DNA of 64,000 nt from a virus: positions 1 through 64,000 of IMG/VR virus record IMGVR_UViG_3300032116_000122, one strand, 5' to 3'. The notes beneath the pieces are model-generated. The model had not been told where the DNA came from and searched no databases. It was given only the letters and a program-made list of their open reading frames with translations. Numbering within the stretch: the first letter of the stretch is position 1; each line of letters begins with the position of its first letter. The position numbers were made by a program, and so were the translations under genes. Below are positions 1 through 64,000 of the stretch, piece by piece.

Positions 1-306
1 TGGTGCTTTCGCGCTGGTTGTCTTGATGTGCTACATCACGTCACATTACGATTTGGCCAGCACTACACGACAGTAACAGTGTTAGGATTACCTACCATAT
101 TGTAGGCCTGTTACTACGCTTGCCGTGATACTGCCCACGGCTGCAACCTGTGTAATATAGAAACGGGAAGCCATTACACGTGCTTTGGTTTATGAACCAC
201 TACCCTATGGGATACACCCAACACGTTTCTATTGCGTGCCTGCACACTTATGGTCCTGCAGAACCATGCACTTAGTGCCTAGGTCGGCTGTACATCACCG
301 CCCAGA
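1..306 (-). ncRNA. Large, densely structured non-coding RNA (GOLLD-like candidate), truncated by the window edge
   Basis: Paired segments: 11-17/57-63, 72-79/108-115, 122-127/136-141, 150-156/173-179, 250-256/261-267, plus a 9-bp pseudoknot 157-165/224-232. C-A mismatches on + become G-U pairs on -. No ORF over most of the span; lies downstream of a tRNA. Confidence 0.55.
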
Positions 307-308
307 TC

Positions 309-524
309 TCAGCCCTTGAAGTTGCGACGAATCGCTTCCGGATCACCGATCCAGAAGAAGCCGGTGCCACAACTCTTGGCAAGCCACTCGTCAAGGAGTT
401 TATGATAGAACTCCTTGTCGACCAGCGGGCTGGACTCTTTCTCCAGCTCACCACATTCGTGACACACGTCACTGTGCACAGGACCCTTGCGGGTCATGTA
501 CTCTATCTCACCACAAAAGCGCAT
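309..524 (-). CDS. Small hypothetical protein with CxxC
   Basis: 71 aa; purine-rich RBS (AGAAAGGGGG) upstream; CHEC motif. Confidence 0.6.
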   Translation of the reverse strand: MRFCGEIEYMTRKGPVHSDVCHECGELEKESSPLVDKEFYHKLLDEWLAKSCGTGFFWIGDPEAIRRNFKG

Positions 525-550
525 TTTGCGCCCCCTTTCTGTTAGTGGAG

Positions 551-623
551 TGGGGCGTGTAGGGATCGAACCTACGACCGAGGAATTATGAGTTCCCTGC
601 TCTAACCACTGAGCTAACGCCCC
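551..623 (-). tRNA. tRNA with CAU anticodon (probably Ile2, otherwise elongator Met)
   Basis: GGGGCGT-TAGCTCAGTGGTTAGAGC-A-GGGAA-CTCATAA-TTCCT-CGGTC-GTAGG-TTCGATC-CCTAC-ACGCCCC-A; canonical cloverleaf, paired 1:72 so not initiator, no encoded CCA. Confidence 0.95.
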
Positions 624-625
624 AA

Positions 626-766
626 GTGAGCATTTTTACGACATACTCAGGTCGGCGTGGTGCATAACGGATGCGGCTTATCCACGACTACCGCACCGGC
701 CCTCCGCATAATATTACCCGCAGAGGGGTGGGTTGAGCAGTATTGTTATGCCTTGCTCAGAGGCAT
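626..766 (-). ncRNA. Tandem H-type pseudoknots directly upstream of the tRNA
   Basis: ATGCCT-C-TGAGCA-AGGCAT-AACAATAC-TGCTCA (766-734) and CGAC-C-TGAGTA-T-GTCG-TAAAAA-TGCTCA (654-627) share architecture; hairpin and a third possible pseudoknot lie between them. Confidence 0.55.
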
Positions 767-834
767 CTGATTGACGGGTGGCAAGCCCCAGTTAGTCCCG
801 ACAGAAGGGGGAAGTCCTGTCTCGTGCCTTTTGA

Positions 835-1083
835 TCAGATCTTGTTGAGGCAAAGCCGAGGCTTCGCCACGTACTGACCGATTCCGATGTTTGCACCCCT
901 GTAGATGCACTGGAGGCGCTCAGCCACGGGCTGGTTCTCGGGCGTGACACGTGGCCCACTCGCTTGGGTCAGCCAAGTCAAAGCGGTCAGGGCGTCTGCC
1001 CTGAGCCTGAGCCACTCACCATGGCTTGAGGGGTTTTCCCCCTCCAAGAGGAGCGCCAACTCCTCAATTTCCTTGATGTTCAT
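835..1083 (-). CDS. Hypothetical protein
   Basis: ATG 1083 preceded by AGGAAGGG; 82 aa; GC-rich codons. Confidence 0.6.
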   Translation of the reverse strand: MNIKEIEELALLLEGENPSSHGEWLRLRADALTALTWLTQASGPRVTPENQPVAERLQCIYRGANIGIGQYVAKPRLCLNKI

Positions 1084-1157
1084 TATTTTTTGCCCTTCCT
1101 GATAATGCTCCACTCAATCATGGTGGAGTCAATGGTTGATACAGTCAATAAGATCTT

Positions 1158-1336
1158 GCCAGTGCATGGATCAGCCAGTCTCGCAAGGGGGTAAGACGGC
1201 GATCAACACACACTGGCTTATGCTATGTATACGCCTATGTGCTAATAGCAACTACAAACGGGGGGTGAGTAGTGCTAAAGCAGACGTTGCACTCAGATAA
1301 CGTTGTACAACGAAAGCATAGGCCCATACATAGGCA
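1158..1336. other. Structured intergenic segment (long stem-loop plus multibranch)
   Basis: GCCAGTG 1158-1164/CACTGGC 1211-1217 with nested pairs; TATGTAT 1224-1230/ATACATA 1326-1332; GCCTATG 1233-1239/CATAGGC 1317-1323. Confidence 0.35.
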
Positions 1337-1341
1337 CAAGT

Positions 1342-1416
1342 TGTGACATTTGTCACATGGTAGTGACAATTGCCACACGGTGAGACATTTGTCACATGGC
1401 TATGACAATTGTCACA
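1342..1416. promoter_or_regulatory. Four tandem 16-bp palindromic boxes matching the CRP/GlxR consensus TGTGA-N6-TCACA
   Basis: tgtgacatttgtcaca (1342), agtgacaattgccaca (1362), tgagacatttgtcaca (1381), tatgacaattgtcaca (1401); period 20/19/20. Confidence 0.7.
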
Positions 1417-1500
1417 CTAGGCACCTCGTACTGGACGGCGCGCCGTTTGCGACGCTATCCGGTCCAGCCAGACGCAGGGAGCAGAGATGCTCCACACACT

Positions 1501-1531
1501 ACGGTCGTGGCAGAAACACGGTCGTGGCAGA
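1501..1531. repeat. 14-bp direct repeat, two copies
   Basis: acggtcgtggcaga at 1501 and 1518. Confidence 0.8.
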
Positions 1532-1541
1532 GGCAAAGAAA

Positions 1542-1569
1542 TAATGCCCCCCATTTCTGGGGGGCATTA
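1542..1569 (-). terminator. Intrinsic terminator of 1582-2172
   Basis: 12-bp stem taatgcccccca/tggggggcatta followed by TTTCTTT on the - strand. Confidence 0.8.
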
Positions 1570-1581
1570 CTCCTCATCAGG

Positions 1582-2172
1582 TCAGGCGTTGACGCCCAAC
1601 TTGGCGGAGGCGAGATTGCTCATCGCCACGAGACGCTCAAGGAACTTGCGTCCCTCAGGAGTCAGGGTGTCGAGAGCACACACCTTGGCGGCATGGTCGA
1701 ACCACGTCTGAGACACCTTGTCCATCTGGACTTGGTACTGCTCATTGGTCAGTTCATCCTTGCTCTTGGTCTCCTTGCCAATCCGCTGAAGCAACGTGTA
1801 AGCGTTCTTCTGCGTCTTGGCAGTTGCCAATGCCAGTTCCACTTGGTCCACTTCCTTCTCCATCAGGAGTTGGAACGCACCGTAGTAGTTGGTGAATGGC
1901 TGAGAACCGGCGAGCGACGACACGGTGTTCGGGAGCGACGCGAACCGTCCGAATGCGACGATGAGTCGCCCGAATCCGTTCGGAGCCTTGCCGATGGTTT
2001 CCGTCCACGCCTTGGCGACTTCCGAGGTTTCGACCTTCTCCGGAGAGAGTTGAGCGATCTCGTTCGCCACCTTGGCGAGGTCCGCGAAGAATGTCTCCGC
2101 AGCCGCGCGAGCGGTCTGGAACGCACCGTGTCGGCGGATACCCTCCGCCAACCTGCTGATTAGTGTGGACAT
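1582..2172 (-). CDS. Hypothetical, probably helical protein (possible early gene)
   Basis: ATG 2172 with AGGAAGG RBS; strong GC3 bias; own terminator. Confidence 0.75.
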   Translation of the reverse strand: MSTLISRLAEGIRRHGAFQTARAAAETFFADLAKVANEIAQLSPEKVETSEVAKAWTETIGKAPNGFGRLIVAFGRFASLPNTVSSLAGSQPFTNYYGAFQLLMEKEVDQVELALATAKTQKNAYTLLQRIGKETKSKDELTNEQYQVQMDKVSQTWFDHAAKVCALDTLTPEGRKFLERLVAMSNLASAKLGVNA

Positions 2173-2454
2173 GAGTTGCCATACCTTCCTGCCCGTAGGC
2201 ATTATTCGGCTCGGGAATGAGCCTAAGTGGGGGCACGACCAAGCACTTGCGTGCTACGCGACTTGCGTCGCTAGGTGCGTGTTCCCTACCTACCACCATT
2301 ATGACGACGCCCACGATGCCTCCCCCGTAGGGCCCAGCCCCCAATGAGCACCCAACTACGCAATAGCCCTATTCTGCAACTTAACCGGTTACAACGTAAA
2401 GCCGCCCAACCGACAAGTGAGCTATAATAGACCTATTCTATTAGGAGGTAAACC

Positions 2455-3300
2455 ATGGCTGAATTACTGAGGAATAGTAAAGAAACCTGGGTTGATGCTG
2501 ATGACTTTGGGGGGTCATTTGATCGTAACAGAACTTTCCGTCTCGCTGACCCTGAAGCTCATATACGTAGACTAACCTCATTTACCTCTGGTATGGGGAA
2601 TGTTGCTTCTACTCACCCAGTATTTAGTAACAAACGAATGTATATTTCTCCAACTAGAGGGGAACAACACGTACCTAGCAATCTGATCAGGGTTGACGAA
2701 CATGATGAAGGGCTGATCCACACATCAGGTCACCTAGATGAGGCTAACACTGCAGCTTTACGTTTCGGCTACAAAGACGTAAACGACTACACCAACCGTG
2801 TTAGGTCGGGGAATGTAGATAAAGATGTCGAATCTGCCAGTACGCACTTAATATCTACTAGAATGCCATATACCCATCATATAGATATCATACCTGGAGA
2901 GCCTGGGTGGAGAAACGAACATGATGCGTTTACCGCAAAACTTATTGCTGCCGAGCACGACCCGCATTGGGGGTATACTGTGGAAGACGCAAAGTGGCAA
3001 GCATTTGGAGATGACACACAGAGTAGTAACTTTAGAGAGGCCATGGGCGAGTTAAGACACAGAGTACGGGGGGTTCTGCGCGACCCCAGTTCTCCAAGAG
3101 CTCGTGAAATAATGGAACACGCATTAGCAAACCCTGTACATCAGCCACAGCTGAGAGGTTGGGACCCAGAGAGGTTTAGTCCACAATTCCTTAAAATAAT
3201 ACAGCAATCTCGTAGAGGTCACGATGTTGCAGAAGACGTAGTTGACCTTAGCACTGGTACTTGGGCCAAGATCCACCCAGACGAATACTTCCCAACGTGA
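2455..3300 (+). CDS. Hypothetical protein
   Basis: 281 aa; AGGAGG RBS; TATAAT at 2423. Confidence 0.8.
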   Translation: MAELLRNSKETWVDADDFGGSFDRNRTFRLADPEAHIRRLTSFTSGMGNVASTHPVFSNKRMYISPTRGEQHVPSNLIRVDEHDEGLIHTSGHLDEANTAALRFGYKDVNDYTNRVRSGNVDKDVESASTHLISTRMPYTHHIDIIPGEPGWRNEHDAFTAKLIAAEHDPHWGYTVEDAKWQAFGDDTQSSNFREAMGELRHRVRGVLRDPSSPRAREIMEHALANPVHQPQLRGWDPERFSPQFLKIIQQSRRGHDVAEDVVDLSTGTWAKIHPDEYFPT

Positions 3301-3352
3301 GATTGAAGTATAGTTGGGGTAGTAAAAATTTGCGGGTTTGACTGAGGCGATT

Positions 3353-3709
3353 ATGGCTAAAATGAAAAAACTGTCTGATGAAGAAGTATTGAAGGCTGGG
3401 TACCGTGACGACCCGTATAAAGGTTATAACCCTAGTCGAATTAATGATATTACTGAACACAATCTAATTGGTAAGAAGCGTAAAGAGATAGCTGAGCATA
3501 ATAAACGCTATGAAGCATTGTCTAAGCCTGCAAATGACGCCAAACTGAATGCTGAGTGGTTCTACAGGACCAACCCTGATGTGGACCGCATGGACGATGA
3601 AGGTAACGTTATTAACAAACCTGACTGGAAAGCATGTTCTACTAACACCAGATACGGGAGCTTTTCTCACGGAAGCAACAACTGCGCGTGTAACGGCGGA
3701 AATTGCTAA
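3353..3709 (+). CDS. Hypothetical protein with Cys-containing C-terminus
   Basis: GAGG RBS before ATG 3353; ends HGSNNCACNGGNC. Confidence 0.7.
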   Translation: MAKMKKLSDEEVLKAGYRDDPYKGYNPSRINDITEHNLIGKKRKEIAEHNKRYEALSKPANDAKLNAEWFYRTNPDVDRMDDEGNVINKPDWKACSTNTRYGSFSHGSNNCACNGGNC

Positions 3710-3730
3710 TTATTGTATTAAGGATGAGCT

Positions 3731-4222
3731 ATGAACACAACATTTGACGACGACGAAGGTGACGACGAGCCAGATGAGTCTACTCCTCAGGAAGTGCGCA
3801 GGCGTAACCACCCGAGCATGAGTGGGCGTAAGAAGGTTTCTCCTCTAAACCCACGACAATTCTACGCTCAGGACATGCATTTTACGATGGTTAGAGACTT
3901 AACATCGGATGATGGGCAAAGAACACACCGAGAATACGCTATTGGTGAAGACTCACTAGATCAACCATCCGTAAAAACTCACATAACACCACTTTATGAG
4001 GGCTCATCTGACTGGCAAGTTAACATAATTGGGCCTAAAGGGCCTGTTAAATCACCATTTTGGGGTGTTTCATCTCGTAAAAGAGCCGAAATGGTCGAGC
4101 GCGGTATGGTAAGTCGACTAGCTGGACCCACTGGTGACATAACAAAGACAGCAGTTAGGCAGTATGATGACGTTCAAGAGGGTATAAAAGCCCTTGAACA
4201 GTCAGCAAACGAGGAAAAATAG
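3731..4222 (+). CDS. Hypothetical protein
   Basis: 163 aa; AAGGA RBS; acidic N-terminus. Confidence 0.75.
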   Translation: MNTTFDDDEGDDEPDESTPQEVRRRNHPSMSGRKKVSPLNPRQFYAQDMHFTMVRDLTSDDGQRTHREYAIGEDSLDQPSVKTHITPLYEGSSDWQVNIIGPKGPVKSPFWGVSSRKRAEMVERGMVSRLAGPTGDITKTAVRQYDDVQEGIKALEQSANEEK

Positions 4223-4287
4223 TGTAAATTAGGTGTTTTAGGCTAAAAATTGCTTAAAAATCATAAATAGTTAAACTAGGAGGCATA

Positions 4288-4974
4288 ATGATCGTAGTGG
4301 GTACCACTTTAACTGCTTTTGCAATGGACCAACAGCCACTTTGGGCAAGTTGGCTTACTAACCTTGAATTGCTTAAAGCCAGCCACAACGAAGAGGTTTG
4401 CTATTTTGCTGCTATTGAGGTAGATAAGCGCGGATTAGAGCCATTTAAGCCATTAATTGACTCTTTAAACCTAATAAACGGTCAATATTTCTCATATTCT
4501 TACGATGACACCAGGACTGAGGTTACTAGTGGCAATAGAATCCCGCATATATGCGCTGGAAGGAATATTGTGCAAGATTTTGCATTAGCAAGGCACGCCA
4601 GTCATATTTTGTTCCTAGACTCTGACACAACTCCTGATCAGCAGACTTTCCCCAAACTTCTTGAAATGAACCACGATTTAGTAGGTGGTGAAGTGGGCAC
4701 ATACTGCCTATCAGGGCCTGTTGTTGACAAATACCCATTTCCAGTACAAGAACATTGGAATACAGCTGGTTATTTACTTGCTTCAAAAAGGGTTTACTCA
4801 AGAATTCGCTGGAGATGGGATTGGTCTTTGAGCGACGACCCATGCTACGCTATGGACGCTAAGGAATTCTTAGGAGTCCCAACGTACGTAAGAAAAGACT
4901 GCATTGGTAGGCACTACCCAGAGTGTATTTCTCCTTTAGAAAACCGAGGGTACAACAGAACTGTAGTAATTTAA
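4288..4974 (+). CDS. Glycosyltransferase, GT-A fold (GT2-like)
   Basis: GRNIVQDFAL...HILFLDSD (DxD), SDDPCY; AGGAGG RBS. Confidence 0.75.
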   Translation: MIVVGTTLTAFAMDQQPLWASWLTNLELLKASHNEEVCYFAAIEVDKRGLEPFKPLIDSLNLINGQYFSYSYDDTRTEVTSGNRIPHICAGRNIVQDFALARHASHILFLDSDTTPDQQTFPKLLEMNHDLVGGEVGTYCLSGPVVDKYPFPVQEHWNTAGYLLASKRVYSRIRWRWDWSLSDDPCYAMDAKEFLGVPTYVRKDCIGRHYPECISPLENRGYNRTVVI

Positions 4975-5630
4975 TTATTAAATTTACTGTAGAACAGTTC
5001 TGCGTCATCTCCGGTCATAGCTAACAGTTCTGGATGAGCCGAAGCGGTAGTTGACGCGTAGTGAAGAACTGGAGCTCCTAAAGCTATACCGATTCTGTAA
5101 CCATGGCGAATTGTGTTTTCAAACAGCTCATCATCTCCGTACCATAGGTTATAACCTTCATCTATTGGCGGAACTACCCCCCATAGGTTACTTTTTACTA
5201 AAAATGCACAACCCCAAATTCCATATTTTCTATATGATCCATCACATTGTTTAAACCCAGCGGTAAAGTCTGATCCGTCAGACAAACTCCTATTGTAATT
5301 AAGACCAACAATACCCACAGTTGGATCATCCATCAAAACACGTTGGGCCACCTCTATTGAGTTTTCGTGAAGTTCTATGTCATCATTTAATAGAGTTACA
5401 GACTCATAACCATTTTCGTGGGCCTTTTTCCAGGCGTCGTTCCACATTCTGTAGAATTTCCAACCGTGGGCGTTGACTATTTCTCCCTGATGGTTGTTTA
5501 TGGCAGATACGCCTTCTTCAGAAGTGTGACCGTTGTCGTATATGACAACATCATAGTTTTTTAAAAAAGATAACAACGGAGATAACATTTGCCAATTTGA
5601 TCTAGTTGGAATTGCAATTAATGTTCCCAT
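4971..5630 (-). CDS. Glycosyltransferase family 2
   Basis: IAIPT, VIYDNG, LLNDDI, WGCAFLV, WYGDDEL motifs. Confidence 0.85.
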   Translation of the reverse strand: MGTLIAIPTRSNWQMLSPLLSFLKNYDVVIYDNGHTSEEGVSAINNHQGEIVNAHGWKFYRMWNDAWKKAHENGYESVTLLNDDIELHENSIEVAQRVLMDDPTVGIVGLNYNRSLSDGSDFTAGFKQCDGSYRKYGIWGCAFLVKSNLWGVVPPIDEGYNLWYGDDELFENTIRHGYRIGIALGAPVLHYASTTASAHPELLAMTGDDAELFYSKFNN

Positions 5631-5678
5631 ATTGACCCCTTTAGTACTATAATTGAGCTGACGTTAGAAAGGTTTACA

Positions 5679-6230
5679 ATGACAAGACTATGTGATTTTG
5701 CTAAAGATACCGACAAACTGTCGGCTCACCAGTATATACACGTGTATGAAGCCCTATTAGAACCAATACGAAACACCGCAAAGAATGTTCTTGAAATTGG
5801 TATTTATTGGGGCGGCTCAATACGCATGTGGAAATCCTACTTTCCAAACGCAACGATTCACTGCATGGACGTTCACGACAACTGCAACGGATTTAAAGGA
5901 GAAGACCGCATCTCTCCTGTATACCTAGACGCGTACTCTGAGGAGGCTCTAGGCAAAGTGTCACATATTAAGTTTGATTTTATGATAGATGACGGCCCTC
6001 ACACCCTTGAATCTCAACAGTATTTTGTTAATAAATATAGTTCGTTGTTATCACCAAATGGAATACTAGTAGTAGAGGATATACCCCACCCTGAATGGAT
6101 ACCAGCGCTTACTGAGGCAACCCCTGATTCGTTAAAACCATACAGCTATGGTATTGACCGCCGATGGGTTCCAGGACGCAATAGCATAAACGACGAACTA
6201 ATATTTGTTATAGACAAACGGTATGTATGA
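5679..6230 (+). CDS. Class I SAM-dependent (sugar O-) methyltransferase
   Basis: TDK..HQY, VLEIGIYWGGS, FDFMIDDGPH, GILVVEDI. Confidence 0.85.
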   Translation: MTRLCDFAKDTDKLSAHQYIHVYEALLEPIRNTAKNVLEIGIYWGGSIRMWKSYFPNATIHCMDVHDNCNGFKGEDRISPVYLDAYSEEALGKVSHIKFDFMIDDGPHTLESQQYFVNKYSSLLSPNGILVVEDIPHPEWIPALTEATPDSLKPYSYGIDRRWVPGRNSINDELIFVIDKRYV

Positions 6231-6982
6231 TTGTTGATAGCTTTTTATTTGGCTGGGAACTTGACATGCTTGAGTGCCGCCTAATTGAGCTCTACGATGT
6301 AGTTGACAAGTTTTATCTTATTGAATCTTCAGTAACTTTTCAAGGATCTTCAAAACCCCTAATATACAAAAATAACTTAGATCGGTTTAAAGAGTGGTCC
6401 GATAAAATTGTCTATATTGAAGCAGAACTCCCAATAACCGACAATCCATGGGAAAGGGAGTACGCCGCTAGGGATTCTTTAAAAACGTATTTACAAGAAC
6501 TTAGTGACGACACAATTATCCTACACGGTGACGTAGACGAAATACCGACTAGAGAGTTTATTACAAACTTACCTAACACCCTGCGTTATGGGGAAATAAT
6601 CGTGCTTGATCATGCGTTCTATTCTATGGCTGTTGATTGGGAACACCCAGAAACAATTACTGGAATTGTAGTTAGTCACAAAAAGACTTTAAATAACTTG
6701 AGTATAAGCGCGTGGAGGCGAATGCGCACGACTACTAGGTCGGTAGCCAACGGTTGGCACTTTACTTGGCTGGGTGGCGAAGAGTTTATAAAATTAAAAG
6801 CAGCTTCTTTTTCCCACACTGAAACACATATTCAAGAATATATTCGACAAATGGGTGGGAAGCTGTATACTGATGGGTATCATGTTCTTGGTGAAAAACT
6901 CATACCTGTTGACATTGACAATACGTACCCTGAGTATATAAAGACACGGCGCTGCCCGCAAACATGGTTGCGCCCCCGCTAG
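6227..6982 (+). CDS. Glycosyltransferase family 17 (MGAT3-like)
   Basis: ELDMLECRLIELYDVVDKFYLIESSVTFQG..KPL, WERE, GDVDEIP, GWHFTWLGG. Confidence 0.85.
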   Translation: MIVDSFLFGWELDMLECRLIELYDVVDKFYLIESSVTFQGSSKPLIYKNNLDRFKEWSDKIVYIEAELPITDNPWEREYAARDSLKTYLQELSDDTIILHGDVDEIPTREFITNLPNTLRYGEIIVLDHAFYSMAVDWEHPETITGIVVSHKKTLNNLSISAWRRMRTTTRSVANGWHFTWLGGEEFIKLKAASFSHTETHIQEYIRQMGGKLYTDGYHVLGEKLIPVDIDNTYPEYIKTRRCPQTWLRPR

Positions 6983-7055
6983 CCGGGTGATGCGTCCGGT
7001 TGACGCAAGGTGTCTTATAAACACCGGTAGACGGGTTCAACTCCCGTACCCGGCA
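6982..7055 (+). tRNA. tRNA-Ile(UAU) with non-canonical D arm
   Basis: GCCGGGT-GA-TGCGTC-CGGTT-GACGCA-A-GGTGT-CTTATAA-ACACC-GGTAG-ACGGG-TTCAACT-CCCGT-ACCCGGC-A; all four stems perfectly paired; anticodon TAT at 7016-7018. Confidence 0.85.
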
Positions 7056-7072
7056 CTGTTATAATTGATAAC

Positions 7073-7237
7073 ATGGTTGTTACTTACACTATCAGCACTC
7101 CAATGATGCACGATGCGCGTAGCATTGCTATGCGCCGTGCTACGGCAGAGGGTTGGGGTAGAGTGTCAGTAACTAACGTGAAGCAAGTTGGCGCACAAGC
7201 TTATGAAGTTACTTTGATAGTTTCTAAGTACTCATGA
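7073..7237 (+). CDS. Small hypothetical protein (54 aa, not in ORF track)
   Basis: MVVTYTISTPMMHDARS...; TATAAT 7060-7065 7 nt upstream; ATGA overlap with next gene. Confidence 0.65.
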   Translation: MVVTYTISTPMMHDARSIAMRRATAEGWGRVSVTNVKQVGAQAYEVTLIVSKYS

Positions 7238-7365
7238 GCGACGAAAAGCAGTGTGATACCTCTACACAGTGTGTTTACTGTGGTGGTCAGCTGGTTCCAG
7301 AACACGCACACTATAAGTGCAAAGACTGTGGTAGACGTGACGCATGCTGTGAAGGAGTATATTGA
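7234..7365 (+). CDS. Small zinc-finger protein (43 aa, not in ORF track)
   Basis: CVYCGGQLVPEHAHYKCKDCGRRDACC; coupled to both neighbours. Confidence 0.75.
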   Translation: MSDEKQCDTSTQCVYCGGQLVPEHAHYKCKDCGRRDACCEGVY

Positions 7366-8567
7366 TTAAAAAGCTATTTGGAAGAATCATAAGTATCTCA
7401 AAATGGTCTTTAATAGTTTTATCAATATTTCCAGTCAGCTCTGCTAAAGCAGAACTAGCCACTTACACCGTAACTGGGGCTAATGATCTGTGGTTTACGT
7501 ACACCGAACCTTCTGATTTTAAGGTACGTACTTACGCATGGGAGTACGGGATTGACTCCATGTTGTGGCTATACGACGCAAATGGTGTCTTACTCGCCCA
7601 GAACGACGATTTCTTTGGGCTGGATTCGTGGCTTGAAGTCGCCGTCCAACCGGGCTCATACAGGCTTCGCACAGGTGTGTGCTGTGGAAACCCCGACGCA
7701 TGGTATGGTACTAGCTATACTGTAGAACTAAACACTACCCCTACTAACATCCCAGAAACAACAACGACATGGCCGGAAACTACAACATCCACGACTTCAA
7801 CGACGACCAGTACTACCACTGCCCCAACAACGACTGTACCTGTCACGGAACCCCCAACTACCACGAGTACCTCGACAACTACGGAAGCACCGACTACTAC
7901 GACGACGGAACCTACAACTACGACTGTTACTGTGGCCCCGACTGTTACATCTGTTACCCCGGTACTACCCAGTGTTCCTGTGGAGCCCACTACGACAGCG
8001 CCCTCATTGCCGACTGTCCCTACTGTGACCCCCCCAACGCTTCCCCCTTCTACTACCACTACAACAACGGTCGCCTCAACGTCTACGAGCACCTCCATAC
8101 CGGAGTCAACCAGTTCGTCTACCAGCACGACCACACCGACAATTGTGCCTGTGGAGACTGGCCCTCTGGATTCTGAGGAAGAGATACTAAATCTCTCAGA
8201 CGAAGAACTCACTGATCTAGTAGAATCTATAGAAGTAAGTGAACTAACTGAGGAATCAATTGCCGCTGTATTCAGCGAAGAAGTACTTAATGAACTATCT
8301 GAAGAGCAGATAGTAGAACTAATTGACGCAATTGTCCCAGAAGAACTGTCTGACGAACAAGCATTAGTGCTTTCTGAAGCGTTGACTAACGCCCCAGACG
8401 ACGTAAAAGAAGAGTTTGAAGCTGAAGTGGACGTGTTTGGTGGCCAATTTGACACTTATGTACCAACAGGGTCTGCTGTGTCTGTAGGAGCACGAAGAGT
8501 GATAGTGGCTGCAGCTGCAGCCAGTTTTGCAATGCCAACCCCTACTAGCTCAAGGAAAGTTAGATGA
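7362..8567 (+). CDS. Secreted/surface protein: PPC-like domain, Thr/Pro/Ser mucin-like stalk, acidic repeats
   Basis: Signal peptide, IDSMLWLYDANGVLLAQNDD...LDS...PGSY, long T/P/S tract, (L)S/TEE repeats, hydrophobic plus basic tail. Confidence 0.8.
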   Translation: MIKKLFGRIISISKWSLIVLSIFPVSSAKAELATYTVTGANDLWFTYTEPSDFKVRTYAWEYGIDSMLWLYDANGVLLAQNDDFFGLDSWLEVAVQPGSYRLRTGVCCGNPDAWYGTSYTVELNTTPTNIPETTTTWPETTTSTTSTTTSTTTAPTTTVPVTEPPTTTSTSTTTEAPTTTTTEPTTTTVTVAPTVTSVTPVLPSVPVEPTTTAPSLPTVPTVTPPTLPPSTTTTTTVASTSTSTSIPESTSSSTSTTTPTIVPVETGPLDSEEEILNLSDEELTDLVESIEVSELTEESIAAVFSEEVLNELSEEQIVELIDAIVPEELSDEQALVLSEALTNAPDDVKEEFEAEVDVFGGQFDTYVPTGSAVSVGARRVIVAAAAASFAMPTPTSSRKVR

Positions 8568-8743
8568 TTAAGAAATTCTTTAAAGAAACGTCTTCGCTGT
8601 CATGGACATTGGGTGGAACAGCCCTAGTGTTAATTACATTAAGTGGTCCCACAAAAGCAATAGGTTTATGGATATCCGGTGTATCATTAATTATCCACTT
8701 TCTCGGTGTCTTTTTTACAAAAGAAACGGAGTCTGAGGAATGA
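8564..8743 (+). CDS. Small two-TM membrane protein (59 aa, not in ORF track)
   Basis: MIKKFFKETSSLSWTLGGTALVLITLSG...; ATGA overlaps at both ends. Confidence 0.75.
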   Translation: MIKKFFKETSSLSWTLGGTALVLITLSGPTKAIGLWISGVSLIIHFLGVFFTKETESEE

Positions 8744-8859
8744 AAAAAGCTGTACTATTATTAGCAACATTACTGGCTCTATCAGCCTGTTCGGACAGAT
8801 ATAGGAACCCTGCAGATGACCCAAGAAACCAATCAACGACAACTGTACCAGCCCCGTAA
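8740..8859 (+). CDS. Tiny lipoprotein (39 aa, not in ORF track)
   Basis: MKKAVLLLATLLALSA-CSDRYRNPADDPRN; LSAC lipobox. Confidence 0.75.
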   Translation: MKKAVLLLATLLALSACSDRYRNPADDPRNQSTTTVPAP

Positions 8860-9112
8860 GCGCTTATCGCCAGAAGATTTAGAGGCCAGAACCAGAGCAG
8901 TGGTGATTATGACCCTTGCTGGAGTTCTCCTTTTTAGCGTATGCGCTTTACTATATTCATTAATCTTTGTGTATCAACCTGCGGAGCAGAGTCCAAATGA
9001 TGCGGCATTTCTTAAAATACTTGAGCCTCTCATGTTTAGCATTGGCGGCGCCCTTACTGGCTTGGCTGCTGGGCGTGCTATGTCTTCTGGTAAAAAAGAG
9101 GATAGCGAGTAA
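8816..9112 (+). CDS. Two-TM membrane protein
   Basis: Two hydrophobic helices flanking QPAEQSPNDAAF. Confidence 0.8.
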   Translation: MTQETNQRQLYQPRKRLSPEDLEARTRAVVIMTLAGVLLFSVCALLYSLIFVYQPAEQSPNDAAFLKILEPLMFSIGGALTGLAAGRAMSSGKKEDSE

Positions 9113-9354
9113 TGGAGCCGGTGTACATACCAATTGTGGTCGCTTTGATAGGTGGACCCGTAATGTGGTTTCTACATCGCTTTGATAAGCGAAACACCGA
9201 ACAACACGGCCAAAACATGAAGGTCTTAGAGAGAATAGAGCATAAGCAAGACCGCATGGACGGTAAGGTAGACCGCCTTGATGAGAAGGTAGATCGACTA
9301 GATGGGCGGGTAACTAATCTAGAGGCAGCAAAAACACGAAAGAAAAGTGTATAA
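9112..9354 (+). CDS. Single-TM coiled-coil protein
   Basis: N-terminal TM, heptad repeats KVDRLD. Confidence 0.8.
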   Translation: MEPVYIPIVVALIGGPVMWFLHRFDKRNTEQHGQNMKVLERIEHKQDRMDGKVDRLDEKVDRLDGRVTNLEAAKTRKKSV

Positions 9355-9374
9355 TTATTAACACGGAGTCCGAT

Positions 9375-9406
9375 TGGGGTGGGCTATCTGAGGATGGCCC
9401 ACCCCA
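9375..9406 (+). terminator. GC-rich hairpin, probable terminator
   Basis: 14-bp stem tggggtgggctatc/gatggcccacccca. Confidence 0.65.
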
Positions 9407-9429
9407 CATTCTTAGGCTAGAATGGAACC

Positions 9430-10167
9430 ATGACTAATACAGTTAATTATTCCATATCTAAAGGGTTGCCGTGGGAGCGCTTGATCATAGTACGTGATCA
9501 ACGTACTCATAGAGTCATTTTCCCCACATCTGCACGCGGCAGCATCAAAACCAGCACTACTGGCCGCAAAGAATTTAATATTACTCTTACGGCAGAAGGG
9601 GGAATACTCCTTGGATTAACCGAGGAAGAGACCACAGACCTACCTACTGGTAACTTGGAATATGATGTATTGGCAACTTATCCAAGAAAGGCTCCATACT
9701 CAGGAGCTAGCGAAGAGGTAACCAGACCCGTTGCTCGGGGTACAATTACTGTTACAGGATTGGAGAACATTACTCCATTGGAGGATACACAGGCTATGGA
9801 AATCAGGTTTAAACAGCGTGTGGACTTCCGTAGAAACTTTACCTGGAGAGACAGCACAGGTGCAATCATCGCAGTACAAGATGCCTTTATGCAGGCAAAA
9901 GACTCTTCTGGGGCTACTGTACTTGACCTTAGATGGTACTCATCAACCCCATCCGAAGCAACAGTTATTGGGTTAGCTGGTAACAGACGTGGGTATATTG
10001 CACCAATAGCTGGTGCCACACTTGAACTACACGTTTCGGATAAAAATACAGTACCTGCAGGTCGTCATAACTTTGACATGTTTGTCAAAGACTCTGCTGG
10101 AGACTGGGACTGTTTGGCATCCGGTGTAGTAGTAGTAGAAGAAGCAATATCGGTACCCCCAACATGA
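9430..10167 (+). CDS. Virion protein with two related beta domains (BppU-like fibre adaptor)
   Basis: LPTGNLEYDVL...ARGTITV echoed by VPAGRHNFDMF...ASGVVVV. Confidence 0.6.
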   Translation: MTNTVNYSISKGLPWERLIIVRDQRTHRVIFPTSARGSIKTSTTGRKEFNITLTAEGGILLGLTEEETTDLPTGNLEYDVLATYPRKAPYSGASEEVTRPVARGTITVTGLENITPLEDTQAMEIRFKQRVDFRRNFTWRDSTGAIIAVQDAFMQAKDSSGATVLDLRWYSSTPSEATVIGLAGNRRGYIAPIAGATLELHVSDKNTVPAGRHNFDMFVKDSAGDWDCLASGVVVVEEAISVPPT

Positions 10168-10586
10168 GCACTGTAGAAGTATCTAAACCTTCAAATAGCT
10201 ACGTAACAGTTACTAAGACTAAAACTGTCTCTACAGTTGAAAAGCCAATTGAGCAAATTTTAGAAATACACGATCCGGGAGTAGCAGGACCACCAAACGC
10301 TTTAACAGTGGGAACTGTTTCTTCTGGCCCAGCGGCTGTAACTATAACTGGAACAGCCCCCAACCAAGTTCTTAACTTTGTTTTGCCAGTAGGCTCCTCA
10401 TACATACATAATCAAATAGTATCTTCTACAACATGGACTATAAACCACAATCTTGGGTTTTTCCCCGCTGTTTCAGTTGTAGACAGCGGCGGTAACTACG
10501 TCATAGGTGATGTAACATATGTATCACAAAACGTTGTAACCGTGTCATTCAGCTCTTCCTTTGGTGGAAAAGCCTACCTATCGTGA
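10164..10586 (+). CDS. Fibre-associated structural protein
   Basis: GTAPNQVLNFVLP, WTINHNLGFFPAVSVVD motifs. Confidence 0.7.
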   Translation: MSTVEVSKPSNSYVTVTKTKTVSTVEKPIEQILEIHDPGVAGPPNALTVGTVSSGPAAVTITGTAPNQVLNFVLPVGSSYIHNQIVSSTTWTINHNLGFFPAVSVVDSGGNYVIGDVTYVSQNVVTVSFSSSFGGKAYLS

Positions 10587-10592
10587 GGTTCC

Positions 10593-11849
10593 ATGTCTAA
10601 GTTTCTTACAAACATTGATCTAACTGGTAATGAGCTACAGAACGTTGTAATTCATAATGCCGGTACCGCTCCATCAGCCAGCGCAAAGCTGGGTGGTCTG
10701 TACTTTGACACCTCTAGCGGAGTTAACAAGCTTAAGTACTACAACGGAAGCGCCTGGGTAGAACTATCAGTTGGTCCCTCTGGTACTTGGCAACCAGTAG
10801 ACGCTGACCTTACGGCAATTGCCGCGCTTACAGGTACTTCTGGTTTTCTTAAAAAGACCGCTGCAGACACCTGGGCCCTAGACACCAACACATACTTAAC
10901 TTCCAGTACTGGTGTTGTCAGCGTAAACGGAAACAGTGGTGTAATTACTGACATAGCCGTAACCACTACTGGGTTAAGCCAGTTTGGTACAGGCACCACC
11001 ACTTCAGCGCAACTTGCCACGGTGCTGTCAGATGAGACTGGGTACTCAACTGGTGCTAAGGCAGTTTTCAGCATTTCCCCAGCTATTAGCACCAGTATTA
11101 CAACTGCGTCTACTTCGTTTGACCTTGTTAACACCACTGCTACCACCGTTAACTTCGCCGGTGCAGCCACTGCTGTAAACATTGGTGCTGCAAACAGCAC
11201 TACCACAATTGCCGGTGACCTAGTTGTAAACGGTACAACCACCACCATTAACAGCACCACCGTTACCGTAGACGATCTAAACATCGTTTTGGGGTCTGTA
11301 ACCACCCCAACTAACAGCACTGCAAACGGTGGAGGTATCACTGTTGCAGGTGGTGTAGATGGTGATAAGACATGGAACTGGGTATCGTCGACCAGCTCGT
11401 GGACATCCTCTGAGAACATCGACCTGGCTTCGGGCAAGGTTCTTAAGATTGCTGGTACCCAAGTGCTATCGGCAACGGAGTACACAGGTAACTCCTCGAC
11501 TGCTACTACCGCCACCAACGTCACTGGCGGTGCCGCTGGCTCATTGGTATACCAGAGTGGTGCGTCTACAACCACTACGTTAGGGCTTGGTACCTCAGGG
11601 TATGTTCTTACTGCAGGTGCAAGCGCCCCAGCGTGGACAAAGAAGAAGCACGCTGAGACTCTGGCTACCAGTGCTACTTCGTACGCCCTTACACACGGAC
11701 TTGGCACCGCTGACATTTCAGTAGCAGTGTACGACGTTTATACAGGTGAAGTTGTGTACGCCGACATCGTTAACACCAACACGACTACAACTGTTTATTT
11801 TGCTACAGCTCCTGATGCTAACAAGTATCGAGTTGTTATACTTGCATAA
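10593..11849 (+). CDS. Tail fibre-like protein
   Basis: T/S/G-rich; DADLTAIAAL, GDLVVNGTTTTINSTTVTVDD, THGLGT. Confidence 0.75.
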   Translation: MSKFLTNIDLTGNELQNVVIHNAGTAPSASAKLGGLYFDTSSGVNKLKYYNGSAWVELSVGPSGTWQPVDADLTAIAALTGTSGFLKKTAADTWALDTNTYLTSSTGVVSVNGNSGVITDIAVTTTGLSQFGTGTTTSAQLATVLSDETGYSTGAKAVFSISPAISTSITTASTSFDLVNTTATTVNFAGAATAVNIGAANSTTTIAGDLVVNGTTTTINSTTVTVDDLNIVLGSVTTPTNSTANGGGITVAGGVDGDKTWNWVSSTSSWTSSENIDLASGKVLKIAGTQVLSATEYTGNSSTATTATNVTGGAAGSLVYQSGASTTTTLGLGTSGYVLTAGASAPAWTKKKHAETLATSATSYALTHGLGTADISVAVYDVYTGEVVYADIVNTNTTTTVYFATAPDANKYRVVILA

Positions 11850-11871
11850 TAAGTCGTTTTAAAGGAGCCCT

Positions 11872-13056
11872 ATGGCTAACTTTTTAAAGTCCCTCTTTGT
11901 TAAGGGGGTTGAAATTGATACGGCAGGAGCCATTACTGGTGATGTCCTTAAATATGATGGTACAAAATTTGGTGCGGCCTCTGCGGGTGGTGGTTCCAGT
12001 GTTGGCGCATTGGACGATCTTTCCGACGTTGTAGTTACGGCTCCCGAGGAGTTTCAAGGGCTTTCATACAACGGCACATCGTGGGTAAATAGCCATATCC
12101 CTCTAGTTTCTTATGTGCGTAACGTTGAATCGACCACGATTACAACTGGTACTTGTGTCTACCTGTTTGGTGCTACTGGAGATCACGCAACTGTAAAGCG
12201 GGCAGACAATAACAGTGACACAACCTCATCTAAGACCATTGGTGTTGCTGGGGCAAACATTACTGCTAGTAACAATGGACCCATTGTTACCCGTGGATAT
12301 GTAGATGGTATTGACCTATCAACGGGGTATACCGCTGGAGATACCTTGTGGTTGGGAGAAAATGGTGCATTTACCACTACTAAGCCATCCGCCCCAGACC
12401 ACCTAGTATTCATAGGTGTAGTCGTTCGTGCAACTATTAACGGGATTATCTATGTTGCTACTCAAAACGGCTATGAACTCGATGAGTTGCACAACGTCAG
12501 CTTGCCATCGCCCAACTCTGGAGAGTTCCTTAAGTACAACGGATCATTGTGGGTGGCTGATACTGTTGATCTTGGTACTGATACCACAGGAAATTATGTT
12601 GCGGGAGTTACTGCTGGCACTGGTGTCACTGTTACTGGTTCAGGTTTTGAAGGAGCGACACCAACTGTTGCTATCGGCCAATCGGTTGCTACTTCTGCTA
12701 CACCACAATTTGCTGGGTTAACGTCTACGGGCACTACTGCAACCTCGGTGTTGACTGTTGACGGCATCGAGATTGACACGACCGGAGCGTCAGCCAATCA
12801 GGTACTTCAATACAACGGCACCAAGTTTGTGCCAGCCACAGTCAGCGGTGGCATCCCAGACACCATTTTCGATGCCAAAGGCGACTTGATCGCTGCCAGC
12901 GCACCTGACACTGCAGCCCGGCTGCCGGTCGGAACAAACGGCCAGTTCTTGGTTGCTAATTCGGTAACATCAACTGGCCTTGAATGGCAAACCATCTCGG
13001 TGATGCCAAACTTTGAAGACGACCAGAACATTCTTGCCAACCAGGTTTTTAGTTAG
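11872..13056 (+). CDS. Tail fibre-like protein
   Basis: LDDLSDV, NGYELDELHNV, DAKGDLIAASA...RLPVGTNGQ; N- and C-terminal EIDTxGA repeat. Confidence 0.75.
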   Translation: MANFLKSLFVKGVEIDTAGAITGDVLKYDGTKFGAASAGGGSSVGALDDLSDVVVTAPEEFQGLSYNGTSWVNSHIPLVSYVRNVESTTITTGTCVYLFGATGDHATVKRADNNSDTTSSKTIGVAGANITASNNGPIVTRGYVDGIDLSTGYTAGDTLWLGENGAFTTTKPSAPDHLVFIGVVVRATINGIIYVATQNGYELDELHNVSLPSPNSGEFLKYNGSLWVADTVDLGTDTTGNYVAGVTAGTGVTVTGSGFEGATPTVAIGQSVATSATPQFAGLTSTGTTATSVLTVDGIEIDTTGASANQVLQYNGTKFVPATVSGGIPDTIFDAKGDLIAASAPDTAARLPVGTNGQFLVANSVTSTGLEWQTISVMPNFEDDQNILANQVFS

Positions 13057-13064
13057 GAGCACCA

Positions 13065-13424
13065 GTGGCTACGTTCAGCAAAAAAATACTCAGCGGATCA
13101 ACCGATGGACGACCCATCTTGGTCGCCACCAACAGCTCGCCTGGCACCACCATTCACACTGGATCGAGCACCGCCACCACATTTCAGGAAATCTGGCTGT
13201 ATGCCAGCAACCCTGGAGGCGTTCAACGCACCGTGACCATTCAATGGGGTGGGACAACCAGCCCGAATGATTACATCACGTTCGCTTTGCCAGCGCAGAG
13301 CGGTCTTGTTGTTGTTGTCCCTGGCCTCATCTTGAAAGGAAACGCAACGCCACTCGTTGTCCGGGCGTTTGCTGATACTGCAAGCCAGGTAAACATCAGC
13401 GGATACGTCAACGAGATTGCCTAA
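13065..13424 (+). CDS. Fibre-associated beta-sandwich protein
   Basis: GTG start with AGGAG RBS; 119 aa; TAATG-coupled to next gene. Confidence 0.7.
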   Translation: MATFSKKILSGSTDGRPILVATNSSPGTTIHTGSSTATTFQEIWLYASNPGGVQRTVTIQWGGTTSPNDYITFALPAQSGLVVVVPGLILKGNATPLVVRAFADTASQVNISGYVNEIA

Positions 13425-15151
13425 TGTCAAGGTTTGCCCAACGCACTCAACGCACTGGTGTGGTCGATGACTTTCTGCCCAACGTCAGCCGACCCGAAAA
13501 ATACCTTCGCAACTCCGAGGGCATGCCTTGGGTTAGGCCATCAGATTGGCTAAATACCACTCCGGTTGCAGCGACAGAAATCTGTTTTCTGTACGCCGTT
13601 TATCAACCTGACTCAAACTTTCTTCAGTTCAGCGTTACGACATCATCCGGCAATTTTACGGTTGATTGGGGCAATGGCACAAGCAACTCGTATGCCTCAG
13701 GCACGTCGGTCGCCAAACAGTTCTTGTGGGCTAGTTATGGGAACTTGTCAGCAAGGGGTTATCGCCAAGCTCGAGTCCGAATTACTGGCAACATTACAGG
13801 GGTCAATTTCAACCTAAGGCATGCAAGTGTTATTACCCCCTCCGCTTCGTCGCAAATTGTTGAAATAAGCGCCCAGGGTTCATCTATCACATCTTTCACA
13901 ATGTCTGCATCGAGTGTGAACATTACTCACCTGAGCTTAGAAAACTTTGCTTTTATCGGCACCTGTTCGATAACCAGCATGGCCCGCATGTTCAGCAATT
14001 GTAATGCCTTGCAGTCAGTGTCTTTGCCGAACACGGCAGCCGTCACCAACATGAGCGTTATGTTCAACGCTTGTTACAGCTTGCAGTCAGTGTCTTTGCC
14101 GAACACGTCGAGCGTCACCAACATGAACAGCATGTTCAACAATTGTTCCAGCTTGCAGTCAGTGTCGCTGACAAACACGTCAGCCGTCACCGACATGGGC
14201 GGCATGTTCAACGCTTGTTACAGCTTGCAGTCAGTGTCGCTGACAAACACGTCAGCCGCCACCAACATGAACAGCATGTTTAGCGGTTGTTACAACTTGC
14301 AGTCAGTGTCGCTGCCAAACACGGCAGCCGTTACCGACATGATCCAGATGTTTAGCGGTTGTTACAGCTTGCAGTCGGTGTCTTTGCCGAACACGGCAGC
14401 CGTTACCGACATGAGCTTCATGTTCGACACTTGTGCCAGCTTGCAGTCGGTGTCGCTGCCAAACACGTCAGCCGCTACCAACATGAGCTTCATGTTTAGC
14501 GGTTGTTACAGCTTGCAGTCGGTGTCTTTGCCGAACACGGCAGCCGTTACCGACATGACCCAGATGTTTGGCAGTTGTTACAGCTTGCAGTCGGTGTCGC
14601 TAACGAACACGTCAGCCGTCACCAACATGAACAGCATGTTTAGCGGTTGTTCCAGCTTGCAGTCAGTGTCGCTGACAAACACGGCGGCCGTCACCGACAT
14701 GGGCGGCATGTTTAGCAGTTGTTCCAGCTTGCAGTCGGTGTCTTTGCCGAACACGGCGGCCGTCACCGACATGGGCGGCATGTTTAGCAGTTGTTACAAC
14801 TTGCAGTCGGTGTCGCTGGCGAACACGGCAGCCGTCTACAACATGGCTCAGATGTTCAACAATTGTTACGGCTTGCAGTCAGTGACAGGGCTAAGCGGCG
14901 CAAGCGCTTACGGCAGCGGCACCTACACCAGCATGTTCAACAATTGTCCCAGCCTGCAATCTATTTCAGCAACCAACATGAAATTCACTCACAGCATCCA
15001 ATACTGCAAACTAAGCGCAACTTACCTCAACGCTTACTACACAGCCCTCCCGACCGTCAGCGCCCAAACCTTGTCTGTCACCGGCAACTGGGGAACCGCC
15101 ACCGACAACCCCGCAATTGCAACTGCTAAAGGATGGACGGTCACAGGATGA
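13424..15151 (+). CDS. DUF285/BspA-like LRR repeat protein, putative adhesin or receptor-binding protein
   Basis: WVRPSDWL, VDWGNG, 12 x 24-aa LQSVSLxNTxxVTxMxxMFxxCx, C-terminal IATAKGWTVTG. Confidence 0.85.
   Translation: MSRFAQRTQRTGVVDDFLPNVSRPEKYLRNSEGMPWVRPSDWLNTTPVAATEICFLYAVYQPDSNFLQFSVTTSSGNFTVDWGNGTSNSYASGTSVAKQFLWASYGNLSARGYRQARVRITGNITGVNFNLRHASVITPSASSQIVEISAQGSSITSFTMSASSVNITHLSLENFAFIGTCSITSMARMFSNCNALQSVSLPNTAAVTNMSVMFNACYSLQSVSLPNTSSVTNMNSMFNNCSSLQSVSLTNTSAVTDMGGMFNACYSLQSVSLTNTSAATNMNSMFSGCYNLQSVSLPNTAAVTDMIQMFSGCYSLQSVSLPNTAAVTDMSFMFDTCASLQSVSLPNTSAATNMSFMFSGCYSLQSVSLPNTAAVTDMTQMFGSCYSLQSVSLTNTSAVTNMNSMFSGCSSLQSVSLTNTAAVTDMGGMFSSCSSLQSVSLPNTAAVTDMGGMFSSCYNLQSVSLANTAAVYNMAQMFNNCYGLQSVTGLSGASAYGSGTYTSMFNNCPSLQSISATNMKFTHSIQYCKLSATYLNAYYTALPTVSAQTLSVTGNWGTATDNPAIATAKGWTVTG
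13979..14884 (+). repeat. 72-bp coding tandem repeat, 12 full units
   Basis: ttgcagtc(a/g)gtg recurs at 14009, 14081 ... 14873. Confidence 0.95.
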
Positions 15152-15381
15152 ACCCCGGCTTCTACAAAAACGACGACGGCATTCTGCTATACGGCCCCAA
15201 CTTTGTGCTCAACAAGGATTACGAACTGCGCAAAGAAACAAAAGATGAACATACCTATCCTGTTGATGGTTGGTATTGGTTTGATACAGAAGAAGAAGCA
15301 CGGGCATACTTTGAGTTACCAATAGAAGTTGGGATACCCCATTTGCATGGGATGAGAATACCCTTTCATGGGTTAATATAA
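15148..15381 (+). CDS. Small fibre-associated protein
   Basis: GFYK...YPVDGWYWFDTEEEA; ATGA overlap. Confidence 0.75.
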   Translation: MNPGFYKNDDGILLYGPNFVLNKDYELRKETKDEHTYPVDGWYWFDTEEEARAYFELPIEVGIPHLHGMRIPFHGLI

Positions 15382-15412
15382 TTCCGCCAGACCTATCAAC
15401 AGGAGAAGAATA

Positions 15413-15568
15413 ATGTCCAATGTACAACTAGACGTCAACAAGATTGTTGAATCGCTCGTAAATCAGATTTCACAGCAGGCCCAGCGTATAGCAGTCCTAG
15501 AGGCTACAATTGATGCTATCCAAAAGGCCAAGCAGGAGGTCACTGATGTATCTGACAAAACAAAATAA
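15413..15568 (+). CDS. Small coiled-coil protein (51 aa, not in ORF track)
   Basis: AGGAG RBS; MSNVQLDVNKIVESLVNQI... Confidence 0.7.
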   Translation: MSNVQLDVNKIVESLVNQISQQAQRIAVLEATIDAIQKAKQEVTDVSDKTK

Positions 15569-15737
15569 AGCCCTAATTGCATCGTACGCACGTAGCGTAC
15601 TTGGCGCTGCCGTAGCTACCTACACCGCTACCCAAGACTGGAAGCTCACCCTTAATGCCCTCTGGGCCGCTGCCCTTCCTGTTGCTATGCGCTTCCTTAA
15701 CCCCAAGGACATTGCGTTCGGTAAGGGGTCTGAGTGA
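15546..15737 (+). CDS. Holin
   Basis: AGGAGG RBS; SYARSVLGAAVA...PVAMRFLNPKDIAFG; adjacent to endolysin. Confidence 0.75.
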   Translation: MYLTKQNKALIASYARSVLGAAVATYTATQDWKLTLNALWAAALPVAMRFLNPKDIAFGKGSE

Positions 15738-16549
15738 ATTACCCATACATCAAACTAGTACTTCCCTCAGCCCTAGCAAATCATAAGAACGGTCAGCTTC
15801 CGCAGGAGCTTCTTGCCAAGGTAAAAACCGGTGGTTTGATGTACGCACCTGCCGCTGAGCAGTTCAACAAGATGTACGATGCCGCCCTTGCCGCCGGTCA
15901 CAAGCTTAGGAATGTTGGCGACTACCGTTCTTTCCAGGGCCAGTTGAACATGTTCATGGACCGGTACACCACCACTGACCAGGGACGCAACCCTCAAGTT
16001 ACTCGTCAGTACGAGGGTAAAACCTGGTATCTCAAGCCTGGTAAGGCTCCCAGTGCTGCCCCAGATCCAACCGGCAAGAAGGGCTCTAACCACGGTTGGG
16101 GTCTTGCTATTGACCTCGGTTACGAAGCTGGTGGCAAGGTTCAGTCGATGGGTGGAGCTTGCTTTGAGTGGATGTGCGCCAACGCCCCTAAGTGGGGTTT
16201 CTACCTTCAGACCGGCGACAAGAACTCAAAGGAATTTGAGTCCTGGCACTGGCAGTACTGTCTTGGCGATAAGGCCCCAGATGGTTCTGTAGCGGCCCCT
16301 GTAGAGGCAATCAAGCCCTCAGGCGGGTCTCCAGAAGCTGGCCCCATGAAGTTTGACTACCCTGGTACCCCGGTTCAGCGTGGGTCTAAAGGGCCAGCTG
16401 CTGCTCTTGTACAAGCCATCATCGGAGCTACCGCTGACGGTGACTTTGGCCCCCGTTCAGAGCAAGCCCTAAAAGCTTGGCAAACAGCTAATGGTCTAAA
16501 AGCAGACGGCATCGTTGGTCCTGTAACATGGAAGAAGATGTTCGGCTGA
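15734..16549 (+). CDS. Endolysin: M15 (VanY-like) peptidase plus peptidoglycan-binding domain
   Basis: YRS..Q, SNHGWGLAID, ESWHW; DGDFGP, WQTANGLKADGIVGPVTW. Confidence 0.9.
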   Translation: MNYPYIKLVLPSALANHKNGQLPQELLAKVKTGGLMYAPAAEQFNKMYDAALAAGHKLRNVGDYRSFQGQLNMFMDRYTTTDQGRNPQVTRQYEGKTWYLKPGKAPSAAPDPTGKKGSNHGWGLAIDLGYEAGGKVQSMGGACFEWMCANAPKWGFYLQTGDKNSKEFESWHWQYCLGDKAPDGSVAAPVEAIKPSGGSPEAGPMKFDYPGTPVQRGSKGPAAALVQAIIGATADGDFGPRSEQALKAWQTANGLKADGIVGPVTWKKMFG

Positions 16550-16561
16550 TAGGAGCCTCAA

Positions 16562-17509
16562 ATGGCAGTTAGAATACAGATGCGACGTGGTACCACTCAA
16601 CAGTGGACTGACGCAGCAGGCACCACTAACGCTGTGTTGGCAGCTGGTGAGATTGGTGTAGACACTACATCAAAGCAACTAAAAGTTGGAGATGGTAGCA
16701 CTACATGGGCGTCCTTACCTTTTTTTAACTCAGGAACAATCACTGAGGTAATAGCTGGTACTGGGTTAACCGGTGGTGGAACTTCCGGGGTTGTTACACT
16801 CACTGTATCTACGTCCGGGTCTACTGGATTGATCACGCGAGGTACCCTAACAACCAAGGGCGACATCTTGGTTGCCTCAGCTGCAAACACACCAACAAAG
16901 TTGGCAGTTGGCACAGACGGTCAAATGTTAGCAGCTGATTCTTCTCAAGCTACTGGTTTAACTTGGGTTAACGGAGCAACAATTGCTGGATCGGAAACGC
17001 TAACAAACAAGACTTTAACAAGCCCCACTATTAACGGTGGCACAGTATCTACTGCCACGGTTACAAACCCAACTGTTACTACCGGTACATTTACATCGCC
17101 AACTTTAGTAACACCAATATTTACTGCCCCAATAGAATCATGGAACGTTGTTGGTTCAGCACCATCGTCTACCCAAAACATAGATGTTAAGACCTCATCT
17201 GCGTGGGTGTACACCAGCAACGCAACAACAAATACTGTACTCAACATACGAGGAAACGGCTCAACTACCCTTAACTCTATGCTCTCAAATAACCAAAGCA
17301 TTACAGTTGCGGTAGGTGTAACAAACGGGTCTACCCCGTATTACCCAACATCCATAACTATTGATGGCTCGGCAGTTACACCTAAATGGCAAGGCGGCAC
17401 AGCACCTACAGCTGGCAGCGCAAACAGCGTAGATATATACGCTTACACTATCATTAAAACCGCTACTAATACATACACGGTGTTTGCCTCACAGACTAAG
17501 TTTGCGTAA
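16562..17509 (+). CDS. Tail fibre with Mtd/hyaluronidase-type N-terminal domain
   Basis: RIQMRRGT..W...LAAGEIGVDT....KVGDG.TTWASLP. Confidence 0.8.
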   Translation: MAVRIQMRRGTTQQWTDAAGTTNAVLAAGEIGVDTTSKQLKVGDGSTTWASLPFFNSGTITEVIAGTGLTGGGTSGVVTLTVSTSGSTGLITRGTLTTKGDILVASAANTPTKLAVGTDGQMLAADSSQATGLTWVNGATIAGSETLTNKTLTSPTINGGTVSTATVTNPTVTTGTFTSPTLVTPIFTAPIESWNVVGSAPSSTQNIDVKTSSAWVYTSNATTNTVLNIRGNGSTTLNSMLSNNQSITVAVGVTNGSTPYYPTSITIDGSAVTPKWQGGTAPTAGSANSVDIYAYTIIKTATNTYTVFASQTKFA

Positions 17510-18936
17510 TGCCGTTAGTATCCACCTTTTCTTCTGGGTCTTCAAGATCCCTAGGTCTTGGCAGTGGTATCAGACCGGGCGCCCCAACAATAACGGGTAT
17601 TTCATACCTAAACGGTACTACCGGAGGTCGCCTAGAGGTGTCGTTTACTGCTGGTACGGTTGGCACAACTGCCACAACTGACTATCAGTACTCGTTAAAC
17701 AACGGTGCAACATGGACAACTCGATCTGGCACTGCGTCTCCAGTGGTCATCACTGGGCTAACAAATGGCACAAGCTACACAATAAGGCTACGTGCTGTTA
17801 ACTCAATTGGAGCCTCCGAACAATCCAACTCTACGGTTGGTCGCCCAATAGCTCTTCCTGGAGCACCATCAGTATCTGTGACGATGCACCCAACTGATCT
17901 TGGTAAGATCAACGTTGCTGTTACAGACGGAACTGCTGGTACAGACAGCCTAAACGGCACTACCCCGTACGAGTACAGTTTGAACTCTGGGTCAACCTGG
18001 ACAACTGTTTCATCTGCTAACTTTACAATCAGTGGATTAGCTAATGAAACTTCTTATACTGTAACCGTTAGAGCGATAACTACAAACAATGACAGGTCTA
18101 GTTCTGGGAGTGGAACTGGGTCTACTAGACCTGTTGCTCCCTACACAGCTAGACCCACAGCTACTAAGAATGGGTCGAGCTTTAACGTTACCTGGGGTGC
18201 TATCACTGACGTAGGTTCTGGTGTAGCCTCAGCTACAGTAATTCAAACGTTTATTGGGTCAAGCTCTGGGTATGTCAGTGGTAGCACCTACTCCATACCA
18301 TCTGGCTCATTTAGTGGTGGCACTGTAACTATGAGTGTTCCAAGTAACAGAAGAAACACACCTTCTGGTGAAACTTGGCAAGTTACATACCAAATATACG
18401 TTGTAGACAACGTGGGAACTACATTCACCAGTGAAGGTTCATTCTTTGAATGGACAAGACCACTTGGTACGTACAACATTGGTCTAACCGATGCTGATTC
18501 ATTTGGAACAAACTGGGCTAACCTTGCTGTGGCCGATGAGGCCGTCGTACGTAGGTCAACAACCTGGAGTTATGGTGCGTTTTTCTATGGGACACAACTA
18601 CCAGACACCTGCAAAGGGTTCGCTGCGGACAGCGGAACTATATTTGTAAAAAGAGCGGGGTCTACAGCTGCATTTAGAGGAAACACGGGCACATTCACAT
18701 TTAGAGTTCACGACAGAACTTCGGCTTCAGGGGCTGCGTCGTTTTCTGGAACTGAAGCAACAGCTTATCTATCAGGCGATAACGCATCAACGTATGTGTC
18801 AATGCCTAGTGATTGGTTGTCAGCATTCGCAAACAGTACAGCATATGGTGTTGCCCTAACTAACCACAGCAACCAACCAGGTGGGTTGCGTGGTTTATCT
18901 GATTTCTCAGGTCTAATTACACTAGTATTCAACTAA
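17509..18936 (+). CDS. Fibronectin type III domain virion protein
   Basis: YQYSLNNG.TW...ITGLTNGTSYTIRLRAVN, two copies. Confidence 0.8.
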   Translation: MPLVSTFSSGSSRSLGLGSGIRPGAPTITGISYLNGTTGGRLEVSFTAGTVGTTATTDYQYSLNNGATWTTRSGTASPVVITGLTNGTSYTIRLRAVNSIGASEQSNSTVGRPIALPGAPSVSVTMHPTDLGKINVAVTDGTAGTDSLNGTTPYEYSLNSGSTWTTVSSANFTISGLANETSYTVTVRAITTNNDRSSSGSGTGSTRPVAPYTARPTATKNGSSFNVTWGAITDVGSGVASATVIQTFIGSSSGYVSGSTYSIPSGSFSGGTVTMSVPSNRRNTPSGETWQVTYQIYVVDNVGTTFTSEGSFFEWTRPLGTYNIGLTDADSFGTNWANLAVADEAVVRRSTTWSYGAFFYGTQLPDTCKGFAADSGTIFVKRAGSTAAFRGNTGTFTFRVHDRTSASGAASFSGTEATAYLSGDNASTYVSMPSDWLSAFANSTAYGVALTNHSNQPGGLRGLSDFSGLITLVFN

Positions 18937-18946
18937 GGAGCACCTC

Positions 18947-19510
18947 ATGGCCAATGAGCCCATGGACCCGGAGACAAAACAGCGACTTGATGCTTTAAAG
19001 AAAAGAAAAAGACTAGGGACTGGTCTAGGAGAGATTCTTGAGCAAAGTGAGGCGTCTGAGGGTCTTGGTAAAACTTTGTTTGCAGACACTGGTAGTACTG
19101 CAGAGAGAGCCGCTAGCGGACCAGATGTAGTTGACGACAGTGAAACTGAGGAAGATCCAGACGCGGTATTAACCTTAGAATGGGATAAGTTAAACCCACA
19201 AATATTTACAATGGTTAATATTGTTGAAACCGATGTCTACTACCAGGGCCCTAACCGCAGCAGTAGAGTAAGGAGGTTTAACTTTTCTACAGAAGAACCT
19301 GTTACGATCAATAATCAAAAAGCTTTGGAAAATGGCACTCTTGAAGGATACGTAACTGTTGAGTTTATAAAAAGAGCTTACAATAAGCCGTCCAATAGAT
19401 GCAAATATGGTCCAATGCCCGTTAAAGATTTTATTGAGTTTAAAGAGTCGGTGAGCCTTGGGCAAGCTATAGTTGACGTACTTGAACCACACACTTTTGT
19501 ATACGTATGA
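18947..19510 (+). CDS. Hypothetical protein, possible C-terminal KTSC-like domain
   Basis: SSRV...VTVEF...KYGPMP...F.E..SLGQ.I pattern. Confidence 0.5.
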   Translation: MANEPMDPETKQRLDALKKRKRLGTGLGEILEQSEASEGLGKTLFADTGSTAERAASGPDVVDDSETEEDPDAVLTLEWDKLNPQIFTMVNIVETDVYYQGPNRSSRVRRFNFSTEEPVTINNQKALENGTLEGYVTVEFIKRAYNKPSNRCKYGPMPVKDFIEFKESVSLGQAIVDVLEPHTFVYV

Positions 19511-19525
19511 GAATAAGGTTAACAA

Positions 19526-19858
19526 ATGATACTAACTGTTGTATGTTTAACAATAATAAGCTTATCTCTATATTTCCTATTTAGAGACACGCTAAACAGA
19601 CTTCAATATATAGGCCCTATTTATTGGATAACACGTGATAACACGCCTAAAGGAACACCATTGTTGTCTATTGGGTTTATGCGTCAGACTAGCTTTCCTT
19701 GGAAAGTAGGTAAGGGTTTACAGGTGAGCATTAGTAGGTATTCTTTTCAATTTGGCATTTGTAAGAAATCAAAACATTCTGACGAAACTGAGGGTATCCT
19801 AGGCGCTCTAGGTGGCAGATACCTAGATACTTCAACGAGCGACATACGGGAGTGGTGA
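19526..19858 (+). CDS. Membrane-anchored hypothetical protein
   Basis: N-terminal TM; 110 aa. Confidence 0.7.
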   Translation: MILTVVCLTIISLSLYFLFRDTLNRLQYIGPIYWITRDNTPKGTPLLSIGFMRQTSFPWKVGKGLQVSISRYSFQFGICKKSKHSDETEGILGALGGRYLDTSTSDIREW

Positions 19859-20094
19859 TGTTTTTTAAACGAGAACAAAAGCCCCAGACACACAAAAAGT
19901 TAGCCCGGATTGAAAAAATGGATACTCCATCAATAGTTAATTGGATGGATATTACGATCATGAATCTTGGGCAAACATTTGACAGCTGGAGGTACAACGA
20001 CCTTCCAGAGGAAGAAGTTGCGCAGCATTTAGACATTATTAATGCTCTTTGGGATGAACTTTTGACTAGAAAAGCTAGTTTGAACAACAATTAG
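19858..20094 (+). CDS. Hypothetical protein
   Basis: TGATG coupling with upstream gene. Confidence 0.7.
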   Translation: MFFKREQKPQTHKKLARIEKMDTPSIVNWMDITIMNLGQTFDSWRYNDLPEEEVAQHLDIINALWDELLTRKASLNNN

Positions 20095-20123
20095 TGTATT
20101 ATTGAGCGTACAGGAGACAACTA

Positions 20124-20423
20124 ATGGTAAATTTAAACAGAAAAACAGACAAGGAAAATCCTCACCCTAACCGTAAAGCTTTGCTTCGCGGTAACGGGCA
20201 AGATCGTGAGTACCTGCATGAGTTGGTTAACAGCATTAACCACCTTGGTTACGACTTCGGTGCTGTGTCACCAATAATTTCTGGTGAACGGGAAGACTAC
20301 GGGTACTTAGTGAGCTTGCCAGATCTGTTTTATTTGATTGACAGAATTGCTGAATCCATTGGAATGCCAAAGAAACCACTAGATATTCCAAACCAAGGAA
20401 TACTCTATACAGAAGAAGTATAA
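20124..20423 (+). CDS. Hypothetical protein
   Basis: AGGAG RBS; 99 aa. Confidence 0.7.
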   Translation: MVNLNRKTDKENPHPNRKALLRGNGQDREYLHELVNSINHLGYDFGAVSPIISGEREDYGYLVSLPDLFYLIDRIAESIGMPKKPLDIPNQGILYTEEV

Positions 20424-20430
20424 TTAGTTT

Positions 20431-21990
20431 ATGCAACAAGTGGCAGAAGAAGGTTCGATACCAGAGGACATCGAGGCGATTGAGCTCGATGAAACATCCC
20501 AGGAATTCATTGATCAGTTAGTTATGAAACTCATCCTCTTTACAGAGGAATTTTGTAACGTAACGTTTTTCCCATACCAAATACCAATTGCGTATCGAAT
20601 GATTGAGTCAATTGTTATTGGTGACGGTGAAGAGATTACACTTGTTGCTACCCGCCAGTCTGGAAAATCAGAAGTACTATCAAACGTGCTCGCATCTATG
20701 ATGGTTATTCTTCCTAAGTTGTCAAAAGTCTATCCAACCTGGCTTGGAAAGTTTGATAAAGGATTCTGGTGTGGGGTGTTTGCTCCAGTAGAAGACCAGG
20801 CTGATACGGTATTTAGCCGTATTGTAAATAAACTTACTAGCGATCACGCTATGGATTTTCTCCTTGACCCAGAAATCGATGACAAAGCCACATCTGGTGG
20901 GTCTCGTGGTAAGGGAAGGATCATAAGCCTTAAGCATTCAGGGTCTTTGTGCCGTATGCAAACCTGTAACCCTAAGGCAAAGATTGAATCTAAAACCTAC
21001 CATTTTGTGCTAGTAGACGAGGCTCAGGAAGCCGACGAGTTTATGATCACTAAATCAATCAAACCCATGTTGGCGTTCAACAACGGGAGTATTGCCCTTA
21101 CTGGAACCGCAACTCGTAACAAATCCTATTTTTACAAAATGATCCAGTTCAACAAACGCCGTGATGTCAACTCTCGCCGTAATCACCGTCAGTGCCATTT
21201 TGAGTACGACTGGAAGACAGCCGCAAAGTACAATGACAACTACGCAAAATTCATATCTAAGGAAAAAATAAGAATCGGAGAAGATTCTGACGAGTTCCAA
21301 ATGTCCTATTGCAATAAATGGATTCTTGAAAAGGGAATGTTTGTTTCAGATGAACGTCTATCACGCATGTACGACCAGTCAATGGGCCTCGTAAAGCAGT
21401 GGTGGAGAACACCAGTTGTCGTTGGAATTGACGTAGCAAGATCTAATGACTCGACAGTAGTAACGGTTTGTTGGGTTGATTGGGATCATCCTGATGGCTT
21501 TGGGTTCTATGAACATAGAGTCCTAAACTGGTTGGAGATTAACAATGAAGAATGGGAATCCCAGTATTTTGAGATTATTGACTTTCTTCGCAATTATAAT
21601 GTGTACAGAATTGGTGTTGATGCCCAGGGTGTTGGCGGTGCTGTAGCAGAGCGGTTGCAAATTTTGCTTCCAAAAATTGAGGTCCTTGCTGTTACCTCAG
21701 ACGCCAAAAACCAAAATGAACGTTGGGTTCATCTAACTGAACTTATACAGCGTGACCAACTCATCATCCCTGGTCACTCAAAAGCACGTCGTACACGATC
21801 ATGGAAACGCTTTAATCAGCAAATGTCAGACCTAGAGAAGGTGTACAGAGGACCCTATTTATTGGCCTCAGCACCAGAAGAAAAGGGCGCTTTTGACGAC
21901 TACCCAGATTCCTTGGCTATCGCATGCGCTATGTCTGTCGCTGACACCATGCCAATGGTGACCGTATCTGAGAGTCCGTTTTTCAGATAA
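20431..21990 (+). CDS. terL: Terminase large subunit
   Basis: RQSGKS Walker A, VLVDEAQ Walker B, LTGT, VGIDVA, DDYPDS. Confidence 0.95.
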   Translation: MQQVAEEGSIPEDIEAIELDETSQEFIDQLVMKLILFTEEFCNVTFFPYQIPIAYRMIESIVIGDGEEITLVATRQSGKSEVLSNVLASMMVILPKLSKVYPTWLGKFDKGFWCGVFAPVEDQADTVFSRIVNKLTSDHAMDFLLDPEIDDKATSGGSRGKGRIISLKHSGSLCRMQTCNPKAKIESKTYHFVLVDEAQEADEFMITKSIKPMLAFNNGSIALTGTATRNKSYFYKMIQFNKRRDVNSRRNHRQCHFEYDWKTAAKYNDNYAKFISKEKIRIGEDSDEFQMSYCNKWILEKGMFVSDERLSRMYDQSMGLVKQWWRTPVVVGIDVARSNDSTVVTVCWVDWDHPDGFGFYEHRVLNWLEINNEEWESQYFEIIDFLRNYNVYRIGVDAQGVGGAVAERLQILLPKIEVLAVTSDAKNQNERWVHLTELIQRDQLIIPGHSKARRTRSWKRFNQQMSDLEKVYRGPYLLASAPEEKGAFDDYPDSLAIACAMSVADTMPMVTVSESPFFR

Positions 21991-22049
21991 GAGCATCAAA
22001 ACGTGGTAATCTACATATATACACGTCCATTCCAACAGGAGGATAACCT

Positions 22050-22451
22050 ATGGCTGTAGCCCCCGCCCCAATGTTCCCAGAAAAGGGTGACCCACAATTT
22101 GAGCGCTCACTTGCTCCCAGCATTCCCATGAACCGTGGTCCACTCCGCTTTGAGGAAGGCGTAGCAACTGACACCGACGTTCCCATGGACTTCAGCATTG
22201 GCGCCTACCAGGACACTGCTCCTTCGCCAATGCGGGTGAACCATAACAACCCCGAGATGTTCTACAAGTACCCTGAGGAGACCATGCGTGAGCGTGCTCA
22301 CGTTGGCTCAGCTACCTGGATTGAAGCCCCTGACCACCTCCAAGAGTTCGTCATGGGTTCAATGTCAGGCGACGGCATGCCTCAGTTTGAGTACTCCTAT
22401 AACACAGGTGGGCACATGAATCTTCCCAACAAGACGGTTGTTTCTGGCTGA
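22050..22451 (+). CDS. Probable virion protein
   Basis: AGGAGG RBS; high-expression codon bias; located in head gene block. Confidence 0.7.
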   Translation: MAVAPAPMFPEKGDPQFERSLAPSIPMNRGPLRFEEGVATDTDVPMDFSIGAYQDTAPSPMRVNHNNPEMFYKYPEETMRERAHVGSATWIEAPDHLQEFVMGSMSGDGMPQFEYSYNTGGHMNLPNKTVVSG

Positions 22452-22490
22452 GATCTGATACAGTAAGTGCTCCACCAAAAAGGAGCACTT

Positions 22491-22652
22491 ATGAATATCC
22501 TGCAGATTGCAGCAGCACTCAAATACCTTCAGCGTGTAACAGCTCGTGGAGTTGAAGAAGAGCAGGAACTCTACGCACTAATACAAGCACTTTCAAATGC
22601 GTTGCATAACGCAAAACCTGTGTATACTACGAGTGGCACAACTGCCGCATAA
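22491..22652 (+). CDS. Small hypothetical protein
   Basis: AAGGAG RBS sequestered in a 10-bp hairpin 22464-22491. Confidence 0.65.
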   Translation: MNILQIAAALKYLQRVTARGVEEEQELYALIQALSNALHNAKPVYTTSGTTAA

Positions 22653-22691
22653 ACACACTCTCAATCAGAGTGGTATCACAAGGAGTATTAG

Positions 22692-22967
22692 ATGTCAGAT
22701 TCCAACGGTCTTATCAAAGACTTAATGGAGCGTCACACGGGCTCTATGAAACAAAAGTGCTCGTACACGCGCATCAAAGAAAACCTTCCAGCTGATGAAG
22801 CTGGGGCTGTAGAAAACGCAGAAAAGGCAATAAAGACTGACTCTGGTAACGGTAGAGCAAAGATCTACTCTTGCACTTGGTTGTCTGAAATCCTAACCAA
22901 GAACGGTTACCCAGTTAGCTCAAGCACCATTTCTCGTCATATGAACGGGCGGTGTGGCTGTGAGTGA
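22692..22967 (+). CDS. Small HTH/zinc-binding protein
   Basis: LSEILTKNGYPVSSSTISRH..G.CGC. Confidence 0.7.
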   Translation: MSDSNGLIKDLMERHTGSMKQKCSYTRIKENLPADEAGAVENAEKAIKTDSGNGRAKIYSCTWLSEILTKNGYPVSSSTISRHMNGRCGCE

Positions 22968-23940
22968 TCTTGTTAAAGCGTTGACCGTTGCACCTGAATG
23001 GCCTGTAGTACAGCCAGGACCATCTGTACGAATGCCGAAACTGACGGCAAAAGCATCATCTAACAAAGATGGGTATGAAACCTGTGTGGTTCTACCAGAC
23101 ATGCAGATTGGTTACTTTAGAGCTCGTTCTGGTGAGCTAGAGCCAACACACGACGAAGAAGCAATCGATATTGCATTTTCGATAGTTAAGAATCTAAACC
23201 CAGATCTAGTGGTTTTGGTTGGAGATAACTTGGACTTTCCTGAATTTGGAAAGTACAGATTAAGCAGTGCGTATGCATTGACGACGCAAGCGTCCATAGA
23301 CCGGGCTACAGTACTTTGTGCTCAATTACGCACGGTTGCCCCAAACGCTAGAATAGTTTGGTTAGCTGGTAACCACGAAGAAAGATTGGTGAACTTTGTC
23401 CTCGACAATGCGAAAGCAGCATTCGGCATCAAGCGTGGTAACACCCCTGACTCTTGGCCTGTTCTGTCTATCCCTTATCTCTGCCGTTTCGATGATTATG
23501 GGGTGGATTATGTACCGGGCTATCCAGCGGGACAATTTTGGATCAACCAAAGACTCCGGGTCATCCACGGCACAAAAGTACGCAGTAACGGGTCTACAGC
23601 GCATGCCTACCTCAACACAGAGAAATCCTCTGTACTATACGGGCACATCCACCGCCGCGAATGGGCGGAGCGTTCACGCGACGATTTCGATGGACCCAAG
23701 ACTATCATGGCCGCATCCCCTGGTACGTTGGCAAGATGCGACGGGACCGTACCCTCCACTAAAGGGTCCATCGACTTGGATGGACGGCCAATGACCATTG
23801 TTGAAGATTGGCAACAGGGTATTGGTGTTGTGACTTACCAACCCGGTGAGGGAAACTTTTTCTACGAGCAAATACCGTTTCATAACGGAACAGCATTCTT
23901 TAGAGGGAAGTTTTACAATGCACAAAGCCAAAAAGTCTAA
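22954..23940 (+). CDS. Calcineurin-like metallophosphoesterase
   Basis: PDMQ, GDNLD, GNHE, HG, GHIHR. Confidence 0.9.
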   Translation: MAVSDLVKALTVAPEWPVVQPGPSVRMPKLTAKASSNKDGYETCVVLPDMQIGYFRARSGELEPTHDEEAIDIAFSIVKNLNPDLVVLVGDNLDFPEFGKYRLSSAYALTTQASIDRATVLCAQLRTVAPNARIVWLAGNHEERLVNFVLDNAKAAFGIKRGNTPDSWPVLSIPYLCRFDDYGVDYVPGYPAGQFWINQRLRVIHGTKVRSNGSTAHAYLNTEKSSVLYGHIHRREWAERSRDDFDGPKTIMAASPGTLARCDGTVPSTKGSIDLDGRPMTIVEDWQQGIGVVTYQPGEGNFFYEQIPFHNGTAFFRGKFYNAQSQKV

Positions 23941-24268
23941 GAAACCTACTATTCCAAAGCTTGCTTTAATTACATGGCTTGACGCCTTTGATGGCCCTAC
24001 TGGGTGGGTGGACCCCACAGAATACAAGCCCCACCCAGTTCGGCCAATCTCAATTGGTTGGGTAGTAGAAGACTTTTTGAAAGACCACATTACGTTAGTT
24101 GGTACGTGGTTAGCAGACCGTAACGAGTTAGATAGTAAGGTTTATTACAGCAATCCTTCTCATATCCCGTTAGGGATGGTACAATCAATAACATACATTG
24201 ACGTTCCAAGTTCTATAGAACAACTAATCATTAATGATCTAAACACCAGGGGATTTAATGCCGATTGA
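23918..24268 (+). CDS. Conserved phage hypothetical protein
   Basis: ITWLDA...GW...SIGW...IPLGMV. Confidence 0.75.
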   Translation: MHKAKKSKKPTIPKLALITWLDAFDGPTGWVDPTEYKPHPVRPISIGWVVEDFLKDHITLVGTWLADRNELDSKVYYSNPSHIPLGMVQSITYIDVPSSIEQLIINDLNTRGFNAD

Positions 24269-25952
24269 TTTCTGGTCACCGAGTTACAGAGCTTCTTCTA
24301 GTGACTTAACTGTTGCTATATCCCCTCTTGGTCTGGTTGAGCTTGCTGACGAAGAGTTTGAAGTACATGGACCTCGCTTAAACCGCTATAGTGCATGTTG
24401 GGCATGGTACCTTGGTCACCACTGGTCATATCGTCGTGAGCAGGGCGAACAAAACATCACCCTAAACTACACTAGAACTTTTGCCGATTACATTACAAAC
24501 TTTTGTTTTGGTAAGGGCGTTCAATGGAAAGTTCCAGAGCAAAACGCTGCAATTATTCCCCACCTACTCCACAAAGTTTGGGAAGTAGACAACTCTAAGC
24601 ACAACGTTCTATGGGAAATGGGGCAGCTTGCTGGAGTAACAGGTGACTGCTTTGTCAAGGTTGCTTACGAAGAACCCTTTATTGATCCTCTAGGGATTAT
24701 GAACGAAGGGCGAATCAGAGTAATCCCATTAAACCCTGCCCACTGCTTCCCTGAGTACCACCCACATGATCGTGATCGTCTTCTGAGGTTTAAGCTCAAG
24801 TATCGATTCTGGGGGACTTCTCCAGAAGGTACACGGCAGGTATACACCTTTACTGAAATCCTTACTGATGACAGTATTGAGCAATACATCAATGATGAAC
24901 TAGTGGATCAGTACCCTAACCCAATTGGCCGTGTGCCAGTAGTACATATTCCAAATATGACTATCTCGTCGTCACCTTGGGGTCAATCTGACATTTGGGA
25001 CATAATCCCACTTAACCGCGAACTAAACGAAAAGATGACCGAAATATCGGACATCATTAACTACCATGCTGCTCCCGTGACAATCATTATTGGTGCTAAG
25101 GCAAGCCAGCTAGAGCGTGGACCAAAGAAGGTTTGGGCTGGGTTGCCAAAGGATGCGTCAGTTACAAACCTAGAGTCACGTGGTGACATGGCTGGAGCTC
25201 TTCAATACATTCAGTTCCTAAAGCGTGTTATGCACGAAATAACTGGAGTACCAGAGACCGCCCTCGGCCAGTTCCAACCAGTGTCTAACACTTCTGGTGT
25301 AGCTTTGTCAATCCAATATCAGCCGTTGATGAATCGCTACAACATGAAGAGAATCCATTTTACAAAAGGTCTGGAAAAGATTAACGAAATAATAATCCGA
25401 ACTGCTGCAATTTTCCAACCTGAGCTTCTTATTTACGACCCCTCTAAAGCCGAAGCACCAGAGGGTGATCAATTGCCACAACTTGACCCATCTGATCCTT
25501 TGACATACAAGACTCAAATACACTGGCCAGAACCACTACCAGTTGATGTGCTTATTAAACTTAACGAAGCTCAGGCCAAGATGGCGATGGGGCTTGAGTC
25601 CAAAGAAGGCGCTATGCGTATGTTGGGTGAAGAGTTCCCACGTGAAAAACTTGCTGAGATATTTGAAGAATTGCGAGATGATGCTATTGATCAAGGAGCG
25701 CTTGACATGCTTCGCGCACAGATCAACCAAGCGGTCATGCTTGCCACAGGCTTGCTACCTGGCCCCGAGGGTACCAGCACGGTACCCGCTGGAGGTGCTA
25801 ATGTAACAAGTGCAGGTTCTCCTGCCCAACCTGGAGGTACCTTACCGGGAACCCAGGCGGTAGGCGGTCCTGTAGAAGGAATGGTAAACAATATAGTTGC
25901 AAAGGCATACGGAGCTAGGTTTGCCCAGCGTCGTGTTCCTGACGAAGAATAA
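24258..25952 (+). CDS. Portal protein (SPP1 gp6-like)
   Basis: GVTGDCFVK, NPIGRVPVVHIPN, WGQSDI, SGVAL; position. Confidence 0.9.
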   Translation: MPIDFWSPSYRASSSDLTVAISPLGLVELADEEFEVHGPRLNRYSACWAWYLGHHWSYRREQGEQNITLNYTRTFADYITNFCFGKGVQWKVPEQNAAIIPHLLHKVWEVDNSKHNVLWEMGQLAGVTGDCFVKVAYEEPFIDPLGIMNEGRIRVIPLNPAHCFPEYHPHDRDRLLRFKLKYRFWGTSPEGTRQVYTFTEILTDDSIEQYINDELVDQYPNPIGRVPVVHIPNMTISSSPWGQSDIWDIIPLNRELNEKMTEISDIINYHAAPVTIIIGAKASQLERGPKKVWAGLPKDASVTNLESRGDMAGALQYIQFLKRVMHEITGVPETALGQFQPVSNTSGVALSIQYQPLMNRYNMKRIHFTKGLEKINEIIIRTAAIFQPELLIYDPSKAEAPEGDQLPQLDPSDPLTYKTQIHWPEPLPVDVLIKLNEAQAKMAMGLESKEGAMRMLGEEFPREKLAEIFEELRDDAIDQGALDMLRAQINQAVMLATGLLPGPEGTSTVPAGGANVTSAGSPAQPGGTLPGTQAVGGPVEGMVNNIVAKAYGARFAQRRVPDEE

Positions 25953-26002
25953 ATAGTTGTTTTAAATCAGTCATTATCAGCCCAACTAAAAGAGGTTAAC
26001 TT

Positions 26003-26776
26003 ATGTCAAAGTTTGAAGATGGTATTCAGGTTCCCGTAGATCCGGAAGAAGCTCCGGCTCCAAAGGTTCAGGAAGAAAAGTACTTCTCTGAAGAGGACAT
26101 CCAAAAGGTGCGCCAGCAGGAGAAGGAGAAGATGTATAAGCGTCTAGAGGACGCTGATCATCGTGTCAAGTCAATGGAAGAGCAGTTAAACCTGCTTAGT
26201 AGCGAACGTGAAAAGGCCATTAAAGAGGCCGCAGATCGCGCTAAGAAGGAAGCTGAGCTCATTCGTCAACGTGAGCTTGAAGAGCTAAGTTCCAAGGAAC
26301 TCCTCATGAAGAAAGAGGACGAGTGGAACCAGCGAATCAACCAGGTCGAGAACGAATGGGGCCAGAAGTTTGCCGAGCTTGAAAAGCAGCGGCAGGCTCA
26401 GGATGCCATGCTTGAAAAGGAGCGCTATCTCCAGCAACTAGAGGCTTACCGCCAGAGACGTATTCAGGCGGAGTCAGAAACCATCATTCCAGAGCTGCGC
26501 GATCTTATTTCAGGTAATACTGAAGAGGAGATTGAACACAGCATTACCGTACTTCGTGATAGAAGTACTGCTATAATTGAATCAATCCAGCAAGCGAGTC
26601 CCCCTCGCTTGAAGGGGGCTCCGGTAACGGCTCCTCCGTCTGGGCCACTGGACAACCAAATGGAATACCAAACGGTTAGCGCGGAGGATATCCGCAATAT
26701 GCCGATGGATCAATATGTAAAAATGCGTGAAAAGTTACTGTCAGCAACACGGTCTCAGCAACGGGGCCGCTACTAA
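26003..26776 (+). CDS. Capsid scaffolding protein
   Basis: Charged coiled coil between portal and capsid; MPMDQYVKMR tail. Confidence 0.85.
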   Translation: MSKFEDGIQVPVDPEEAPAPKVQEEKYFSEEDIQKVRQQEKEKMYKRLEDADHRVKSMEEQLNLLSSEREKAIKEAADRAKKEAELIRQRELEELSSKELLMKKEDEWNQRINQVENEWGQKFAELEKQRQAQDAMLEKERYLQQLEAYRQRRIQAESETIIPELRDLISGNTEEEIEHSITVLRDRSTAIIESIQQASPPRLKGAPVTAPPSGPLDNQMEYQTVSAEDIRNMPMDQYVKMREKLLSATRSQQRGRY

Positions 26777-26811
26777 ACCCAAACTAACCCTATCCATCGG
26801 AGGATATTAAC

Positions 26812-27918
26812 ATGGCATTACCCGCACCAGCAGGTGGAGCAATTACAGGTACAGCTACCGGTTCAGTGACCGGTTATACTGACGGTAGTTCCGCTCTATC
26901 TCCCGCAATCCAGCAAATTTGGTCAAAGGAAATCCTATTCCAGGCCATGCCCGTGCTTCGCTTTGAGCAGTTCGCTGTTAAGAAGACTGAACTCGGTGTC
27001 ATGCCCGGTTTGACCATCAACTTCATGCGTTACAACAACCTGTCAGTTGATGAGTCAGCAGGAGCAACCCTTAGCGAAGGTACCCGTATGGAGCCCGTCG
27101 CTTTGTCCGCAAGCCAAATTCAGATCACCGTAAGCGAGCATGGTAAGGCTGTTGCCGTTACCGAGTTGCTGCTCAACGCATCATTCGATGACGTTATGGC
27201 ATCAGCTTCTCGTCTACTTGGTCGTCACATGGCCCAGAGCATGGACATCCAGGCTCGCAACACCCTCTACAAGAACGGTGTACCGTTCGGTGGCGGATCA
27301 GCTGTTCCTCCAAGCGTTGTGTTTGGTCGTAATGCTGCTACCACCCGTGGAGCCATCAGCCCCTACGACGCTGGCACCCTAGGTTCAGCTTCTGCCCCCG
27401 GTTACCTCAGCCCCGCCTCCATCAAGGACGCAGTTGAAGTTCTCGCCGGTCAGAACATCCCCCGTTTGGGCGACACCTACGTCTGCTTCGTACACCCAAG
27501 CCAGAGCCGTTCACTCCGTGACTGGCCTGAGTTCATCGAAGTCACCAAGTACGCTGCCCCCGGCAACTTCATGCTTGGTGAAATCGGTCGTCTGTACGAC
27601 GTAGTGTTCATCGAAACCACTCAGGTTAAGAAGGGCTTGGACGCCACTGCTGCTTCCGCTCCTCTGTACGGAATGGGTTCAACACTAGACACCAGCGCTA
27701 CCTCTGGCTTCCAGGAAAACGCCGAGGCTTACAACGCCATCATGATCGGTGACAACGCTTTCGGTCACGCAATCAGCCTCCCGGTTGAGCTCCGTGACGG
27801 CGGTGTCATTGACTTCGGTCGTGAGCACGGTCTTGCCTGGTACGCCATCTGGGGATTCGGTGTAATCACCCACGAAAGCCGAGTAATTCTCAACACACTC
27901 GGTGGCGCAATTTCCTGA
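26812..27918 (+). CDS. Major capsid protein (N4 gp56-like)
   Basis: LSEG, EHGKAV, YVCFVHP, GEIGRLYDVVFIET; strong codon bias. Confidence 0.93.
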   Translation: MALPAPAGGAITGTATGSVTGYTDGSSALSPAIQQIWSKEILFQAMPVLRFEQFAVKKTELGVMPGLTINFMRYNNLSVDESAGATLSEGTRMEPVALSASQIQITVSEHGKAVAVTELLLNASFDDVMASASRLLGRHMAQSMDIQARNTLYKNGVPFGGGSAVPPSVVFGRNAATTRGAISPYDAGTLGSASAPGYLSPASIKDAVEVLAGQNIPRLGDTYVCFVHPSQSRSLRDWPEFIEVTKYAAPGNFMLGEIGRLYDVVFIETTQVKKGLDATAASAPLYGMGSTLDTSATSGFQENAEAYNAIMIGDNAFGHAISLPVELRDGGVIDFGREHGLAWYAIWGFGVITHESRVILNTLGGAIS

Positions 27919-27936
27919 ACTTAACGTTCAGATGAT

Positions 27937-27972
27937 GTAGTATGGTGGGGGGTAATTCCCCCACCATATTGC
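27937..27972 (+). terminator. Terminator after capsid gene
   Basis: gtagtatggtggggg/cccccaccatattgc stem then TTTAT. Confidence 0.8.
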
Positions 27973-28002
27973 TTTATATGGTAAAACTAAAAGGAGAACA
28001 CA

Positions 28003-28254
28003 ATGCCTCGTAAAATTACAACAACAACAAATTGGGCAGAACCCGCTGAAGAGCAGGATGAAGTAGTAATCGAAGAGCCCGTTACCGTCTCTAGCACGGA
28101 CGGGGACTTTGTTAAGGCCCGAGTAAAGGGAACCTGGCTCATGATCTGGGGACTAACAAGATTTGACTTCAAGGACGGCAAGACCTACAAGCTTCCAAAG
28201 GATCTTTTTAACTACCTTCGTGCAAACGGAAACATTTACGACACTATGGCTTGA
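28003..28254 (+). CDS. Small head-associated protein
   Basis: AAGGAG RBS; follows capsid gene. Confidence 0.7.
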   Translation: MPRKITTTTNWAEPAEEQDEVVIEEPVTVSSTDGDFVKARVKGTWLMIWGLTRFDFKDGKTYKLPKDLFNYLRANGNIYDTMA

Positions 28255-28261
28255 GGTGTAA

Positions 28262-29710
28262 ATGCCTTACATAATCCCTAACGCAACTGACGTTGACGGT
28301 ACTAAATTTATTGCCCTGGATCAAGCTGAACCAGACTCACTTGATTTTCAAATTTTGGGTGATAGATCTACTGGTGTATTGTCTGGGTGCGCAGTAACTT
28401 CCTCAACGTCATCTGGCTTAATTGCCATCGCTAGTGGATTTGTAGCCCTCAGAGGAGTAGTGTACGAAGTTTCTGGAGATGCTGGTAAGGCACTAAGCGC
28501 CGGTCCATCATCTGGATATAGGTTTGATGCTGTTGTTGTTAGGTGCACACCGGCAACAAACACTGCGACTATCACAATTATTGATGGTGTTCAAAGTGTT
28601 ACAAACCCAACTTATCCTAAGTCAGCAGCACGTCTGCTAACTACCACTGGGGTTAGCACATCTACGTACATCACAGAAGACGATGTTGTTTTGGCTATGG
28701 TGTTCCGTCAGGGAGCAACCTCTCCTTCAAACGCCAACATCGTTGACAAGCGTGTAAACGTCCCATCTACCACAAGCCTCCGTGGGAATGCAGTGCCGTC
28801 AAACGGTATTGGTTCAAACGGCGATTTTTACTATAAAAACGCTGTAGGCGCTAGTTCATCAGGTGTGTACGTTAAGCGTGATGGGGCATGGATTGAGCTC
28901 CTACTAAGTGAGGACTCTGGGTCAGTAACACCTATTGGGTCAATTATTATGTGGCCAAGTAACGCTACGAGCCCAAACCCTGCTGGTAAAACGTTTTGGC
29001 TAGAGTGTAATGGTCAGATGGTCTCAAAAGAGTCGTACGCTGCGTTGTACGGGCTTATAGGTGACGATTATGGATCAGAAACAACCACCCAATTTGCACT
29101 TCCAAATATGTACTCTTCGACATCAAAGTTTGTTACTGGTAACTCTACGGCGGGAATCGTTAGTGGAAGTTCAACAATATCCATTAGTGAGAACAACTTG
29201 CCCAGCCACACCCACAGTCTTGGGGCGCACACTCACACAATTGGTGATCACACACATAGTATTGCCCATGGTCATGGTTCTGGCAACACTGTCAATGGTG
29301 GGCAACACAGCCACCAACCCTTGGGTGGTCAAGACGAAACGCCGTCAGAAGGTATTGGGTTTGTTACTAGGCTTGGACAAGCAATTGCTGGAGTTCTATA
29401 CCCTAATACCTTAGGGTGGCTCAAAGGGTATGTAATACCTGGGTCAGCTACCGCTGATTTAGTTGCAGATGGGCTAACAGGTATTGTTGGTCAAGGAATG
29501 CAGGCACACTACACTCTCAATACCACTGAGCACTCCGGGCACACCCACGTGTTTGTTACTCCTGAACACTCAGGAACAAGTGGTTCCGTTGTAAACCAAG
29601 CATCCTCAACTGGGCCGTCAACCGGTGACACAGGTTCAACTGGTGGTTCAACCCCAATAACCCATGTGCAACCAAACATCAGTATGCGCTGGTTTATAAG
29701 AGCAAAATGA
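28262..29710 (+). CDS. Fibre protein with tail-collar domain
   Basis: PIGSIIMW, WLECNG, YAALYGLIG, FALPN, LPSHTH and HxH repeats. Confidence 0.85.
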   Translation: MPYIIPNATDVDGTKFIALDQAEPDSLDFQILGDRSTGVLSGCAVTSSTSSGLIAIASGFVALRGVVYEVSGDAGKALSAGPSSGYRFDAVVVRCTPATNTATITIIDGVQSVTNPTYPKSAARLLTTTGVSTSTYITEDDVVLAMVFRQGATSPSNANIVDKRVNVPSTTSLRGNAVPSNGIGSNGDFYYKNAVGASSSGVYVKRDGAWIELLLSEDSGSVTPIGSIIMWPSNATSPNPAGKTFWLECNGQMVSKESYAALYGLIGDDYGSETTTQFALPNMYSSTSKFVTGNSTAGIVSGSSTISISENNLPSHTHSLGAHTHTIGDHTHSIAHGHGSGNTVNGGQHSHQPLGGQDETPSEGIGFVTRLGQAIAGVLYPNTLGWLKGYVIPGSATADLVADGLTGIVGQGMQAHYTLNTTEHSGHTHVFVTPEHSGTSGSVVNQASSTGPSTGDTGSTGGSTPITHVQPNISMRWFIRAK

Positions 29711-29862
29711 CAGAAAAACTGCCTAAGCCATCTGGCACTGCCGACCAGATCAAGTTAAGGAAGGTAACCGCTGCTACGTCTATGCGTATAGAGCAGCCTG
29801 CGTTAAACCAACCTACACAAAAAACCGTCCCAGGCAAGGACTCAGCAGACACTCCGTCATAA
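29707..29862 (+). CDS. Small hypothetical protein (51 aa, not in ORF track)
   Basis: ATGA overlap; fills the intergenic gap. Confidence 0.55.
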   Translation: MTEKLPKPSGTADQIKLRKVTAATSMRIEQPALNQPTQKTVPGKDSADTPS

Positions 29863-29876
29863 GGTAAACTTATACC

Positions 29877-30677
29877 ATGGCAACATTAACAGACATTGAG
29901 AATATCGCAAGAACCTACCTCAGGGATTTCCCTAAGTTCTTTCAAACATCTTTTGATGTTGTCGGAAGAACCTATGATTTAAGCCATATCAATGTCGATT
30001 CAGAATCCTTATGGGTTGCCGTCTACACCACTGGATCTGGGTCTGCTTCTGCATTAAGTGCCTCTCAGTACTCTCTTGATGAGCGCAACGGAATACTGCG
30101 TTTAGCTAACACATATGCGTCAGGGACAAAAGTGCTGGTAGAAGGCTATTACTACGAGTGGGTTACGCCCACTGACCTTTCTTTCTACACCCAAAGGGCC
30201 CTAGAAAAGCACCTACATACCATCAACCTCTCTGTTGATCAGTTAGCTGATGTTGTAATTAATGCTATCGGTATAGCTGCAATTTGTGAGTGTCTGTGGG
30301 CTCTGATGACTGAGTACAGTCGAGACATTGACGTCATTACTTCTGAGTCAGTTCATATACCAGCAAGCCAGAGATTTAGAATGGTACAAGGTCTTCTAGC
30401 TCAGTGGGAAAAGGAATACGAACGACACGCAGCAAACCTAAACATTGGTTTTGACCGTCTTGAAGTTATGAACTTGCGAAGAGTGTCTAGAACAACCAAC
30501 AGGCTTGTCCCCTTGTACAAGCAGAAAGAGCTTGGCGACTTCTCCCCGATGGAACGACTATGGCCAGAAATTGACGATGGTATTGTTACCCCTGAGACTA
30601 AGGGTGACCGCCTTCGTGAAGATGTTTACATTGATACAACCCCGCCGTCAGGCGCTACTACTAACGCTTTCTACTGA
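29877..30677 (+). CDS. Head-tail adaptor
   Basis: Position; IDVITSESVHIPASQRF. Confidence 0.65.
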   Translation: MATLTDIENIARTYLRDFPKFFQTSFDVVGRTYDLSHINVDSESLWVAVYTTGSGSASALSASQYSLDERNGILRLANTYASGTKVLVEGYYYEWVTPTDLSFYTQRALEKHLHTINLSVDQLADVVINAIGIAAICECLWALMTEYSRDIDVITSESVHIPASQRFRMVQGLLAQWEKEYERHAANLNIGFDRLEVMNLRRVSRTTNRLVPLYKQKELGDFSPMERLWPEIDDGIVTPETKGDRLREDVYIDTTPPSGATTNAFY

Positions 30678-31219
30678 TGAATCTTCATACCGAACTTTCG
30701 TTAATAAATAAACACTTTAACAAACGCCACAAGGAGTCTGGGGAAGAGTTTATTGTCTGGTACGAGTTTGTTCCTCTAGGAACCTCTGCAACACTAAACA
30801 GTGTTTATGATGACGTGTACGATGAGTCACCATCAGGTTTAGGTGGCCGTAAATACAAGCCTGGTGTTGTCTTGCCGGTGCTCCTAGTCTCAGAGGCTGA
30901 GGATCAGCGTAGAGCTATTCCTGAGGGCCGGTTAACTCTAGAGACTATTGACGCTTTTATACCCATAAAAGCTATGCGAGATGCTGGTCTATCAAATGTC
31001 TGGGAATACAGAGAGCATCTAAATGATGTGTTTTCCTACGACGGTAGATTCTACTCAGTCTTTGATTACCGGGTTAGAGGTCGTCTAAAAGAGGAAGTGT
31101 TTGTGCTCTTACAAGGGCAAGAATTATACGTTGACCAGGAGTTTGTCAACGACGACACATTCCCAACACTTAGCAGTAACAACCTTCCATGGCCTACATC
31201 CTTACCTCAAATAGGGTAA
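30677..31219 (+). CDS. Head closure/stopper protein
   Basis: Position; YDDVYDE, DVFSYDGRFYSV. Confidence 0.6.
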   Translation: MNLHTELSLINKHFNKRHKESGEEFIVWYEFVPLGTSATLNSVYDDVYDESPSGLGGRKYKPGVVLPVLLVSEAEDQRRAIPEGRLTLETIDAFIPIKAMRDAGLSNVWEYREHLNDVFSYDGRFYSVFDYRVRGRLKEEVFVLLQGQELYVDQEFVNDDTFPTLSSNNLPWPTSLPQIG

Positions 31220-31279
31220 AATTAAGATAGTTATGGCGAGCGCCATAGCATCCAACGCCTAGAACTGTAAGGAGACCCA

Positions 31280-31693
31280 ATGATTGGGAATTCTAAATCT
31301 GTGTCTTCTGATTTCAGTTCTGACGCTCAAGTATCTAAACCAAAGCCCAGAATGCCGTGGGCTGTTCATAGTTTTATTTCTAAACTAGGCGAATTCCATA
31401 ATGCTGTGGATAGAGCCGTTGCCGAGTATCAGAAGGAAGTACGCCAAGATGCTTCTGCCGACTGGGGTGACGTAGCCAACACAATAATTGTTGAATTTGA
31501 TAAAGAAAAAATGATGGTTAGTATCTACTCGCCCCACCCTGACGCAACATTGTTGGAGTACGGTACACCAGAACTACCACCAGCACCTGTTATACGTATG
31601 GCTTCTATCCGGGCTCAGGAAAAGTTAGTTCCACTAATTAAAGAAGAACTTTCTAAATTAGGGTTATCGAGGGGTAGTGGGCATGCCAAATAA
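31280..31693 (+). CDS. Neck/tail completion protein (HK97 gp10-like)
   Basis: LEYGT...PPAPVIR. Confidence 0.6.
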   Translation: MIGNSKSVSSDFSSDAQVSKPKPRMPWAVHSFISKLGEFHNAVDRAVAEYQKEVRQDASADWGDVANTIIVEFDKEKMMVSIYSPHPDATLLEYGTPELPPAPVIRMASIRAQEKLVPLIKEELSKLGLSRGSGHAK

Positions 31694-32381
31694 AGGGTTC
31701 TTGCTCGCAGAAGATGCTGCGGTTAAAAACCGATTCAGCAACCTAACTGTGTCTGATGACAGAGATGCCAGCCGAGCAGTTCAGGTGTTCTTTAGATACC
31801 CAGAGGGCGAAACCGAAAAGGCATACCCTTTTATAACTGTTGAAATGGTGGGCATGTCTCATGACACCCGTAGACAGCTATCTGAAACGACGATGTATTA
31901 CAGCAATAGTGCTTCGGCATCAAGTAAGCCTAATTACATTAATTATTATCCATCAGAACTGACCGAATCTGAGATGTCTTCTATGGTTACTAACTCTAAT
32001 GTTTTAGCTGTACACTCGTTTATACCAGTTAACCTGGTATACCAAATAACTACTCACACCAGAAGTGCTCTACACGACAGACAACTTTCAAGTAAAATAC
32101 TACGCAGAGTAGTGCCCTTTAGGCAGGGCTTTATAGAAATACCTGAAGATGGTACTATTAGAAGGTTTGATTTACTGTCGTGGTCTACCGCAGACCTTTT
32201 GGACAGAGAATCTGGTTATAGAAAACGCATATTTAGAAAGATGTTTACAATTCAAATGAACGCTGAGATAGCTGCAACAGACCTGACATCTGTCAAGAAG
32301 GTAGCATCTGTAGTTGGTAATATATATGATAACGATACGGCAATTCACACCCTAACACCCCAAATTTCAGAGGAGTTTTAA
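31683..32381 (+). CDS. Tail terminator/sheath stabiliser
   Basis: YPFITVE; immediately upstream of sheath. Confidence 0.65.
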   Translation: MPNKGFLLAEDAAVKNRFSNLTVSDDRDASRAVQVFFRYPEGETEKAYPFITVEMVGMSHDTRRQLSETTMYYSNSASASSKPNYINYYPSELTESEMSSMVTNSNVLAVHSFIPVNLVYQITTHTRSALHDRQLSSKILRRVVPFRQGFIEIPEDGTIRRFDLLSWSTADLLDRESGYRKRIFRKMFTIQMNAEIAATDLTSVKKVASVVGNIYDNDTAIHTLTPQISEEF

Positions 32382-33902
32382 ATGCCTGAATATAAGAATC
32401 CAGGAGTATACGTATCCGAATCGGCATTCTTGCCGAAGGTTCGTAGAGGAGTAACCTCAAGATCAGCAGCTGCTTTCTTTGGTGAAGCATCGCGAGGACC
32501 CTCAGCCGCAACCCTAGTACAGTCATGGTCTGAGTACAAGACACTCTATGGTGATCTTTCACAAACCTCTGACCTTGGATTTGGTGTTTACCATTACTTT
32601 GCAAACGGTGGTAGAGACGCATGGATCACCAGAGTTATCGGTAGCACTGCTGTAACAGCAACAGCTACAGTTGCTTACTACCCCAATGGTTCTGGTCAAG
32701 CATCCGCCACCTTGTTTACTGCTTCTGCAAAGAGTAAGGGTGCCTGGGGTAACAGCCTTACCCTAGAGTTTTCAAACGGAAACACCGCCGCCTCGTCAAC
32801 GGTTATGCCCACCTTTAACTTGGTAATCAAGCTGAGCGGCGAAGAAGTAGAACGATGGAACGACTTGTCTCCAGACATTGCCAGTAGCCGGTATTTTGTT
32901 ACTATCCTTAATAACTACTCAAGCTACATCACAAGTGTTGCTGCCGGTGCAGGAATTGTAGCCAACTCTAGCTGGGTGTATAACTCAGTAGCAACCACAT
33001 TTACAAGTGGTTCAAACGGAAGCGCAGTGCAGGACTCAGACTACGTGACGGCCCTTAGTCAGCTAGATTCAGTAGAAGGTGTGTTGCTACTTAACGCCGT
33101 TAATAAAACTTCAGCAACTGTTATTAACCAGTTTCTTGCAAAGGCAGAATCACGAGGAAACTCCTTTGTAATTATCGACCCAGACATGACCGCTGTTGAT
33201 GTATCCACCATTGGTGGTTCAGTAGTAGGAAGCTACACTAGTTCAAACTACGGGGCTGTGTACTACCCGCATCTAACCATGGTTGACCCATCCAAGACTG
33301 GGCCAGGAGCAGTTAGAGCCACTGCACCAGGTGGTGCAATCGCTGGAGTATATGTTCGCACCGAGATTGAACGCAACGTTGCTAAGAGCCCAGCTGGCTA
33401 CAACGTTACTGTTCGTAACTCACTGGGTCTTGGTACTTCATTTACCGAAGCTCAAACAGGTACGCTCTACTCAACATACAACGTTAACGTGTTGAAGGCT
33501 GTTCCTGGTGGTGGGATCATTATCAACGGAGCCCGCACTCTAGACAAATCAGCTCCTGGTAAGTTCATCTCTGCACGTAGAACCCTAAACTACTTGAAGC
33601 AAGTGCTTAAAGAAGGCACTGAGTCTGCTGTGTTTGAGCCAAACGACGCTCGACTTTGGGACCAACTCACTGGATCTGTCTCCGCACTACTTGGAGAGTT
33701 CTGGCGCCAAGGTGGTCTTAAGGGCAAGAATGCCTCAGAGGCTTACTACGTAATTTGTGATGAGTCAAACAACACGGCTGTAACCGTTGATAATGGTGAA
33801 GTACATATCGAGGTTGGTGTTGCTCTGCAGTATCCAGCCGAATTTGTGGTAATAAACCTGTCCCAATGGACCGGTGGTTCAAACGCAACAGAGACACTCT
33901 GA
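32382..33902 (+). CDS. Tail sheath protein
   Basis: PGVYVSE, YFANGG, AVYYP, RRTL, VFEPND, PAEFVVI. Confidence 0.95.
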   Translation: MPEYKNPGVYVSESAFLPKVRRGVTSRSAAAFFGEASRGPSAATLVQSWSEYKTLYGDLSQTSDLGFGVYHYFANGGRDAWITRVIGSTAVTATATVAYYPNGSGQASATLFTASAKSKGAWGNSLTLEFSNGNTAASSTVMPTFNLVIKLSGEEVERWNDLSPDIASSRYFVTILNNYSSYITSVAAGAGIVANSSWVYNSVATTFTSGSNGSAVQDSDYVTALSQLDSVEGVLLLNAVNKTSATVINQFLAKAESRGNSFVIIDPDMTAVDVSTIGGSVVGSYTSSNYGAVYYPHLTMVDPSKTGPGAVRATAPGGAIAGVYVRTEIERNVAKSPAGYNVTVRNSLGLGTSFTEAQTGTLYSTYNVNVLKAVPGGGIIINGARTLDKSAPGKFISARRTLNYLKQVLKEGTESAVFEPNDARLWDQLTGSVSALLGEFWRQGGLKGKNASEAYYVICDESNNTAVTVDNGEVHIEVGVALQYPAEFVVINLSQWTGGSNATETL

Positions 33903-33919
33903 TAAGGAGAGATGATTAA

Positions 33920-34537
33920 ATGGCACGTTCAGCGAGCACAGATCCGGTAAGGAACTTTAAGTTCCAAGTCCAAATTCAACCAACTAGTAACACACGACTT
34001 GCTACTGTCCTTAGCGGCATTGGAGATCTCGGGTTTGCTGCTATGACTGGTGTTTCAGTCCAGCACCAAATGGTTGGTTACCGTGAGGGTGGTATGAACA
34101 CCCACACCCATAAGCTAGTCGGACAATCCGACTTTGGACCAGTAACATTCAGTCGTGGTGTAATTGCTGAGCAAAGCCACCTCTGGAAGTGGTCTGAGTT
34201 TATCCACTCTTGGAACCAGGCCGCTGGTAACTCGGGTTCAGACTCAACTGTTGCCAACGGTAATGACTACCGGTGTCACATTCTAGTGCGGGTTTTTGAC
34301 CACCCACACTCAGTAGGAAACTACCAGGAATCTGGCGTTGTTTCTTCAGCAGCAACCAACCTTGGTAAAGCTCGGCTTGGAATTAAGCTGTTCAACTGCT
34401 GGCCAGGAGCCTACACACTAAGTGATCTCTCAGCTGGTGACTCAGGCATCGTTGTACAACAATTGACTGTTCACCACGAGGGATTTAAACTTGCATGGAC
34501 AGAGACTGATATTACTGCTCTAGCAAGCGTTAACTGA
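33920..34537 (+). CDS. Tail tube protein (T4 gp19-like)
   Basis: DPVRNFKFQV, YREGG, GPVTFSRGV, NCWP, LTVHHEG. Confidence 0.92.
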   Translation: MARSASTDPVRNFKFQVQIQPTSNTRLATVLSGIGDLGFAAMTGVSVQHQMVGYREGGMNTHTHKLVGQSDFGPVTFSRGVIAEQSHLWKWSEFIHSWNQAAGNSGSDSTVANGNDYRCHILVRVFDHPHSVGNYQESGVVSSAATNLGKARLGIKLFNCWPGAYTLSDLSAGDSGIVVQQLTVHHEGFKLAWTETDITALASVN

Positions 34538-34560
34538 TTTAACTAAATAAGGAGAACAAA

Positions 34561-35355
34561 TTGGAAAAGTCAATAGAAGTTGAGTCGTTAGACCACGCGT
34601 TTAAAGACCCCGCTCCATCAATAGCCACACCAGAGACAGTTATCGTTGAACTTCATAGGGGTTTGCTAAACCCAAACACCGGGCAATGGCAAACAACGGC
34701 AGAGGTGCGCGAGCTAACTGGCAAGGATGAGGAGTTCTTAGCTTCTCTTGAAAGCAACAAAACTATAACGTACGCAATGTACGTCAATCAGTTGGTCAGT
34801 AGAGCTACTGTGAGAATTGGTGACACCTTGATCCAAGGCCACAAGGCGTTGATTGAAGACCTAATTACCGGCGACAGAGACACCCTTTTGTTGGGGATTA
34901 TCAAAGCCACCTATGGTCCTGAGCGTACATTTAACTACCCGTGTAACGCTTGTAGAACACCAAACTCGATAACTATCGAACTTGATAAAGACTTCCCAAT
35001 TCAAGAATCCGAAGAGAATTTAAGAGAGCCATTTGAAGTAACATTCAAAAATGGCACCAAGGTAAAGTTTAAGTACCCAGTTGGCTCCGACAACATTGCT
35101 ATGGGCAAAGCTGAAACTACAGCTCAACAGAGTACAATTTTAATTTCTCGTTGTGTTGTTTGGCCGGAGCACAGAGATTCTCTGTACAACGAAGAGTGGG
35201 CCAAGAACCTATCTATGAACGATAGAAACCTAGTATTAAGAGCCCTCCTTTCACCAAAGGTTGGGCCTAAGCTTGGGGAGGTGAATACCCAGTGCGCACA
35301 TTGTGGCGCTGATATAAACATCAATATCGACTGGGTATCCCTTCTACTCGCCTAA
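34561..35355 (+). CDS. Tail assembly chaperone / T4 gp26-like hub assembly protein
   Basis: VRELTGKDEE, GDRD.LL..I...TYG, two CxxC; TTG start with AAGGAG. Confidence 0.8.
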   Translation: MEKSIEVESLDHAFKDPAPSIATPETVIVELHRGLLNPNTGQWQTTAEVRELTGKDEEFLASLESNKTITYAMYVNQLVSRATVRIGDTLIQGHKALIEDLITGDRDTLLLGIIKATYGPERTFNYPCNACRTPNSITIELDKDFPIQESEENLREPFEVTFKNGTKVKFKYPVGSDNIAMGKAETTAQQSTILISRCVVWPEHRDSLYNEEWAKNLSMNDRNLVLRALLSPKVGPKLGEVNTQCAHCGADININIDWVSLLLA

Positions 35356-35503
35356 TCTAAAAAGTATATACTGGGAATACGAAGGCGTGGCCTCTGTCTA
35401 CAAAGGGTTTAGTTTAAACGACATACGGGACATGAGTGTCCGACAAAGAGATTTTTGGTTTCGTATGGCTAAGTGGCGACTAACGGATGGAGGTGGTGGT
35501 TAA
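35318..35503 (+). CDS. +1-frame extension of the chaperone (probable frameshift product)
   Basis: Open +1 frame PFYSPNLKSIYWEYEGVASVYKGFSLNDIRDMSVRQRDFWFRMAKWRLTDGGGG with no early start or RBS; stop overlaps tape-measure ATG. Confidence 0.65.
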   Translation, partial: TSISTGYPFYSPNLKSIYWEYEGVASVYKGFSLNDIRDMSVRQRDFWFRMAKWRLTDGGGG

Positions 35504-38500
35504 TGGCAAATGATGATGAAATCCAGAAAATGGTTTCAAAAGAAACTCAGTCTATGGCTAAGGCTGAAGTTGGCATTAACGCTGACACCACTGATTTACG
35601 GAACATCACAGAGGCCCTTAAAAAAGCGTCTGAGGAAGGTAAACGCCTAGCGACAAGCCTTGGTCAGGCTGTAAAAGCCATGCGACAACTAAAGGAGATG
35701 GGCCTCGTACAAGTGTACGACCAATCCGCGCATTGGAGTGGAGGTCAAGGTGGAGGTGGGGGAGGTGCTGCTGGTGGTGGGCAGCTAAGCGTCGGCAGCA
35801 CCCCAGTAGCGGGCTCTAAACCCAGTCACCCAGCACCTATAACACCAGCACCAAACGCTGTTGCTGCCGCAGGAGGAGCACCACCTGGAGTTGCTGGACT
35901 ACAGGGAGTACCAGGATCATTTTTTAGAGGAGCTAATCCTGGAACATTTGCAGGCGTTCCGGGAGTACTCGGTTCCGGTGGAAGTGGAGCAATAGGTGGA
36001 TCGGCTCAGTTAGGAGCCGGTGGTTTTGGTGCAGGAAACATAGCATCAATAATTGGAAGTCTTGGTTCACAAATTGTTAGTGCAATTGACAAGCGTGTTG
36101 ATGCTGGTAGAGGATACTCACTAGCCGCAGATAAAAGCACACTAGTGATGCAACAGCTCACAGGCATGAGCCAAACCGGAGTAATGAATAACCTAAGAAT
36201 GCCATTAACCCAGTATAAGCTTGGAGTTAATGGTATTAACGAAATGATGGATCTACAGGCAAGAACTGGTATAAGTGCCGCAGGTCAGGCCCGAAGCGTT
36301 GAAATGATGAGAACTCTTAGTGGGTTTACCATGGACGCTGCTGGGGCTACTGGAATTATTGAAAGTATGGCTGACCCAGAAACAGTGAACAAGATGTTCA
36401 TGATGACTGGTATGAGCTTAATTGGGCCTGGTGGTAAACAAAGATCAGCTCAATCTTTGATTGAAAGTATGGCTAAGAGAGCTGGACTAATGGACCCCAA
36501 GCTTGCCGCATCGGCTATGGCTCCAGGTTCTGTATCTCGTGCAACACTATCTCAAATGGGTGTTACTGGCGACATGCAGGAACAGGTTCTTAGATTTGCA
36601 CAATCAAACGCAGCGTTTCGTAAGCGCGGTGGAAAAGGCACGTACGATCCAACAAATGAAGAAGATCGCAAGCTTATGGGTATCGATGACACATTTGCTA
36701 TGGAAGCTGAGGAAACTCAGCGTCGTCGTGGAAAGCGCGAAGAGCAGTTTTATAGGGACCAGGCAGATGCGTACGCAAAATTAGAACGGCAGACACAACG
36801 CCTTACCGACGTGATGGCTAAGTTTGAGCATGCAATGGAAGGCATAATTGGCGCAAGAACCGGTGGAAGAGTTGGTCAAAAGATTCTTGGTGGTATGGCA
36901 GGAGCTGCTGGAATCGGAATGTTGGGGTTAGGTGTCGCTACCGGTGGAATTGGGTTGTTGGCTGGTGGAGCCATTCTCGGTGGTTTAGGCAAAATACTAG
37001 GCGACCCAAATACCAGTGATGATTTTGCGTCCTCAATATGGACCCCACGTAGTTCTAGTACACCAGTTACTGGGAGTAGCATGGCTACTGTACCAGCTGG
37101 TACACCTGCTGGTCCACCTCCTGCTCCTCCCCCACCAGCCATAATAGTACCACCTCCAGTAGAGGTTTGGTCTCCTGGCCAATTTGATCAATTTAAAACC
37201 GGCCTTAAAGCTACGTATACTGATAGTTTTCTCCAAACTCAATACAGTGGTAATCCTGAGTACACAATTAAAAACACTGGTGAATTTAACGAACTGAACG
37301 GAGCACTAAGAAAAGCCATAAACAGCATGGCAGACAGAGCAATGGCAGAGGCTGGACTAGACATTAACCTAGTCAGTGGTAGACGATCTACTGATGAACA
37401 AGTAAAACTTTTCTTAGAGCGGTATCAAGTAGCGCCTAACGGTGTAAAAGAGTACAGAGACGCTTACGACGGAAAAACTTATAAAGTTAAACGATACTAT
37501 GGCGCTAACTGGATGAAAAAGCCATCTAACAGTGACCCCCCAGTTGCGGTACCAGGTAGTTCGCTGCACGAAATTGGTATGGCGGCAGACATTGACATGT
37601 CTGATCCGCGTGTCGCAGCATGGGTACGTAACAACAAATGGAGATTCAACCTGGTTTCAGGTGAGGGGGAAGAGCACCACTTACAGCTTGCTTGGACAAA
37701 AGACATGTCACTAAGTAAGTTCTTGGGCACCACCGGTTTAAGTATGGAGCAAGCAAATACTAATACCCATGTAGCCATGGGTGGAAACTCCCGTTATACA
37801 AATTCATTTAGACCTGGTTTTGGTGTTGACATTAATAAATTTTCAGAGGCGCTCCTTAGAAGGTGGGGTTACACCATAACCCCTGAAAAAATCATGTTAC
37901 TTAGATCATGGTCCGACAAAGAAGGTACTGGTGGATCATACAACCCAATGAACGTAGTCTCTGGCAACAACCGTGTTGATCCGGCTACAGGATACGAACG
38001 AGCCGAAACAAACTACAACGTTAACGGTGGTGGCTTGTTCCCTGTGCAAAACTTTGACAGCTTTTCACAAGGTGTTGAATACACCGCGCTGCACCTAGGT
38101 ACAAACAACTCCGCATTAATGAGCGTTTTGTCAAAACCCAACCCAACGGTTGACGAAATAAGAGGAGTACTATCCGCAGTTGGTAGAAAAACAATGCTAG
38201 GAATATTCAATGGTTACGTTGAAAAATCACAAGCTTCTGGATATGATATAAACGCTGCGTTTAACATGACCGGAACATCTGGAGTTCAAAAGATGATATC
38301 TGGTATGGACGTTGGTAAAAAAATGGCTGGATTTGCCGGTGATCCTCAGATGCCAGGTAGTGGTTCAACTTCTCCAGTATCACTTCCAAGTATTATGCCG
38401 GTGTCCCAATCGTCTGGAACTTCTTCAGTTGTTCATCAAGGGAGTACAGTTACTATATCACCAGTAATAAACTTGCAGACAACTGGTACTGCAGGGAATA

Positions 38501-38589
38501 TAAGTGAGTATGATTTAAGATTAATGGCAAAGAGGATTGCAAAGTTAATCGAACAAGAAACAAACCTTGATAAGATCAGGAGAGCGTAA
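35503..38589 (+). CDS. Tape measure protein with M15 peptidase and lysozyme-like domains
   Basis: GGAGG RBS; helical G/A/M-rich body; SGRRS..EQ, PGSSLHEIGMAADI, EEHH; WSDKEG...YNPMN...VQNFDS. Confidence 0.85.
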   Translation: MANDDEIQKMVSKETQSMAKAEVGINADTTDLRNITEALKKASEEGKRLATSLGQAVKAMRQLKEMGLVQVYDQSAHWSGGQGGGGGGAAGGGQLSVGSTPVAGSKPSHPAPITPAPNAVAAAGGAPPGVAGLQGVPGSFFRGANPGTFAGVPGVLGSGGSGAIGGSAQLGAGGFGAGNIASIIGSLGSQIVSAIDKRVDAGRGYSLAADKSTLVMQQLTGMSQTGVMNNLRMPLTQYKLGVNGINEMMDLQARTGISAAGQARSVEMMRTLSGFTMDAAGATGIIESMADPETVNKMFMMTGMSLIGPGGKQRSAQSLIESMAKRAGLMDPKLAASAMAPGSVSRATLSQMGVTGDMQEQVLRFAQSNAAFRKRGGKGTYDPTNEEDRKLMGIDDTFAMEAEETQRRRGKREEQFYRDQADAYAKLERQTQRLTDVMAKFEHAMEGIIGARTGGRVGQKILGGMAGAAGIGMLGLGVATGGIGLLAGGAILGGLGKILGDPNTSDDFASSIWTPRSSSTPVTGSSMATVPAGTPAGPPPAPPPPAIIVPPPVEVWSPGQFDQFKTGLKATYTDSFLQTQYSGNPEYTIKNTGEFNELNGALRKAINSMADRAMAEAGLDINLVSGRRSTDEQVKLFLERYQVAPNGVKEYRDAYDGKTYKVKRYYGANWMKKPSNSDPPVAVPGSSLHEIGMAADIDMSDPRVAAWVRNNKWRFNLVSGEGEEHHLQLAWTKDMSLSKFLGTTGLSMEQANTNTHVAMGGNSRYTNSFRPGFGVDINKFSEALLRRWGYTITPEKIMLLRSWSDKEGTGGSYNPMNVVSGNNRVDPATGYERAETNYNVNGGGLFPVQNFDSFSQGVEYTALHLGTNNSALMSVLSKPNPTVDEIRGVLSAVGRKTMLGIFNGYVEKSQASGYDINAAFNMTGTSGVQKMISGMDVGKKMAGFAGDPQMPGSGSTSPVSLPSIMPVSQSSGTSSVVHQGSTVTISPVINLQTTGTAGNISEYDLRLMAKRIAKLIEQETNLDKIRRA

Positions 38590-38591
38590 GT

Positions 38592-40874
38592 ATGTCTTAT
38601 AAGACAAGCAGGGACTCACTATTTCAGCAACTACCCCCCGGTGTTAGGCAGGGTGAGGTAACCAACGATCTAACCGTTGAAAACCAACCATTTTCGTATC
38701 CAACAAATATTGCTAGAGTTTCTGATTTTAGTGGACTTGGGCAAGGCTCCCTATCTAACGCCAATAACCAAAGTGTTACGCTAACGCGTGGGTTTATGAG
38801 AAACCTAATGACAGACCTAGGAGAAAACCAACCAAAATTCCCAGATGTTAGGTGTTTCTTTCAGTTTAACCCTCAAGACATTGAACATGTCATTGAAGCT
38901 AGAAAAGACATGTATTTGCCTATTCTTCAAGATCCAAACCAGCTACGCCAACCAATGGCTGGCAATGCAATGTTCAACTTTGAGCTAATTTTTGACAGAA
39001 CAATGGAAGTTAACTCAGCCGTGTACAGCACTGTTTCTCAGGGTGGAGAACCAATTCCTAACACTAAGTCTCCAGGAACCGTGGGGGTGTTTCATGATTT
39101 ACGTGTTCTGTATTCAATCATAGGTCAAGGTTTAAGTGAAGAGTTGCTTGAAGCACAGCAGGCAAAACTAAAGAATGACGTTAGACAATTTGCTATAAAA
39201 AACTACAACTCTTTAAACCTGCAATACAACTCAGAGACTACCGAGTTTAAGGCAAACCAAACTCTATTAGACCCGTCAGAAGACACCTATGGTGACGACC
39301 CCAATGCGGCAGCAACGGCCAACTTCTTAAATAGCATTGTGTCTAACCCCGAATCGTCATCTATAAATACATTCATGGCAGACTTCAACGTAGGGAACTC
39401 AGCTTTCTTAATTCCTCAACCATGTCGTGTTGTATTTTCACCAGTGTTTATGGTTGATGGATTTGTTATGGGTACAAAAGTTTTGTTTACTAAATTTAGT
39501 ACAAAAATGATCCCTACTCAGTGTAAAGTTTACATAACTATGCAAGCTACTTATCTTGGATTTGCTAGAGCAAAAACATTTATAACTGAGCAACTTGATG
39601 AAACTGCAAGACAAAACACAGAAAACGATAGAATTGCTGTGAGTGAGTTAGGGTCTGTTGGGTTTGAGCTGTCTGGAGCTGTTTCCGACATTACGGTTGG
39701 GTTCTCCAGTGACCCTAGAGTAATAACCAAACCTGGCGATTCCGCACAGGGTCAGTACTCTACTGAGATTTATGATTCTATATTAAATGACATTCCAACT
39801 ACAGTTGGATACGCTTACCAACCTTTTTGGTTATACGCTACCAAGGGGTTTTGGTACACTCGTCCATCGATTCCAAACTACGCTGGAGCACCAATTGGAA
39901 CTGGTTCCAAATCAAATATCGCCGTTGATGGTGGTAGTGAGGATTACGACCCACTATATATGCTTCAAAGCCCATTAACAGACAGAACACCACACTTTCA
40001 ACCACAGTTGTCTGTGCGAATTTCTCCTAGCGAAGAAAGCAAAAAAAGAATAAAAGAAGATGTGTTTGAAAAACTGCAGTCATCTAACCCAAAACTTACT
40101 TTTGAAGTAAAAGCACACATATTTGGCCCGTTTGCAACGCAAAACGATGCAGACACATTTAACGCAACCAAGATTGGAAAAACCCCTTTCTCTACTTTAT
40201 CTACTGCTGTTACAGGCTCTGGTCTGTACGTTGGTAAGTATTCTGTTCGTAAGGAAATTGCCACAGCAGATAAGTGGGATGACTACGCTAAAGATCCGCA
40301 AAACTGGACTATGGACATGAAGGCCACCAATGATGACTCAAACAGTCTAAATACTGCTCCTGACCCAATAACCCCCAGTACTAAAAATGCCCAAAATAAA
40401 TCTGTAGCAGATGAAGCAGACGCCAGAGTTGCAGCAGCTTATTCTGGCGCGTTGATCGACTTTCCTAGTAAAACACCTGAAATAAACACAGCTATAGAAA
40501 ACACACAAAGGCTTTATTACGACGGGCTATCATCAAAAGTTGAAAAAATTAATCCAGACTGGAGCGGTCCGGATATAAACTTTAGAGGGTTAGTTGGAAT
40601 GCCACAAGAGGTATATCAAATAACAGTAGAGAATGGTGGAGATAGATTAGACTCTCTACTACAGTTAGTAGACAATGTACACGGACTAAGCTCCAAGTAT
40701 TTCTCTATAGTAGTTGATGCAGTAATTGTGTATGAAATTGAAACGGCAGCTGGTGTATATAAGAAGGCTTCTCCAGGAGGGGTTAGAAGCACCGCTGTTA
40801 AATTAGGTAGTGACTTTGGTTTTACAACTTCATTGAACTTGGGATGGGGGTCGTTGGCTGTTCTGCCAATTTAA
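38592..40874 (+). CDS. Baseplate/tube-initiator protein with long C-terminal extension
   Basis: FQFNP, FELIFDRT, V.FTKFS..MIP..C.V.I. Confidence 0.7.
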   Translation: MSYKTSRDSLFQQLPPGVRQGEVTNDLTVENQPFSYPTNIARVSDFSGLGQGSLSNANNQSVTLTRGFMRNLMTDLGENQPKFPDVRCFFQFNPQDIEHVIEARKDMYLPILQDPNQLRQPMAGNAMFNFELIFDRTMEVNSAVYSTVSQGGEPIPNTKSPGTVGVFHDLRVLYSIIGQGLSEELLEAQQAKLKNDVRQFAIKNYNSLNLQYNSETTEFKANQTLLDPSEDTYGDDPNAAATANFLNSIVSNPESSSINTFMADFNVGNSAFLIPQPCRVVFSPVFMVDGFVMGTKVLFTKFSTKMIPTQCKVYITMQATYLGFARAKTFITEQLDETARQNTENDRIAVSELGSVGFELSGAVSDITVGFSSDPRVITKPGDSAQGQYSTEIYDSILNDIPTTVGYAYQPFWLYATKGFWYTRPSIPNYAGAPIGTGSKSNIAVDGGSEDYDPLYMLQSPLTDRTPHFQPQLSVRISPSEESKKRIKEDVFEKLQSSNPKLTFEVKAHIFGPFATQNDADTFNATKIGKTPFSTLSTAVTGSGLYVGKYSVRKEIATADKWDDYAKDPQNWTMDMKATNDDSNSLNTAPDPITPSTKNAQNKSVADEADARVAAAYSGALIDFPSKTPEINTAIENTQRLYYDGLSSKVEKINPDWSGPDINFRGLVGMPQEVYQITVENGGDRLDSLLQLVDNVHGLSSKYFSIVVDAVIVYEIETAAGVYKKASPGGVRSTAVKLGSDFGFTTSLNLGWGSLAVLPI

Positions 40875-40877
40875 ACT

Positions 40878-41123
40878 ATGAAGACAAAATACTTTTCTAC
40901 TGATAGATACTCTTTAGACAGTTCTGGTCAAACTGCTTCAAGAACTAGGTTTGTTGCAAGTGGGTACTCTGTGTACACATCAGTCACCGGAGATACCTTT
41001 ATGTCCTTAAGTATCAGATTTTTAGGGGATCAATCTCGTTATTGGGAAATCGCAGACATTAATCCTCAAGTTGAATGGCCCGATAGAATACCAATTGGTA
41101 CAACACTTAGGATTCCAATATGA
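40878..41123 (+). CDS. LysM/tail X-like baseplate protein
   Basis: GDTF..LS.RFLGD...YWEIADINP...IPIGTTLRIP. Confidence 0.88.
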   Translation: MKTKYFSTDRYSLDSSGQTASRTRFVASGYSVYTSVTGDTFMSLSIRFLGDQSRYWEIADINPQVEWPDRIPIGTTLRIPI

Positions 41124-42283
41124 TTGGCCCTTCTATAAACAAGTTTTCTGCAAGCTGCAGATTCCAAATACACGGAGTACCATTAGACCACACGACTATT
41201 ATTGAATACGAACTTTCGTTGTCCGAGAACAAACACGACTTATTAATCGTAACTATGGCTGGCGTTCCAGCAGCCGCAGTAACTGATTACATAGGAGTAC
41301 CCGTAACTTTTTCCCTTGGAGAGGGTGTGGGGACATCACAACAGTTTGTTGGGTATGTTTCGTATGTTGAACCAATGCATAACGCAAAAGACGGGCTGAT
41401 CAACAAAAGCCCAATACAGCTAGCAAAGGTGTACTGCATTGGGGCATCAATGGTCATGAAAGAAGTAAGATCAAAAGTATGGGAAACCCCTACACTTACA
41501 GAGATCGTTACTTTTATATCAGACACTCATGGATTTAGCGTTGATTACCCTAAGGACTCCTATAAGCCTGTCCGTCTAGTTCAGTCAAACGAAAGCGACT
41601 GGTCGTTTTTAAATAGAGTCTGCAAGAAGTTTGGTTTGTCATTTTCTCTACACGGAACACACCTTCATCTGTGGGACAGAAACAAATTTACTGGCAGAGC
41701 ATCGTCTTACCATAGAGCTTTAACTAGCAATAGGACTCAAGAAAACAGGCCATTCTATGTGCTTAATTTTGAAGCAACCCTAGGAAAGATCTCGTCTTCG
41801 GGAGACCGCAGTCGAAATGTGGTTACTGTTTTGGATTCACAAAATAACATACATGTAGTAGTAGACGAAACCTCTGAGTACTTTCCCGGATCGACTGATT
41901 CGCCTAAGTTATTTAAAAAACCTCTTACGCTATCTCTGAACTCTTTAGAAGAGGGTGTTAGAACTATAGATTCATACGACAAGTACAACTCAATTTACAA
42001 TGCAAAACTTAACGTAATGTATGGCGGAGGAGCTGTGCCTGGTGGCATACTTTATCTTGATGGGTTTGACTCAAAGTTCGATGGGTTCTGGTATATATCT
42101 GACGTAACTCATTTTGTTAAATCAGAGAACTATGTAACAGAGTTAATCCTGGCAAAATCAGATGAGTTTAACCAGGTTGTTGATACTTCCAATGTCACTA
42201 CATTTCAAATACCACCGGAGTACAAGATGAGTTTTAATGAAGAATGGATTGCTAGCACAGCTAGGGTGTTGGAATATGCCTAG
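41120..42283 (+). CDS. Baseplate hub (P2 gpD / T4 gp27-like)
   Basis: QSNESDWSFL, DGFWYISDVTH. Confidence 0.85.
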   Translation: MIGPSINKFSASCRFQIHGVPLDHTTIIEYELSLSENKHDLLIVTMAGVPAAAVTDYIGVPVTFSLGEGVGTSQQFVGYVSYVEPMHNAKDGLINKSPIQLAKVYCIGASMVMKEVRSKVWETPTLTEIVTFISDTHGFSVDYPKDSYKPVRLVQSNESDWSFLNRVCKKFGLSFSLHGTHLHLWDRNKFTGRASSYHRALTSNRTQENRPFYVLNFEATLGKISSSGDRSRNVVTVLDSQNNIHVVVDETSEYFPGSTDSPKLFKKPLTLSLNSLEEGVRTIDSYDKYNSIYNAKLNVMYGGGAVPGGILYLDGFDSKFDGFWYISDVTHFVKSENYVTELILAKSDEFNQVVDTSNVTTFQIPPEYKMSFNEEWIASTARVLEYA

Positions 42284-42509
42284 CTCAGATATAACACTGC
42301 ACAGGGCCCTTGTGGTTAGGGTATCTGGGGATGAAGTATACGTAAAGATCCCAAGCGTACTTGGGGCAAATGAGTCAATAGCGTTACACACCCCCAAGAC
42401 CCCGGCAGTTAGCTGGCCCCCTGTTGATGGTAACCAGTTAATTGTTGCAGTTGAAGGTGAGAACTTTAATAAAGTTTACGCTATAGCAAATATTGACACT
42501 GGTATATAG
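42276..42509 (+). CDS. Short baseplate spike (gpV OB-fold only)
   Basis: HRALVV...VKIPSVLG...PP..G.Q..VA.EG; between hub and gp25. Confidence 0.7.
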   Translation: MPSSDITLHRALVVRVSGDEVYVKIPSVLGANESIALHTPKTPAVSWPPVDGNQLIVAVEGENFNKVYAIANIDTGI

Positions 42510-42521
42510 TTTGGAGTAACC

Positions 42522-42920
42522 ATGAAGTCTATAAAGATACCGTTTTCGTTCGTAGGTGGGAAGATAAACTCCACAACGGACGAGGGTACTATCGCCAACC
42601 AAAAAATAGAGGCTGTGTTAACCACAATGCGTGGAGAACGTATTTTAAACCAAACGTTCGGCAGCGACATGAAACTACTTGTAAATGATACACCTAATGA
42701 AATTATTTTAGCTGATGCTAAAATAGAAGCTATATATGACTTAAAGGGTCAGGTGTCGGGTGCTCAAATAATTGATATGAATTTTGACCTTGATTCACTG
42801 ACTAGCGATGACCCAACTTTAAATGTATATGTTACATACAAACTACCACTAGGAAACTATAGGACTGGGAGAGTTAAACTGGCTGTTCCTGGGTTAATTA
42901 CAGAAGATACGATTGTGTAG
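42522..42920 (+). CDS. Baseplate wedge gp25/GPW
   Basis: IKIPF, LTTMRGERILNQTFGS. Confidence 0.9.
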   Translation: MKSIKIPFSFVGGKINSTTDEGTIANQKIEAVLTTMRGERILNQTFGSDMKLLVNDTPNEIILADAKIEAIYDLKGQVSGAQIIDMNFDLDSLTSDDPTLNVYVTYKLPLGNYRTGRVKLAVPGLITEDTIV

Positions 42921-42927
42921 GTAACTA

Positions 42928-44400
42928 ATGACATCTGACCAAACATTTAATTACGCAAGTAGGACCTACGGTACTATCCGCCAGGACTTACTTGCTAGAG
43001 CTTCTACAGTAGCCCCAGAATGGACTGACAGAGACGCGTCTGATTTTGGTATGTTATTTGTAGACCTATGGTCGTATATCGGGGACATAGTTCACTATTA
43101 CATTGACCGCACCGGTAGGGAATCCTTTATCTCCACAGCAACACAAAGAGAGAGCTTGTTGGCCTATGCCAACATGTTTGGGTACAAGCCAAGCGGTCGT
43201 GAATCTGCAAGAGGTTCTGTATATATAGCAAACTCTTCCAGTGCTTCTGCGTATACGCTACCTATTAACTCTCAACTTCGCGCAAACTTTGACAATGTTA
43301 ACTACAATTTTTACACCACAAACGCTATAACCATAGCCCCAGGAACGGTAGAAGAAGTTGAAGTCGTTGAAGGAAAGCTAGTCACCAACGACGTATTAAC
43401 TACCTCATCCTCCGGTTCTCCCAACCAGTCGTACATCCTAACTACTACTGATCCAGCGATATCTTCAATAGAGATAACCGTAACAGAAGACGGTGTAGAT
43501 GTCCCATACCTACAGTACGCTGACATATCAGACATGTCTAGTGGGTCTAGAGGGTTTATAGTTAAACTAACGTCCGCTGGAACAGTTCAGGTTAGTTTTG
43601 GTAACCGTATTAACGGGTTTGTTCCACCAGCTGGATCTAAGATAACAGCTTCCTACACTAGAAGCTCCGGGGTTAATGGCAACTTAGGAGCTAACCTAAT
43701 TTCTTCTTTTGTGGAAAACCACCCAAGTTACATTACGATCTCATCATCGACAGCTACCACCAGCGGTACAAACGGTGAGACTGCGGAAAGCTTAAAGTCA
43801 AATATCATTTCATCAATACGCACACAGGATAGAGCTGTGACCCTACAGGACTACGCGGACATTGCTAAAACGGTTTCTGGGGTATACAAAGCTATCTCTT
43901 CGTATACACCATCTGCCCTGGGCAGCTCAGCTGGGGCATCGGTAACAATCTACGCACTACCGTTTGTCAGTGACTTCCTGACTACCACTAGCTATTCAAT
44001 AACCGTTCCAACAACTTTAAAAAATGACGTTATAGAAAAGTTGACCCCAAGAAGTATGATTGGCGTAACACCCGTAGCAGCTAGTACTGTGACTTTAAGA
44101 CGATTAGACATAACTGCGTCTATACAAGTTTCCGAAGGGTTCGTTAGTAGCTGGGTCGAAGCAAATGTTAGAAACGCCATTGATGGGCTATTTACATTTG
44201 ATAATGCAGACTTTGGAAAAGAGATTCGTAGGGGAGAGGTATACAAATTGTTGATGAATCTTACAGGGGTTGACTACATCGAAATATCTGACTTTTCGAT
44301 AGAAGATGGTTCTAATACAGTAAACGCAGTGCTTGACCCTACACATATTCTCAGAAAGGGCAATATAACATTGACGTTTGCTGGAGGGATGGGTAGCTAA
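42928..44400 (+). CDS. Baseplate J-like protein
   Basis: PEWTD...DFG, FGYKP, V.FGN..NG..P, DRAVTLQDY. Confidence 0.92.
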   Translation: MTSDQTFNYASRTYGTIRQDLLARASTVAPEWTDRDASDFGMLFVDLWSYIGDIVHYYIDRTGRESFISTATQRESLLAYANMFGYKPSGRESARGSVYIANSSSASAYTLPINSQLRANFDNVNYNFYTTNAITIAPGTVEEVEVVEGKLVTNDVLTTSSSGSPNQSYILTTTDPAISSIEITVTEDGVDVPYLQYADISDMSSGSRGFIVKLTSAGTVQVSFGNRINGFVPPAGSKITASYTRSSGVNGNLGANLISSFVENHPSYITISSSTATTSGTNGETAESLKSNIISSIRTQDRAVTLQDYADIAKTVSGVYKAISSYTPSALGSSAGASVTIYALPFVSDFLTTTSYSITVPTTLKNDVIEKLTPRSMIGVTPVAASTVTLRRLDITASIQVSEGFVSSWVEANVRNAIDGLFTFDNADFGKEIRRGEVYKLLMNLTGVDYIEISDFSIEDGSNTVNAVLDPTHILRKGNITLTFAGGMGS

Positions 44401-44403
44401 CTA

Positions 44404-46200
44404 ATGGCCCGCAAATCTTTCGTAGTACGCAGCTCTGCACCAAGTGGTGGTTCTTATCTACAGTATTATCCAGGTGGTGTTGGGGCATCACTGGGGTCTG
44501 CTAGCGCTACGGGTTCTGCTTCAGCAGCGTACATACGTGGTGACGGAGTTCAAGCTAGACCAACACTTGGTACAGCTGTACCTGTTGGTAATGTTCTTTA
44601 TAACGCAGCGTACTTTGAAGCAGTGGCGTCTAGCTACCAAGAAACCACTCTTACATGGGATCTTACCTTGTACGACACAGACCCATCAAACCCAGGTTTG
44701 GTAAAACCGTATTCGGTTTTAATTGTGTACTCTAATTATGGGTGCCCAGATACTATCTCAGAGGGATTTGTTCTAGTTGAAACTAGAGATTCAAAAAAGC
44801 ATGTGCATACACCAGTATTAGGTAGCTGGGCGTACTACTCAATGTTCATTAGGTACCGCTCACACGATGGTGATGACTACTACGAAATCGTGTCAAAGAT
44901 CCCAGTGCTGCTACCGGTTGACCAAGATTCTTTGGAAGATCTTTACTCAAAAATTCCTGAGCACTATCGAGCCTTGGATGAGAATAGTTCTGGGGATCTT
45001 CGTAAGTTCCTGTCTATATTTAGTTGGGACTTAGACAAAATAAAGTCAACACTTAGACATTCCCTATCGATGCGCGACCCGTTAGTAGCGGATGAAGAAT
45101 TACTAAACTATGTCGCTCAGGATCTAGGAGTTACCCTACAAACTAATGACGTTGGATCTCAGAGACTTAGAGACTACTTAGTTAACTTCTCTAGACTAAA
45201 GAAGAGAGCGGGGTCTAAGTCTTCGATAGAAGCACACCTAGAAGCTCTGTGTGGGGCTGACGTTGAGATAAACGATACCTTAAAGACTATAAGTGTTTAC
45301 CCGCAAAGAGTTAACCTTCTCTATGATCCAGCATTTGTAAATGGGGTTGCGTCGGGTATCGATGGTGGTGAGCCCACTGTTAGTAACAGCGCAATCTCGT
45401 ATGATTCTGGTGTATTAGGTGAAGCCCAAACTATTTTTTATGACGGTGGAGACACGCCCACAACTACTCTGAGTTCGGGAACAGCCACGACAGAGCGATG
45501 GGTAAGCTTTCCAGACCCTACCAATGCCCTCTACTCTTATTTAGAGACAGCTTCTACCGCTTCTCCGGGAAGCCCCAAGTACGTAAAAGTAACAGGTGGG
45601 GACATCCTATACTTCTCAATCTCAGTACCAACAGAAAGCGACGTTGCTGACTACGTAGAAGATTCTATTCAGTCAGTATCGTTCTACTACGCTGGAGGAG
45701 CATCAGGTGGGTCAGCCAACTTGATAACCACAGACATCACTGCTCAAGAGTATGCTGGGAAGAAGTACTGGAGATTAGAAGTTCCAAGCAGTGTTACTAC
45801 CTACACAAACGCAGTTCTTAGTATTAAGTTTGCAAACAGCGTTGGTAGCTTTTCCATATCATACGCTGACTTTAAATACGCCCTTCTTGAAAGAAACACA
45901 ATTGGTGAATACTTTGATGGTAACACCGTACGGGGCGGATGGTTGATTGGTTCTACTGGGTCGATATCTGACTACAGGTGGAAGGGCACCCCAAATGATT
46001 CTCAGTCAGTATTCTCGTCAAACTGGGCAAAAACACAGAACGTTATAGACAGACTTCTGCAGTATATTATTCCTGTTACAGAGTCCATATCGTCTGGAAC
46101 ACTGTATAGTAACGGGTACTATAAGACTACCGGTGGTTCTATAACAAAACTACCAACTTACAAGTACACTTTTACATACGACAAAATACCGGGAGAATAA
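44404..46200 (+). CDS. Baseplate wedge (P2 gpI-like) protein
   Basis: LYSKIPEHYR..D...L.KFL, L.YVAQDLG; YFDG...YRWKGTPNDS. Confidence 0.75.
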   Translation: MARKSFVVRSSAPSGGSYLQYYPGGVGASLGSASATGSASAAYIRGDGVQARPTLGTAVPVGNVLYNAAYFEAVASSYQETTLTWDLTLYDTDPSNPGLVKPYSVLIVYSNYGCPDTISEGFVLVETRDSKKHVHTPVLGSWAYYSMFIRYRSHDGDDYYEIVSKIPVLLPVDQDSLEDLYSKIPEHYRALDENSSGDLRKFLSIFSWDLDKIKSTLRHSLSMRDPLVADEELLNYVAQDLGVTLQTNDVGSQRLRDYLVNFSRLKKRAGSKSSIEAHLEALCGADVEINDTLKTISVYPQRVNLLYDPAFVNGVASGIDGGEPTVSNSAISYDSGVLGEAQTIFYDGGDTPTTTLSSGTATTERWVSFPDPTNALYSYLETASTASPGSPKYVKVTGGDILYFSISVPTESDVADYVEDSIQSVSFYYAGGASGGSANLITTDITAQEYAGKKYWRLEVPSSVTTYTNAVLSIKFANSVGSFSISYADFKYALLERNTIGEYFDGNTVRGGWLIGSTGSISDYRWKGTPNDSQSVFSSNWAKTQNVIDRLLQYIIPVTESISSGTLYSNGYYKTTGGSITKLPTYKYTFTYDKIPGE

Positions 46201-46201
46201 G

Positions 46202-46456
46202 ATGGAGCTACTCATAGCTAGTTTAGCTGTGTACAAGATATTGCAGTTTATTGATTCTCTGCTTCCCAAAGAGGCAATGCCATGGGTGAAGCTCCTAGCC
46301 TCTCTAGTGCTTTCATACGGTGTATGTGTGGTTATGAAGGTAGAGAATATTTTTGTAAGTGGTGCTGCAGTAGCTGCCATATCTGGTACAGTTCACTCAG
46401 TTCTCCGATTACTAACGCTTCTTGGAGACTCCGCTTACAGAAAAAACATTAGATAG
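46202..46456 (+). CDS. Small multi-TM membrane protein
   Basis: Two to three hydrophobic helices. Confidence 0.7.
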   Translation: MELLIASLAVYKILQFIDSLLPKEAMPWVKLLASLVLSYGVCVVMKVENIFVSGAAVAAISGTVHSVLRLLTLLGDSAYRKNIR

Positions 46457-46464
46457 GAGCTAAC

Positions 46465-47265
46465 TTGAGTAAGAGTTCGACTTACGGGATTCTAGGAACG
46501 TCAGATGTGCCTAGAGAAGTCATTGTGGCGTCACTGTCCGATAGTGGTAACGCACAGTACATCATTCCTTGGTACGGCACCAAAAAGATATCACCAGCTC
46601 TTGAGTATGTGTATGACTGGCTCATTGACAATGAGATCAACTACCAAGTAGTTGAGTCTACGGAAGGACGCCCATTACCAAATGCAATTAAAAAGCTGGC
46701 CACGGAAGTAACCCAAGCCGATGCAGTAGACATAGAGATCATGATGTGCCTCAAAAAGCATGAGGACAGCGCTGCGTTGATCATGTGGGATGAGGAGAAC
46801 CCTCAGAGATCATTGTTCCTTGCCTCAACAGCAATTAGCATGGGCATCCAATCATTGGAGCTTACAAACGGGTTGGTTCCCATCATTGTTGAGGACTCTG
46901 ACTTGATTGTGTCTTCAAACAACGACGACACATCAAAAATGCAGATTGTTGCAAAGAGCAATGCAGAAGCGCACATTGACACTCTTCTAGATCTAGACAC
47001 GAGCAGCTTTGACAGAGAAACTTTAGAAGTGATGCCAGCAGTGTCGGTTAAGCGTATGGCAGCAAATGCTGGGTTTGATGTGAAGACTAAGGAAGAAGCC
47101 ATCAACGCCCTAACAGGTGGTGTTGCTGAGGAACCAAAATCAAAGTTTGATGTTGGCACGGTTCTACTGATGTTCAACGATGGTACAGAACTTGGGTTCT
47201 CGATGAATAAGGATCTTCTACAGAAGATCATGGATGTAGTCTTAGAGTATCAATCAAACTTGTAA
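46465..47265 (+). CDS. Hypothetical protein
   Basis: 266 aa; AGGAG RBS; TTG start. Confidence 0.75.
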   Translation: MSKSSTYGILGTSDVPREVIVASLSDSGNAQYIIPWYGTKKISPALEYVYDWLIDNEINYQVVESTEGRPLPNAIKKLATEVTQADAVDIEIMMCLKKHEDSAALIMWDEENPQRSLFLASTAISMGIQSLELTNGLVPIIVEDSDLIVSSNNDDTSKMQIVAKSNAEAHIDTLLDLDTSSFDRETLEVMPAVSVKRMAANAGFDVKTKEEAINALTGGVAEEPKSKFDVGTVLLMFNDGTELGFSMNKDLLQKIMDVVLEYQSNL

Positions 47266-47287
47266 GAGTTTCTGACACAAAGAGAAA

Positions 47288-47310
47288 AGCCCCAGGAAAA
47301 TCCTGGGGCT
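47288..47310. terminator. Bidirectional terminator between convergent genes
   Basis: agccccagga-aaa-tcctggggct with A-rich left flank and T-rich right flank. Confidence 0.8.
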
Positions 47311-47346
47311 ATTTCTTGTACCTACAACTGTAGGTAACTAGTGAGT

Positions 47347-47463
47347 TCACTTCTTCTTGGGAGCTGCCTTCTTGGCAGGTGCTGACTTCTTGCCCTTGGC
47401 GGGACCCTTGCCATAGCCGGGGTCCTTCTTGTCCTTAAGGCCACATCCACATGATGCACACAT
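47347..47463 (-). CDS. Tiny Cys/Lys-rich protein (38 aa, not in ORF track)
   Basis: MCASCGCGLKDKKDPGYGKGPAKGKKSAPAKKAAPKKK; GGAGG RBS. Confidence 0.75.
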   Translation of the reverse strand: MCASCGCGLKDKKDPGYGKGPAKGKKSAPAKKAAPKKK

Positions 47464-47464
47464 A

Positions 47465-47713
47465 CTAGTTACCTCCCTTCCGGTACTTGCTTGTCTTCTT
47501 TGCAATCTTATCGGGTTGTTTCACAAATTGCTTGCCTTCGGCATTACCTTTTGCTTTTGCCCGATTGGTGGCAGCTTTTTCTGATGGGGATAGAGAGTCC
47601 CATGCCTTGTCTGGTAGGTAGCGCTTCTTGCCTTTGGATTCGGAGCCGTCAGAGGTGCGCCATTTCTCATTAGTCCACTTATCAAGATCCTTTTGCGGCT
47701 TAGCTTTAGCCAT
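47465..47713 (-). CDS. Small basic protein (DUF5872-like, C-terminal half)
   Basis: KWTNEKWRT.DG...RYLP.KAW..LS..EK.ATNR.K...GKQFV. Confidence 0.75.
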   Translation of the reverse strand: MAKAKPQKDLDKWTNEKWRTSDGSESKGKKRYLPDKAWDSLSPSEKAATNRAKAKGNAEGKQFVKQPDKIAKKTSKYRKGGN

Positions 47714-47715
47714 GG

Positions 47716-47907
47716 TCAGTCCTTGTACCCGCCGCCAGCTTCCTTGTAGCGCTTAGCCAGAAGCTGGGCTTTGCGGGCAGACCACTCACCTGGGTCGCCG
47801 CCCTTGGTGCCAGCTTTGATTTCATTGAACAGGCGCTTGCGCAGAGCAGGCTTGGTGTAGTTACCAGCCTCATTGACCTTTGATTCGGCCTTCTTTTTAG
47901 CAGCCAT
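47716..47907 (-). CDS. Small basic protein (DUF5872-like, N-terminal half)
   Basis: YTKP.LR......AG.KGG.PG.WSARKAQLLA..YK.AGGGY. Confidence 0.75.
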   Translation of the reverse strand: MAAKKKAESKVNEAGNYTKPALRKRLFNEIKAGTKGGDPGEWSARKAQLLAKRYKEAGGGYKD

Positions 47908-48176
47908 CAGCAATCCCACTTACGAAGTGACTTGTTGATGCGTGAGTCGGGGTCGTTTGCGGTCTTCTTTGAAGTGTTCTTTTTCTTCATACCCTCCATG
48001 CGGGCACAGAAAGACTCACGACGAGCAGCATCCTTCTTGGACCTTGCTGCGCCTTCTTTGGACACGGGGGGCTTTAAGTTATGACCCTCTTTCTTTGCAG
48101 AAGCACGACCCTTAGCGTTTAGCCCGCCCTCGGGATCTTTACCTTCTTTACGTTGCCATGCTGGACTTTTTGCCAT
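47907..48176 (-). CDS. Small basic protein (DUF6321-like)
   Basis: PAWQRKEGK...GGLNAKGRAS, RRESFCARM, SRINKSLRKWDC. Confidence 0.8.
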   Translation of the reverse strand: MAKSPAWQRKEGKDPEGGLNAKGRASAKKEGHNLKPPVSKEGAARSKKDAARRESFCARMEGMKKKNTSKKTANDPDSRINKSLRKWDC

Positions 48177-48183
48177 AAATACC

Positions 48184-48618
48184 TCACTTAGTCGAGGCGC
48201 GGAGTTGCCACGCCCATTTTTGGTGCATATCAATACGACCGGAAATAAAATCAGCTATGCCCTGCTGGTCTGCTTTGGTAGCCTTTTTAAAAACATCGTT
48301 TAGAGTTTTAATGACTGACTCATTTGCGGTGAGCAAAGCTTTGGCCATGGCCTTTGGAGTAGGTTCTACATCTTTAAACGTTACAGTGGTAAGTTCATTA
48401 AACTTCTTTAGGCTAAATGGCGCGTAGTCATCCAGCTTTCTAACGTTCTCAGCAATGGGGTCGATTGAACCGTAAGCATCCTCATAAATGTCGGCAAACA
48501 GCCCGTGGTACTGACTGAAGTCTTGCCCCTCCACGTTCCAGTGATACCCATGAGCCATGAAGTAGAATGTAACCACGTCAGACATGAGTACTTTTAAAGC
48601 TTTAATTAATTCTTCCAT
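48184..48618 (-). CDS. dps: Dps family DNA-protecting mini-ferritin
   Basis: HWNVEG.DF..YH.LF...YE, D.IAE, HQKWAWQLRAS; AGGAG RBS. Confidence 0.92.
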   Translation of the reverse strand: MEELIKALKVLMSDVVTFYFMAHGYHWNVEGQDFSQYHGLFADIYEDAYGSIDPIAENVRKLDDYAPFSLKKFNELTTVTFKDVEPTPKAMAKALLTANESVIKTLNDVFKKATKADQQGIADFISGRIDMHQKWAWQLRASTK

Positions 48619-48667
48619 TGTGCTCCTAGTCAAACGGTCACCCCAAATAATACCACCTCAACAATCG

Positions 48668-48696
48668 TTGCGGATTGCAAATCCGCCCGCTACGCT
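48668..48696 (+). promoter_or_regulatory. Sigma70-type promoter with overlapping palindrome
   Basis: TTGCGG-N17-TACGCT; GCGGATT-GCA-AATCCGC at 48670-48686. Confidence 0.55.
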
Positions 48697-48706
48697 TCCG
48701 AGTCCA

Positions 48707-49960
48707 ATGGGAACTAGCAACGTATTTGGTGGGCGATTTATAGCCGTGCCCGAGTGGGCCTTGGCCTACATAAACGAGCATGGGCAACCACGCGACCTAC
48801 AGATTCTGACTTGCCTTGTGTCAATGATAAACTTGCACGATAAGTCGGTAACTGTGTCTGTGGTAGACCTAGCGAAAGTCGCCCGCACTTCAAAAGAAAC
48901 TGTAAAGAGATCACTCAAGTGGTTGTCCGATAACTTTGTAATTGGTGTTACGGTTGGCAAAAAGCCAAGCCCAAACACCTACACGGTACACTACACACAG
49001 CAAGTAATAGGGTCATCAGTGACCCCATATAGGGTCATGGATGACCCATTGATAGGCACACCAGTGACCCCATTCGGGGTAGGGGGTGGGGTCACACATG
49101 ACCCTATCAAAACGATTGAAATCCCAGCGTGCGATGGGTTTTCTGAAACCCCTAGAGTATTACTACTATTGAATAGAGAAAATACAGAATCTATAAAGAG
49201 GGCCGATGGCCAGGATGGTATGGTTGTAGACATGATTTTAGGTGCAGACCCAAACGAAATCTCTAAGGTTGAAGAACCGGTAAAACGCAAACCGCGTCCA
49301 GAGGTAAACAACCTAGTAAACTACTTCGTATATCACCCACGATCAGTGATGAGTTGCTCCTACACTTTCCAAGAAACTCAAATACTGAGAAGAACCATGC
49401 GGTTGTTGCTTGACTCAGGATTGACACGGGCATCCATTGCAAAAATGATTGATAAGTTCTTCAGCACAGACCGTATGCGGTCAGCAGATTCACCAGTACA
49501 TATGTTCTCTAGCAAAGCTGTACAGCAGTCATTGATGGAAAAGGTTGAAACTGAGCTGGATAGTGACACCAGCCCGGTGCTCACGTTGATGCTTAACGAT
49601 TTCAACAGAGACAACGTACAACTACCGTGGGACTCATCGTCAGACAAACACCTGCGCAACACCGTGATTATGACTGCAATAGACGCGTGCTATCGCTACC
49701 CAGAAGTAGTTGCTAGAGTTATTGAATCAACTGCGGACTTCTCAGTTCCAGAGTTTAGAAATAAACTTTCAGCCCTTAACTCGCTGGTTAAGTGGCATCT
49801 CAATACAGAGGATTGCGATAGAGATGAGCTCCTTAGCACCCTCTCCGATATCACACTTCCAAAAGAATTGCTTGCTAAAACACGCTCATCCTTGAGACCC
49901 GCTGCTGATACGATTGTGTCAGCAATTTACAATTACAGAAGAGGTTCTCATGGGGTATGA
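48707..49960 (+). CDS. Replication initiator (N-terminal winged HTH)
   Basis: FIAVP, SV.DLAK....S.ETVKRSL..L, NTY; internal iterons; upstream of DnaC-like gene. Confidence 0.75.
   Translation: MGTSNVFGGRFIAVPEWALAYINEHGQPRDLQILTCLVSMINLHDKSVTVSVVDLAKVARTSKETVKRSLKWLSDNFVIGVTVGKKPSPNTYTVHYTQQVIGSSVTPYRVMDDPLIGTPVTPFGVGGGVTHDPIKTIEIPACDGFSETPRVLLLLNRENTESIKRADGQDGMVVDMILGADPNEISKVEEPVKRKPRPEVNNLVNYFVYHPRSVMSCSYTFQETQILRRTMRLLLDSGLTRASIAKMIDKFFSTDRMRSADSPVHMFSSKAVQQSLMEKVETELDSDTSPVLTLMLNDFNRDNVQLPWDSSSDKHLRNTVIMTAIDACYRYPEVVARVIESTADFSVPEFRNKLSALNSLVKWHLNTEDCDRDELLSTLSDITLPKELLAKTRSSLRPAADTIVSAIYNYRRGSHGV
49010..49199. repeat. Probable replication origin: four GGGTCA-N4-TGACCC iterons plus AT-rich tract
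   Basis: Copies at 49010, 49032, 49055 (degenerate) and 49089; AT-rich ~49152-49199. Confidence 0.8.
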
Positions 49961-50165
49961 CGGTGTGTTTGCATTCGCAAGTTTTGAAGACCTTGTTCAC
50001 TTTGTGAATTGGGTCACATCATCATTTGATGACCCACAAGAGTTCAAAGACTGGATAGAGTCACGGACTCTCGACTTTGCAGAAATCGACAACCAATTTT
50101 GGAGCATAATTGAAAATGGCTATTATTCGGAAAGCAACGGCTCAGACCTTCCCAGTTCCGACTGA
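49950..50165 (+). CDS. Small acidic hypothetical protein
   Basis: GAGG RBS; overlaps neighbours. Confidence 0.65.
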   Translation: MGYDGVFAFASFEDLVHFVNWVTSSFDDPQEFKDWIESRTLDFAEIDNQFWSIIENGYYSESNGSDLPSSD

Positions 50166-50745
50166 TTGGAAATCAGAAAAATGGTGGCGCAATCGTTCAA
50201 CTGACGAGCGCCTGTTTCACACCCGCATACCCACTAGGTGGTTGTCGTTTACTCTAGACAACCTAGAAGTCAGCGATTCAACAAAGTCTGACGTTTCAGA
50301 GTGGATTGCAAACTACCAACCAGGAGACAGTCTGTTCTTGCATGGCAAGTCTGGTTGTGGCAAGAGCGTTGTTGCTCAAGCCGTTCTTGCTCAGCTAGTC
50401 GCAAACAATGAACTGTCTGGGAGATTTGTTAGCAGTGATCGGTACATCGACATGCTGAAAGACACCTTTGAGCAGGACGGTGGGTTGCTCCCAGAGATGT
50501 ACTCCATGCCCTACCTACTAAAATACATTCAGGGTGTGTTTGACATTGTGATGCTTGATGGTGTTGGGCAGGAACGAGAGACAGACTTTTCAACACATGA
50601 GATAGGTAGCTTGATTAGACGCAGATACGAAGACACTAGATCCATGATCATTACAACAACCATGGGAGTCATGGACTTCAATCGTCGGTACGGTGATCGT
50701 GTAAAGGTAGCGACAACGGAGATGACCGAGATTAGGGTTTCATAA
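50116..50745 (+). CDS. DnaC/IstB-like helicase loader ATPase
   Basis: LFLHGKSGCGKS, VMLDGVGQE, LIRRRY, IITT. Confidence 0.88.
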   Translation: MAIIRKATAQTFPVPTDWKSEKWWRNRSTDERLFHTRIPTRWLSFTLDNLEVSDSTKSDVSEWIANYQPGDSLFLHGKSGCGKSVVAQAVLAQLVANNELSGRFVSSDRYIDMLKDTFEQDGGLLPEMYSMPYLLKYIQGVFDIVMLDGVGQERETDFSTHEIGSLIRRRYEDTRSMIITTTMGVMDFNRRYGDRVKVATTEMTEIRVS

Positions 50746-51188
50746 TGGAGCGTGGGGATATATCCGATTACACGACGATTGCCCAATCGTGTATATGGGA
50801 AGGGGTTTTGGCAAACCCACCTGAAGGATTTACTTCAAAAACTCGTTATCGTCTGTACGAGAGAGCCAACAATTGGGAGTCAGCTATACCAATGTGGAAG
50901 CCGAACGACCTATCGGTTCGTTCAATTGCAGACTGTACAAACAGGCTTCACATCGGTACTGACGTAATCACGTTTCTTTCACAGGACGCCGTAGACCCTA
51001 TATACAACTGGCTCCTTCGGAAAGGAATTACCACAACCGTGTTGTATTACCCGTCAGCCAAAGAGTATGCTCTCGACCTGCGTTACAACCGGGGAATAAA
51101 AACTGTCTACGTTGCCAACGACGATGATGCTTTCACGATAGGCTTACGAGCTCACGTCGTTCAACCAAACACTGCTTGGAGAATTTGA
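50745..51188 (+). CDS. Hypothetical protein
   Basis: 147 aa; translationally coupled. Confidence 0.75.
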   Translation: MERGDISDYTTIAQSCIWEGVLANPPEGFTSKTRYRLYERANNWESAIPMWKPNDLSVRSIADCTNRLHIGTDVITFLSQDAVDPIYNWLLRKGITTTVLYYPSAKEYALDLRYNRGIKTVYVANDDDAFTIGLRAHVVQPNTAWRI

Positions 51189-52441
51189 TGGCTTCCAGTG
51201 AGCTGTATCTCGTTTCAAAAATCATTCAAGAAAAAGACATGACGACGCCAGTGCGAGCAGGACTAAAGCCTGATCACTTCACTGGGTCGTGGGTAGAGGT
51301 GTGGTCTTGGCTACTTGACTTTCAAAGAACACACGGAGCAGTACCGACTGAGCGGGTATTCTCACAAGAGTTTGGTGACATTCATTTGGAGGATGCATCA
51401 GGCGAAACATTCTCCAGATTGATCGATGAGGTTCTGTCTGCTTATCGGCAGAGAACCATCATGGATTCTTTGTCTCACGCCATACCTGCAATCAACAACA
51501 ATGATATTGACGACGCAATGGCCGCTCTTGCGGCTGGTCTACAGAAAGCGTCAGTTGAATCGTCAAGACTTCGTGACATTGATATCATTCAAAACTGGGA
51601 AAACCGCATGTCTCGTTACGAAGAGATGCGCAACACACCAAACGCTTTGCGTGGTATACCAACAGGGTTTCATGGTCTTGACAGAATCACTCACGGACTA
51701 CGCCCACAACAGTTTATTGTCTTTGCTGGAGAGCCCAAGCGAGGAAAGTCATTGTTTGCTTTGATCTTGGCTAACTCAGCACACATCCACGGCAAGAGAC
51801 CATTGTTTGTTTCGTTTGAGATGAGTATTGAGGAACAGGAAGCTCGGTACGACTCACTTATTTCCAGAGTTCCTTACACACGGATACTTTCAGGAGATTT
51901 GTCAAATGCGGACATGGCAAAAATCAAGCGTGCATTGAGTCTCCGAAAGAACATGCAACCGTTTGTGTTTAGCGAAGACACATCTTCTCTAACTACTGTC
52001 ACAGCTCTGGCTGGCAAAGTACAGGAGTATCAACCGGACTTGCTTGTTGTCGACGGTGTGTACTTGATGGACGATGAAGAGGGTGAAGCCAAGGGTTCCC
52101 CACAAGCACTGACCAACATCACTAGAGCACTAAAGCGACTTGCCCAACGGTTTGACATTCCTGTCGTAGCCACTACTCAGGTTCTCTCTTGGAAGCTACA
52201 GAACAGAAAGACAAGAGCAGTTACAGCTGACGCAATTGGTTACACCTCGTCGTTTGCACAGGACGCTGACTTGATCCTTGGTGTAGAGCGCAACCCAGAC
52301 GTTGATGATCAAGCAATTATCAGAGTTGTCCTAGCAAGAACTGCACCAACTGGAGAAGTGCATGTAAAGTGGGACTGGTCTACTATGGAGTTTGAGGAAG
52401 TAAACGACTATGACGACTACATCAACCCCTCATTCGATTAA
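51188..52441 (+). CDS. dnaB: DnaB-like replicative helicase
   Basis: GIPTGF..LD, GEPKRGKS, SFEMS, VVDGVYL, QDADLIL. Confidence 0.93.
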   Translation: MASSELYLVSKIIQEKDMTTPVRAGLKPDHFTGSWVEVWSWLLDFQRTHGAVPTERVFSQEFGDIHLEDASGETFSRLIDEVLSAYRQRTIMDSLSHAIPAINNNDIDDAMAALAAGLQKASVESSRLRDIDIIQNWENRMSRYEEMRNTPNALRGIPTGFHGLDRITHGLRPQQFIVFAGEPKRGKSLFALILANSAHIHGKRPLFVSFEMSIEEQEARYDSLISRVPYTRILSGDLSNADMAKIKRALSLRKNMQPFVFSEDTSSLTTVTALAGKVQEYQPDLLVVDGVYLMDDEEGEAKGSPQALTNITRALKRLAQRFDIPVVATTQVLSWKLQNRKTRAVTADAIGYTSSFAQDADLILGVERNPDVDDQAIIRVVLARTAPTGEVHVKWDWSTMEFEEVNDYDDYINPSFD

Positions 52442-53327
52442 CATCGCTCAAGTCCTAGAGTCAGTGGGCGTAGAGATCAAGCGAGTTGGTGAACGAGAGA
52501 TCACCGGTAAATGCCCTGTTCACATTAGGACGGTTGGGCGACATGACAACTCCCCGTCATGGAGCATGAATGCCAACACCGGACTATGGATTTGCTTTTC
52601 CTGCGGAGCCAGAGGGTCTTTGTCCTCACTTCTGTACGAACTGACTGGTGGAGCCAACTCTCTTGACATACAGAAGATGTTGGTTGAGTCTTCTTTTGAA
52701 GCCCTAAAAGCACCAAAGATCGTACAAGAAGAAACCTACGTAGATCGAGATGTGTTCTTTGGGTTCGCAAGAGTACCAGAAGCTTTGTGTGAGTCAAGAA
52801 ACCTTGACCCAGAGCTAACGCACAAGCATGGCGTTAGGTGGAACAAAGATCACAGAGCCTGGGCCATACCGATAATGTCGCCAACAGGTCGCTTAGAGGG
52901 TTGGCAAGAGAAGAAGCATGGTAGTGTGCTGAACTACCCAAACGGAGTAAAAAAGTCCAAGACTCTATTTGGCATAGAACGCTTTAGAAGCACTACAGCT
53001 GTACTTGTTGAATCGCCATTGGACGTAGTTCGGTTTGCATCTCTTGGGTTAGATGCTCAGGCATTAGGTACCTTCGGTGCGTATGTATCTGATGAACAAC
53101 TAAGATTAACTTTGTATGTCGCTGATAGAATTGTTGTAGCTATGGACAACGATGACGCTGGGATTGCTTCTAGTAAAAAGATTTACAAAGCAATAGGTAC
53201 ACCAAGAGCAGGGCTTTTGTGGTGGAACTACAGTGGTTCAGACTGCAAGGACATAGGTGACATGGAAGACGAGGAAATTAAGGTAGGATTAGATACCGCA
53301 ACTGTCCTACCACCTTGGATTACCTAA
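52410..53327 (+). CDS. dnaG: DNA primase (CHC2 zinc finger plus TOPRIM)
   Basis: CPVH...CFSCG, LVESPLD, MDNDDAG, KDIGD. Confidence 0.92.
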   Translation: MTTTSTPHSINIAQVLESVGVEIKRVGEREITGKCPVHIRTVGRHDNSPSWSMNANTGLWICFSCGARGSLSSLLYELTGGANSLDIQKMLVESSFEALKAPKIVQEETYVDRDVFFGFARVPEALCESRNLDPELTHKHGVRWNKDHRAWAIPIMSPTGRLEGWQEKKHGSVLNYPNGVKKSKTLFGIERFRSTTAVLVESPLDVVRFASLGLDAQALGTFGAYVSDEQLRLTLYVADRIVVAMDNDDAGIASSKKIYKAIGTPRAGLLWWNYSGSDCKDIGDMEDEEIKVGLDTATVLPPWIT

Positions 53328-53328
53328 C

Positions 53329-54876
53329 ATGTTTACAGGATCTCTATACCCATACCAAGAAGAGTCTGTCGAAAAAATGCTCGACAGAGGCCAAGTGCTA
53401 CTCGGGCTTGTGATGGGCGCCGGTAAAACCGTAACAACTATTGCCGCCATAGAATCCCTTTTTGAGAGTAACGAAGTAGATCGTTGTTTAGTTGTTACCC
53501 CAGCGTCACTGAAGTACCAGTGGAAGCGTGAGATTGAAAGGTTTACAAACTCACGTGTAGTTGTAATTGACGGTACTGTCAAAGCACGCGAACGCTGTTG
53601 GAAATCAGCTTTATCAGCTCGCTTCATCATCGTAAACCCTGAGTGTTTATTGCGAGACCTCACCTTATTTAAAAAGGTAGATTGTCAGGCAATCGTGGTT
53701 GACGAAGCAACTATGCTTAAATCGCGGGTTAGCAAGAGATCAAAGTTAGTTAAAAAGATTGCCAAGCCGATGCTGTACCGGTATGCACTTACAGGACAGC
53801 CTATTGAGAATAAACCTGAAGAACTGTTTTCAATAATGGAATTCGTAGACCCAACGGTTCTTGGCCCGTTCACAGACTTTGACCGCACATTCATTGTGCG
53901 TGATCACTGGGGTAAGCCCTTAAGGTACAGAAACTTAATGGAGCTGCACAACTCCTTGTCACACTGCATGATCAGAAAGACTCGTGAAGACATCGCTGAT
54001 CAACTTCCTGAGATTATTCACCAAGTAATCCCTGTACCATTTGATGAGGCTGGGGCTTCCCTCTATAGGTCAATCGCAAAAGACTTGTTGTACCATCTAC
54101 AACAGGCTATGTCTAAACATGGTGGGTCTTTTAACCTATGGAAGCACTACAACGATCCTGAGTCTAACGAAGCCCAGGGACAGATTATGTCCAGGTTAAC
54201 GGTGCTAAGGATGCTGTGTGATAACCCACAACTAGTGGTTAGATCCTCAGAAATTTACGCCGATCCAAAGAGGCCTGATGAAGGCAGCGCTTATGCTCAT
54301 GATATCTATTCTAGAGGACTCATGTCTAAGGTTACGGCGTCTCCAAAATTAGATGCAGTGGTCGAGTATATCGAGGAAGTTCTCTCCGCCGATCCCAAAA
54401 ACAAAGTAGTTTTGTTTTCCTTCTTTAAGGAGAACCTAAGACTGATTCAACAAGCAACTTCAAAGTTAACGAACAGCGTTCTGTTCATGGGTGGTATGAG
54501 CGCTGAGGAAAAAGACAAGGCAAAACAGCTATTTGGAAACGATCCAGACACACGTCTGTTCTTATCTTCTGATGCTGGGGGATACGGAGTAGACTTGCCG
54601 ATGGCAAACTACCTGATATCCTATGACCTCCCGTGGAGTAGCGGTAAGCTAGAACAAAGAGAAGCGCGAATAATCCGGTTATCTTCACAATTTCCCCATG
54701 TAACTATTGCAACTTTTGTTATGCAGGGTAGTATTGAAGAGAGACAGTATGAGATGCTGCAACAAAAGCGTTCAATTAACGAAGCGTTTGTCGATGGGAA
54801 ACACCACGACCACAAGGGTGGGTTTGACATTACATTGGGTAGCCTCTCAAACTTCTTAAAACAATCACACGTATAG
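53329..54876 (+). CDS. SNF2-family helicase
   Basis: LYPYQ, MGAGKT, DEAT, LTGQP.EN, GGYGVDL, QREARI.R. Confidence 0.92.
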   Translation: MFTGSLYPYQEESVEKMLDRGQVLLGLVMGAGKTVTTIAAIESLFESNEVDRCLVVTPASLKYQWKREIERFTNSRVVVIDGTVKARERCWKSALSARFIIVNPECLLRDLTLFKKVDCQAIVVDEATMLKSRVSKRSKLVKKIAKPMLYRYALTGQPIENKPEELFSIMEFVDPTVLGPFTDFDRTFIVRDHWGKPLRYRNLMELHNSLSHCMIRKTREDIADQLPEIIHQVIPVPFDEAGASLYRSIAKDLLYHLQQAMSKHGGSFNLWKHYNDPESNEAQGQIMSRLTVLRMLCDNPQLVVRSSEIYADPKRPDEGSAYAHDIYSRGLMSKVTASPKLDAVVEYIEEVLSADPKNKVVLFSFFKENLRLIQQATSKLTNSVLFMGGMSAEEKDKAKQLFGNDPDTRLFLSSDAGGYGVDLPMANYLISYDLPWSSGKLEQREARIIRLSSQFPHVTIATFVMQGSIEERQYEMLQQKRSINEAFVDGKHHDHKGGFDITLGSLSNFLKQSHV

Positions 54877-54883
54877 GAGAGAC

Positions 54884-55324
54884 ATGGAAAAGGTTGTTAA
54901 GATTATCCGTAGATACCCTGCTCAGGAGTTAGCCCTGATCAGCAAGGAATACAGTGACCTTAAGAGCTTAATTGATAAGTACCAGGTCAGACTAGATCAA
55001 CTAAAGAAAGAGCTAAATGACCAAGCAGACACCTTTGGTGACGAGGATGACAAAGGACATAAGTGGCTGAGAGCTGGAGACTTCCAGATCAAAAGAGAGC
55101 GTCGTGTTTCGGTTAACCTAGATTCTAGGGAGGCTGAGTCATGGGCCAAGGAGAACAACATTTGGGATGATGTGTCTGAGGTAGTTAGAGTACTGGATGA
55201 AGATAAGCTTCTTGGTAAGGTATGGGAAAACCCAGAGCTAAAGCCAGCCCTAGACAACTTGTATGTAAAGAAAGAGACGTGGGCTTTCAAGTTCTCAGAA
55301 AGCAAGAGTTATGACGACGAGTGA
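54884..55324 (+). CDS. Hypothetical protein
   Basis: 146 aa; AGGAG RBS. Confidence 0.75.
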   Translation: MEKVVKIIRRYPAQELALISKEYSDLKSLIDKYQVRLDQLKKELNDQADTFGDEDDKGHKWLRAGDFQIKRERRVSVNLDSREAESWAKENNIWDDVSEVVRVLDEDKLLGKVWENPELKPALDNLYVKKETWAFKFSESKSYDDE

Positions 55325-55493
55325 AATTTACGAATGGTTAAAAGCACACGCTGTTGTGCATACTGCAACTGGTGGAACTTACGACGTAGTACGCTTTAAA
55401 CAGGCAGTGTCCTTGATTGAGTTTTTGATGGAAGAACGTGACTACTGGAAGAACGCCTACATGGAGGCAACAAGTGCCACGCGATCCTCTTGA
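55311..55493 (+). CDS. Small hypothetical protein
   Basis: 60 aa; overlaps neighbours. Confidence 0.6.
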   Translation: MTTSEIYEWLKAHAVVHTATGGTYDVVRFKQAVSLIEFLMEERDYWKNAYMEATSATRSS

Positions 55494-55908
55494 CTTTTTC
55501 AATGATCTACCAGACTTCCCTGGAAAGACCCCACCAAAGAATCGTTCTTCAAAGAAGTCTGACAACCGACTTGACGACCGTTTCAACGGAGCAAAAGGTA
55601 AAGTCTTTAGAATTAGTGGTGAAGAGCGGGTGTTCTACACAGTAGGAGAACTTGCAAAATGCTTGAATCGTAAGCCAGTTACGATTAGGATGTGGGAGCA
55701 ACAGGGGTGGATACCCAAAGCCACCTACAGAACACCCACGCCAAGGGGCGAACAAATTCCTGGAAAAACTTTGAAAGGTCGTAGACTTTACAGTTTGGAG
55801 CAGGTAGAGTTCTTGATGGATGCTCTTGAGCATTTCAAGATAGACGATCCCAACAAGGCCAATTGGGATGGTTTCAGAAAACACATAAAAAACAAGTGGC
55901 CCAACTAA
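55474..55908 (+). CDS. MerR-type HTH DNA-binding protein
   Basis: YTVGELAKCLNR...TIRMWEQQGWIP...RRLYS; GGAGG before GTG. Confidence 0.85.
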   Translation: MPRDPLDFFNDLPDFPGKTPPKNRSSKKSDNRLDDRFNGAKGKVFRISGEERVFYTVGELAKCLNRKPVTIRMWEQQGWIPKATYRTPTPRGEQIPGKTLKGRRLYSLEQVEFLMDALEHFKIDDPNKANWDGFRKHIKNKWPN

Positions 55909-55927
55909 CAAGAGAAAAGAGAAAAAC

Positions 55928-56617
55928 ATGTCAAGATACGACGACGACGATACCGAAGTGATGGAAGAAGAAGCTCCTGTACGCCGACAGACAAAGGTAG
56001 TAGAGGACGACGACGCGGCACCTGTTAGTGCCGCGAGTGCCATCCGCCGTGGATGGGGAGCAGTAGAGCAGGCAAAGTCCGCAGACTCACCGTACGCCCA
56101 ACGCCTTCGTGTTAGCGAAGAACCAATCATCATCAAGTTCCTTGAAGATGAGCCTTACGCTACCTACAGACAGCACTGGGTTGAGCGCTCAGGACAGAAG
56201 TCATTCACCTGCATTGCCGACCTCGACCCCAAGGGTTGCCCACTGTGCGATGCCGGTAGCCGTCCGTCAACACGGTTTGCGTTCAACGTTGTCTTGCTGT
56301 CTCCTGATTCAGAGCCAGTCCTGAAGTCCTACGAGGTTGGTCCTAGAGTCATTGACCAACTCAAGAACTTCCACGTTGACCCACGGCAAGGACCTTTGTC
56401 TAAGCACTTCTGGGCCGTAAGCCGTTCGGGTAAGGGTGCTACCTCCGCAACCAACCACCAGCTGGTCAAGGAGCGAGACCTAGAAGAGTGGAACATCGAT
56501 ACCCTGACTGAAGCAGACTTCAAGGTCATGAACAAGTCTGTGTACACCGCCGATATCATTCAGATCCCGTCCCGCAAGGACCTCATCCAGATTGCATTGG
56601 AAGATTTGTCTGACTGA
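55928..56617 (+). CDS. Single-stranded DNA-binding protein (gp32-like)
   Basis: IIKFL, QHW, C..CPLC, FNVV; strong codon bias; between helicases and polymerase. Confidence 0.75.
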   Translation: MSRYDDDDTEVMEEEAPVRRQTKVVEDDDAAPVSAASAIRRGWGAVEQAKSADSPYAQRLRVSEEPIIIKFLEDEPYATYRQHWVERSGQKSFTCIADLDPKGCPLCDAGSRPSTRFAFNVVLLSPDSEPVLKSYEVGPRVIDQLKNFHVDPRQGPLSKHFWAVSRSGKGATSATNHQLVKERDLEEWNIDTLTEADFKVMNKSVYTADIIQIPSRKDLIQIALEDLSD

Positions 56618-56618
56618 T

Positions 56619-58706
56619 ATGTCACAACTCAACAACCACGTGGGGGGCCTCATGGCCCCCCACGTAGTATCTTCAATTGAAGAGCTTCACAAAATTGTCC
56701 AACACATCCAGAGTGTTGGCGCTTTTGCTTTTGACGTAGAAACACGCGGCAACGTAGAACGTCACAGTGATGTTCTTGCGTGGATTGAACAAGAGTGGAA
56801 GCAGCACGAAAGCACTCTGAAAACAACATCTGAGGATGTGTTGGCTAGATCTAAAGAGGCCATCATCACTAGGTGGCAAAACACTTTGGCCCTAGATCCA
56901 ATGAGAAACGAAGTCTTTTGGATTGGCTTAGCAACAGAGGGTAAGTCCTGGGCCGTACCCATGGGCCACCCAAATGGTGAGATACTCGTACCAGAAGAAC
57001 GGGGTGACGGTACAACCACACCACCTCTTGGTTACCGCAAAGTCTTAGCAAATGGCAAAGAGTCCATGGCAAAGGCTAGGTACTACATACCGGCTGAGTA
57101 CTCAGCAGCTCCTGAGCAACTTTCACGTACTGACGTGTTCAAAGTTTTGGAACCAATCTTCTTTAGTGATGTTGTCAAGGTTGGCCACAACGTCAAGTTT
57201 GACGCCAGATCGATCCGCAAGTATTACAACGACCGCTTACCCGATGGGCCGTTCATCGACACGATGATTATCCAGCACATTCTCAATGAGAATCTTTCTG
57301 AGTACAGCCTTGACAAACTGATTGCCCACAATTTTGGGGGCTTTAACCCCTATCACATGGACGGCAAGATTGGTGCAATAATCACTCAGGTGCCATTCTC
57401 CAAAGCAGTTAGGTACGTGCACCTAGACGTAAAGTGGACATGGCATCTATACAAAGTCCTGTGGCAAAAGATCCAAAATAAAGAGCAGTTGCTTTCCTGC
57501 CTTCGGCAAGACATGGAGGTTATCCGTGTGTTGATGGACATGGAAGACAACGGGATACCCGTAGACCATCGCTCCATGACTAGGCTTGGCAAAGAGTTAG
57601 ACACTCATCTAAATGAACTCTTGCTTGGGATGATGGATTACGCACCTCCTGGGTTTAACCCAGACAGCCCTAAGCACAAACAACAACTGTTGTTTAGCAA
57701 GAAAAGCGAGGGTGGTCTTGGGCTAAAGCCCACCAAGTACACCGACAAGGGTTCGGCATCGGTTGATGAAGAAGCTCTTCGCAATCTTGAAAGCAAACAC
57801 CCTGTAGTACCGCTGCTTATAGACTGGGCAGAAACTAAAAAGATCAAGTCAACCTATGTTGATGGGTTACTTACCAAACTACACAAAGGTTCTCTGCACC
57901 CGTCGTTCCACCTGCATAGAACAGCTACTGGAAGACTTTCCTCCAGCAACCCCAATCTGCAAAACATCCCAAGAGACAGTAGCGTCCGTGGTTTATTCGT
58001 AGCTAACCCCGGCCATGTATTGCTAGTCGCTGACTACGACCAGATCGAGCTTCGTGTTATGTGCATGTTCTCCGGAGACAAAAAGATGAGCGAGTTTTTC
58101 TTGAACAACGAGGACATCCACGCGGGTGCTGCCGCTCTTATCCTAGGTAAGGATGTGTCTGAGGTTACCCCAGAAGAACGCCAGCTTGGTAAAGGTGTTA
58201 ACTTTCTCACGGCTTATGGTGGTGGCCCTCAAAAGTTGGCAAGAACCACAGGAGTTGACGTAGAACACGCACGCTCCGTCATCGATCAGTACTACAAGCA
58301 GTTCTCTGGCATCACTAAATGGAAAAAGAGTGTTATTGAAGCAGGTATCAAGAATGGGTACGTTGAGACCATCTCAGGAAGACGGCGTAGACTGCCAGAT
58401 CTGCGCTCGGATGACAGCATGTTAAAGTCCAGAGCAGAGAGACAGGCAGTCAACGCGGTGGTACAGGGTTCTGCTGCTGACATATGTAAGAAAGCCATGA
58501 TTGATGTAAACAATGTACTAACTGGGACAGGATCAAAGATCTTAGTCCAGGTGCATGACGAACTAGTAGCCATGGTCCCAGAGCAGATAGTTGACGAGTT
58601 ACAGCAAAAGTTTGTATTAGCTATGGGAGATGGTAACATTATTAATGGTATTCCGTTAAAAGTTTCATGCCACTCAGCGTATAATTGGTCGGAGGCGAAA
58701 GGGTGA
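56619..58706 (+). CDS. polA: DNA polymerase family A with 3'-5' exonuclease
   Basis: FDVET, GHNVKFD, TGRLSSSNPNLQNIP, ADYDQIELR, KGVNF..AYG, VHDE. Confidence 0.96.
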   Translation: MSQLNNHVGGLMAPHVVSSIEELHKIVQHIQSVGAFAFDVETRGNVERHSDVLAWIEQEWKQHESTLKTTSEDVLARSKEAIITRWQNTLALDPMRNEVFWIGLATEGKSWAVPMGHPNGEILVPEERGDGTTTPPLGYRKVLANGKESMAKARYYIPAEYSAAPEQLSRTDVFKVLEPIFFSDVVKVGHNVKFDARSIRKYYNDRLPDGPFIDTMIIQHILNENLSEYSLDKLIAHNFGGFNPYHMDGKIGAIITQVPFSKAVRYVHLDVKWTWHLYKVLWQKIQNKEQLLSCLRQDMEVIRVLMDMEDNGIPVDHRSMTRLGKELDTHLNELLLGMMDYAPPGFNPDSPKHKQQLLFSKKSEGGLGLKPTKYTDKGSASVDEEALRNLESKHPVVPLLIDWAETKKIKSTYVDGLLTKLHKGSLHPSFHLHRTATGRLSSSNPNLQNIPRDSSVRGLFVANPGHVLLVADYDQIELRVMCMFSGDKKMSEFFLNNEDIHAGAAALILGKDVSEVTPEERQLGKGVNFLTAYGGGPQKLARTTGVDVEHARSVIDQYYKQFSGITKWKKSVIEAGIKNGYVETISGRRRRLPDLRSDDSMLKSRAERQAVNAVVQGSAADICKKAMIDVNNVLTGTGSKILVQVHDELVAMVPEQIVDELQQKFVLAMGDGNIINGIPLKVSCHSAYNWSEAKG
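56638..56665 (+). promoter_or_regulatory. Perfect 12-bp hairpin at the polA 5' end
   Basis: acgtggggggcc-tcat-ggccccccacgt. Confidence 0.6.
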
Positions 58707-59161
58707 TGATGGCGTCAAGTCCAGTCGAAGAGCGTAACTTTTACCTCACCCTTTCTATACTTGAAGGGCAGAAGTTAGCGCATGCTGCAGGGTTCTCTGT
58801 TCCCTCTGCAGAAGTTCAAGAACACGAAATCATGGACATAATGCAAAAATGGTTTACTTTATCTCACGCAGGTATCCTAGACAGCGTAAAAGAATGCGCA
58901 AACTGGATGGTAAACATCCTGCGTGATACTAGCGATCTAGACGAGGACACCATTGTCTCTACAGAGAACATTATTACAGCCTTTGGTATAGCAGCCATAG
59001 CTCACCTAATTGACCAAGAGATGCTGAACATTGTCGAACCTGAGAAGTATGACCCATCATTAGTTGAAACTAATATTGTGTCACTGCTAGGATTCATGTT
59101 ATCATCAGCACTATCAGATGACGATTACGACTTAGAGGAGGATGACGAGGATGAGCAGTGA
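58706..59161 (+). CDS. Hypothetical acidic protein
   Basis: Coupled to polA stop codon. Confidence 0.75.
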   Translation: MMASSPVEERNFYLTLSILEGQKLAHAAGFSVPSAEVQEHEIMDIMQKWFTLSHAGILDSVKECANWMVNILRDTSDLDEDTIVSTENIITAFGIAAIAHLIDQEMLNIVEPEKYDPSLVETNIVSLLGFMLSSALSDDDYDLEEDDEDEQ

Positions 59162-59561
59162 TTGGTGGTCTAAGAAACTTAGTGGTAATCCAACCACTTC
59201 TTCTAGACCCACAACTTCATCTATGCCACCGACTACAATCCCTATACGCCTACCGTCTGGGCTGACTCACTCTAATCCTCAGCCATACAGAGACACTCCA
59301 CTACCTCAACAACCTGTATCAAACGAACCCATTACCATGGGTGAAGCCCTAAGACAACCGCATCTATGGGAAGGTCGAGGAGAAGCTGCTAAGAAGCAGG
59401 GGAATCTAACCTGCCCAGAGTGTGGTAGTGGTAACGTATTTGTGCGTACAGCTAAAGGTGGAAACACAACAATCAACGGTAACAGCCCAGCACCGCGATG
59501 CTTTGAATGCGGTTGGAATGGTATGTACGACCAAGCCTCCCAAGCTTCTTGGGGAGTATAA
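59151..59561 (+). CDS. Pro-rich zinc-ribbon protein
   Basis: CPECGSGN...RCFECGW. Confidence 0.8.
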   Translation: MSSDWWSKKLSGNPTTSSRPTTSSMPPTTIPIRLPSGLTHSNPQPYRDTPLPQQPVSNEPITMGEALRQPHLWEGRGEAAKKQGNLTCPECGSGNVFVRTAKGGNTTINGNSPAPRCFECGWNGMYDQASQASWGV

Positions 59562-59575
59562 CAACAAGGAAAACA

Positions 59576-60595
59576 ATGAAAAGTGAAACTGGCCGTGAGA
59601 GCCTTGAATCCATTATTTCTTCTATTAACAAGAAATATGGAGATCAAGTTATTGTACAAGGAAACCAGGTAAAAGAAGAAGTGCCCCGTATTACAACAGG
59701 AGTACTAGCTTTTGATCTTATGCTTGGCGGCGGGTGGCCTATGAACCAATGGTCTGAGATCATTGGTGATGAGTCATCAGGGAAGACAGCTTTGGCTTAC
59801 AAGACCATTGCTGCTAACCAAGCTGCTGACCCGGAGTGGGTGGCTATGTGGATTGCCGCCGAAGAATTTGTTCCAGACTATGCAAAAGCTATCGGCGTTG
59901 ATCTAGACCGCCTGTGGGTAGTTGAGACTAACGTAATGGAGCAAGTCTACGATCTTATTATTCGCGCAATGGAGAATAGGGCAGTTGACTGCATTGTTCT
60001 AGATTCACTTCCGGCACTAGTCCCCGGTGATGAAGCTGAGAAGATGATGGATGAGTTCTCCATGGGTCTAGGAGCTAGACTGACTGGAAAGTTTTTCCGT
60101 AAGAGCAGCAAGGCGCAAAAGCGGTCGTTGATTAACGAGGATCGCGGGTGCACTGGTTTGATCATCAACCAATGGCGCGAGAAGATTGGCGTGATGTATG
60201 GAGACCCACGCACCACACCAGGTGGTAAAGCCAAGAACTTTCATTACTTTGTAAGACTAGAAGTAAAACGAGATGAGTGGTTGAAGTTTAAAGATGAGCC
60301 AGTAGGTCAGACCATTAAAGCCAGAACTCTAAAGAACAAGACGTACAGACCGCAACAGGTTGCTGTTGTTGACTTCTACTTTGCTGACTGCCAATCATTC
60401 AAACTAGGTGACTTTGATGTGATCAAAGACATTGTTAACATCTGTATTGCAACAGACATAATCACAAGAGCTGGAGCGTACTACAACTACAAAGACCAAA
60501 AGTGGCAAGGAAAAGATGCCCTATTGCTTGGAGTTCGCGAGGACTTGGGGCTACAATCTGAACTCAAAGAGAAAGCAAAGGAGTATTTCCTATGA
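59576..60595 (+). CDS. recA: RecA-like recombinase
   Basis: TTG...D..LGGG.P, GDESSGKT, LDS, INQ.REKIGVMYGDP.TTPGG. Confidence 0.95.
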   Translation: MKSETGRESLESIISSINKKYGDQVIVQGNQVKEEVPRITTGVLAFDLMLGGGWPMNQWSEIIGDESSGKTALAYKTIAANQAADPEWVAMWIAAEEFVPDYAKAIGVDLDRLWVVETNVMEQVYDLIIRAMENRAVDCIVLDSLPALVPGDEAEKMMDEFSMGLGARLTGKFFRKSSKAQKRSLINEDRGCTGLIINQWREKIGVMYGDPRTTPGGKAKNFHYFVRLEVKRDEWLKFKDEPVGQTIKARTLKNKTYRPQQVAVVDFYFADCQSFKLGDFDVIKDIVNICIATDIITRAGAYYNYKDQKWQGKDALLLGVREDLGLQSELKEKAKEYFL

Positions 60596-60945
60596 TATTC
60601 GGTAGAGAAGACAGAGCAGATCAGCAACGTGAGATTATGAGAGCTTCCAAGAAGCAGGAGAAGCGTTCTGCCAAGATGTACAAAGGCAGTAGGAACGCAG
60701 GATCTGGGTCTGGTTGGCTTAGAAAGAACGACGTGCGCACTCACGAGCTTCTTATTGAGAACAAGCTCACAAACAATCTAAAGTCCTACTCAATTAAGGC
60801 TAGTGAGTTGGCTGATCTTACTCAGCGCGGTGTCCTTGAAGACCGTCTTCCAGTGCTTCAGTTTGACCTTGGGGGCAGACACTACGTAATTCTTAACGAG
60901 GCTGACTTCCAAATGTTGGTAGGAGTAGACGGGGATCGTCTGTGA
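60592..60945 (+). CDS. PD-(D/E)XK nuclease, Holliday-junction resolvase-like
   Basis: QEKR.A, GSGSG...K.DV.....IENK. Confidence 0.75.
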   Translation: MIFGREDRADQQREIMRASKKQEKRSAKMYKGSRNAGSGSGWLRKNDVRTHELLIENKLTNNLKSYSIKASELADLTQRGVLEDRLPVLQFDLGGRHYVILNEADFQMLVGVDGDRL

Positions 60946-61811
60946 CAGAGACACCTTGGTACGCCAAGACTTACAAAGAATCAATAAAGTCAAAAGGTCG
61001 TATACTACCAGTAATACAAGAGCGGCTTGTGGTAAACAACCGTGAGAGAAACCAACACAGAGACACTGACCACTTGCATCCCTCTGAGCTTTCAAAGAAA
61101 GACTGGTGTGCTAGAGCCGCATGGTATAAAATTAACAAGTATCCTGCCTCAGATGAGTCATATAATATGACTAGATTAAATGTGTTTGAGGAGGGCCATG
61201 CGATTCATGCAAAGTGGCAGAAGTGGATGCACCAAGCTGGCATCCTTGGTGGCAAATGGGAATGTGCGTCGTGCTCTGAAGTATGGTACGGGGTTTCTCC
61301 TAGCTCTTGCCACCAGTGCAATTCTAGTAATGTCCTTTATCGCGAGGTACCTGTACGTGACGATGGGTTTCGCATACTCGGTCACGCGGATGGAGAATTG
61401 GTTGATGGGGAAGGCAAAGCCCTTATTGAAATAAAGAGCGTTGGCCTTGGCACCGTGCGGTGGGATCACCCAAACTTGTACAAAGCATACTCAAGTGGTG
61501 AACTAACCCTAGACGGCCTTTGGAAAAACATAAAAAAGCCATTTGCGTCCCACGTCCGTCAGGGCCACATCTACATGCACTGCACAGGCCACGACAAAAT
61601 AGTGTTCATCTATGAGTGGAAGCCCACCCAAGAGGTAAAGGAATTTACTGTTACCTTTCAAGAAGAAATAATGCAGCCAATTCTTAACAACTGCAGCAAA
61701 GTTATTGCACACTTAGAGGACAACACAGAACCAGAGCGCCCAGTTTGGGCATCTGATAGTAAGGCTAACGGTTGTAAATACTGCCCCTACAAGAAAGTTT
61801 GTTGGAATTGA
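60942..61811 (+). CDS. Cas4-like PD-(D/E)XK exonuclease
   Basis: HPSE...WC.R, G..IH, GHADG, IEIKS, Q..IY, C-terminal CKYCPYKKVC. Confidence 0.88.
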   Translation: MTETPWYAKTYKESIKSKGRILPVIQERLVVNNRERNQHRDTDHLHPSELSKKDWCARAAWYKINKYPASDESYNMTRLNVFEEGHAIHAKWQKWMHQAGILGGKWECASCSEVWYGVSPSSCHQCNSSNVLYREVPVRDDGFRILGHADGELVDGEGKALIEIKSVGLGTVRWDHPNLYKAYSSGELTLDGLWKNIKKPFASHVRQGHIYMHCTGHDKIVFIYEWKPTQEVKEFTVTFQEEIMQPILNNCSKVIAHLEDNTEPERPVWASDSKANGCKYCPYKKVCWN

Positions 61812-62302
61812 GAGTAATACCAAAAGATGATGGAGACCCTGCTCTCTCCAAATTTAAGAGTAAGTTCTCCCTGCCTACTAGGCCGTCAGACAACCCACCA
61901 GAACTACCAGACCACCTAGACGACCTAGACGACAGTGACCTAATGGATTTGTATACAGAGTTCATGTCTTGGGTATCTTACACAAAGGGCCAGTTAGTGC
62001 AAGCTGAAATTGATGAAGATAGGGATGGCAACCTATGTAGAATCACAGAAGCAAAAGTATTGATTGAGCAGTGGGGGTCTGATGTTAAGGGTGACCGGGT
62101 AACCATTGCTAAGGCACGTCGAGACACCGACCATAGGGTTGTTGCTCAGCAAGAGAAGTATCAAGTTTCTAGAGCTTATCGTAAACTCGTTGAAGCTGTA
62201 TTTGAATCCTGTGAACGCGGGGCCCAGTTGCTTTCGCGAGAGCTAAGTCGTAGAATTGGTTTAAGTAGTAAAGACAGCAGAACATCAAGATTCGGAGCAT
62301 GA
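61808..62302 (+). CDS. Helical hypothetical protein (possible recombination mediator)
   Basis: Coiled coil ending LSRELSRR; follows recA and exonuclease. Confidence 0.65.
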   Translation: MRVIPKDDGDPALSKFKSKFSLPTRPSDNPPELPDHLDDLDDSDLMDLYTEFMSWVSYTKGQLVQAEIDEDRDGNLCRITEAKVLIEQWGSDVKGDRVTIAKARRDTDHRVVAQQEKYQVSRAYRKLVEAVFESCERGAQLLSRELSRRIGLSSKDSRTSRFGA

Positions 62303-62303
62303 T

Positions 62304-62471
62304 ATGTCAGATCCCTACGGATACGCCGCAGCAAAAGAAGCAAACGCCCGACTTAAGCGGCAGCAAGATACCTACCGGTATACAACCGAGCCACTTAACA
62401 GACTCAATGATACCCTGCAGGATATCCTAAATGAACTTCGTAAGATCAACGACAAGCTACACAATGACTGA
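62304..62471 (+). CDS. Small coiled-coil protein (55 aa, not in ORF track)
   Basis: GGAG RBS; MSDPYGYAAAKE... Confidence 0.6.
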   Translation: MSDPYGYAAAKEANARLKRQQDTYRYTTEPLNRLNDTLQDILNELRKINDKLHND

Positions 62472-62676
62472 CGACATTGTTACCCGGCTAGAAAACTGGG
62501 ATGATCAGCAGCCACCATTCTCAGTAATGCAGGAAGCCGCAGATGAGCTTAAACGGCTGCGAGCCGCACTTGAAGACTGTGAGAGAGATTTCCACGCACT
62601 CAAGGTGATGTTTGATAAAATGAGAATTGGCCGGAACTACTGGCGCAAGTATGCAGAGCAGAACTATGGCAAATAG
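62464..62676 (+). CDS. Small hypothetical protein
   Basis: MTDDIVTRL...EAADELKRLR. Confidence 0.7.
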   Translation: MTDDIVTRLENWDDQQPPFSVMQEAADELKRLRAALEDCERDFHALKVMFDKMRIGRNYWRKYAEQNYGK

Positions 62677-63031
62677 AGCTAAACAAAAAGGCACATCGTT
62701 TGAAACGTCTATTAAACGTTATCTAAACGCTAATGGTTTTCTAAAAGCCGCCCGTACTGTCCTCAAAGGTAGTGAAGACACAGGAGATATCAACGGAATC
62801 AGAAACAATCTTGCCGAAAGAGAGCTTGCTATACAGTGTAAAAACCAACGTAAGCTAAACCTAAGTGGTTGGTTAGACGCAACTGTTGAGCAAGCATCCA
62901 AACTGGGCAAGTCGATGCCAGCTTTAGTTGTTAAGCGGGCTGGTAAAGGTGAAAAAGCATTAGGTGATACCTACGTTGTGATGCGGTTAGATGACTTTGT
63001 TACTCTGCTGAAAGAGGGCGGTTACTCGTAA
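62666..63031 (+). CDS. Holliday junction resolvase (Hjc-type)
   Basis: KQKGTSFE, D.GDI, IQCKN, LVVKR, YVVMRL. Confidence 0.85.
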   Translation: MANRAKQKGTSFETSIKRYLNANGFLKAARTVLKGSEDTGDINGIRNNLAERELAIQCKNQRKLNLSGWLDATVEQASKLGKSMPALVVKRAGKGEKALGDTYVVMRLDDFVTLLKEGGYS

Positions 63032-63075
63032 AATTATAGGGTTGATAACAACCTTTTAAACATACGGAGTAAACT

Positions 63076-63357
63076 ATGTCCCAAGAACCAGTAGATGATA
63101 TTGTAAAAGTATCAGGTGGAAGCAATCCACAAAGCGTAGGGTCGATTGTAGCCAGGTCAGTAATCGCTGGACAGTCCCCTAAAATGCGAGCAATAGGCGC
63201 CAGTGCTGTTAACCAAGCAGTTAAGGCATGCGCTATTGCCAGAGGCTTCGTAGCACCAAGAGGGGTCGACCTATGCTTTATCATAGGGTTTGACGACATT
63301 CCAGGAGACAACGGAGAAACGATTTCCGCTATCTCTTTTAAGCCTGTTACACGTTAA
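63076..63357 (+). CDS. spoVS: SpoVS family protein
   Basis: KVS..SNP.SV, RAIGA.AVNQAVKA.AIARGFVAP.G.DL, ISAI.F. Confidence 0.92.
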   Translation: MSQEPVDDIVKVSGGSNPQSVGSIVARSVIAGQSPKMRAIGASAVNQAVKACAIARGFVAPRGVDLCFIIGFDDIPGDNGETISAISFKPVTR

Positions 63358-63417
63358 CCATAACCCAAATAACTGGTATTATATTAAGTAACGCGTGCTT
63401 TTCTCATGGAGTAACCA

Positions 63418-64000
63418 ATGGCCAAAGACCCAAACGAAGACACATCCAACCTCAGTGGGTTATCAGCTGAAGATGCCGCTCAGCTTAAAAAGCTAATCGA
63501 CGCTTCAGGTGGTTTTTACGCTGCTAAAGATGGCAAAGTTGTAGACGTTTCCAACACACCAGAGTTCAAAGCACTGTTTAAGTCGTCTAGCGCAGATGTA
63601 CGTGCTAAATTAAGTGGTTTAAAGAAAGCAGCAAAATCAAAAGTATCTAAAGAGGTAAAAGCTGATAAAGAAGACCCAGAAAGAAAGCGTAGACTTGGAT
63701 CTTCAAAAACAGAAACCACTAGAAACGTAGCAGCTTCACAAGTTAAAAAACTTGGTACTGCTCAAGAACGTGCTGATGTAATCTCTGCACGACAAGCTCG
63801 TGTTGAAAAATTCCCAACCACTGAAAAGATTGCCGACGTTAAAGAAGCTCTGTCGCTTAAACAGCGTGGGCAAGCTAAGGTAACTGACCCAGACACTGGG
63901 GTTACCACGGTAGTTCCAGACCCAAAGGGAGTCCCCCAACTTGAAGGTACTGGTGCAATACCACGTATTCAAGGAGGAACATCACAGCTAGGTACTCCCC
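63418..64000 (+). CDS. Hypothetical protein, truncated by window end
   Basis: GGAG RBS; open frame MAKDPNEDTS... to the end of the window. Confidence 0.75.
   Translation, partial: MAKDPNEDTSNLSGLSAEDAAQLKKLIDASGGFYAAKDGKVVDVSNTPEFKALFKSSSADVRAKLSGLKKAAKSKVSKEVKADKEDPERKRRLGSSKTETTRNVAASQVKKLGTAQERADVISARQARVEKFPTTEKIADVKEALSLKQRGQAKVTDPDTGVTTVVPDPKGVPQLEGTGAIPRIQGGTSQLGTP

What the first reader, a model, noticed from the sequence alone, without database searches (positions are those of the whole stretch)
6982..7055. tRNA-Ile(UAU) with a 6-bp D stem, 5-nt D loop and no U8
Seen: perfect 7/6/5/5-bp stems, TTCAACT T loop, CTTATAA anticodon loop, discriminator A, and G-A at positions 8-9. Its first base is the G of the GT17 TAG stop. 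Known: most bacteria read AUA with lysidine-modified CAU and lack UAU tRNAs; extended D stems are characteristic of tRNA-Sec. Inference: a TilS-independent AUA decoder with a remodelled core, or a tRNA mimic or decoy that standard scanners may score poorly. Perfect pairing argues against decay.
Basis: partly seen in the sequence, partly recalled or inferred. Interest (0 to 1): 0.8.

Follow-up and report, generated by a model that had tools for sequence, protein, structure and literature searches.

The report
Phage isoleucine tRNA with selenocysteine-type core
A freshwater phage carries a conserved and probably working isoleucine tRNA for the AUA codon whose inner core is built like that of bacterial selenocysteine tRNA rather than an ordinary tRNA, a combination I found described in no paper.

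Summary
Bases 6982-7055 (+) fold into a 7/6/5/5 cloverleaf with anticodon UAU, G at position 8, a 6-bp D stem, a 5-nt D loop and discriminator A. Base 1 is the G of the TAG stop of a GT17-family ORF.

It is a real gene under selection. About 20 sequence variants lie on some 40 uncultivated phage and metagenome contigs. They show compensatory changes in the acceptor, anticodon and T stems, and D-loop position 16 co-varies with T-loop position 59.

The odd core (G8, U14-A21, C15-G before A21, G48, Y16:Y59) is the residue set that forms the base triples of bacterial tRNA-Sec. The frame, however, is ordinary: 7/5, short variable loop, A73. It is therefore neither tRNA-Sec nor an allo-tRNA.

Most likely it is a host-charged, lysidine-independent AUA decoder. 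AUA makes up 29% of this phage's Ile codons. The decoy reading has no support. Expression, charging and the 3D core are untested. The 14:21 pair is not kept in a sister group.

This scan had already noted the same tRNA family on other genomes, and other odd-shaped phage tRNA-Ile(UAU) families. I rate it a new variant of a known kind, of moderate interest.

The parts
6982..7055 (+). tRNA-Ile(UAU) gene, 74 nt, no encoded CCA
   Evidence: ARAGORN. Rfam RF00005 gives 40.4 bits. The MFE fold is a cloverleaf. About 20 conserved variants show compensatory changes.
6989..6990 (+). Linker G8-A9. G8 replaces the near-universal U8.
   Evidence: Sequence. G8 is present in 20/20 group-A variants, although no search pattern fixed it. 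Among 345 other phage tRNAs from the same loci, 89% have U8 and 2.3% have G8.
6991..7007 (+). D arm: 6-bp stem TGCGTC/GACGCA around the 5-nt loop CGGTT. It holds U14-A21, the C15-G pair, C16 and G18-G19.
   Evidence: Fold and pair counts. Pairs 10:25, 11:24 and 12:23 co-vary. Pair 14:21 is UA in 21, GU in 5 and unpaired in 9. The C15-G pair is present in 35/35. The inner D arm is the same as in E. coli selC.
7014..7020 (+). Anticodon loop CTTATAA; anticodon UAU at 7016-7018, followed by A37 and A38
   Evidence: Sequence and ARAGORN. The anticodon is invariant in all homologues.
7026..7030 (+). Five-nt variable loop GGTAG ending in G48, the candidate third base of a C15:G:G48 triple
   Evidence: Sequence. 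G48 is present in 10/10 homologues found with a pattern that fixed only the D arm. The triple is modelled on A. aeolicus tRNA-Sec (PMC3711452).
7031..7047 (+). T arm ACGGG-TTCAACT-CCCGT, with C59 at 7041
   Evidence: Sequence. Positions 16 and 59 co-vary within group A: C:C in 14, U:U in 5, C:U in 1.
6227..6982 (+). GT17-family glycosyltransferase ORF whose TAG stop shares its G with tRNA base 1. It is the last gene of an island that relatives lack.
   Evidence: ORF list. Pfam PF04724 at 1.6e-26. Relatives of the protein have no tRNA nearby. DNA homology to related phages starts at 6981-6983.
7057..7065 (+). Extended -10-like box TGTTATAAT directly 3' of the tRNA. It is the likely promoter of the conserved downstream module that starts at 7073.
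   Evidence: Read from the sequence. It is kept as TGnTAnAAT-like in most relatives (alignment). The promoter scan did not list it because no -35 box is present. The downstream module is syntenic in all relatives.

Best explanation
This is a functional elongator tRNA encoded by a phage. The host CCA-adding enzyme completes it and the host IleRS charges it. It reads the AUA codon with a genomically encoded UAU anticodon, so it needs no lysidine (TilS).

Its frame is the ordinary class I frame: a 7-bp acceptor, a 5-bp T stem, a 5-nt variable loop and A73. Its tertiary core, however, is of the bacterial tRNA-Sec type.
- U14-A21 and C15-G lengthen the D stem to 6 bp.
- G8 docks on the 14:21 pair and G48 on the C15:G pair. 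These replace the canonical U8:A14 and R15:Y48 pairs.
- G18-G19 and C16 of the 5-nt loop dock on the T loop (C16:C59).

The gene sits at the head of a conserved phage module. It supplies AUA decoding for a genome in which AUA is 29% of Ile codons.

Shown: the sequence features, conservation, compensatory changes, 16:59 co-variation, synteny and codon use.
Inferred: expression, Ile charging, the base triples and the host.
For: 1. It is a tRNA. ARAGORN calls it, Rfam gives 40.4 bits against a gathering score of 29, and the MFE fold is the cloverleaf with z = -3.6.

2. It is under selection. Twenty distinct group-A variants lie on about 40 viral and metagenome contigs. In 35 distinct G8 tRNA(UAU) sequences, 97% of cells are paired and 19 of 23 pairs change on both sides. 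None of 500 shuffles reach this, and slid controls give 36-45%. In relatives whose neighbouring proteins are only 43-61% identical, the tRNA is still 84-94% identical. In six relatives it is essentially the only DNA that aligns.

3. The L-shape is kept. G18-G19 and T54-T55-C56 are invariant. Positions 16 and 59 co-vary: C:C in 22, U:U in 9, mixed in 4; Fisher p about 1e-5, not corrected for phylogeny.

4. The core resembles tRNA-Sec. G8, C15 and the G before A21 are invariant in 35/35 sequences (G8 defined that set, but no search pattern fixed it and it is 20/20 in group A). G48 is present in all sequences where the search pattern did not force it. U14-A21 is present in 19/20 group-A variants. 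In A. aeolicus tRNA-Sec the triples 8:(14:21) and C15:G20a:G48 replace U8:A14 and R15:Y48, and C15, G20a and G48 are fully conserved in bacterial tRNA-Sec (PMC3711452). E. coli tRNA-Sec has G8 interacting with A21 and U14, and a C16:C59 contact (PMC7609411). The E. coli selC D arm reads G-T-CGTCTC-CGGT-GAGGCG. Here it reads G-A-TGCGTC-CGGTT-GACGCA.

5. Ile identity is plausible. UAU, A37, A38 and A73 are present. The D loop is not an IleRS identity element in bacteria (PMC13752280).

6. There is demand. ATA is 346 of 22,780 codons, which is 15.2 per 1000 and 29% of Ile codons. It reaches 20-55 per 1000 in the four ORFs flanking the tRNA (4971-8567). The contig has no TilS domain. Related phages also carry tRNA-Arg(UCU).

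7. The phage's other tRNA, tRNA(CAU), has a fully canonical core (U8, A14, G15..C48). The odd core is therefore not a general habit of this genome.
Against: There is no evidence of expression or aminoacylation.

Within group A the D stem hardly varies, so its pairing is supported mainly by comparison between groups. The pair that matters most, 14:21, is U-A in 21 and G-U in 5 sequences. It is unpaired in 9 of 35: U-U in eight sister-group sequences and G-A in L341. The group-A variant L351 has C-A. Pair 13:22 is A-A or A-C in the sister group. The 6-bp helix may therefore be a feature of groups A and B only.

The D loop has 5 nt, against 4 in tRNA-Sec.

G48 was forced by the search pattern for part of the data set.

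E. coli-type IleRS charges UAU tRNAs poorly, and a UAU anticodon can misread AUG on E. coli ribosomes (PMC3575796). Function therefore depends on an unknown host.

The host is inferred only from distant similarity to Streptomyces phages, and the contig has no WhiB gene.

The most highly expressed late genes avoid ATA: the major head protein has 0 and the sheath has 1.
Confidence: 0.7

Rival explanations
1. The function is the same (an AUA-reading Ile tRNA) but the architecture is conventional. The D stem has only 4 bp (10-13 with 22-25) and a 9-nt loop. G8 pairs with U14, and C15:G48 is a swapped Levitt pair. The two extra Watson-Crick pairs seen in the 2D fold do not form in the L-shape.
For: Comparing canonical phage tRNA-Ile(UAU) with the G8 forms, positions 15 and 48 switch together, from G15..C48 to C15..G48. 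In the sister group 14:21 is U-U and 13:22 is A-A. ARAGORN draws a 4-bp D stem.
Against: The G before A21 is invariant in 35/35 sequences, which a free loop base would not need. Group B has G8 with G14-U21, which fits a 14:21 pair and not an 8:14 pair. In the crystal structure of bacterial tRNA-Sec the same residues form the 6-bp stem plus triples (PMC3711452). Thermodynamics favours 6 bp.
Confidence: 0.17
2. It is a tRNA-shaped RNA that does not take part in translation. It could be a decoy for a host anticodon nuclease or other tRNA-targeting defence, or a processing or recombination signal at the border of a variable island.
For: DNA homology between related phages starts exactly at the tRNA 5' end, and the upstream island is unique to this phage. 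The core is unusual. Phage tRNAs that counter tRNA-cleaving defences are known (my own knowledge).
Against: All features that EF-Tu, the ribosome and the CCA enzyme need are kept by compensatory change: the 7/5 branch, the T-loop docking, the 7-nt anticodon loop with U33 and A37, and A73. The UAU anticodon is invariant while the phage uses AUA heavily. A decoy would more likely copy the host tRNA that is attacked.
Confidence: 0.06
3. It is a working tRNA but not a faithful Ile/AUA decoder. It may be charged with another amino acid, or it may read AUG as well as AUA and so recode some Met positions.
For: Allo-tRNAs with a Sec-like D arm often carry UAU and are thought to be missense or regulatory tRNAs (PMC5389517). 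M. mobile tRNA-Ile(UAU) reads AUG on E. coli ribosomes (PMC3575796). The E. coli IleRS identity pairs C4-G69, U12-A23 and C29-G41 are absent here (sequence; the identity set is from my own knowledge).
Against: The short variable loop and A73 exclude SerRS-type recognition. The 7/5 frame differs from allo-tRNAs. A35, U36, A37 and A73 are the main Ile determinants. ATA codons in the phage ORFs sit in ordinary coding sequence.
Confidence: 0.07

Closest known systems
Bacterial tRNA-Ile2(UAU), for example Mycoplasma mobile (PMC3575796), and ordinary phage-encoded tRNA-Ile(UAU)
   Same: UAU anticodon, A37, A73, class I size, and presumed lysidine-independent reading of AUA. Canonical phage versions turned up in the same scans.
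   Different: Those have the standard core: U8, A14, A21, G15:C48, and a 4-bp D stem with an 8-9-nt loop, as in TA-GCTC-AGTTGGTTA-GAGC. This family has G8, U14-A21, a C15-G pair, G48 and a 5-nt loop. It gives no blastn match in 50,697 cultured-phage records, whereas a canonical phage tRNA-Ile(UAU) matches 674 records.
Bacterial tRNA-Sec (E. coli selC; A. aeolicus structure, PMC3711452)
   Same: A 6-bp D stem whose last two pairs are U-A (G-C in A. aeolicus) and C-G. A small CGGU-type loop. G8 in E. coli. Invariant C15, G20a and G48. A pyrimidine 16:59 contact. See, PMC7609411 and PMC3711452.
   Different: tRNA-Sec has an 8/5 acceptor/T branch, a long variable arm, a UCA anticodon, G73 and a 4-nt D loop. 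It is served by SerRS, SelA and SelB. Here the branch is 7/5, the variable loop has 5 nt, the anticodon is UAU, the discriminator is A73 and the D loop has 5 nt.
Allo-tRNAs (Mukai et al., PMC5389517)
   Same: Sec-like D stem-loop. UAU is among their commonest anticodons. They are found in metagenomes and phages.
   Different: Allo-tRNAs have 8/4 or 9/3 branches, a long variable arm and longer anticodon stems. None of these is present here.
tRNA-Pyl and mammalian mt-tRNA-Ser(UCN) (review PMC7609411)
   Same: A compact 5-nt D loop. D. hafniense tRNA-Pyl has G8 instead of U8.
   Different: Both have a single linker base, a 6-bp anticodon stem and a 3-nt variable loop. tRNA-Pyl also lacks G18-G19 and T54-Psi55-C56, which mt-tRNA-Ser(UCN) keeps. 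This tRNA keeps G18-G19, TTC, a 5-bp anticodon stem and two linker bases.

Membership tests
tRNA (Rfam RF00005) | Covariance-model score at or above the gathering score (29 bits) | tested here: met
   40.4 bits, E = 1.7e-7, model positions 1-71. The default-filter runs missed it.
tRNA (Rfam RF00005) | Four helices kept by compensatory substitutions in homologues | tested here: met
   97% of cells are paired. Nineteen of 23 pairs change on both sides. None of 500 shuffles reach this.
Canonical class I tRNA core | U8:A14 reverse-Hoogsteen pair with A21 | tested here: not met
   G8, U14 and A21. G8 is invariant in 20/20 family variants.
Canonical class I tRNA core | R15:Y48 Levitt pair | tested here: not met
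   C15 and G48 are in the swapped orientation, and C15 can also pair with the G before A21.
Canonical class I tRNA core | G18-G19 docking on Psi55-C56, with a 7/5 acceptor/T branch | tested here: met
   GG in the D loop and TTC in the T loop are invariant, and the branch is 7/5. Positions 16 and 59 co-vary. This is sequence-level evidence only.
tRNA-Ile reading AUA through UAU | Anticodon UAU with A37, and discriminator A73 | tested here: met
   CTTATAA loop and A7055. Both are invariant in homologues, except that position 38 varies.
tRNA-Ile reading AUA through UAU | Aminoacylation by IleRS, and AUA (not AUG) decoding | not testable with these tools
   This needs biochemistry. The literature shows that it depends on the IleRS type and the ribosome (PMC3575796).
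Bacterial tRNA-Sec | 8/5 acceptor/T branch (13 bp), long variable arm, UCA anticodon, G73 | tested here: not met
   7/5 branch, 5-nt variable loop, UAU, A73.
Bacterial tRNA-Sec | 6-bp D stem with conserved C15, G20a and G48, and a base 8 that docks on 14:21 | tested here: inconclusive
   All the residues are present and conserved, and the 2D fold forms 6 bp. However, the loop has 5 nt instead of 4, 14:21 is unpaired in 9 of 35 relatives, and no 3D data exist.
Allo-tRNA | 8/4 or 9/3 branch and a long variable arm | tested here: not met
   7/5 branch and a 5-nt variable loop.

The most novel reading that the evidence does not exclude
Freshwater phages have moved the bacterial tRNA-Sec tertiary core (a 6-bp D stem with the 8:(14:21) and 15:20a:48 triples) into an ordinary 7/5 elongator frame.

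The stiffer D arm, which also lacks the site of the U8 modification, is then the adaptation that lets an unmodified UAU anticodon read AUA on host ribosomes. It would work either by limiting U-G wobble at AUG, in the way D-arm mutations such as the Hirsh suppressor change decoding, or by keeping host U34-modifying or tRNA-cleaving enzymes away.

This would make tRNA-body remodelling a third route to AUA/AUG discrimination, beside lysidine or agmatidine and ribosome adaptation.
Probability: 0.12. Interest if true: 0.8.

Novelty: new variant of a known kind. Interest (0 to 1): 0.5.

Why it matters
Reading AUA without reading AUG is a classic decoding problem. It is normally solved by lysidine (TilS), by agmatidine, or in rare cases by a UAU tRNA together with an adapted IleRS and ribosome.

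A phage must work with the host's enzymes and ribosomes. A conserved phage UAU tRNA with a deliberately different body is therefore a natural experiment on how far the tRNA core can be rebuilt, and on whether the body contributes to decoding accuracy or to evading host enzymes.

It also shows that the tRNA-Sec core is not tied to the Sec machinery. It can be combined with a standard 7/5 class I frame, which is useful knowledge for designing orthogonal tRNAs.

On the practical side, default covariance-model filters skip this gene. Phage tRNA inventories and codon-usage studies probably undercount such genes.

Tried and rejected
- **Linkage to GT17.** 23 viral loci encoding relatives of the upstream GT17 protein have no tRNA. 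The overlap with the stop codon is therefore local, not a conserved pairing.
- **Inner D-arm variants.** The pattern TGNTGCGNNCGGTTNNCGCAA in viral contigs gave only the known family plus non-tRNA chance hits.
- **Genome-contig scan.** The pattern TCCGGTTGA-N10-CTTATAA was too loose. It says nothing about cellular homologues.
- **Wrong spacing.** The first broad viral pattern had 15 N instead of 13 by my mistake. It missed group A but turned up other G8 and compact-D-arm tRNA(UAU) groups.
- **Cultured phages.** Megablast or blastn with the locus, the tRNA and two sister-group tRNAs found nothing. Streptomyces phage BRock, the closest cultured relative, has 30 tRNAs but no Ile(UAU).
- **Expression.** One metatranscriptome holds contigs for 8126-8539 only, and nothing lies over the tRNA. 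Small structured RNAs are usually lost in such libraries, so this is no evidence either way.
- **Other domains.** TilS, WhiB and tyrosine-integrase domains were not found in the 75-kb contig, which is 83% complete.
- **Literature.** Six full-text searches found no description of a 7/5 elongator tRNA with this core. This is not proof that none exists.
- **Pseudogene or decay.** Rejected because of conservation with compensatory changes.
- **attP remnant.** Rejected because the tRNA is full length and no integrase is present.

Full report
**What is there**

The window is the first 64 kb of a 75,482-bp IMG/VR viral contig. CheckV estimates it 83% complete, and its G+C is 46%. It encodes a terminase, portal, major head protein, tail sheath, DnaB-type helicase and family A DNA polymerase. 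Its head protein (60% identity) and polymerase (31-33%) are closest to the Borockvirus group of Streptomyces phages. Near-identical DNA occurs in lake and freshwater metagenomes from a dozen studies. An actinobacterial freshwater host is my best guess, and no more than that: the contig has no WhiB gene.

Base 1 is the G of the TAG stop of ORF 6227-6982, which is a GT17-family protein.

ARAGORN calls tRNA-Ile(tat). RNAfold gives exactly the 7/6/5/5 cloverleaf, at -34.9 kcal/mol with z = -3.6. Rfam's tRNA model scores 40.4 bits when the region is searched alone. The default-filter runs over the window and over the contig reported only the phage's other tRNA, a fully canonical tRNA(CAU) at 550-623(-) that scores 71 bits.

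**It is a gene under selection**

An exact search for the D arm, and two searches that fixed only the anticodon loop and T arm, recovered the same tRNA on IMG/VR and metagenome contigs. After parsing there are 20 distinct variants on about 40 contigs. Some contigs are held in both collections.

The variants carry compensatory changes:
- G1-C72 to A-U or C-G
- G6-C67 to A-U
- G30-C40 to A-U
- T-stem pairs 49:65 and 50:64 changed on both sides

In an alignment of 35 distinct tRNA(UAU) genes that share G8 and a 20-nt D region, 97% of pair cells are standard pairs and 19 of 23 pairs change on both sides. None of 500 shuffles reach this, and partners slid by 1-3 columns give 36-45%.

The tRNA always heads the same phage module: small ORFs 7073 and 7234, a 401-aa protein, and so on to a virion protein at 10593. 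DNA similarity to every relative begins at 6981-6983, which is the tRNA 5' end. In six relatives the tRNA is essentially all that aligns, while the neighbouring proteins are 43-61% identical.

The glycosyltransferase and methyltransferase island upstream (4288-6982) is absent from the relatives. GT17 homologues elsewhere have no tRNA. The overlap with the stop codon is therefore an accident of an insertion that abuts the tRNA. Directly 3' lies TGTTATAAT (7057-7065), an extended -10-type box kept in most relatives.

**The core**

Canonical phage tRNA-Ile(UAU) genes found in the same scans read TA-GCTC-AGTTGGTTA-GAGC, with G15 and C48. The family here has G8, U14, C15, C16, GG, a G before A21, A21 and G48.

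Across the 35 G8 sequences:
- C15 and the G before A21 are invariant.
- 14:21 is U-A in 21, G-U in 5 and unpaired in 9.
- 13:22 is paired in 25.
- 10:25, 11:24 and 12:23 co-vary freely.

D-loop position 16 and T-loop position 59 change together: C:C in 22, U:U in 9, mixed in 4. Within group A alone the counts are 14, 5 and 1. This co-variation indicates that D-loop/T-loop docking is maintained.

This residue set is that of bacterial tRNA-Sec. In the A. aeolicus crystal structure the D stem has 6 bp. The triples 8:(14:21) and C15:G20a:G48 take the place of U8:A14 and R15:Y48. [quoted passage not shown] In E. coli tRNA-Sec, G8 interacts with A21 and U14, and C16 with C59 (PMC7609411). The E. coli selC gene reads G-T-CGTCTC-CGGT-GAGGCG at this place. 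That is the same inner D arm as here, apart from one extra U in the loop.

Everything else differs from tRNA-Sec and from allo-tRNAs (PMC5389517). The branch is 7/5, the variable loop has 5 nt, the discriminator is A73 and the anticodon is UAU. The best description is an ordinary class I frame carrying a Sec-type core. That the triples form is an inference from analogy.

The main caveat is the sister group (GA-GCCATC-CGGTT-GTAGGC and similar). There 13:22 is A-A and 14:21 is U-U, so the extension is not a universal Watson-Crick helix.

**Function**

ATA makes up 15.2 per 1000 codons and 29% of Ile codons in my crude ORF set. It reaches 20-55 per 1000 in the four ORFs flanking the tRNA (4971-8567). 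It is almost absent from the head and sheath genes. The contig has no TilS domain. Related phages add tRNA-Arg(UCU) and tRNA(CAU), which is a typical rare-codon kit.

UAU, A37, A38 and A73 fit Ile identity. The D loop is not an IleRS identity element in bacteria (PMC13752280), so IleRS should tolerate a rebuilt D arm.

E. coli-type IleRS charges UAU poorly. The tilS-lacking Bifidobacterium and Neorickettsia species, which carry a UAU tRNA-Ile, have the eukaryote-type IleRS. M. mobile tRNA-Ile(UAU) reads AUG on E. coli ribosomes (PMC3575796). Whether the rebuilt body helps with charging, with accuracy, or with escaping host enzymes is open.

G8 excludes any modification specific to U8. In bacteria that is 4-thiouridine (my own knowledge).

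**How unusual it is**

Among 345 other distinct tRNAs on the fetched phage loci, 89% have U8, 2.3% have G8, and 3% can form a D helix of 6 bp or more with a loop of 5 nt or fewer. One metagenome contig (L317) has several such tRNAs for other amino acids, so compact D arms are not confined to Ile.

Groups A, B and D give no blastn match in 50,697 cultured-phage records, whereas a canonical phage tRNA-Ile(UAU) matches 674. Six literature searches found no description of this combination.

Earlier notes of this scan record the same tRNA family on other genomes (one mentions G8, one the TGGTATAAT flank). They also record other odd-shaped phage tRNA-Ile(UAU) families. These are unchecked notes, not independent evidence. 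They do suggest that phage UAU tRNAs are a hotspot of tRNA-body variation.

**Verdict**

- The 'AUA decoder with remodelled core' reading is supported by comparative evidence but untested at the bench.
- The decoy reading is not supported.
- I rate it a new variant of a known kind, with interest 0.5.

Noticed in passing
window 550-623 (-): The phage's second tRNA has anticodon CAU and a fully canonical core (U8, A14, G15..C48). It scores 71 bits with Rfam. G1-C72 and an anticodon stem without three G-C pairs next to the loop argue against an initiator. Whether it is an elongator Met tRNA or a lysidine-dependent Ile2 tRNA, which would be a second AUA decoder, was not resolved.
   Followed up: partly
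window 7057-7065: TGTTATAAT, an extended -10-type box, starts two bases after the discriminator. It is kept as TGnTAnAAT-like in most related phages. The T loop (TTCAAC) lies 18 nt upstream, where a -35 box would be. The tRNA 3' half may double as promoter DNA for the conserved downstream module.
   Followed up: partly
window 4288-6982: The glycosyltransferase and methyltransferase island is missing from all related phages. DNA homology to them starts exactly at the tRNA 5' end (6981-6983). The island's ORFs are the most ATA-rich of the genome, at up to 55 per 1000 codons.
   Followed up: partly
window 7362-8567: Relatives match only the N- and C-terminal thirds of this 401-aa protein, so the middle is hypervariable. 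One metagenome contig replaces 7859-7928 with 28 other bases.
   Followed up: no
L346:3320-3394: A 72-nt tRNA(UAU) has the same D arm (TGCTTC-CGGTT-GAGGCA) but no linker bases 8-9 between the acceptor and D stems. A larger group (for example L133:800-875, GGGGCGT-TGCAGC-CGGTA-GTTGCA-C) has the same layout with a 7-nt variable loop.
   Followed up: partly
L317 (metagenome contig WUUC01122636.1): This tRNA cluster holds Val(UAC), Val(GAC), Pro(CGG), Thr(CGU), Glu(CUC) and Gly(UCC) genes that can all form 6-bp D stems with 3-4-nt loops. Compact, Sec-like D arms may therefore be a genome-wide style in some phages.
   Followed up: no
L006:5427-5496: In a related 95.6-kb phage contig, ARAGORN calls a 70-nt 'tRNA-SeC(tca)'. 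Its anticodon arm is a perfect 8-bp palindromic stem with a 3-nt loop, so it is tRNA-like but not a normal decoder.
   Followed up: no
L264 and L234 (genome contigs): Two of the 120 otherwise chance hits look like unusual tRNA(UAU) genes in cellular MAGs. L264 has an 8-bp acceptor, a 4-bp T stem and the D arm GCTCTC-CGGTT-GAGGGC, which is allo-tRNA-like. L234, from a Planctomycetota MAG, has a 4-bp D stem, a 5-nt loop and a 7-bp anticodon stem.
   Followed up: no
L327 (metagenome contig): A tRNA-Ile(GAU) with G8-A9 and a 5-6-bp D stem sits among several tRNAs that have A8. Non-U8 tRNAs therefore cluster in particular phages.
   Followed up: no
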